Positions 1-64,000 of a stretch of 64,000 nt of DNA are shown here, piece after piece. Position 1 is the first letter of the stretch; each line of letters starts with the position of its first letter. A model generated the notes under the pieces. It made no database searches and was not told the DNA's origin. It worked only from the letters and a program-made list of their open reading frames with translations. Source of the DNA: Octopus vulgaris (lineage: Eukaryota); NCBI GenBank assembly GCA_951406725.2, contig OX597825.1, positions 84,258,001 to 84,322,000 of the forward strand, given 5' to 3'. Made by a program: the position numbers and the translations under genes.

Positions 1-15867: not shown

Positions 15868-16457
15868 ATATGTATGTTTGTATAGATTGATACACACACA
15901 AACTCAATTGTATAGAGATATTCAGACACACATATAGAGAAATAAATAGGAAGTCGGACGAGGTTACACATAACAAGTTATAATAATTCCTGCAGTGAAG
16001 TTGCCTTCCGAAATATCTGTTAAATATTAATCTATGCGTAAAGCCAGCAGCGATCAGAGAAGAATCACTTTGAATTTTATAGCAGAACTAGAAACCCAAC
16101 AGTGTACTATAAATCTTAGCCGACGACGGATTGCCAAAAAATTTAGGGATCCAGCAATTTTAAGACATTTGCTGCTTTGGTCTTTTGATCCATAAGGTAC
16201 ATTCAGCGTAGGAACAAATGTTATTTAAGTTAATAATGTTTAACTTCTTCTCCACTTTTACAACAATTGTGACTAGATAGATCCCATCCATGACGATCTT
16301 GTCGATTCGATGGCTTTATGACGGTTTGTCCAAATGCTTATATATATGTTAGTTAGTTAGTTAGTTAATTTTTGGCTCAAAAAGCAAAAAGCAAGGCTAT
16401 GTTGGGGGACATGGAGTTATGTACAGGGTGGTGTTCATGTAAAGAGTTCAGGCCACT

Positions 16458-16520
<63 letters not shown>

Positions 16521-16577
16521 CCAGGAATGGAGCAATCGTTTACGTTTAACCCCAATACTTATCTGGTCGTTATATTG

Positions 16578-16763
16578 AATCCAAATTAAAAAAGTCACAG
16601 GAAAAAAGTGACTGTAATAAATTCAAAAGGATATTGTCCGGAGTAGGGGTATATCCGTGACTTTATTATCAGCCAACATAAATTAATTGTGACTTTTTTT
16701 CCCTAGCCAAAATTGTAACTTTATTACAGTGACTTTTTTCCTGTGACTTTATTGTCGGACACC
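16578..16763. mobile_element. MITE with inverted termini and ~9-bp TSD (Mutator-like), nested in a degraded SINE
   Basis: aaagtcacaggaaaaaagtgactgtaataaa (16591-16620) is inverse to tttattacagtgacttttttcctgtgacttt (16720-16750); flanks gttatattg / attatattg. Confidence 0.7.
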
Positions 16764-17361
16764 ATTATATTGACGCCAAAAGACAAAACCGATTTGAGTG
16801 AAATTTGAACTTGGAACGTGTAGACGGACGAAATGCTGCTGACCATGTTATAAATTCTGCCAGGTCACCGCCTTTGGTCACGTGATGTTGTTTAATGCAA
16901 TGTAACGCTTTATTGATTTCTAACAGTGAAAAGCAAAGTCGACTTGGGTGAACTTTGAACTCGAAAAGTATCTCGACGGAACGAAATAAACTAGTTTTGC
17001 GGTTGCAACACTTTCCTTTCTGCAGAAATGTCTATGAAATTCTTGATTTTTTGCTCTCAGTTAGGTTAGAAACGTAAAGTAGATTTAAGTGTTTTCTATT
17101 GAATGTAGGGAGATTGGCGGGGAGGCTGTTGCTGTGATTGTGAAGTACACTCAGCATTATTTATTCAGAAAGAGAAAGAGCGGGAAGAAGGAGAGTGAGG
17201 GGAGAAGAAGAAGTAGAAGAAGAAGAAAAAGAAAAGAGGAAGTAGCAGAAGAAGAGGAAGGAGAAGTTGATTTAGAGAGGTACAATTAGAAAGCGATGCA
17301 GTGGGATAACAATAGCGGAAGAGAGAACAGTGAAAGAGAGAGAGAGAGAGAGAGAGAGAGG

Positions 17362-17439
<78 letters not shown>

Positions 17440-17754
17440 GAGAGAGACGTAAAAATGGTGAAGCACTGGAATGGTAGAGAGAAAAGGAAAGCAGGAGGAG
17501 AAAGAATGGACAAAACACATCAAAGAAATTGAAGATCGACCAGAACAACAACAACAGCAAAGACTACAACAATGCGAAATGACAAGTGGCTGTTGGATTA
17601 AAACATGTAAAGTTACTATGGTAACATTCACTGACAAAACATCAACATTGTCCGTGTAGCGATGATTTATTTTGGAAGTCGTTAAATAAGACATTAAGAT
17701 AATTACGATAACTAGTGAGGTATTAGTGATTAACGATCTATCGATACATGTTAA

Positions 17755-17999
<245 letters not shown>

Positions 18000-18162
18000 T
18001 TCTATCTGTCTGTCTATGTATGTCTATAGAATGTATGTATGTATGTATGTATGTATGCATGTACATTTATTAGTGCCTGCTGTCTGCTAATCTGTGTCTA
18101 TAAATGTATATTTCTCTCTGTCTCTCTCTATCTCTCTGTCTCTGTCTCTCTCTCTCTCTCTG

Positions 18163-18237
<75 letters not shown>

Positions 18238-19451
18238 GGAACAAAATCAAAAACGCAATAGAGGACATTAAAACATTCGGACAGATAGATGATACAAAGT
18301 CGGACAAGAGATAAAACAATTAGAAGGACAGGCAAAAGAAGATGGGACAGTCGTAACTTTCTTTCCTCAGTCAAGTTCCAGAAGTCACGACCATTTCGGA
18401 CAGTTACACTTGAGATGGTTCGATCTTGTTGCCCTACCCCACCCCAAATGTCTAAGCTAAGAGCATTATACCCCTTTGTAAGAAAGCTAGAGAATGTGTA
18501 CGGCAAAAAAGACAAAAAATAAACAAACAAAAACTATGGAGAACATGGTACACAATTAGGAATCGACTGAGAACGAATCAAATGGAGCTGGCGTGTATGA
18601 AGTGAAGGCCTAAATGCAGGAACATAGGAGACGGACGTAAGAGGTGTTGGCGGTCGGCAGTCAGACCAAGAAAGAAAACTTATGGCTGGATGGACACCGG
18701 TCACGTGGAAGGAGGAGAGATGGGTAGGGGGCAGGGGGATTGAAGGATTAAAAAAAAATCAGAGACAAAGAGAAAGGTACAGGGGAGATAAACGAGTGGG
18801 AAATAGTGGGAGTTGAAGAAAGAGAGAGCTATCAACTTATCTGTTTGTCTGTTTATCTGTCTATCTGTGTAGATATTTACAACAGTAAACACTAGATAAT
18901 TGTAAATTTCATTCACCAATTTATTTTCAATAACTGTTTCGGTTGAATAAATACTTCAACCATATGATTAGCATACGTAAGTATTATACTTAGATATAAT
19001 GGTATACACACACACACACAAACACACACACACACGCACATACACTCACTCATACACACGCACGCACACACACACACATACCCAACAGACACAATTTGCT
19101 TCAGACATCTTTGATCCACTGCGATGATATAAAAATAAACACACCCCAAAGATGCCACCAAGTGGGAGTGAACCGGAGACATGGTGGTCGTGAAACCAAC
19201 TTCTTAACCACCCAGCCACCGTTACAAGGTGTTTCGAAAGTAAAACAAGTTCAGTTCGTCTGGAATAATCATATGTAAAATCTTGGTTATGACGATGATG
19301 ATGATGATGAAGATGATGATGATGATGATCTTCATGATGACGGTGATGGTGATGATGATGATGACGATATTGGTGATGATGATGATGATGATGTTGATGC
19401 TGATGATGATGTTGATGATGGTGATTATGATGGCAATACTGATGGTTATGG

Positions 19452-19499
<48 letters not shown>

Positions 19500-20650
19500 G
19501 GAGGAGGAGGAGGAGGATAATGATGAAGATGATGATCTTAGAATGTCTTGTTTTTATTGGAAATAATATCCAATAATTGTTTTGATAGAACTCGCAAGAA
19601 CAGTTTACCGTTTCATTCTTCCCATAAATTGGTGATGATACAACATTGACGACAATCTTTGGTAACATGATTCCAGCCCACGTTCTACACGTCCCACCTG
19701 TCTGTTTACGACGGTGACGCATTCAGGAAGGACTAGAAATGTATTCATGAACCTGAAGAGACTTCCTTCTCACACATCATCCGATGTAATAAAAGTGCAT
19801 CGCATAAACACGAATTGATGTTGCTTTGCTTTCATTCTGTTAGGAAAAACGTAACAAATACTCCACCACCGTCACCACCATCATCCCCAGCACTAATATA
19901 GCCAACGCCAACAACATAAAAAAAAACACACCACGGTCGCCCCCCCCCACCACCACACTGGATCCATTCCAAGCGACTTCATGGTAGTTCCTATGCCGTC
20001 CTAAAGCGTTTGGAGTAAAAGAACTCCATTTAATGTTTAAAATGCAATGAAGGCAATTTTAGCGGAACTTTTCTAACAATTTGAAATGTCTTTCATAATA
20101 TGTCCATATATATATACATATATATTCTATTAGGGGTTAAACTCGTGAAGGGATGGTTTCTACCAAGGAAATACCGGTTCAATACCAAGAGTTTTTTTTT
20201 GGGGGGGGGGGATTATTTTCCCTAAAATAATTTGTACATATATATATAGAAACATATAGTTTATATTCATATAAAAGAAGAAAAGGAAATGGACATTGGG
20301 AAGTTACTAATTGTTTATTATTAATAGCGAATTAAGCATCTTCACTAATTTTTGTTAATAATCATCTTCATTAATTTGCTGTTAATAATAAGCAGTTATT
20401 AACTTTCCAATCGCCATGTATATGTATGTATGTATATATGTATATAAACACACACACACAGACACACACACATATATATATATATATGTGTGTGCTTGTG
20501 TATATATAAGGTGTGAATTTTCAATAAATATAGTTTCCCAGTCATGATTAACAAAAGGCGAAACCGGTAGACTATGATGATATTCTGTCTCATAAAACTT
20601 ATAAAATATACATTGATTGTGTGCATTTTCCTTCTTTTATTATGCTCTCT

Positions 20651-20751
<101 letters not shown>

Positions 20752-20798
20752 TATGAGATTATTGTAGTTCGCTTGAAGCATTGTGCATTGTTTGTAAA

Positions 20799-21156
20799 CA
20801 ATAATAATATATAGTAATGATGTGTTTTGAATGACAACAATGCTCTATAATAAAATAACGGACTATAATAACTGTTGCAATTTAATCATCCATAGTCTGT
20901 TATAATATTTCGGAATGTAAAAATTCCTTCTTCAGATATCCCTAGGGATTAATCGAATCACTGCTACAATTGATTTTCCAACGGCGTTTTTCGAAAATCG
21001 ATTGTAGCAGTGACTCGATCAATCCCTTGGGACATCTGAAGAAGGGATTTTTACATTCCTAAACATTATATCAGGCTACGGATGATTAAATTACACCAGT
21101 TATTATAGTGCATTGTTGTGCCATTCAAAAAACATTATTACTCTTTATTATTATTG
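20799..21156. repeat. ~360-bp imperfect palindrome with a hammerhead motif in each arm
   Basis: Arms 20799-20978 and 20993-21156 are reverse complements around a 14-nt loop. Each carries CTGAAGA-A-GGRAT-ttttac-ATTCC-(G/T)AAA. (TA)n lies on both sides. Confidence 0.93.
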
Positions 21157-21229
21157 CTAATATATATATATATATATATATGGAAGTAGATAATATGTGA
21201 AAATTCGATATGTTGAATGTTTTACTCAC

Positions 21230-21339
21230 TTATTGTATAAAACCATATCAGGGAGCCAAAGTTTGTAGCAGGGTATTCTTAATGCTGTGATATTATGAAA
21301 ATCTATGGGATCCCACATCAAAAAGTCATCTTCCCACGC
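21230..21339 (-). CDS. Nicotinic acetylcholine receptor subunit, internal 110-nt exon (equivalent to canonical exon 4, loop A)
   Basis: Minus strand reads ctattttcag|GCGTGGGAAGATGAC...GTTTTATACAATAA|gtgagt = AWEDDFLMWDPIDFHNITALRIPCYKLWLPDMVLYN(N). Contains WxD, LxWDP and WLPDxVLYN motifs; 110 nt, phase 0/2; continues the 45-nt exon in frame. Confidence 0.96.
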
Positions 21340-21548
21340 CTGAAAATAGAAGTAAAACAAATCATTAAATCAGCCAATCGGCGTCTTTAAATGCATGCAG
21401 TTTTTCGACAACTCGGAAACAACGTTTTTCAGATGGTATTTAAAATCATAAATATACTTACTTGATAATCACTCTTTCAAAAGCATGGCCATACAAGGCT
21501 AAATCAAAAATAACATCTGGAATTTTAATCAAAAATATATATAAAGTG

Positions 21549-21933
21549 TGGAGGCGCAATGGCCCAGTGGTTAGGGCAGCGGACTCGCGGTCGTAGGATC
21601 GCGGTTTCGATTCCCAGACCGGGCGTTGTGAGTGTTTATTGAGCGAAAACACCTAAAGCTCCACGAGGCTCCGGCAAGGGGATGGTGGTGATCCCTGCTG
21701 TACTCTTTCACCACAACTTTCTCTCACTCTTACTTCCTGTTTCTGTTGTACCTGTATTTCAAGGGGTCGGCCTTGTCACTCTCTTTGTCACGCTGAATAT
21801 CCCCGAGAACTACGTTAAGGGTACACGTGTCTGTGGAGTGCTCAGCCACTTACACGTTAATTTCACGAGCAGGCTGTTCCGTTGATTCGGATCAACCGGA
21901 ACCCTCGTCGTCGTAACCGACGGAGTGCTTCCC
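21549..21933 (+). mobile_element. tRNA-derived SINE family B, full length with 12-bp TSD
   Basis: tggcccagtggttagg (A box), ggtttcgattccc (B box); atatataaagtg duplicated at 21537-21548 and 21934-21945. Confidence 0.93.
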
Positions 21934-24404
21934 ATATATAAAGTGCATTAAGTAATCATTGTATTCCGATTTCCTTCAGTTTTCAATGATTAGCAGATGA
22001 GCGTCTATCGTTCCACACAGGCACAACACAGGTTGCGTTTTCAGGTGTTTTGCATAATGTTTTCAGAAGTAACCCAATAGGTTTACCATTGATTCCATGA
22101 AATATTCACGGGTCCCGCTAGTGTATACATACCGTGTCTAAACAAACGTATTAGCTGGTCAGGAATAGGGTGTTTTTGATGAAAGAAATGCCCTCGCAGT
22201 ACTGTGGCTTTCTGGGAAGAAACAATGAAATCAGAAAATAACATGTCTGCTACCCAGTTCCGATGCAGCATCTAAATTCAATTAAAGTACACCTTGCGAC
22301 CCTAAAACGAGTCGGTCCTATAAAAAAATTGTTGTGTGCTGTATGTACAAAAGAGAACAAAGTAGCTTCTGATCATAATTCTGTACGTTCAGCACTGACC
22401 GAGCGTTAAACCAGAATAACACCATTGTATTCGTTTCAGTAATTGCGACAAAACGATCTCTTTGTGAGATATTGAAAAACATGTAAACCAGGAAATAATC
22501 AATGATAGAAACGAGAAGAATACAACATTGAATTGGAACAAGTCAATATGGGAATGTTTACCAGAATTTGAGACGCGGTCTTATATTCTTTGTTATGACC
22601 CAATTTCAACGTTCATTCCGAATGAAAACAGTTTTTTTGTTAATGACTTTCTTTTCACAAAATATCTTTTAACTGAAGAATCGCTTCAGACTTTGTCTGG
22701 GATCATTTGGAAAGTACTGTTGATCCATGCACGATAGCCACTGAGTACAAAGCAGCTCTCAAAACGATAAATTATTCAGCTTAATAGCATTCCGATATGG
22801 CGTATAGTAGCCACCTTTTTATTCATTTACTTATTTTTTGCCTGAATTAGATTCATTGAAAACAAGATAAATGGCTGTCATAATACATTAATTATAGCTA
22901 ATACTATTCACTGCCAACGGCCATGGTTTATAAAAATAAAATACAGTTAACACTTGTTTACTGCTGTTACACTCGCTGACTCGAAGCCTTGCATTAGCAT
23001 CGCCTTGGCAAGTTTCACTGCCTTACATAGAGACAAACAGACATAAAATCCAAGATTTTAAAGACATGGTGTTTCAATGAACCTATCCTAAAGAATTATC
23101 GTACGAATTGGATAGGAAAGTCTGTCAAAAAATTGATTTATAGGTTTCCTAAAGAGCATTTTCGATGGAGAAGTGAAACAAGGTGAGTGAGATATCCTGA
23201 AACTGAAAATAAAAAACGAGGCTTTTGATAGCCATGTTGAATAGTTGCTATATCCTTTACAACCACAATCGTACACGCTGGGGTAAAAGAAATTGGAATA
23301 TAGGTGTCGTGAAATACGGAGAGTATGCTATTTTTGTGAAATGGTCGGTGGAAAAACTGTCATTTATTATTGAGATTTCAGTGGGTATAATGCCGATGAA
23401 AAGTCTAGCCTTACGTTTGGCATTGGAAATCGCAGAGAATTCAACAATGCCTTTGAAAGAATCAACTGCCACCATCTAGTAATGGTAATAGTAGTAGTTT
23501 TTGTTGTTATTGCTGTTGTCTTGAGATGCTAATATCTTCGACTGATCAGTGGAATGGTTAACCCACAGTTACTGATAAAAATTAAACAGTAACGCTTGCA
23601 GCAGCGGAAGGAATGAGATCGCTTCACTTGCTAGATATAGCAACCAAAAGTTTCTGAAGTCTCACCAGATATCCTGAAAAAGCCCCAGAAAGACAGTTTG
23701 AATAATTTAGTCCCGGTTACACTGTGTAGAATCGGTGCAAATGTCATATCTATAATAATTTTTATCAATAATAGCAACAAAAACAACAATAGCAACAGCG
23801 TATTTGATGAATCCATTAATGATTATAATTGTTTTCAGTTTAGGAACAAAATTAGAAATTTGACTGAACGCCAACCACTTAAATAAACCCCATTATTTGA
23901 CTGGTACTGTATTTTATCCAACTTGGAGAAATGAAAGACAGGATTTGAACTAAAAAGGTAACGCTCTGAAACAAATAAGTATTTATTGTCAGGGGTATCC
24001 ATCAATGGGTGTCCATGCCTATTGATACAAACGTGGATCTAATGGTATCCAGTTTCTGTTCTATGAACAAAACTAAACGAATCATAAATCGCCAATGATA
24101 TCCTTACAAAGTTGTCCGAAATTTAGGACGGGAGGAAAGGATTGTGGAAACGATCCTCTCTGTTGCCTCAGAGACTGGTGACAAAGTGTTGGAGCAAGAA
24201 TATACACAAAGCGGAGACCTGGTCTGAAAGCTTGCCACAGCAACACCTCTACTCAGGAACTCAAAGAGGTGGTGTTCAACCGGGCAACGTTCAGAACGCT
24301 AAGAAATAGTTCAGAACGCTAAGAAATGAGACAATCCTCAAAGGGGTTCTGACTATTCTTCTCGTGTCAACGGTTTGTTCTTTTACTTTAGCGACTGCGA
24401 AAGG

Positions 24405-24490
<86 letters not shown>

Positions 24491-26142
24491 ATATATATAT
24501 ATATATCTGTCTGTTTGTCTGTCTGTCTAGTTGTCTGTCTGCCTGTCTGTCTATCTATCTATGCACACCTATGTACTATTGTATGTTGTATAAATACATT
24601 TTACATACAAACACATTTAGACACCACACATATACACACATATACACACACATACATATATATATACGCACACATACATATATATATATTTGTGCTATAT
24701 ACGACATATATTTACAGATAATATTCATATATACACACGTATACATACATACATATGTACGCACGTACTAGAAGTATTTATGCTAAGACAGTTATGCTTA
24801 CTCGACACAGTAACACATACATAAGCATACACACACACACATATAAAGAGAGAGACTAACCTAATCCACACCCACGCATAATACACACGCATACACTCAA
24901 GTACAAACAAACTTTCCTATGCAAATTGAAGCCCCATTATGCGCACGGTCTCACGCACACATAAATACACCTACAACACGACTGGCAGAATATCACACAC
25001 ATGGACGTATTAATTGAATAGCACACTCACACACCCACACACCGAGACCTACTTATAATACATGCTTACACACACACACACACACACACATACACACAAC
25101 GTTTCAAGTATTCACGCGCACATGCAAGTACATACGCTCTGAAAGCCAAGAGAAAAATCAAACACTTAACAAAGAATGCCGACGGCGAAATCAATAAAAC
25201 GAGTTGTGGTTTTGAGTTCCTGGAGCTGAGCTGAGGAATTTACCAAATTGGCAAAATTGAGAAATTGAAGGAATGACTGCTTGAAACCGATTGTTACTTA
25301 AGATGTTAGCATTGGCGGTGATGGTGGTGGTGGTGTTGGTGTTGGTGTGGGCTACGGTGATCCTGATGGGGAAAAGGGGTGACATGAGTAATGTCCATAT
25401 GAAATTATATATTACAAAGCATTCGTTATAGGTATTGTAAAATCCTAAATTGAAAGCGGTTCCTTTGATGTTGGTCGATGTATGAAGAGATTGTCAAGAG
25501 AAATACGAATGAATCATTGAATACGTAAAATATATAAGAATAAATATATTAAGCTTTGTTCCATGAAGGAGAATTTTAGAGCTGTAAGCATGGATATCTG
25601 TGACTTCAGCTTATTATAACATTTATTGATGTTGCTGCTGTCGTTGTTGTTGTTGGTACAGTAAAGGGGAGAGTTGCAGGATTGGAAAATCGACAGAATA
25701 AATGATTTTAGTAATTGGGTTATGTTTCTCACAGCACTGTGACCGACTCCTGCCGGTGTAGACTATTTTGCTTTCTCCTTCCGGGGCCGGAAAATATAAA
25801 TCTGTTGGCAAATCCAACCATGCCTTCCTTTAAATTGTGTGATATTGTACACGTGTTCGAAATGATTTCAATGATGGTTAAGGTCTTTCGGGGTAAATAA
25901 TATAAATATCTCAGTTTAAAACTCTAGCACTGTCTCTCATAATGTCTAACCCGGTCGTTATGGAAGGCTAGTTGTTTTCTGAGTTTATTTTGAACATCCA
26001 TTGCCCTACTGACAACATTTGACAAGGAAGGGCTGGAAGGCTTTTTTTACCTCTTTCTGGGTGCTATGATGACAGGAACGCAGATTGATATATATATATT
26101 AAAGTATATTTATTAATTATTTTATTGTTCTAGTTTATTTTT

Positions 26143-26229
26143 AACCTGATGAGTGACTATATCTATATCGAAGTGATTTCTCTACTACTATAATCATTTC
26201 TTAAATATAGCAACGAAACACGCGTCGTT
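26143..26229 (+). ncRNA. Type I hammerhead ribozyme motif with extended stem II, inside a (TA)n-flanked cassette (26100-26390)
   Basis: AAC-CTGATGA-gtgactatat...gaagtgatt/aatcatttc...atatagcaac-GAAA-Cacgc-GTC-GTT; GUC cleavage triplet. Confidence 0.85.
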
Positions 26230-26365
26230 TTTCTACCTATTATATACGTTTTTATTATTATTTTTTGCAATTTACTTAATCTTTGACATTTTATTGTTAT
26301 TCTAATTTTAATTTTTTATTATATGTAATTTTCTTGATGGTGTAATTTAATTGTTCATGTTGAAT

Positions 26366-26713
<348 letters not shown>

Positions 26714-27518
26714 ATGTGGTTCATAACAGAAAGGGAAGACGTGAGAAAGAGTGTTCATTCCTGATTTTAAACAGAAATGAGGTCAGAAATGGAAGATAGA
26801 AAATGGAAATGAAGGTAGACATGGCGATAGAAAACGGTGTACGTGATCACCTACATACTCTGTATATATTTCAGACAAATATGTATGGTTCTGTCTGAAT
26901 AATTAACAAACAAAAAAAGATAACGAAGGAATCGTTTACACATTTATACGCATATACACATTTATACGCTCATACTTGAACACATTTTTAGAAAAACACA
27001 ACCAACTTTATATATCTTATATATCTGTAAGTTTTATTTTATATACACATATGTAACATTTTCAAAATAAAGAAATATAATTCACCATACTAAAAACCAT
27101 GTAAAAGATAATCTAAAATATAATCTGTTATTATATCGATTGCTTTAATATTTTACCGTGTTCCATCAGTGAAAAAATATAGACAGACAACGTCTCCAGC
27201 ATTTGTGTCTATTTTTATCAATTATAAAGTATGTATTCTTCCTGTTTACCGCCATCAGAATATCGCAATTGTGACAGTCACTTTACTACCAAGGAGCTCA
27301 CTCGTAAAAAGGATGTTATTTGAACATCATGCATTTCCTTTTGCCTTCAGAACAACTTGTGTGTATTTTCATAATGTTTCATCGCTTTCATTTCCTCAAA
27401 GTGTTTGCACACACGCATGCACACTAGCACGTGTGTTTATATAGGTGTGCGCATTTTGAACGTGTATTTGTCTGTTGTGTTTCTATGCGTATATGATGTG
27501 CGTACACACACACACACA

Positions 27519-27577
<59 letters not shown>

Positions 27578-28094
27578 GCATCTATTTATTCTTTTTCTCC
27601 ATATGTATATGCATGCATGTATGCACACACACATATATATATATACGTATGTGTGTGTATACGTACATATATATTTGTGTATACATACATACACATCTAT
27701 ATACACTTAAGTTTATATATATGTACGCACGTATGTATGTATATATGTATGTATGTATTTCTTGTATGCAGCGTTAAGATATCAGTTTCCGTTTCCGAGG
27801 TGGTCTTTATTGTCCTTATAACCTGCTGGTACTCAAAACCGGTAAGGCTAGCTCTGCAGATAAGATCGGGAAAGACACCTGTCGCCTCGTTAAATGCTAT
27901 ATATTCACCCCAAACCTGTAAAGGTTATATATCTATACTTTAAGGTAATATATAAAGGTTATATGTTAGGTTCAAGATGATATAGATATCAAAATAGAAA
28001 CTAATCTGGAATTTGCAAACACTCTCTGTCTCTCGACTTATCCATCTCCCAATATTGCAACTGTAGCATTCGAACGTGGGACTCAGAAATAGCG

Positions 28095-28486
28095 TTAACA
28101 TCGAGGACTGAGGGAAAGAAAAATAGAAGTAGGTGGGGGAGAACTACGGTCAGGAGAAGGAGGAGGAGATGAAGAATGCCGAGAACAATGATGCTTTGGG
28201 AGGAGTTGGTTTTCTAACTACAAACTAAACTAAAAATGGAATATTAACTGTTACAGTCTACCTTGAAATGTAGGCATACATATAGCTAAATTTTTCTTCC
28301 ATTTGCTCAAAAAATATTTCCACAGCAGCAGAGATATAAAATCACTTTATAATGATCACCATTATAAATATATAGATATCGTCTGCTTTTCATTGTCCTC
28401 GGCCTTCTTCTTCTCCTCCTCCTTCTCCTGACCGTAGTTCTCCTCTACCTCCTTCTATTTCTCATTCTCTTTGTCCTGGCTGTTAA
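28095..28486. repeat. Inverted repeat, ~95-bp arms with ~200-bp spacer (foldback/MITE-like)
   Basis: gagaactacggtcaggagaaggaggaggagatgaagaatgccgagaacaatga versus tcattgtcctcggccttcttcttctcctcctccttctcctgaccgtagttctc. Confidence 0.9.
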
Positions 28487-28911
28487 AACTATTCAACAGC
28501 TCAGACCTCTATCTCTAGTCTACCAAGCCGTTAAAACATTAAAATATCACAATGTGTTAATAGAAAGCCAGGTATTTATTACAATAAATGCATATCACAG
28601 CAATCGGCACCGTATTTTACAGTTCATTTTGTTGCTAATCTGTTTATCTTCAATACATTATATATACAATGGAATTTTCGTTGCGGGTTAATCACATGAG
28701 AACGAACATAAGATTGCAGTTGCAAAGATTTGAATATTATTGCTTAGGTTCAGTTTTTTCTCTATGAAATATATTAACATTACTGTCACCTAGGAAACGA
28801 AGTAAATAAATAAATAAATATATATTGGTAATCAATATTAAACTTCTCCCACATATTATTCTCTGCGTGTGTATGTGTACGTATGTATGTGTGAGTACAT
28901 ATATGCTGTGT

Positions 28912-28966
<55 letters not shown>

Positions 28967-29329
28967 ATATGAAGATGTACGTATATAATTTTTTATATAT
29001 GTATATACATATATGTATGTATATATATGTATATATATGTATATATATATATATAGATAGATATATATATTCATATATATATATATTACACATACACACA
29101 CTCACACACACAACGTGGTTAATAACGCGGGATACTAATCCCAAGTTACCGAGTTCGATTCCAAGAAGTGACCTGAATAATAATAATAATATTAACAACA
29201 ACAACAACAACAAAAACAACAACAGCATTGAAAAATACCATTGGAATGAGAACCGTGGTGAAATAAATATTCAGTCAACAACATTGACTGATTTGCGCCA
29301 ATACTCCGCCCATGCCGTAACCACCGTAA

Positions 29330-29850
29330 TACTAGTCGAAGCAGTGTATGTGTCTAGCGAGAATACCATGGCCATTCTTTCTTTCCCTGATCTAAAGCCA
29401 CCGTAATTCAGGGATGTGTGTAGGGCAAATCTCTTCCATCAACCTGCTCAACGAAAGACTAGGAAGCACTTTGCCGACAGCTTCCAGGAATGCGATGCCC
29501 CAGTGGTGATCTCAAATTCCTTTTTCTTCTTTTCCCTTGGACATTGGTAGAAAAATGCCATCAATCTAATCTCTTAGGATAGAGGGACCAGTCCAGCTTT
29601 TGCTGGTGAGGTTAATACCGTTCGCTTCTAGCCTTCAGTAGTTCGACGGGAGAGCCTTCTCGATCCGGTGTTCTACTGGTATTTATTTGTTTGAGAGCCA
29701 TTTTCACCTCATCATAAGATGCTAATCGATCCATTCTGAGATTTGTATCACAATAAGGAAGACTCTATAACATTGTCTTCGACTATTGATGGTCTCCCTA
29801 ATAAATCAGTGAACTGTGCTTCATCGATGAAGTGTGATATTTGTTACCCA
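29330..29850 (-). mobile_element. Decayed RTE-clade LINE reverse transcriptase fragment
   Basis: Broken minus-strand translation FTDLLGRPSIV...SYDEVKMALKQINTSRTPDREGSPVELLK...DGIFLPMSKGKEEKG...HWGIAFLEAVGKVL...IPE..GGFRSGK...MVFSL follows the RTE RT N-terminal consensus. Confidence 0.85.
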
Positions 29851-30637
29851 TCTTCAATAACACATAAAATTAACCGTTGGTTATTTCTTCACTTCAGTGG
29901 TTATTTCTTGCACTTTAGAAAAAATATGAAAATGTTTTAAAAATTATAGAGATGGCATAAATAATATAGAGACATAACAAACAGTTTATATAGAAGCGAG
30001 TATATAAATGTTGGAGAGAGCTTCGTAGTCGAGGAGCGTTTTAAAAAGAAAAAAAGATTAACAAAACTAAAGACTTTCATATTGAAATACAACGGAAAGA
30101 CCATAAGTTGCCAGAGGAAAATATCAATTTACTGCATGGATTATTTCAATAAACTTGTAGAATATTACTTGCTCGAATTCCATGAATTTAAGAAAACACC
30201 TTTACAAGGTTAAAAAAAAGCCGAAACAGTTGATAAATCTAGAGAGAAATTATATGAAGATAATGAAAACCAAGCGACAAAAAACAGGTAGAAATAAAGA
30301 TATAATTAGCTATGGTTAGCTGTTTCAGGCTTCCAAGAAAATAATAGAATAAAGAAATTATCGAATATAATGATGTTGGACATGATCAGGTTTTCGGATA
30401 ATTTTATTGCATTTTTATTTATTTCATAATATATTTACTATTCCCTATTATTATTATTATTATTTTTTTTTACCTCGAATAGCAATTTGAAATAACGATG
30501 ATGGTGATGCTGCTTCTACTGCTGCTGCTGCTGCTGCTGCTGATGCTGATGATGATACAAACTGATGATCATTGTTATCATAATTGTCACCATAATCCTC
30601 ATCATCAACAACAACAACAACAGCAGGAACAGCAGTG

Positions 30638-30680
<43 letters not shown>

Positions 30681-30848
30681 TATGAGAAAGCTGATAATCA
30701 AATTTTATTGCCGTGCGACGACGATTTTAATCAAAAAATCACAGAAAATATTTTAATGATAACTTGTAATTTCATGCTAGATATAAATTCAATATTTCTA
30801 CTGTAGTATCTGGATATAGTTTCTGACAATTGTATTATTATTGTGAAA

Positions 30849-30988
<140 letters not shown>

Positions 30989-31002
30989 ATATAATTATTG
31001 AA

Positions 31003-31405
31003 AGCAGCGAGCTGGCAGAATCGTTAGCAGGCTGCGCAAAATGCTTAGCGGTATTTCGTCTGTCTTTACGATCTGAGTTCAAATTCCGCCGAGGTCGACT
31101 TTGCTTTTCATCCTTTCGGGGTCCATAAATTAAGTACCAGTTACGCACTGGGGTCGATATAATCGACTTAATCCGTTTGTCTGTCCTTGTTTGTCCCCCT
31201 CTGTGTTTAGCCCTTTGTGGGTAGTAAAGAAATAGGTTTTTCGTCTATCTTCACGTTCTGAATTCATATGCCACCGGATTCGACTTTGCCTTTCATCCTT
31301 TCGGGAGTCGATAAATTAAATACCAGTTACGCACTGTGGTCGATGTAATCCACTGGTTGCTTCCCTCAAAATTTCAGGCCATGTGCCTTTAGTAGAAAGG
31401 ATTAT
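31003..31405 (+). mobile_element. Composite SINE family A with duplicated body and both tail types
   Basis: Head, core and long tail to ~31234, then a second B box and core followed by the short tail (aaaatttcaggccatgtgcctttagtagaaagg). Confidence 0.88.
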
Positions 31406-31614
31406 TATCGGTAATAAGTGATGAAAGAAAAACGAGACCCGTGCCCCTACAAGTTATTGATGTTTACGTACCAACGTCCAGGAATGTGTCTCATATGGAA
31501 AATTAGAAAAGACCAATAACATTACACCGCTGTATTTAGTGGATATTTAAACAATGCGTTCGTGGGTGATTAAGGAGTTGAATGGGTGCTAATGAAGGAG
31601 AAGAAACTGAAATA

Positions 31615-31845
31615 CAATAATCCCTCGACTATCGCAGGTGTCACGTTCCAAAACCTCCTACAGAAATAATTAAATTCTAAAATATATAAATACCTATTGG
31701 CCACAGAAACCCGCGATAACTGAGAAGTGCGCGATATAAATTTAGATATATTAGTTAGAAAAATCTGTGATGTACCGAGTGCCTGATAGGTGACCCGCGA
31801 TGTATTGAGCGCGTGATAGGTGAACCGTGATATGGCGAGGGATTG
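31615..31845. mobile_element. Tigger/pogo-type MITE
   Basis: Left end ta|caataatccctcgactatcgcagg is inverse to right end ccgtgatatggcgagggatt; internal cgcgata repeats; right end abuts a SINE. Confidence 0.75.
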
Positions 31846-32120
31846 ATGTTTGTTCCTTCTCGATCCACGCCTGGTTCAAGGGCCGGTTTACTGGTTTCAT
31901 TGGCGTATAGGTTCCCCACCTGGACGGGACACCGGTGAGCTGCAAGATGCAGGAGGAAAGAGTGAGAAAAGGTTGTGGCGATGGAGTCAGCAGAAGTTCG
32001 CCATTACCTTCTGCCGGAGCCGCGTGGAGCCTAGGTGTTTCGCTCATAAACACACACATCGCCCAGTCTGAGATTCGAACGCGACTCCGCTGCTCTAACC
32101 ATTGGGCCATGTGCCTCCAC
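31846..32120 (-). mobile_element. SINE related to family B
   Basis: Reverse complement ggaggcacatggcccaatggttagagcagcgga...gagcgaaacacctaggctccacgcggctccggca matches the 21549 head and body; the tail differs. Confidence 0.88.
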
Positions 32121-32574
32121 TCTTCAATCTCGTTGTTGCTGTTTATATCTGACACCTGAAGTACGAAAAGATGTAACAAAAAAAAAAGAAAAAAAACCAT
32201 CGCTGATTATAATTTCTAGAGAAAAATCTGTAGACGTAAGCTTAGCAAGTAAAGCGTTAAGCGTCTGCCTTTCAGTTCCTCTTGATTGACTTATGTACGG
32301 GATGACGGTGGTGAGGAGGGTTACAGTTTAGTGCAGTGTATCTGTATGGCTGCTCGACAAGCTATAAGTAACAGTCAAATCTTCATATCTTTCTATCTCA
32401 TATCGCACCCTACTATCTTAAAACGGTACCCAGTTAATGGAATCATCAGAGCTATGAGATCTTTGATTATAGATCTATACGATGATAGATAATCAGTGAC
32501 GAAGTAACAACAATAACAACAACAGAAATAATACATTTCTGAATCTCTCAGAGATTCATGCAGGAGCAGCACCA

Positions 32575-32811
32575 TAAAGTGATAGTATGTTGTCGACTTA
32601 ATTTGACAGTCCCATGAAAGGGAAGAATGCTACTGTTATTTAGCCCTAGGAAACACCGTTTCCTGTTGGACTTGTCTCTACTTTGAAAACATAAGGACAC
32701 ATGAAATGTGTCAAGTCCAACAGGAAACGGTGTTTCCTAGGGCTAAATAACAGTAGTATTCTTCCCTTTCGTGGGATGGTCACATTAAGTTGACAACATG
32801 CTATCACTTTA
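32575..32811. repeat. Near-perfect palindrome, 100-bp arms with 37-bp spacer
   Basis: taaagtgatag...tactgttatttagccctaggaaacaccgtttcctgttggacttg versus caagtccaacaggaaacggtgtttcctagggctaaataacagta...ctatcacttta. Confidence 0.95.
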
Positions 32812-34575
32812 ACAATAACAACAAAAACGAAAAACCACCATCATCAACAACAACAGCAACAACGGGAGTAAAGTCAAACGGTTTCCACTTAGAGTTGAAG
32901 CCGGCTTGTAATTGTAATGTAATATGAAATTATGTATTACTTAATAACGTTATAGGAATATTGATTCTATATTTCCAGTCGAACAGAAGGTTATGTGATT
33001 TATCGACTGCACTTGAACTCTGTTGAAAGGGAGCTTACCTTAGGAAAATCTTTAGCAAGTAAATACGGTTTCTAAGAAACATGCTTGACATAAAGCAAGG
33101 AACGTGTTAGGTTGAGGGAGTGACCCCTGTAATGTCATATGAAAGATTGTTCTCGTCAAAAATGTATATCTTCTCAGTAGAATTTTGGCTGAAGTAGTTG
33201 GACGTTAGTGTTTCTCTATTACTCTTGTATGAAGAATGTGTTGTAGAAAGTAAAAAATTGTTACATTCTTGAACGGAGGGACCCCTTTATCAATATATCT
33301 GCTTGTATCGAACCAAGTAACCCAGTGCTCAAACTCATTTAAGCTATAATCACCCTGACTTAACTTTCATGAATAGTCTTTCCTGGACGACAATACGCAG
33401 TTGTGCTTCTTTAAGACTAGGTGCCTAAGGAATATTTGGTTGCGTGACAAAATAGAGGTTTACCCCTGTTGCTTGGATAAATTTATTAATAGATAAACCG
33501 GAATATTGGTGGGTTTGGCTAAAATGGAAAACGAAAATTTTCTGCCGGATCTACGATGTAAAAACGATTCCCTTTTCCCAAAACGTTAATACGTTATTTC
33601 CAAAAGCAGTGAGTATTACTGTTTGTTTTGCATATTACGTTCTTGTGTTTGTAGAGATGGGAGATCATAGTTTCTAGCGAGAGGGGCTGCTGCAGTATAA
33701 AAGAAAGCATCAGGGCAAAACGTTTAATCGTGAAGGGAAGCTTCACTGCGGCACAAGTCGCATCAGTTTGTAACGAGCTTTCATGAATGATAGTTGCCTC
33801 GGAGACATTGTATTCGCTGAGGACAATTAGACAATATTTCAAAATTGGTATTGAAGGAGATCGCTAGTTATTGATATAGAACACTTCTCATAGCCAACAA
33901 TTTCGGTTTCCATTGAAATACGAGTTGGATCGCCGATATTCAAATCAACATTTAGATTCGCAGTTTCTGAGTTAAAATGCAAATATGTGTATTTTCTCCG
34001 TCTCGCAAATTCAATGAATGTATATGCTAATAAAACAGATTCTTAAACGTATCACTGGTTAGTAATGCATAATTCCTTACATTACAATCCGAAGGAATTA
34101 CACATGCTCTAAGATCTCTGACCTCTAAGCGGGCAGTTCGAGAGATTTGTATTATCCTAAGTTCGCAGCTGGGGTGGAACTATTACCTGTGTATTTATTT
34201 GCAATTATGCTTTGTAATCAGTGAAGCTTTGCCAGAAATACGAGAATAATTAGCATTAAGGTTAATTGGTGTTAGTTTAATAAGACCCGATTATATTGTT
34301 GGTTAGTACTGTACTCAGTCTCGTCCACACACTTCTATGTCTGTAGTTTTTAATTAATAAACAGCAGTGCTAACGCTTTTTTATAAAGAGATTATACACA
34401 CTAACACATGTATGTATGTAGGTGTTTGAATATATGTATATGCATATACATATGTATATTTGTATAACGACGTCGTCGAAACGATGACGACCATAATGAT
34501 GACGACGATGAGGATGATGACGGCCGGGAAGATGATGATGATGGTGATAGTGATGATGATGATAATTGTGGTGGG

Positions 34576-34629
<54 letters not shown>

Positions 34630-36241
34630 CGACGACGACGATGATGATGATGATGATGATGATGATGGTGATGGTGATGACGATGATAGCGATAGCGATG
34701 ACAGAGAAGGGTGTGTGGTGGGGATATATTGGATTAAAACTATGTGACAGACATTTCGTGATGTTACAATAACTTTTTTTCTTTTAGTTTTGATCAATTT
34801 CGTAATAATGTGTGTTGCTATGACCACCTATTATTGTTATTATGAGAAAACCAAAAACAACAAAACAAAACAATAAATAATAACTGACAAAGATAAGAGA
34901 GAAGAAGAGAGAGGGAGAGAGAGAGATGGAGTGAGTGAGTGAGTGATGTGGTAAGAATGAAGACAATGATGTCTGTGTGCTTTAGCAGAAGACTTTTGAT
35001 TGCATTTTCTGTCCCTAAAATGGTATGAATGGAGTAATTAGCAGCTCTTGTTATGTTCTTTAGTAATTTGGTCAGATCCTTTGTTAATTAAGCAAGGTGA
35101 CGAATCTTGCGAGGTGTACTGATGAGGAAAGAGAAGGTATGTGTATGTGAATATGTGTGCGGGTGTGGAGTGTGTACATTGGTGTTGTTGTTGTGTGTGT
35201 GTGTGAGAGAGAGAAATAGAGAGGGGAGAGGGAGACAGGAAGAAGTGGACAGAGGGAGAGAGTGGACATGTACATGCATGCGTACATATATGTACACATA
35301 CGCACATATGTGTGTGTATACATGCATGTATGTATGTATGATTTATTTGTATGTATGCATGTATGTATGTATCTATGTATGCATGCATGTATGTATATAT
35401 GTATACACGTCTGCATGTATGTATTCACGAATATATGTATGTATGTATGTATGTCTGCATGTTTGTATGTATGTGTATGTATGTAGATATATATATATGC
35501 ATGTATGCATGTATTCATGTATGTAGGTATGCATATATATGTATGTATGCATTTATGCATGTATGTAGGTAGGCATGTGTGTGTGCGAGCACGTGTATAG
35601 GTTCAAATTTAGTTTGCGTAGTTCTATAGAAATCTTTTCGTATGTCGCTGCCAGAGAGAAATTCTTCTTTTCATGGTATGGATCTTCTCTAACAATCAGT
35701 CTTGCAAAAGTCCGAGTTTATGTGATTGAGTGTATATGTGTGCGTACAGACATGTGTGTATATTATTGTGTTCTCTCTCTCTCTCTATATATAGTGCTGG
35801 TATAAATTATCGTTTGATTATTGATAAGATCAGGAAGGCGAATTATCCAGTGATCGCATGAGTGAGTGTCAGGAATGTGTAATGTTATTCAATACGCTTG
35901 TTGAAAAGTGGGGCATCAGAGGCAATCGCTACGCTTGCAGCTAATAAATAACTAAATCGCCCTCCATTTACATTTGTGCATGTTATATAAAGAATGATAA
36001 ATTGGTTAATGTAGATCCATATACGTTAACACGGTGGGAAGATCAGATTTGGAATGCCTTTGTCAGTAGGGCAGATCCGATGCTAATTAACAACTGCATC
36101 ACCAATATTAACAGCAACACCAGCAACACTAAGAAGAATAAATACAGCAACTGCTCATGGATTTCGATCACAATTCATCTTTAGCCTCTTCTTCGCAGAT
36201 TCGACCAATTCTTGCGCAATATGGATTTAACTTTCGACACA

Positions 36242-36332
36242 ATAATGACGAATTTGTCAATGACGTGTTTACCAATGGCGTATGTTAATGACGTACATGT
36301 CAATGACGTACATATAATGACGTATGACGTAC
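36242..36332. repeat. ~15-bp minisatellite built on ATGACG(TA)
   Basis: About seven aatgacg-type units in 90 bp. Confidence 0.8.
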
Positions 36333-37287
36333 CATGATATAGGAGGAGTTTAGACGATGACATCAGCTTTCCGTTGAAAGGCATAACTGCCATCGTTGAA
36401 ATTTGAACTCAGGGTACAGGGATGAAGAAATACTGAAAGACAATTTCCCGACGTTCTACCGATTCAGCCAAATAATTTTATAGGACTGAGTGTACATACA
36501 TACATACATACATACAAGCAAACAGACAGACACATATATACACAGATACATACATATATATATATGTATACGATCTTTTTACTCTTTCGTTTTCTCTCTT
36601 TCTCTCTCTTATTCGTTAACCTCCTCTTCTCCCTCTATTCTATCCTGTAACTCTGTTACTCTCTCTCCCTCACTCTGCCTCCCTTGCTCACGTGGCTCCT
36701 ATGTGACCATCGGCCATCTTTCTTCTCCTAACTTGTGTTTCTTTCTTTCTCTCCGTTGTAGCTGGAACAAGAAAGACTTGTTCTTGTCTGTCTCCTGTCC
36801 AACCTTGATTTACGCGTTCGCCATCACAGCCTCGGTTAGGTTTAGCAGCCCTTCCTGTTTCTTTTCACTATCCTGTTTGTGATACCTATTTCGCCCCTCC
36901 GCAAAATCCCTAGTTATATTTAAGTTGCTTTGAGGGAGCAACTGTTTTATCGTAAGCGTATATTGTTGTTAAATACTCGAAATACGAGACTAGAAAAAAA
37001 TACAGCCAACAAATGATGAAGGGTCGTTCTTTATGTTGTTTGTCATGTTTTCCATTTGTCGTTTGTTGTTCGAAAACAATAGTTCATATTCCATGTACTC
37101 GTACTTCGTATTTGTACACGTTTCGTGACGTCCTGTGCCCACATATGTATGTATATATGTATGTATGTATGTACGTATGTATGTATGTGTGTGTGTATAT
37201 ATGTATGTATATATGTATATATATATTTATATATATATGTAAGTATGTACATATACGTATGTATATATGCACACATTCTATTCGTTT

Positions 37288-37667
37288 ACTCTTTTACTCG
37301 TTTCAGTCATTTGACCGCCTTTAATCGAACAAATCGACCCCAGCGCTTATTCTTTGTCAGCCCAGTACTTATTCTATCGGTATATTTTGTCGAACCGCTC
37401 AGTTACGGGGGCGTAAACACACCACCATCTGTTGTCAAGCGATGTTCGGGGGACAAACACAGACACAAACATATACACACACGTACATATATATATACAT
37501 ATATACGACGGGCTTCTTTCCTTTTCCGACTACCAAATGCACACACAACGCTTTGGTCGACTCGAGGCTATAGTAGAAGACACTTGCCCAAGGTGGCTCG
37601 CAGTGGGAATGAACCCGGAACCATGTGGCTGGTAAGCAAGCTACTTAAGACACAACCACTCCTGCGC

Positions 37668-37668
<1 letters not shown>
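37288..37668 (-). mobile_element. SINE family C
   Basis: Colinear with 13562-14003. Confidence 0.88.
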
Positions 37669-37711
<43 letters not shown>

Positions 37712-38483
37712 AGGTGAGAAAGTTGGTGTGTGAAAGCACGTGGTTGAATATATAGAAAATAGTAAAAAGTGAAAAAAACTCAGTATTTCTTTAAAGCTTG
37801 GTTCCATCGTAGTTATTATCTTCCGGTCACAACTCTGTACCTATATAACACACAGACACACACACCTGCACGCACGCGCGCGCATACACATATAAAATGC
37901 AAACTGAAATCTAATTAGCAAAATCTTCGTTACACAGACCATGATCACTATCTTGGATGTTTTATTCCCGTGAATGTGGACAAATCGTGTTTGCAGCAGA
38001 AAACAGCATCTGTATGGCTGTATATGCTTCCACCGCGCCATTATTGCGCGAAACCATAGATACAATACAACGGATTAGGTTTTCCATGTAAGCTAGACTG
38101 ATATAAAGAGACAGATACCTGAGAAACCAGAAAAACGTGCAGACAGTTAAAATGCAAAGACAATTTAGAAAAGGAGAAAAGCAATCGAAGGTAGAAGTAA
38201 AAATGAAATTTAATCTCAACTTACAGAAGTGCGATATCAGATTTATAAAATCTGTTTGAATCGTAGAGAATATTTTACGAGTGAAGATTATGGTAAAAAG
38301 AACTCTGCAGATAATATAACGGTGAAAACATTGTCGATGCTATTTTATGTTGGCAAAATAATTTTTGCGATAAATTCTTTTGTAGATGCTTAGAACTGTA
38401 AATGTATTTTTTCAAACTTTTTACTATTTTAATAATAATAAAGTCATGTTTCAGCTATGTCTTAGTAAATAATGATTTTTATT

Positions 38484-38682
38484 ATAAGCACAAGGCCTGG
38501 AATTTTAGGGGAGAGGTTAGTCGATTATATTGACAGCAGTGTTTCACTGGTACTCAATTTATCCACCCCGAAAGGATGAAAGGCAAAGTGGACCTCAGCG
38601 AAATTTGAACTCAGAACGTAGCAAAGGGCGAAATACCGCTAAGCATTTTGGCCGGAATGCTAACGATTCTGCCAGCTCGCCA
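38484..38682 (-). mobile_element. SINE family A, short tail
   Basis: Reverse complement of the 12607 type (cgaaaggatgaaaggcaaagt...tttgaactcagaacg...ttctgccagctcgcc). Confidence 0.92.
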
Positions 38683-40462
38683 CTTTTGTCTTAGCAAATA
38701 ATAATAAGAAGAAACCAAGAATAAACAATATGGTAATTAGAATAAGCGTGTAAAGGACACGAGTTTGGTAGCCGCGCGTTTTGCAAGGAAAACTAACCTA
38801 AAGTAATCGCCCTTGAAGTTCTAGATCACAGGCCAAAGTAGCACCATATTGTCAAAGAAGCTTATACACCCATAAAACGATCTCAGCCCCTGCTGCTGAG
38901 GGCCGGACAACGGTCCATATTCACGTTAGTCGATGTCGTTCTCACTCCAGTATCCCTACAAGCAACACCAGTACCAGCAAGCAAAGCAATGACAAGAATA
39001 AAGTAAGTGCTACAGCGATATTAAACTTGCCAATTAAGAAAGCATCACGGAATATGACATGTCAGCAAGATTTTGGTAATTCGATGCAATCATCTTTACT
39101 TGATCCTTAGACATACTTTCAATTGGCCAAATTATGTTTCACTGCCGCTCGTAGATTTTTAAATACGGCCTTAGAAAACTCCGAAGAGGTTAATTAAAGA
39201 TGGTATTCAGTTATAGAATTCTTTGAATATTGATCTCATGGTTACGATACAATATCAATACATTCAATGCCATTATTGTATTGGTGTGTGACATTAGGTA
39301 CTAATGAACCTGAAAGAAACACACGTAAGTAAATCACAGAGTTGGTCACAATCCAGGTAAAACGTAGATACCATTTGTGGTAATAAAATTCACCAGCAGA
39401 ATCCATCAGTAATTGGTGATTACATGTTACCATGCAGTAATATACATACAAATTGCTATAAGTAATGCTGGTAACAAACTGACGCCAAATCCATGGCAAA
39501 AATCTCTCTGCTCTTCACTAAGTGAATTTGAAGTTGTTTGATGATGTTCCATTATACATGGACAGCTTTTGGTAATAATGGTGAATGAAGTAGAATAAAC
39601 GAAAAGATGTTGTTTTAGGATCTTTAATATTAGGTGACTTAATTGCATTCATAAATCCTGAGCCAGATTTGCTCAGCTGCATATTGTCGCTGTTGCTATG
39701 AGTTGGGTGTCTTTTCAAATATTGTTATGATGCGATGGATTACATATTTCTTTGATGTTATTATAAGTTTGAATGAAGCAAGCTGATACGTTTTACTCAG
39801 CAAAAAACAAAACAAAACAAGAAGAACAACAGCGAGAACAACAACAGCAACTACAACAACGAATTCTAACAGCAACAACAACACCATAGCAACTTTCACT
39901 TTCATTTCTCGTGACTAAGAAGAAAATGTTTGTATTAACGATACTTCAGTTCTTGTAACACACACACACACTCACGTAGTAAACGTGAGTGCAATGTATA
40001 CATATATCTCTAAACTTCCATAGTCAATGGCCTCACTTCTTCTAAGATAAATATTTCTATCAACAGCAAACGCATGCATCACTTTGATGCAGTTCTCAGT
40101 GACACTAACAACAGGATAATAATCCTATTGAACATCACTTCATCCCCTTTGATCTAGGTTCACCAACTCATAGATCAGAAAGCTCTTGTGTCTTTATATA
40201 AATAATTGATAGTCGCATTGTTGAGCTGCTCAAAAGACTATGTTCACCTGTTCTTTACTCCAAGCTGCTAAACAAAACGTTAGCACTAAATGCAACTTCA
40301 TGGTTTATTTTATATTTTTGTTCTCAAACTGAAAATGGCGTTAAGTTTGTACATCTGTAGCAGTCTTCTGATCATATTCTATCCTCTGTAATTCACACAT
40401 CCTTCTGTCTCTTTTTCACCTCAATTTCTCCTCTACTCTCTCATACTTCTAACTTGTATATC

Positions 40463-40594
40463 CATCCAACCATCCGTCCCTCTGTCCATCCGTCCGTCCG
40501 TCCGTCCGTCCGTCCATCCGTCCGTCCGTCCGTCCGTCCGTCCGTCCATCCGTCCGTCCGTCCGTCCGTCCGTTCGACCGTTCGTCCGTCCGTC
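40463..40594. repeat. (CCGT)n microsatellite
   Basis: Direct reading. Confidence 0.96.
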
Positions 40595-42597
40595 TTTCTG
40601 GCTTCAGAAGGGGATTACTTCGAAGGAAATTAAAGGCCCAATTGAGATGTATTGTAGTTTTCTTCCTCTAGCACCAGTTCCGCTACTTTTATGTTTTATC
40701 AAACCTCGTATTTCATGAACAATTCCAAAGAGAGTTGAATAGAATTGAATAGATGAATGTATGACTCACTGACTAAGGTGTTTTTTTATTTTTCAGCCAG
40801 CAATTACATCTCGATGACAGATTAAAATTTGAACATGTGAATGTCTTTTCTCGGATATTGTGAAACTGCTCCCCTATTTTAGATAATCAGAATAATCACC
40901 AACTTCAAATTGTGTTAATATATAAACGCTTTATTTTATGTATTCTGTGCTTTTACCTGTTTACGTAAATAAATAATCATTTTACCTCTCTCTACGTCTA
41001 TCAACCAATCTATCTATTTACTTATCTATTTTTCTTTTCTTTCTCTTCCTCCATCCCCCCTCTCTCGCACGTTCTGTGCACACGCACACATGCGCACGCG
41101 AATACACACATAATATAATTATGATACGAAGAAATCAGATATTTATAAAAGAAACCAATCATATGTTTGCAAGAGCTGCGTACTGCTTCTTCACCATTAG
41201 ATCGCGAAAACTTGTTTGTTCTATGGAATTCTATTCTAATCCAGTGCTAATTAAACTGAAATAGTAGAAGTGGAATTTCTTGAAAACTCTTTGAAATTCT
41301 TCAATGTTTAACACGTTTCCTAAGGTTGTCTTCGTATCTTATGTTTATTTCTCATTCATAACCCGATCGATTTTTCTTTTACCAAAAGCTCTCTAGCAGG
41401 TAAGGGTTTTTGAAAGGGTTATCGCTGGGGACTGGAGATTATTAAAAAAAAATAAAAACTGCGTCGTCTCCTCTTGTCTTCTTTTCAATATTGACAACAG
41501 ATCTCAAGCCTAGAAAATGGATACTGTACACATTTCAACTCTTTTATTTTATTGCATCGTTTCTTACATATTTAAACACAGATCAACCATATTTTCTTGT
41601 ACTGCAAATATTGAATGTCCAACACCACCAATACAACCACCAACACCACCTTCATCTCTTCATCTCTCTCTTATGTTTTTCTCCCCCCCCCCCGCTTAAC
41701 CCCTCTTCCCTCTTTCATCCCCGCTTTCTTTATTTCTCTGAATTGGTCTCGATTTTTTTACAATCTGTAAACCTCTTGTTTGCCTTTCTCTCCATTCATA
41801 TCTAAGTGTTTTCCAAGTGTATTGAGCTGGAATACAAAAACCATCCACAATAGCCCTTATCACCCCATAACTGGAAAATGGATGAAGTTTTGTACAAATC
41901 TTCATCGTTATTTTGTTTGTGGACATTTTTATCGCACGATTATTGTATTTTCAATGTGTTTTATTGAATTTCATTTATATTTTATTCTCGCTATAATTTT
42001 ATTATATTTACTGTAGTTTTGTATTCTATGGCATTTAATCTTTATTTTATATTTTCGTTATTTTTATTGTTATTTGATTACATTCATAATGTCTTTTTAT
42101 AATAATTTTATCGTATTTCATTTTTATTGTAATTTTATCGTATTTCATTTTTATTGTAATTTTATAAAATTCTATTTTTATCGTATATTAGCCTTTATTT
42201 TAAGCAACGTTCAGTTGTTCCCTTACATTTTCTAGATGTCTTATCCTGATTCAGTATTCTTCTTATTTTTCCTTCTCTCATTATTGAACGGTAAATGTTT
42301 CTCTCTCTCTCTCTCTCTCTCTTTTGTCGCACAGTCAGTTATTTTATCACAAATATTACTATTTACTATTTACACATACACGCACATGCACATATATCTA
42401 TGGGTATATTTACCTATAAATCTATCTATCTATCCTCTTTCCATTTCCTTTTTCTTTCCTATTTACGATCCCTTTTTTTCGAAAACCTACCCCCTTTTTT
42501 ATCCCCCAAAAGAAAAGCTCTACCTTGTAATTTGCCCCGTCTGTATGCAGCCCTGTGTGGCTAATAAAGAAACATATCTATCTATCTATCTGTCTGC

Positions 42598-42667
<70 letters not shown>

Positions 42668-43325
42668 CTATCTATTTTTCTATCTATTTATTGTAGCAAA
42701 ATTGTAGTTTGTTAAGTGTTTTGTTGTGAACATTTGTACAGATATAAATACACGTTTGTTGCTCACTTTACACACATTCAACAAGGCGGATTGGACGGAT
42801 ATATTTCACTCTATATAGTCTACTAACCAGAGTGCAAGTATTTATATTTATGAAGAGGAAAATAATTTATAGCCATTGCTATTTAAGTCAAACAAAAGCC
42901 CAAATTTAAGTGAAATGCTAAGAGTATTTATCATAGCAGCAACGCAATGGATACTTGATAAATATTAGGCAAACCAGGGGGTGTATTAGCAATCTAATGG
43001 ATATTTAGAGGAATTAAAATGATAACTTTTCTATTGGCTAGGAATCCTCATACACATATGAATAGATTTATTATTATTAAAGAAAAATCTTCGAGATATC
43101 TCTGTGTGCGTAGAGTGTTTTATTATGTTTCCGGTTTTTTAGTTTTAGAAAAGAATATATAACTGCATGATTATAATTACGTGGAAAATTTTACCTATAA
43201 AGGTTATTTTAACGTACCGATCTACTTGGTAAAATTATCAATAAATTGATTAATTAATTAATTTATTTAATTAATAAAGTTTACCCTTGTATTATTAATA
43301 TATATATATATGTATATGTATATAT

Positions 43326-43404
<79 letters not shown>

Positions 43405-43431
43405 CGTGTGTGTGTGCGTGCGTGTACAATA

Positions 43432-43790
43432 TAAGTTCCTCAAGAGCTATACCAGCCCCCGAAATGGACGTCAGTGCACAGTTCGTAACGTACCAACCAT
43501 CCCAGCTGATGTGCGGAACAGGTACCACAATAGCGGGAGATTTAAGGGCCCACAAATATTGAATACTAAGAGATCTGTATAGAGTGGTGGCAGATACCTT
43601 CAAAAACACTTTGACAACCGGTTGTCCACGATTCCGGATGAGCAAAACTCATTTGGAATCACAGCAAAAGACTCAAGACAAGACAACAATATCGAACTTC
43701 CTTCTTCACCAAAAGCCAATTCCATAGAAATGACGATTGAAAATACAGATCGTGCCCCAGAATGGCCAGAACCTTTGGGCCGGCACGCAT
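43432..43790 (+). mobile_element. Decayed 3' end of a CR1/L2-group LINE
   Basis: RNRYHNSGRFKGPQILN...RDLYRVVADTFK..FDNRLSTIPDE resembles the ORF2 C-terminus of these LINEs (GPxLFNxLP...FKxxLDxxLxxIPD). Confidence 0.7.
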
Positions 43791-44043
43791 AAGAGAATAA
43801 AATAATGTGTGTGTGTGCACAATATAAATTTCTATAAACACAACTGTAAATGCATACACACACACACACACACAGTTATGTATTGTCACTTCTGTTCTAT
43901 AATTCCAATCCAACTTAATAGTTTTCGAAATTATCACAACATATGTATGTTGACAAATGTGTACAAACACCTTGAGTGCATTATATAAAGTTATCATTAT
44001 TTCCAAAATTATGAAGTTGTAAGGCTGTCATGCGAACAGAAAC

Positions 44044-44117
<74 letters not shown>

Positions 44118-44179
44118 ATATTTCGGAATGGTCATATTGCCAGTTTAGCCAATAAATCTTGCACAACAAATATTTAAAC

Positions 44180-44226
<47 letters not shown>

Positions 44227-44268
44227 TAAAAAAATGGAGTTAACGCAGGTGTAATCAAATATTTTTAC

Positions 44269-44350
44269 TTTCGACACATGTTTCGAAAATTCCACCGATA
44301 CTATTCAAAAGAATAAATGGTATAAACAATGCAATCTTCTCCTCAGGTAA
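44269..44350 (-). ncRNA. Type I hammerhead ribozyme motif in a ~143-bp cassette between two (TA)n tracts
   Basis: Minus strand ttac-CTGAGGA-GAAGATT...AATTTTC-GAAA-Catgt-GTC-gaaa; 7-bp stem II, GUC triplet, one stem I mismatch. Confidence 0.8.
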
Positions 44351-44359
44351 AATACACTC

Positions 44360-44411
<52 letters not shown>

Positions 44412-44741
44412 ATATGTATATATATATATATATATGTAAATATATGTATATATGTATATATATATGTATATATATGTATGTATAATGTATATATGCACTT
44501 AAAGTTATTTGTATATGTATATATGTATATATCCACATACATTTACATATATGTATGTATGTATGAATGTATTTGTGTATGTATGTACGTTTTTATGCAC
44601 ATATTGACTTATAGAAAGATCCATGCACGTATATGTATAAGACCGATATCGGTACATTCACAAATACATACACACACACGGACACACATCTGTATCTATA
44701 TCTATATCTATATCTATCTATCTATCTTAATATATATACAT

Positions 44742-44824
<83 letters not shown>

Positions 44825-45318
44825 ATATACATTTCTGACTATAAAATTTAGGAATATACATATATTTTTGCGTGGTTGTCAAGCATATGCACAAATGAAA
44901 ATCATTCACAGATAAGTAGCGACTACAAACAAGGTAAAAACAATATATGAATACCGTAATCTATACCATTGACAAAGCCTGAATAGAAATATGCTTCGCA
45001 TTCATTATCCATTCTCAATTACATTTCTCAAGCATTCTTCGCTTTTCTTTTTATCCGTCAGAAGTCTGTTTAAGTAGTTTTCACATTAAATATTTCGAAC
45101 TGTTTGTTGTTTTGTGTGTTGTTATCTGCTACGCGCCTTCTGTGATAAATGAGAAATTCCATCTCGTAAATAATATCAAATATTTATCGACAACCCATTA
45201 ACTGCAGGCTTTTACAAAATAATTCTCGGTTTTTGCAGTTTTGCATATTTATTTGTATGTTTGTTTGTTTGTTTTGGGCCTTCGATTTTGTCTTCGAAGT
45301 ATTTTAATTTGTAGTTTA

Positions 45319-45349
<31 letters not shown>

Positions 45350-45842
45350 CATACATACATACATACATACATACATACATACATACATACATGCATGCAC
45401 ACATGCATACATACACACGTACATACAAACACACATGCACTCATACACACAAATACATATATACACATACATACGTGCACATAGACATACACACACACAT
45501 AAATACATGCCCATATACACATGTACATAATAAATACATAAATACATATATACATAAACACTAACCTGTATCAATACCTGCATTCATTCAAGCTTAAATA
45601 TATGAGCTTATACACCATACACAAATATATATGCGAAGAAAATTAATGTATATTTCTAAAAAATTAAAAGTATGTGTGACTATACACACACACATACACT
45701 CACACAAGCGCACACGAACGCACATGCATATATACGTGTATGTTTGCGTATGTATATACTTAGATACTTAGATGTACATACACACATATGTATGTACAAG
45801 TATAGACATTGCGTATAAGTATGAACCTACGTATATATATAT

Positions 45843-45909
<67 letters not shown>

Positions 45910-46209
45910 TCACACACACACACACACACAAATATATATATATAACTTCAGGCATATATGTATTTTAATATAATAGACTGATTCAATCAAAAATACTGCT
46001 ATGCGTGTGTATATATACCACATACGTATACAAAGGTATGTGTGAGTGTGCGTGCAAGCGTTTGTATGTGTGTTGTTGACGTCATAAAATAAGATTTCGT
46101 AATGTTTGGAGAGAAAATGAAATAATTCTTTATTACAATCATTGGATCTCGAGATACATCGCATAAATCTATAAACTATATCAATGAATGCATATATATA
46201 TACATAGTT

Positions 46210-46252
<43 letters not shown>

Positions 46253-46670
46253 TGTGTTTATTTGCGTGTGTGCACGCACGCCTCTCTTATATTTGGCTAG
46301 CAAGTCCCCTGATGTGAAATCGCGTGATGAAACAGCCACCATCATGCTAAAATCGGGAACATATAGTTTATGAGGTCAAGAAGAGTGACGAAAGGATATG
46401 GACGAACCTAGCTGATTGACCAAATGATTAATTGAAAATTGATTAAGTAAAATGAGTAATTAAATATTGGTTAAATCTATAACGAGTTCAGTAATAATAT
46501 TAAAGACTTGGCTGAGAACCATCGCCTGTATTTATAATGGGTTCAATAACCCATATGGAAGGTTCAAGAACATATTTTCCCATCATGCATCTTCACACGT
46601 ACTTTCTCCAGTCATTGCTATCCTATCTCCTCTTTCTTCTTACTTTTGCTCTTCTTTGGATTTTTTACTA

Positions 46671-46706
46671 CATACCTGACAAAAAGCCTTATCCGAAACG
46701 TCACAA
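46671..46706 (+). ncRNA. Degenerate hammerhead motif
   Basis: CTGACAA-aaagccttatcc-GAAA-CGTC; core G8 lost; shares tatccgaaacgtc with 50830. Confidence 0.5.
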
Positions 46707-47670
46707 TATTACTTTTAACATTCTCTGAAATCATTTTCAAGCATCATAGTCATAATCGTTCTGAAAGTACGGTTGACTTTCGCCGTTTCTTTTCTAATTT
46801 GCCATCGTTTGTGACACACTGTATACAAACATATATGTGTGTGTGTGTGTGTGTATGTAGTCAGCTGTACAACTGCTTCTCTATCGGTTAGAACTTCATA
46901 TCGACTATCATAATCCTGCGAGCTTCCATTATACTGGTTAGTCTCCATCTGTACTTAACTGTATCAATACCTGTCATATACGGAACATATGTAGGGGGAA
47001 AGTATTAGGCCTTACGTACGTTTCACCATTGTACTTGAAGAGGAATTATTTAAATGTTTGATTATATAAATTTTTCCATGCACATACACACAAACACCAT
47101 ATATATGTATATATATATATATATATATATAACTTTCCCATATTCATATATGCATACACACATAATTTACATATATAAATCCACTTGTATAATTTATGTA
47201 TATACATTAACTTATATATATAAACGCACGCCCACATGCTACACACCTATATACAACGTACTAAGTAACGCACCCACGCACATTCAAGCATTCACTCTCA
47301 CACACAATAGCAAGCGCACACATAAACACACACACACACACAAACACATAAGCATACACAGACACATATACACGCGTATATTTTTAAAAATATATGTCTA
47401 CCATAGAGGTAGACAGATAAATGGAGCTTCTTAATAAATGAAAGTGGAACAATAGAAGCAACAACCCTTTTAAAGTAAGTGATGTGACCGTTTCTGGAGA
47501 GAGGAAAAAAAAAGAAAACATGTAAATGGGAAATAGCTGGAAAGGATTATGCGTTTCAGTAATGTAATACATTGCAGGAAGAGGCAGACAAATGAAAATA
47601 CAGAGAATACGTACACACACATGTATGCATATATATATATACACAATACATGTATGCATGTATGTATGTA

Positions 47671-47702
<32 letters not shown>

Positions 47703-47745
47703 CACATATATACATACATGTATTATTATGTGTACATACATGGAT

Positions 47746-47803
<58 letters not shown>

Positions 47804-47976
47804 ACATACACGCGCACACAAACATATGTAAGTATATAACTATGTATGTATGTATTTATGTATGCGTGTCTGTATGTGTGTATATATCCATGAAAGATGA
47901 TTCAATACCATCAGAAAAAAAATCTGTTCATTCACACAAATATATCGATAATGATGACGATGATGATGATGATGAA

Positions 47977-48014
<38 letters not shown>

Positions 48015-48037
48015 CATAGATTCGATTATTGGCCACA

Positions 48038-48345
48038 ATGCCATGGGATTGCACCTAGAAAGTTTCCTTCCGAGGCACAATTCGAGGCAAGGTTGTTTGT
48101 GGAAGGCCAGCAGTCGCCCCCAGCCTCCCCTCGCCATGCCACCGATGTTATCCAAGGGAAAGGCAGAGGCCAATACAGCTTGGCACCAGTGATGTTGCAA
48201 CTCATTTCTACAGCTGAGTTAATTGGAGCAACATGAAATAAAGTGTCTTGCTCAAGAATACAACACACCCCCAGTCTGGGAATCGAACTCACAACCTCAC
48301 GATCGTAAGCTCGACGCTCTAACCACTGAGCCATGTGCCTTCACA
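48038..48345 (-). mobile_element. tRNA-derived SINE family D
   Basis: Reverse complement gaaggcacatggctcagtggttagagcgtcg...gagttcgattccc...cttgagcaagacacttta...ctcagctgtagaaatgag; second copy at 54782. Confidence 0.9.
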
Positions 48346-48429
48346 AGGGTTAGGGCTTACATAAAATTGCATTAAATCACACACAACATAAAAGACAACA
48401 ACAGGACGATGGAATGGGTTTTACAACAT

Positions 48430-48777
48430 GTAAACAATATATATTACGAATAAAATTGAAACAATTTAAAACTCCTAATAGGGGAGGCGCTTTAAGGACC
48501 TCGTGGAAACCCCCACAAAAGCCACCGGTGACTGAGCAACACAGTAAGAGCTGTTCTCCTTTTGTTTACAGGTGCGCGCTCAGATTTGGTCCTTTCACAC
48601 TGGCCATTCTTCCAACATTCACCCACCTTTCAACAAACTTGCTACAAGGCAACACTTCCCTCTCCATCCTCAACTTCGTTTTCAAGCTGAACTTGAAAAA
48701 TTTGATGAGGGCTCGGCCAAAGTGGAAAGTGTCTGTCTTTAGCCCTTTCAAACTGGTCCACCATACTACCTCTTTCG
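48430..48777 (-). mobile_element. 3' end of a Tx1/L1-like LINE
   Basis: KEVVWWT..KGLKTDTFHFGRALIKFFKFSLKTKLRMEREVLPCSKFVERWVNV resembles the Tx1 ORF2 C-terminus (KxxIW...E...FxxxW), followed by a T-rich 3' UTR. Confidence 0.65.
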
Positions 48778-48820
48778 TGAATAATAATAAGAATAAGAAT
48801 AATGATGAAAATAATAATAA

Positions 48821-48892
48821 ATGTCCTTATGCAGTACCAGGCCTAGCTCTTATGGCAAATCATCTTAACTTTTTGGGAGTGTTATCATGTAT
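48821..48892 (+). mobile_element. 5' fragment of the (AAT)n-associated element
   Basis: aataataataa|atgtccttatgcagtaccaggc...atcttaact...gagtgttatcatgta aligns to 9844-9915. Confidence 0.78.
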
Positions 48893-49559
48893 TTTATGAA
48901 AGGAAGCTGATAGGGAACAAAGTATTTACATGTGATGATACAGCTATATGATGTGCATTGGTTATACACGCACCTACACACACACACACACACACACAGA
49001 CACACACACACACATATATATATATATGTATGCATAACACAATATATATACACTTACATGCCCGTAAACATTATATATCTGCGTACTTAGCATTTTAAAA
49101 AGGTTTATGATACGCAGACATATTTCTTAACATAACGTATCACTCTGTCTGTCTCTCTTTCTCTCTCTCTCTCTCACACACACACACTGATTTACGGTCA
49201 CACACGCGAAGCAAAGACGCATAGGTTTATCTGTTTTCGTCGCGCATAAGTAGAAGCCCATCTTACACACAGACACGCACACACACACTCGCATGTATAC
49301 ACATGCACGCATTCTGTAAATATACCGCTACTTGCCTTTGAATATGGGTTTGCTCAAAGCTGCCAGCATCTTATTAATGATGAAGGAATAATAATAATAA
49401 TAATAATAACAACAACAACAATAATAATAATAATAATAATAAGAGGAACAAGAAGAAGAATATGATCACATGATAAAATGAATATAAATAACAATAACCT
49501 CTAAGACTACAAAAAATATATAAAAATAAAGCTAAAATAAACAAGAATACAAAAAAAAA

Positions 49560-49683
49560 CAAAACAAAATCTAAGTGTATCATTTTAAGGCTGAGACGGG
49601 CGATGTAACTGATTGAAGAATATTAATTCTCGCAGATCAACGTCAATCTTGTAATCAATAGAAACAACCTGTTCACTGGTAGA
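49560..49683 (+). repeat. ~120-bp direct repeat, copy 1 (copy 2 at 52365-52487)
   Basis: aagtgtatcattt...gggcgatgtaactgattgaagaata...ttctcgcagatcaacgtcaatcttgtaatcaatagaa...caacctgttcactggtaga occurs at both sites. Confidence 0.92.
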
Positions 49684-50124
49684 AGAAAGGGAAAAAAAAT
49701 AATCAGATCACAATCTGCAAAACGAAAACAACTGATTTGAACTAATTAATTAGTTAACTTAATTCCTCTCCTTGTTTGTTTTCCTTTTCATATAAACCAA
49801 AATTATGCGATTATTCTATGCCCTTTCAACAATGGGCTTCCATTGTGAAGCGTATAAATAAACTTCAAAGGGGAATTATCGCTAAATATGACGCAGCATA
49901 AAAAGCGAAGAATTAGACAAACAGTATAAATGAATCTATGTTTTTGTACGAATGTTGTGATAATTTTAAATGTTGTTATTTTAGGAATATTTATTGATAT
50001 CACAGACAGACGTTTTTGTTTGGCAATGAAGTTAACCAGTGTGAAAATATTTAACTAAAATGATTCTGAAAATTATGGTGGCAAGCTCCGTAGACGAATT
50101 TTAATCACAAAGGAAATATTGGTT

Positions 50125-50333
50125 TCAAAATTTTGGCACAACACCAGCAATTTTGGAGGTGAGTGGGGAGTGAGTAAGCCAACTGCATCGACCTCCGGTA
50201 CTTAATTTGTATTAATTTTATCGACCCTGAAAAAGATAAAAGGCAAAGTCAACCTCGGCTAAATATGAACTCAGAACATAAAGAGGGGCTAAATGCCGCT
50301 AAGCATTTTGTCCTTGTGCAAACTCGCTGCCCT
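50125..50333 (-). mobile_element. SINE family A, degraded
   Basis: tttatcgaccctg...aaaggcaaagtcaacctcggc...tgaactcagaac...gccgctaagcatttt. Confidence 0.8.
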
Positions 50334-50829
50334 AAATCATTAGGAAAATATTGAAGACATAAACTCCGTGACTTAAACAGCGTGCTATATACCTTTCACG
50401 AGACGGTTTAATGGACAAGCTTATGCACACTGGATTATGCTTGAAATCCGAGATGTTAATTATACAGTAATGTCTCTACATCCAATTCTAAATTATTCGT
50501 ACTGTGAAATAAGAATATTGAAGCAAGAAAGATATTTCGCCTTGTTGTATTTAGCTACAGTCCTTTATGTTATTAGTTCAAATCTCACCGATGTCAACTC
50601 TGCCTGCCATCCTTGGTAAACTAAAATAATGGTCAGAAATCGGGATAGATTTTAATGGCCACTAAATTCCCCCCTGCTTTCCAGAATGTAAGGCTATGTG
50701 CATAAAGTCGAGATCTAGTATGGCATGTCTTTCATTTCCTTTCCCTCTCTTTCTTTCTCAGTCTTCTACGTCGCACATGTAGAACAAGGTAAACACATTT
50801 TACATTTCACTTCAGCCTGTCATATTTCC

Positions 50830-50857
50830 CTGATGAAGAAAATCTATCCGAAACGTC
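50830..50857 (+). ncRNA. Degenerate hammerhead motif
   Basis: CTGATGA-agaaaatctatcc-GAAA-CGTC; core intact, stem II mismatched, 3' strand of stem I missing. Confidence 0.55.
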
Positions 50858-51615
50858 CTTTTTTGCGGTTAAATGATATATTCCATTTTGTTAACATTTT
50901 GTACTCACTATTTATTGATAGAGACTATCACTATATTTAACATCATGACTCTCTGATGCCAGGTTAAAATGATACTGTCACATTCCACACTTCTTACTTT
51001 AGAGCTAAAAATACACATTATTATCGACATTTTTTATTTCATTAATCACAAAATCTGCACACAGCAGTGAAATCAATACACATAATATAGATTTATGGAA
51101 TCAACTACGGGTGTGTGTGTGTATTCATGTGTGTGTATGTGTATATGTCTGTGTGTATTTGTGTGTGTATGTGTGTGTGAGTGTATGTATATGTGTGTGT
51201 ATGTGTGTATATGCGTGTGAGAGCGTGTGTGTGTGAGTGTGTGTGCGTGTGTATATATGTGTGTATGTGTGTATGTATGTGAGTGTGTGTATGTGTGTAT
51301 GTATGTATGTGTGTATGTGTGAATGAGTGTGTGTTTGCGCGCGTGTGAAATGCTTATTGTAGTAGTTTAGTAGTTTAGCAGTACTCGTAGCTGTTAGAGT
51401 ATGCCTCTTGTCTAATGTTGCTTTCTCTTGACAGTTAAAAATTCCTGAAAACCTTCTCCACAGGTAATGAAAGCAATAAAAGTGAGCGTGCAAACCGTCC
51501 TCTGCTACCACAAAGCCTCTAAACCATTTACGCTCCTGAAGTACGAAGGTGAATCCAAGGGATCTTGGAGCAGTAAAAAAAAAAAAACAGTACATTAAAA
51601 ATGTATATAAATATA

Positions 51616-52250
51616 TTGGGTTGGCGAGAAAGTAATTTCGTTTTTTTTTAGCGTGAAATAAAAGTCATTCTTTTTCATACAAAGAATGAACTTTAATAAA
51701 TTATATATTTTCCATTTTGTTCGATGACCTTTTGACATCTTTCTAGCAACTTCATGATTTCGCGGTCATAGAACTTCTGGTCCTTATCAATCGAAAACTG
51801 AAGCAGGTGCGATTTCAGCAGGTCATCATCATTATTGAAAGTTTTACCATTCAAAGAATTTCGAACATTTCGAAATAAATGGTAATCTGATGGTGCAAGT
51901 TCAGGGCTGGATGTGACATCACTTCTTAATCAAGCTCCAATAATTTTCATGAATTAACAAAGACGTGTGTGGTCCAGCGTTGTCATGTTGGAATACGATT
52001 CCTTTACGCTTTGTCAATTCTGGCCGTTTTCCTTTGATTGCTTCCTCCAGTTTCATTAGATGTTGACAGTAAAAATAAGAATTGATCGTTTGGTTCCATG
52101 CAAGCAGCTCGAAATACTTAACATCTTTGTAATCCCATCGAATTGGTAGTATGAACATTTTGAATGCAATTCAGCTTTCGAAATGGTTTCTGCTGGTTCA
52201 TTACGCTTGGACCATGATAGATTCTAATATTGAGTTTCGTAACGCGTCCA
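51616..52250 (-). mobile_element. Mariner transposon remnant (3' half of transposase plus TIR)
   Basis: IVFQHDNAGPHTSL, SPELAPSDYHLFR, GKTFNNDDD, CQKVIEQNGKYI (D,D34D mariner motifs); TIR ta|ttgggttggcgagaaagtaatttcg. Confidence 0.93.
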
Positions 52251-52364
52251 AGACATTTAAAATGATTTGTAATTGTTGTGTGTAATACATTTAACCTCTC
52301 TGCAATCAGATTGAATTATGGTTTTGATTCTGTCAACAATACAACAATAAAAACAATACAAATA

Positions 52365-52487
52365 AAAAACAAAATCCAAGTGTATCATTTCAAGGATGAG
52401 AGGGGCGATGTAACTGATTGAAGAATAATAATTCTCGCAGATCAACGTCAATCTTGTAATCAATAGAAGCAACCTGTTCACTGGTAG
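52365..52487 (+). repeat. ~120-bp direct repeat, copy 2
   Basis: See 49560-49683. Confidence 0.92.
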
Positions 52488-52497
52488 AGGAATCAAG

Positions 52498-52546
52498 TAG
52501 GTCAACCAGAACGTAGGTCAACCAAAACGTAGGTCAACCAGAACGC
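52498..52546. repeat. Three tandem 16-bp units (taggtcaaccagaacg)
   Basis: Direct reading. Confidence 0.9.
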
Positions 52547-53365
52547 TGGTCACGTTTGAGTGAAAAATCTCCAGAACTGAATTTTTAAAACTATTTCTGA
52601 CTGGTGCATTCTGTTAAGCAATCAAAACCATAAACTTCACATATCTCTTTGTCAGCCTCAGTAGCTTATTTGCTTTTACGGAAATAAAAGAAGCAATATG
52701 TGGCGAGAATATTCGTTTTTGCACTCCATATTGATATTGACAGCTGTAAATAAATTAGGCGCAATTTGCTTCTATAGTAATCTAAAAGTAACGGCTATCA
52801 AAGGTCAAAAGGAAAAAAAAATCATAACATTACCAAAGCCATTAAAAAATATCGTAACTCTATTTATTTGCGAAAAACAAAATTATTAGATATCATCTTG
52901 GCTGAGACGGTTATAACAATGAAGGAAAGCTAACGTAGAAGGGGAATGTTTGTGCCAATGATGGCGATGGTGATGGCTAAGACGACTACAGCGACATCAA
53001 CGACGATAATCGTTATGATTATGATGATGATGATGATGACGATGCTGATGATGATGTTGACGATGACGATGATGATAATGATGATGATGACGGTGGTGGT
53101 GGTGGCGGTGGTGATGACGATGACGATGATGATGACGATGATGATGATGACGACGATGATGATGATGACGATGATGATGACGATGATGATGACAATGATG
53201 ATGATGACGGTGGTGGTGGTGGTGTTGTTGGTGGTGGTAGTGATGATGGTGGTGGTGATGGTGGTGGTGGTGATGATGATGATGATGATGATGATACTGG
53301 TGCTGAAGATGATATTAACGACAATGTAACAATGTACAATTAACAGCAAAGACATCGATAATTAC

Positions 53366-53410
53366 CTGGTCTAGCCACACGTTGGTCACTAAGACTTGAT
53401 TCTTCTCATC
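53366..53410 (-). CDS. Nicotinic acetylcholine receptor subunit, internal 45-nt exon (equivalent to canonical exon 3, loop D)
   Basis: Minus strand reads cttttatatttccag|GAT GAG AAG AAT CAA GTC TTA GTG ACC AAC GTG TGG CTA GAC CAG|gtaatt = DEKNQVLVTNVWLDQ. Canonical AG/GT sites, phase 0/0, and the 45-nt size conserved in nAChR genes. Confidence 0.96.
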
Positions 53411-54781
53411 CTGGAAATATAAAAGAGGAAGGCAGTGCGTTAAACCATTATTCTGATGTTTACGAAATCATTGACAGATGAGAGAGAGAGGAAGAAGCAG
53501 GAAGGTGAGGCCACAGGGTGCGAAACTATGAAGAAGAGAGATATAGGAGGAAGAGGAGGAGTATGAGGAAGAATAGTGAGATGTTGACGGGAGGAAACGA
53601 AGAAAGAGAGAGAAGAGAAAAGAGAGTGGGAAACAGAGAATTTGGATACGAATAACGGGAAATAGAGAAAAGCATTGCACAGAGCTTACACAAATGCCTA
53701 AAACACACTGAAAGATATACACAAACACACACATACACACACAGACACAAACATGCTCACGGTGTGTATGTGTGTGTGTGTGTGAGTGAGAGAGAGAGAG
53801 TGAGAGAGGGAGATGGGGAGATGCGGGAGAGGGAGAGAAGGGAGAAGATAGAATCGGGAGTAATTTTTCTGAGAAAGTGTAAGAACGAAAGATCAATGAA
53901 AAAAAAGCGAAGGTTTAACTTAAGTAGAATTAATGGAATTTAAATATTTCTTTTTTCTGATACATGTAAAAGACTGAGAAGTACAAAAAAATAACAGACT
54001 CATCAATAACAAGAACAACAACAACATAATATGAAAGAATAAATGAAATAGTACACGTTGCCTTATTTTCGTAACCCATATCCTAGACTTGTTAGATTCC
54101 ACACTCTTTAAATGATTTTCTGCTTCTTTTTCCTTATCTTTGTTGATATTGTTGTTGATGTTTTCATAATGTTGTTACTGAGGATGTGCAGGCGCGAGCT
54201 GAATATGACAAATCGACAAGAATACTTCACGGCGATGATGATGATGACAACGACGACGACGGCGTAGATGGGCGTGGACACCGTTCGTAATGTATGCTCT
54301 TTCTGCAGCTGGTCTCGTTGACCGAGTTGCTTGCTCGGGGTCAAACGTGGAAGATGATAGGAAATTTGTCATCTAGAATGCCAGACTCTCTCTGCACCTG
54401 AATAATGTAGTCAGTGCAAAACTAAACCCTACATTCCTTGATTGTGAGTGGCGGGTATGAACGTCTGTGACCTGGGTGCGACCCTGTGTCTATAGGGTGC
54501 GACCCTGTGTCTATAGGGCCAGTCTGAGTAGCCTCTTTCGGAGGATTTTAAAACCGAGGGTTATGATTTGTTTTCCAACGCCATTAATTTGCCAGTACTA
54601 TATCACTGGGGTTTTGTTTATTAGGGATAGACGTTAAGGGCTGAAACGCCTTACTGGGTGTTTCTTGTCTACAGTACGACAGCTGTTCAGCTGGCATAGC
54701 ATCCTGAGCGCCGGCAAAAGAATCTATCAGTTCCGTATCTATCCCAAACATATGGGGTTTATGGAATTGTGCTTTGCTGAG

Positions 54782-55117
54782 ACCCCCCTTCAGTCATGAC
54801 TGACCATGGGATTGCACCTAGAAAGTTACACTCCTAGGCACAAGTCCTGGAAAGGTTATTTGTGGAAGACCAGCAGTCGCCCATGCATGTCGGCCTCCCC
54901 TCTCTACGTCACCAGTGTTATCCAAGGGAAAGGCAAAAGGGCCGATACAACTTGGCACCAGTGACGTCGCAACTAAATTCTACAGCTGAGTGAACTGGAG
55001 CAACGTGAAATAAAGTGTCTTGCTCAAGGACACAACACGAAGCCCGGTCCGGGAATCGAATTCACAACCTCGCGATCGTAAGCTCGACGCTCTGAACACT
55101 GAGTCATGTGATTTCAC
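54782..55117 (-). mobile_element. SINE family D
   Basis: Colinear with 48038-48345 (ccatgggattgcacctagaaagtt...cgatcgtaagctcgacgctct). Confidence 0.9.
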
Positions 55118-56894
55118 AATTATGCTTTATAGCTGTTATATTTATATCTTGGGATGGGTCAAACTATCCGCACAGTCTAACACACACACACACACACACA
55201 CACACACGCGCGCATATATGACAGGCTTCTTTCATTTCCAATCGTTAACAAAATTCTGTAACAAGGTCTTGGTTGGCCCGTGGCTATAGTAGAAGGCATT
55301 TGCTCAAGATTCCACGCAGTGGAACCATGCGGTTGATAAATAAGTTTCACACCACTTGGCCACCACTGCAAATTTCAAAAGCCCTTCCCGAGCCAAATGA
55401 TCATATTCTGTTTCTCACGGAGAGTTTAGAAATAAATGTGTTAAAATAGTTTAAGAGGTTTGGAAAAGCAGTGCACAAACCTCATGTTTTATTAATCATA
55501 CCTGCGTTTAAGTGTAATTAAAAATAATTCTTCTTTCCTAGACCCTCAGTTATTAAATCCTTAAATCCTTAAAAATGTTTCAGCCCGAAGGCTGCGGCGA
55601 TGTTGAGGTTTCTTTGAAAACTCAAATTATATTCTAAATTTCGTTTAGATATTTCTTGCCACTTCCCTAGACATTTTTGCAGCACAGCATTAAAAAAAAT
55701 GCTGATGTTAAGCCCCTTTCATTGCTCGTCTGTCTTCAGAGCTTTTAGTCCCATCGCCAGGTAAGAGTCCAGTTAATGAAGTGAAGCATAATTTTCAATA
55801 ACTGAAGAAAACTACAGCGAATTGTTAATTTGACAGACTTTCGAAAATTCTAAAAATACTTTCAAGCCAGACTCTGAAACAAAGTATTTTTTATTGTATA
55901 TTACTAAATTAGAATCATATAATTATATTTTTATATTAAATAAATAGAAATTCATCAAATTATATTTGTTTGAAAGGTAAATATAACTTCAGTCTTTTCT
56001 CGCTTACTTTATAAACGATTAAACTAAATTTTATTTTATTATTATTCGTTGTTTATTTTTTGTTTCAATTGGCAAATTTTGGTGATAGCAAACCACTTCT
56101 TATATGATAGACTTGGGTGACAGTTTTATTGCTCTTAAAGAAGCCGACAAATTAAAGTTATGGAGATACATTCACATACTTTATCAAAGCATCTTCATAA
56201 TTTTGGAAACAATTCTGACATATTGTTGCGTTTGAAGTTTCTATTGACTTTGATGTGTCAATATGAAACACAACGAAAAGATGAAGACTCACTTCATACT
56301 TGGCTTTTGCAGGCTTCTCCTCTACAATCTCCTCTCCACCTTCCACAACAACTTTGTCAATTTAGATCTTTTCATCTCCTTAATAGGTTGTTCCTTCACC
56401 AACTAGTACATTATATATTATAGGGTTGACGTGTTTGACTTTAAGAGCGAATACTTCGAAATGTTTGACAGCGAAATCTTAACAATTTCTTTTGTAATCA
56501 AGAAGATTCGTTCTTATAAAAATGAGAAAGAAACGCGTTGTCCGACGCCATTTTGAATATATTTGCTGTCGTAAAAGAAGCAGATTTTAATTGCAAATGA
56601 CAGATCAATCGCACCGTAGTGTTTGATATATTTGCGTTACAATAAAATAATAAAACAAATCATCATATGAGTTTGTTAATGACAAACTATCACCTGTAAC
56701 CTAAAACTGAAACTTAACTTGATGCGGTTGGCTCTTTAACGATTAAACGTAGGAACTGATGAAGATATGAATGTTGTTAGAAGGTATAATACTCACGAAA
56801 AATATTAAAATAGAGATATCCATGTTGTAAAGCAAATATCAAAATGCAACACACCCATAGAAGTTCATAAATACACTTACAGCAATGAATTACA

Positions 56895-56959
<65 letters not shown>

Positions 56960-57258
56960 TAAATAAAACATATGCATATATATATACATATATGTACGTA
57001 CCTACCTCTACATGTATATATGAGTACAGGACACCAAAAAAACGTCGAACACAATGAGAAACGAAAACATAGACACAAACCCAAGGAACTGGACATTTTT
57101 CTTAAACAACAAAAAAATAGAGTCCAGGACAAATAACACAAGATATATATATATATATATATATAGGAGGAGAGTTCACGAAAAAAACAACAAAAGACGA
57201 AGACAGGTGGCGTACAAAACAAACAGATGTATTAGTATAACGCTCAGGAATTGAAATA

Positions 57259-57296
57259 CTCTTTAATGTTTCGAGCCTACGCTCTTCTACAGAGAG
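57259..57296 (-). ncRNA. Hammerhead-like motif in a Penelope-type terminal repeat (~56957-57320)
   Basis: Minus strand ctct-CTGTAGA-A-GAGC-gtag-GCTC-GAAA-CAT-T-aaag; same architecture as 12460, with an A6>T core change. Confidence 0.65.
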
Positions 57297-57386
57297 GGAC
57301 ACAGAAAAAACAAATAGATGTTATATATATTTATATGAAAGTAGTCATTTCATGTGTGCGTGTGTGTACTTATGGATATGTATATA

Positions 57387-58040
57387 AAGTACCGCGCAAA
57401 AGTATTCGCCCTCTTCAAACTATTGTAAATTTCTACTAAATGACAACTTGTAAGCGGATGTTTCGCATTATATTTTTTACAGATGAAATATTAGCCCTGT
57501 TGGAGCCATTTCAATACCAAATCATTATGTGCCTAATAAGCGAGAATTTGTCAGAAGGTCTCCAGAAAAGCGAAACGACCCACGTTCGACCACGAAATCT
57601 GTGAAGTTTGGGGATAAGATTCTGATGCGTTGGGGAGATATAGAAAGTATGATGGTTCAAGAAAGTTGGTTAAGATTGACGGTAACTTGGATAGTACCAA
57701 ATGCATCTTGTTACCGAAGTACAATTGGATGAGGGAGAGATTTTGCAGCATGACGGACCTCCATGCCATAGATCGCGTGTGATACGACAAATTCTGACTG
57801 ATGAAAGTTACCGTGTGGAAAGATTGGCCAGCTGAAAGCCTTGATTATCCTCGAGCAAATGTGGACAGAACTAATGAGAAGAATTCGTCAAAATTCCACG
57901 CAATCTTGAAGTGTTGTGGGAGCTCAGCCACAGAGAATGGCATCTCATACCTGTGAAGATAGAGAAAGATTTGTCTGCATCTCTTCCCAGGAACATTGAA
58001 GCAATTATTCAAACTAAGGGAAGTCATATGAAATATTAAC
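57387..58040 (+). mobile_element. Tc1-like transposon remnant
   Basis: TIR-like ta|aagtaccgcgcaaaagtattcg; KSVKFGDKILMRWG, ILQHDGPPCHRSR, DWPAESLD (cf. TVKFGGGSIMVWG, FQQDGAPCH, DWPxQSPD). Confidence 0.85.
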
Positions 58041-59342
58041 AATGTACAATAACTTCTTCAAATGAACATTATGCAATGAATTGTCATTATAGTCGTTTAC
58101 TTGTTTCAGTCATATGATTACGGCCAAGCTGGAGCACCGCTAGGTTATGGGGGCATAAACACACCAACATCGGTTGTCAACTGGGGGGGGGGCAAACATA
58201 CACACAAATACATATATATATGTATATATAAATGTGTATATATACATATATAATTGTGCGTGTGTGCGTGTGTGCGTGCGTGTGTGTGTGAAAAGAGCAA
58301 CAGACATTGAAAGCAATTGTATCCTATGTATTGATTTCCCGATACAACCCTATCCCCTCGCTGCCCACACACAGTATTTGGGTAATAATTCCGTTCTCTT
58401 GTTTCCCTGCAAAAAACAAAAAACATAACAAACCCCGTTTCTGACTCAGTTTTCTTGATGAAGATCTTTGAAGCTCTTCAAGTCTGAATGCGTCGAGTGA
58501 TTTAACGAGTCGAGTGAAACACCGTGGAACATTACGAAACCACAAGTTTAGCTTCGGACTACAGAGTAACATATTAATTCTGTAATTGCTGTTGATAAAC
58601 ATAGATATTTCCTTCGCGCTTGGCTGAGTCTTCTTTTTCCTTTCCGATTTGGCCAATCCCTCCTCAAACTTGAAGAGGAAAATAAGGATGACGCCATAAA
58701 AAAAAAAAAAAACGTATGTAGCATTTCCCTCCTGTTACTTCCCTAACAAAGTCTGGTCAGTTCCCTTATTGTATTCGACTTACTCACTTTCATATCTCCT
58801 TTTCTCTATCCTTTCTTCCTTCTCACTCAGCCACGCAATTTTTCCTTCTTTTTCCTTCACTCACCTACCCACTCTCTCTAATATATTCTCACTCTTTCCC
58901 CCTCCCCACGCAAACACATAATTTATTGGGTTTTTTTTCCCTTCTCTGTATAACTCTCGCCTATATTTACATCGTTACACATTTTACACATCGTTCCACA
59001 GGTACACATTCATAGCTACAGACACACACACAAACACACACACATACACACATGCACACGCACACACGCACCGATATACAGTCACACAGTAACACACACA
59101 CACGCACACACACACACACCTACTCCAACATTCAAAAACCGATATTTTAAAGACATACTTTTCTTTCTCTCCTTCTCTCTTTTTCCTGTCTGTCTTTCTT
59201 CCCCACTTCCTTTCTTCCCTCCTCCCTCTGTCTGTTAATGTCTGTGTCTCATTACAGACACTCAAACACACTGAAACATGCGTGCATGCGATATCACACT
59301 CGTATTCACACAAACACACTCAGATATTTTAATTTATAAATC

Positions 59343-59373
<31 letters not shown>

Positions 59374-59933
59374 GAGTTAATTACCTTTATATCATTAGGG
59401 ACAGAATCACAAACAACAACAGATACACACACACATATACGAACACACAGACAAATACACACATACACAGACACACACACACAAACACAGATAAACTGAT
59501 ACACACACAGACACACATACACTTACGTTCATCCTTCTATCCATCCATCCATCCATCCAGTCAGCCAGCCAGCCACACATGCTTACATAGTTACATGTAG
59601 AGACAGAGAGACAGACACGGGATCCGAGACCCTCTCCACTTGTGACAAACGTCATTCAACCATCTGCGGCGTAACCATCTTAGTTAAAGTTCTTTCCATA
59701 AAAAAAAATTTCAGCGCATCAGTTTTTCTTTCTCTTAAAAAACTATTTCGATCCGCCACACACCAGTAATGTTTATATAATCGATTTCTTGTGTAGGTCA
59801 CAAGAATTAGCACTCTTTCACCTTCTTTAATGAAATCAATTTGATTAGCGAAACTTTTTAAATTATGGATGCTCTGCCAACTACTAAAATGAAATAATTA
59901 ATAAATTAATTTTAAAAATTTAGTCAATGTAGC

Positions 59934-60082
59934 CGCAGGCGCGGCTGTGTGGTAAGAAACTTGCTTTCCAACGACAAGTTCCGTGTTCAGTCTTACTGCG
60001 GCAAATATCTTCTATTATAGCCACGGGTCGACCGAAGCCATGTGAGGATTTGGTAGACGCAAACTGAAAGAACCTCGTCGTG
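59934..60082 (+). mobile_element. SINE family C, 5' part
   Basis: gcaggcgcggctgtgtggtaagaaacttgc...gtgttcagtc...ggatttggtagacgcaaactgaaagaa. Confidence 0.85.
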
Positions 60083-60158
60083 TATGTATGTATGTATGTA
60101 TGTATGTATGTATGTATGTATGTATGTATGTATGTATGTATGTATTTATGTAAGTAAG

Positions 60159-60189
<31 letters not shown>

Positions 60190-60228
60190 GTAAGTAAGTA
60201 TGTACGTATGTATGTATGTATATATATA

Positions 60229-60271
<43 letters not shown>

Positions 60272-60360
60272 ATGACAACAAAAGAATGAAAGAGACCTCG
60301 ATATTATGTAAATAGAGGAATTTATCTATAATATAATATGTGACAATTAGTCGGTTGCCA

Positions 60361-60423
60361 TAATAAAGCTCTGAGTTTCGGATATCGGGGCGGAAGGCTA
60401 CCCCGGCATCTCGTCAGCTATTA
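60361..60423 (-). ncRNA. Hammerhead ribozyme motif with GC-rich stem II, next to (ATT)n
   Basis: Minus strand taatag-CTGACGA-GATGCCGGGG-tagccttccg-CCCCGATATC-c-GAAA-ctcagagct-ttatta; core and stems I/II present, cleavage triplet altered. Confidence 0.7.
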
Positions 60424-61160
60424 AGACTTTGGTCGGTCTGAAGCTATAGTATAAGACACTTGTCCAAGGTATCACGCAGTGGGGTTGAATGCGGAACCAT
60501 ATGGTTGAGAAGCAAACTTCTTGCCATATGTAAATGGATCTCCATCACGTTCGATAGTGAGTATTCATTTTTTCTATCAACTGAATTATCTGTCCTTGAA
60601 TTTACGCGGAATCGTGTATTTCGCGGACACGTGTACACTTAGTGTAAACTTCAGACGTAATCAGTATGGGAGATGGCTAGGCATTAGATCTTTAGATGGT
60701 CTTCTTTTCTGCTTACACTTTCACTCACAAATCGTGGGTCGACCTGCGGGTATAAGATGAAAAGAATACTCGCTTGGCCTTTATAGGAGTCAGCAGTATC
60801 GAAACTGAGACCTACTGAGTGCGAAGTGAACTTCTAAATCCTTTGACAAGATCCATTGTGTAATAATTGTCTGCATATCTGTGAGTTATATGGTGGTCAA
60901 TCTGCGGTACTGCACTCGAGGGTGGTGATTAAACTTTAGAACCTTACCCTATGTTATCTGGGTTATATTGTGCCCAACAGACCACCGCAGTTCAACAATG
61001 GTAATAACAACCTGAAAATTTTCCCCTGGAATTATACCATCTGTCTAACATAAAGCAAAAACATTAATTAAGTAATTTAGTTCTGCATGCTCCTTACGAG
61101 ATGGGGTTCTGTTGGTTGTGGTTACAGTTGGAATGGTTTTGATTATATTTCTAGTCTTAT

Positions 61161-61391
61161 GGCGGCGAGCTGGCAGAAACGTTAACACGCCGGGCGAAAT
61201 GCGTAGCCGTATTTCGTCTGTCGTTACGTTCCGAGTTCAAATTCCGCCGAGGTCGACTTTGCCTTTCATCCTTTCGGGGTCGATAAATTAAGTACCAGTT
61301 ACGCACTGGGGTTTATGTAATCGACTTAATCCGTGTGTCTGTCCTTGTTTGTCCCCTCTATGTTTAGCCCCTTGTGGGTAGTAAAGAAATA
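61161..61391 (+). mobile_element. SINE family A, long tail, with ~15-bp TSD
   Basis: Near-consensus copy; flanks tatatttctagtctt / tatatgtctagtctt. Confidence 0.93.
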
Positions 61392-62300
61392 TATATGTCT
61401 AGTCTTTCTGGGTTTACCAAAGGCTACACGTAAATATTTGTAGCAGTCAGCTGCAACATTGCCGTGTATATAAGGCGCTCGAAGGATTTGAAATCGTCAC
61501 TCTTGAAGTTAGGAACCTTAAACACTTTAACCACTACGTCCCAATAGCTAATCAGTTGTGTTGCCGGGATCGATTTGATTTGTATTGTAATATTCAAAGA
61601 AATGTGGAATAATCGATTGAACATGTTTTCTGATCACATGCACCGTTGATGTGTAACGGATCAGGTTTCAGAGTGACCGCTCACCTGACATGAAACCAAA
61701 TGAATCGGCATGACAACCTTCATAAATGATCTTCAACTCAGGTGGAAAATGAATCGTGATGGATTTTGAAAATGTCTGGAAAGAATGGCGATCAAACAGT
61801 AAAGCATGACAAAAAATAAACATAAATAAAATTATAAAACAAGCAAACAATGGAATATACGAATATGTCATATGTTCTCAGTCCAGTGAATGGGCAGAAT
61901 TTATTGTCTGCCAATCTAACTCTGATTGCTTTTCGAAAACTATTAAATATATTGAAGTACAAATTGAAAATGGCTACATGCAACTCAATGACAATTGTGA
62001 AATTCGCGTGGTCTCGTGGTTGGGGAGAGGAAATAAAGGTTTGAAATTGTGGTTTCGATTCCCAGGCAAGGCAGTTTGTTCTGTTCTTGAGCAAAGCATT
62101 TCATTTCACATTGCATCGATGCATTCGGCTGTAAATGTGTACGGAGAGTGGCTGGAGGAGTGGGTACCCTTCAACCCTAGGATCGCAAGTGTCCCCGTTC
62201 AGAGGGAAGAAATACAACACTGACGATGTGTCTAAGCGTTGCATCTGCACATCTGTATTGAACACCCTCACACACACATGCACACAAATACACACACACA

Positions 62301-62354
<54 letters not shown>

Positions 62355-62843
62355 TGTATGTCATTATTCAGTTTTATTTCTTGCCAATATAGAAAGAGTC
62401 GGTTTCTAACCCAGATCCACGACTCCTTCATTGGAATTACAACATCAACAGGGTATGTATGTATGTGTGTATGTATGTATACCAGCAGATTTGTATTTTT
62501 TTTTCTGTATGTCTTCTCAAGCGTATACTTGCATATAAAGATGTGTGTGACAGAGATAGAGACAACTTTTGTCTACACGATTCCACTCAAAAATCATTGG
62601 GAGGCTTTAGTCTCTGCTAGAATTCACTTTTTCAATTTGGACCGAGAAATGGGATCCAGCCGGGTTCCTCGTCAACTCCATTAGCACACAGGTATTTTAT
62701 TTGACGTCTTTCAACAAACAATCTCATCAATTTCCGTGTACTGATAAAGTACATGTGAGGGTTATGTTTTCTATTGTAAAGGTTATGATTTTCGTTTCTG
62801 TTCATTTAATATTTGAGTGGCACGAGAACGAGAAAAAGACAGA

Positions 62844-62889
<46 letters not shown>

Positions 62890-62974
62890 CGCTGATATAG
62901 AGAAAACGATGAAAGATACACACACATACACACATGCAAACACATATGTATGTATGCATGTATGTATGTATGTA

Positions 62975-63081
<107 letters not shown>

Positions 63082-63212
63082 GGGAGAAAGAGAAAACAGT
63101 TACATTGAGAGATTTCAGCTAGCGATAACCTTGTTAAGAGTGCCTTTTGCCAAAACAAATAAACGGAGGGAGAGACAGACTGATGATATATTATTATGAA
63201 TGAATAAGAAGC

Positions 63213-63322
63213 TAGATAGATTGATAAGTAGACAGACAGACAGAGAGACAGACAGATAGATAGATAGATTGATAGATAGCTTGATAGGTAGATTGATAGA
63301 TAGATTGAGAGACAGATACATT

Positions 63323-63383
<61 letters not shown>

Positions 63384-63454
63384 GCAGACAGTTAGATAGA
63401 TTGATAGATAGATATATTGATTGGTAGATTGATAGATAGATACATTGATAGATT

Positions 63455-63513
<59 letters not shown>

Positions 63514-63625
63514 CGATAGATAGATAGATTGATAGGTAGATTGATTGATAGATTGATAAATAGATACATTGATAGATAGATAGATAGATAGATAGATAGT
63601 TATATATATATATATATATATATAT

Positions 63626-63662
<37 letters not shown>
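63213..63662. repeat. (GATA)n compound microsatellite
   Basis: Direct reading. Confidence 0.96.
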
Positions 63663-64000
63663 CAGAAAGGCTATATCTGTTCCATCACTTTCTCTCTTTG
63701 CCCCTCTTCTTTTCAGTTATTTTATTCCTGGGAAGGAAAGACGTTTAGGAATATGGAAAGCGGAATGATGGAGTAATTAATGAGAATTGTAGAGAATAAA
63801 TCTCAGCCGAACACTATCCAAACGCCATATTGTTTACCCCTCCTATTTTTCATTATCCCTCTTTCACCCCCTCCTTCTTAACTTCCCTCTAACTTTCTTT
63901 CCCTTACTATGTCACTCTCTCTACCCCACTCCCTGCTATACCTCTCTTTCTTACACTCCCTCTCTCAAAATATCTTTATATCTCTCACATACGATCACCT

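Follow-up and report, generated by a model that had tools for sequence, protein, structure and literature searches.

The question raised by this locus is what a long hairpin-forming sequence with two hammerhead ribozyme motifs is doing just after the 5' splice site of a nicotinic acetylcholine receptor exon in Octopus vulgaris. The original prediction held that the hairpin could induce A-to-I editing or affect the splicing of this exon, that its pairing would block any ribozyme fold, and that otherwise it would be a neutral inverted Penelope insertion. As argued below, the locus very probably harbours a dead Penelope-like insertion, in which two truncated 3' ends stand head to head in a (TA)n tract of the receptor intron, likely neutral for the host gene. 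The window is, throughout this text, the whole 64,000-nt stretch of DNA that was analysed.

An inverted repeat after a receptor exon

The inverted repeat spans 20799-21156 and comprises a 128-nt core, 87% complementary, together with 38-nt outer arms. Its minus strand is predicted to fold into one long hairpin (-202.9 kcal/mol), where 304 of the 358 bases and 103 of the 126 adenosines are paired and the longest unbroken helix reaches 27 bp. Folding of the reverse complement of 20750-21340, as originally suggested, returned this long hairpin with a z of -19.15 and no shuffle out of 100 as stable, which bears out the ~360-bp palindrome noticed at first; its distance from the donor, previously given as ~70 nt, is 73 nt. 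The span of 20799-21229 assigned to the element had to be corrected, as it extends to 20755 through a tail of the left arm and ends at about 21156, the remaining 21157-21229 being host intron. The arms meet at a 10-nt palindrome, which is not the loop of the hairpin. The parts of the locus are as follows:

20646-20754, no strand: (CT)n(TA)n microsatellite, probably the left part of the target (sequence)
20755-20992, minus: arm 1, 3' end (pLTR) of a Penelope-like family, oriented like the pre-mRNA (89-90% to the long copy L002, positions -49 to +181 from the core)
20755-20798, minus: optional tail of ~44 nt, in arm 1 only and overlooked at first (3' ends of 73 family arms)
20899-20940, minus: hammerhead motif of the minimal type I, in the sense direction of the pre-mRNA (stems, ATAT, core boxes and the unpaired A that precedes stem II)
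20988-20997, no strand: palindrome of 10 nt at the head-to-head arm junction (sequence)
20993-21156, plus: arm 2, 3' end of this family again, inverted and without the tail, about -46 to +138 (fold, alignment)
21031-21072, plus: second hammerhead motif, antisense to the pre-mRNA, broken at G12 (sequence, arm alignment)
21160-21181, no strand: (TA)11 tract, probably the target's right part (sequence)
21207-21249, minus: weak interrupted stem of 13 bp from exon end to intron start, over the donor, -6.3 kcal/mol (fold)
21230-21339, minus: coding exon of 110 nt, nicotinic acetylcholine receptor alpha-10-like gene (Pfam, AG/GT ends, protein records)
53366-53410, minus: preceding 45-nt exon of the same alpha-10-like gene

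Arm 1 is 5'-truncated ~50 nt ahead of its hammerhead core, and arm 2 carries an 18-nt deletion with respect to arm 1. No target-site duplication is readable, as (TA)n forms both flanks.

The exon at 21230-21339 is bounded by AG and GT, with a donor matching GTGAGT, and encodes part of a ligand-binding domain (Pfam Neur_chan_LBD, E 1.4e-9) whose peptide is identical to alpha-10-like nicotinic subunits recorded for O. vulgaris and O. sinensis. The intron with the hairpin is ~36.5 kb long, the next exon lying ~15 kb before the window. At 110 nt, the exon could only be skipped with a shift of frame, and it is included in all eight aligned full-length protein records that cover the region. Other copies of the Penelope-like family were absent along the host gene (window plus L073, L074 and L112-L114).

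The host gene holds five other long inverted repeats besides 20799-21156. Within the window there is a 237-nt hairpin of an unrelated repeat at 32575-32811 (arms 85% alike) in the preceding intron of the receptor gene, an inverted pair at 28088-28493 with 104-nt arms (86% alike) and a 199-nt spacer, and two palindromes made mostly of microsatellites at 26366-26670 and 44406-44832, the former with 26-nt unique outer arms flanking mirrored (TA)n/(TAGA)n tracts. Upstream of the exon, a GC-richer insert with a tRNA-like start (21548-21935) is presumably a SINE.

A Penelope-like family and its inverted insertions

A genome search with one arm produced 1416 candidates, 40 of them scored, with 46 matches at 79-95% besides the arm itself, and the best 30 were retrieved for comparison. 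Longer family copies are seen to continue from the arm into a GIY-YIG gene, which lies upstream of this end. A second genome search, performed with the nuclease protein (1876 candidates), gave 11 further loci (L032-L042), all of which hold the arm, continuous in 10 of them with the end of the GIY-YIG gene. Pfam detected GIY-YIG in L034 (E 7.8e-6, above the cut-off) and RVT_1 in L036 (E 1.9e-3, below it), while one of the five family proteins submitted had no match, and Atlas neighbours carry HTH_animal and GIY-YIG. The family thus has its reverse transcriptase (RT), its GIY-YIG nuclease and its terminal repeat in the order given for canonical Penelope-like elements (PMC8557442), and the arms are the 3' ends of a high-copy Penelope-like family with an RT plus a GIY-YIG domain at the C terminus. 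The linked gene and the inverted layout of the arms uphold the inverted Penelope insertion that had been named as the fallback. The nuclease has two inner cysteines, preceded by a Cys-rich C-x4-C-x7-C linker that is not the exact motif quoted in PMC8557442, where Neptune and Nematis are described with a Cys-rich CX2-5CxxC linker (reduced in Nematis) ahead of the nuclease and two cysteines between GIY and YIG. In L014 (286-861), a copy of the arm family has beside it part of a nuclease from a different Penelope-like family, with a linker of the CxxCxxC type. Among the papers listed in our literature searches, none dealt with the octopus family or with this locus.

The layout of the insertions was studied in 52 non-redundant loci, drawn from the arm search (29 of 30), a second search (12 of 30, the other 18 repeating earlier loci and being left out) and the nuclease search (11 of 12); these are best-scoring matches only, and the sample is consequently biased to well-kept copies. 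Arm ends were placed against the natural long copy L002. Among 73 arms the 3' ends are bimodal, with 36 at +176 to +182, 32 at +120 to +145 and five elsewhere, and the family therefore has an optional tail of ~44 nt. Head-to-head pairs of 3' ends occur 20 times in the 52 loci, this one included, and exactly one tail is found in 18 of these pairs, as at 20755-21156. Compact fold-backs (up to 500 nt) make up 10 of 41 arm-picked loci, a count from which L027, below the length cut, was left out, and their folding energy is -0.41 to -0.61 kcal/mol per nt (-0.47 at this locus). By rough estimate, the genome would contain 230-1100 of them. The arms of our hairpin differ by 10.9%, compared with 4-18% in 11 sibling fold-backs, and the ratio of 6:4 between G.U and A.C, taken for the transcribed strand (p 0.75), is ordinary among 12 fold-backs. 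In other words, the hairpin decays like its siblings.

The one-tail head-to-head layout is already described in print (PMC3846280, PMC8557442, PMC4209133). Inverted pLTRs, optional tails, head-to-head palindromic junctions and microsatellite targets are reported for endonuclease-bearing Penelope-like elements by Arkhipova et al. 2013 (PMC3846280) and Craig et al. 2021 (PMC8557442), and the insertion resembles those in its head-to-head inverted ends, single tail, 5' truncation and junction palindrome, as well as in its (TA)n target, which hides the target duplication, and in the RT followed by GIY-YIG. It differs in having no coding sequence between the arms, in belonging to an octopus family and in the length of the tail, ~44 nt in this family versus 30-40 in the elements of those two papers. 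In a lizard element, the tail is tied in vitro to two start sites of reverse transcription (PMC11167929). By analogy, the two arms may have been made from two alternative start sites, with and without the tail, and would then have been joined at the short palindrome.

With respect to the age of the insertion, the DNA contigs from organisms B, C and D extend over the exon and then end in the (TA)n tract. The flank diverges by 7/348 (2.0%) in organism C and by 14/290 in organism D, and since the arms differ by 10.9%, against 2.0% for the flank, the insertion likely predates the split from organism C. A 175-nt record of organism C that folds back on itself shows 2 differences in 86 nt from arm 1, compared with at least 4 differences in the best 70-nt windows of the other sampled copies, which is a hint only that it may represent the orthologous insertion. 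In four runs the arms are read thousands of times as deeply as the flank, a figure that does not give copy number. A neutral insertion is itself likely to be shared with relatives, so the absence in close relatives put forward as a sign of neutrality does not discriminate, nor would sharing show function.

Possible effects on editing and splicing of the exon

Could the insertion, neutral at first, have become an editing inducer? Its duplex would recruit ADAR and raise editing in the stem at the exon end, which covers Asp and Met codons, or at the donor. In the work of Daniel et al. 2014 (PMC4053975), editing rises when a short stem has a long hairpin, of any sequence, 150-300 nt away, and our locus recalls the Gabra-3 intronic hairpin and the inverted Alu pairs of that work in having a long repeat-derived hairpin shortly downstream of a Cys-loop receptor exon; unlike those inducers, it is known from its sequence and predicted folds, and its short stem is not significant. 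The predicted long duplex lies no more than a few hundred nt from the exon, the distance of 73 nt falls inside the range tested for inducers (PMC4053975), and most of the hairpin adenosines are paired. The exon itself lies outside the long duplex, and its own fold is ordinary (z +0.9 against shuffles, -0.65 to +0.65 in a second computation). The only candidate short editing substrate would be the 13-bp donor stem at 21207-21249, which has predicted pair probabilities of 0.6-0.84 but is matched by 119 of 500 shuffles.

Comparison among species provides arguments on both sides. The first 37 intron bases show no difference in organism D, versus 11/143 upstream, for which the chance is about 0.05-0.08. 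Against an inducer, no amino-acid variation in this exon is seen among four full-length Logan records for the ortholog of a related species, which may or may not carry the insertion. Two Thr/Ala differences compatible with A-to-I editing were observed in Logan records of the related species' ortholog (alignment A1, P0002 and P0013), both in other exons, and they count on the side of an inducer. One exon difference of organism D, Met to Ile, is no evidence of editing since an outgroup record has Met. In a supplement of PMC8382921, a published table of sites, none of four receptor terms had a match.

A broader comparison was made with 25 intron-bearing homologous exons, 12 intronless matches being set aside. 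Inverted repeats starting within 300 nt of the donor occur in 2 of the 24 other exons, versus ~1.75 expected from the inverted-repeat density in the same loci, and hairpins near homologous donors are thus not enriched. In another Cys-loop receptor gene, one sibling fold-back of the family (L027, i.e., L075 2206-2625 or G000:C21:36240005-36240424) sits in a 2.1-kb intron, ~228 nt beyond the homologous exon. It was picked by its arm DNA alone and is an independent insertion, as its junction differs. In this way, a family fold-back follows 2 of the 25 homologous exons, this locus included, and the family is absent within 1.5 kb of the other 23 (0/23). Under random placement of 1416 to 7000 copies, the upper number being assumed, some copy would fall within 1.5 kb of one of 24 exons with a probability of 0.04-0.17, and a compact fold-back within 300 nt of one of them with a probability of 0.0006-0.003; the coincidence was noticed after the fact. 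Tracts of (TA)6 are found within 300 nt of 9 of the 25 homologous donors. We regard the two fold-backs after homologous exons of two paralogs as an unexplained coincidence, which counts on the side of an inducer. The wider idea that Penelope fold-back stumps, a few hundred or more in the genome, are a ready source of octopus editing inducers, two of which would have been kept independently just behind the same exon in a pair of Cys-loop receptor paralogs to tune A-to-I editing or splicing, has a slimmer chance than the inducer at this single locus, which we already consider improbable: no pairing in the hairpin appears to have been kept, and neither the family elsewhere nor generic hairpins favour homologous donors.

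Two further observations were made among the paralogs. In another paralog (L104), the donor of the homologous exon is followed at 57-927 nt by an inverted repeat with 200-nt arms (73%) that does not belong to the arm family. Besides, a cluster of intronless receptor-like genes at G000:C15:56.9-57.4 Mb is probably the chemotactile receptor cluster, judging from PMC9068888.

Editing of the hairpin itself is another matter. In squid, edits in introns tend to lie over repeats and to belong to the ubiquitous type, robust recoding being of the neural type (PMC9068888), a pattern that fits bystander editing of the hairpin, and by analogy the hairpin is likely to be edited.

An effect on exon splicing, through donor access, exon definition or co-transcriptional timing, would be favoured by the closeness of the hairpin to the donor and by the predicted stem that partly covers it. 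We hold it to be very unlikely, in view of a long hairpin predicted to be self-contained and to leave the donor outside, of a donor that matches GTGAGT, and of an exon whose skipping would shift the frame and which is present in the protein records.

The hammerhead motifs and the fate of the hairpin

The hammerhead identity of the motifs is sustained by their fit to the minimal type of PMC4209133, although the details required revision. Of 38 aligned family arms, 22 show the core pattern and 4 have all three stems intact. Both core boxes persist in the pre-mRNA copy, as was claimed, at 20935-20929 and 20911-20908, with an unpaired A before stem II and stem II fully paired (5/5). The stems I and III of this copy had been called imperfect, which is right for stem I (4/5 paired) and wrong for stem III, where the 4-nt palindrome of the family, ATAT, is intact. 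The antisense copy in arm 2 has lost G12. The proposed consensus CGTT after GAAA does not hold for the family, since it occurs in none of the 38 arms, where TATT (26), TATC (4) and CATT (3) are found. Other hammerhead-like core words occur in the window at 12461-12493 (plus), 50825-50860 (plus) and 60360-60420 (minus). In the first two, GAAA is followed by CGT; they resemble minimal motifs of other families and are probably the source of that consensus.

Among the minimal hammerheads of metazoan Penelope-like elements, Cervera and de la Pena 2014 (PMC4209133) report pairs on opposite strands separated by 100-700 bp. As in those motifs, we find here a 5-bp stem I, an unpaired base before stem II (after A9), a G10.1-C11.1 pair and a small palindromic helix III (15.2-16.2). 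In contrast with the motifs described there, stem II has 5 bp in the octopus family instead of 7-8, and most octopus copies (26/38) have a U at the cleavage position. Rfam searches of 20780-21170 with E up to 10 gave 11 matches, none of them a hammerhead, and those of the whole window gave sub-threshold hairpin matches and no hammerhead among the matches listed. A retrozyme was ruled out, there being no tandem copies, and so was the permuted hammerhead of Naiad elements, given the ordinary strand order and the C-terminal nuclease.

With its core boxes, stem II and ATAT palindrome intact, the sense hammerhead might be thought to cut the nascent transcript before the hairpin forms, or to act in trans as a dimer. 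On the minus strand, the complement of the ribozyme (arm 2) is transcribed first and would already be present when the ribozyme emerges. In the folded pre-mRNA, the predicted pairing probability of stem II is 5e-15, in agreement with the earlier claim that pairing in the hairpin blocks the ribozyme. Stem I has a mismatch, single minimal motifs gave no cleavage in vitro (PMC4209133), and no second same-sense copy for a dimer fold exists along the receptor gene (window plus L073, L074 and L112-L114). Self-cleavage thus seems unlikely here, and cutting of the nascent transcript or in trans extremely so. Finally, a MITE of a DNA transposon, which the terminal inverted repeats around a variable interior resemble, or an assembly artefact is refuted by the RT-GIY-YIG gene that forms the interior of longer copies and by the asymmetry of the tails, together with variable inner truncation points, the divergence between the arms and a 108-nt read contig, possibly of the assembly's own sample, with 0 differences from arm 2, and the family loci compared do not fit the picture of a transposase-derived MITE with symmetric fixed termini and a constant target duplication.

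A dead, probably neutral Penelope-like insertion accommodates these results. Its arms would fold in the pre-mRNA into a duplex of ~150 bp, which probably draws unselective ADAR editing onto itself, would be removed by splicing with the 36.5-kb intron, and would keep from folding a minimal hammerhead of a type that appears to need a second same-sense copy, absent from the receptor gene.

For the Penelope-like elements, this locus is one more example of a described layout and a clean cephalopod record of it, with one tail, a palindromic junction and a microsatellite target. Since an estimated few hundred sibling hairpins lie near to or far from exons, the inducer idea could be put to the test across the genome, and should RNA data reveal that hairpins of this kind direct recoding, this would bear on how coleoid recoding sites are chosen.
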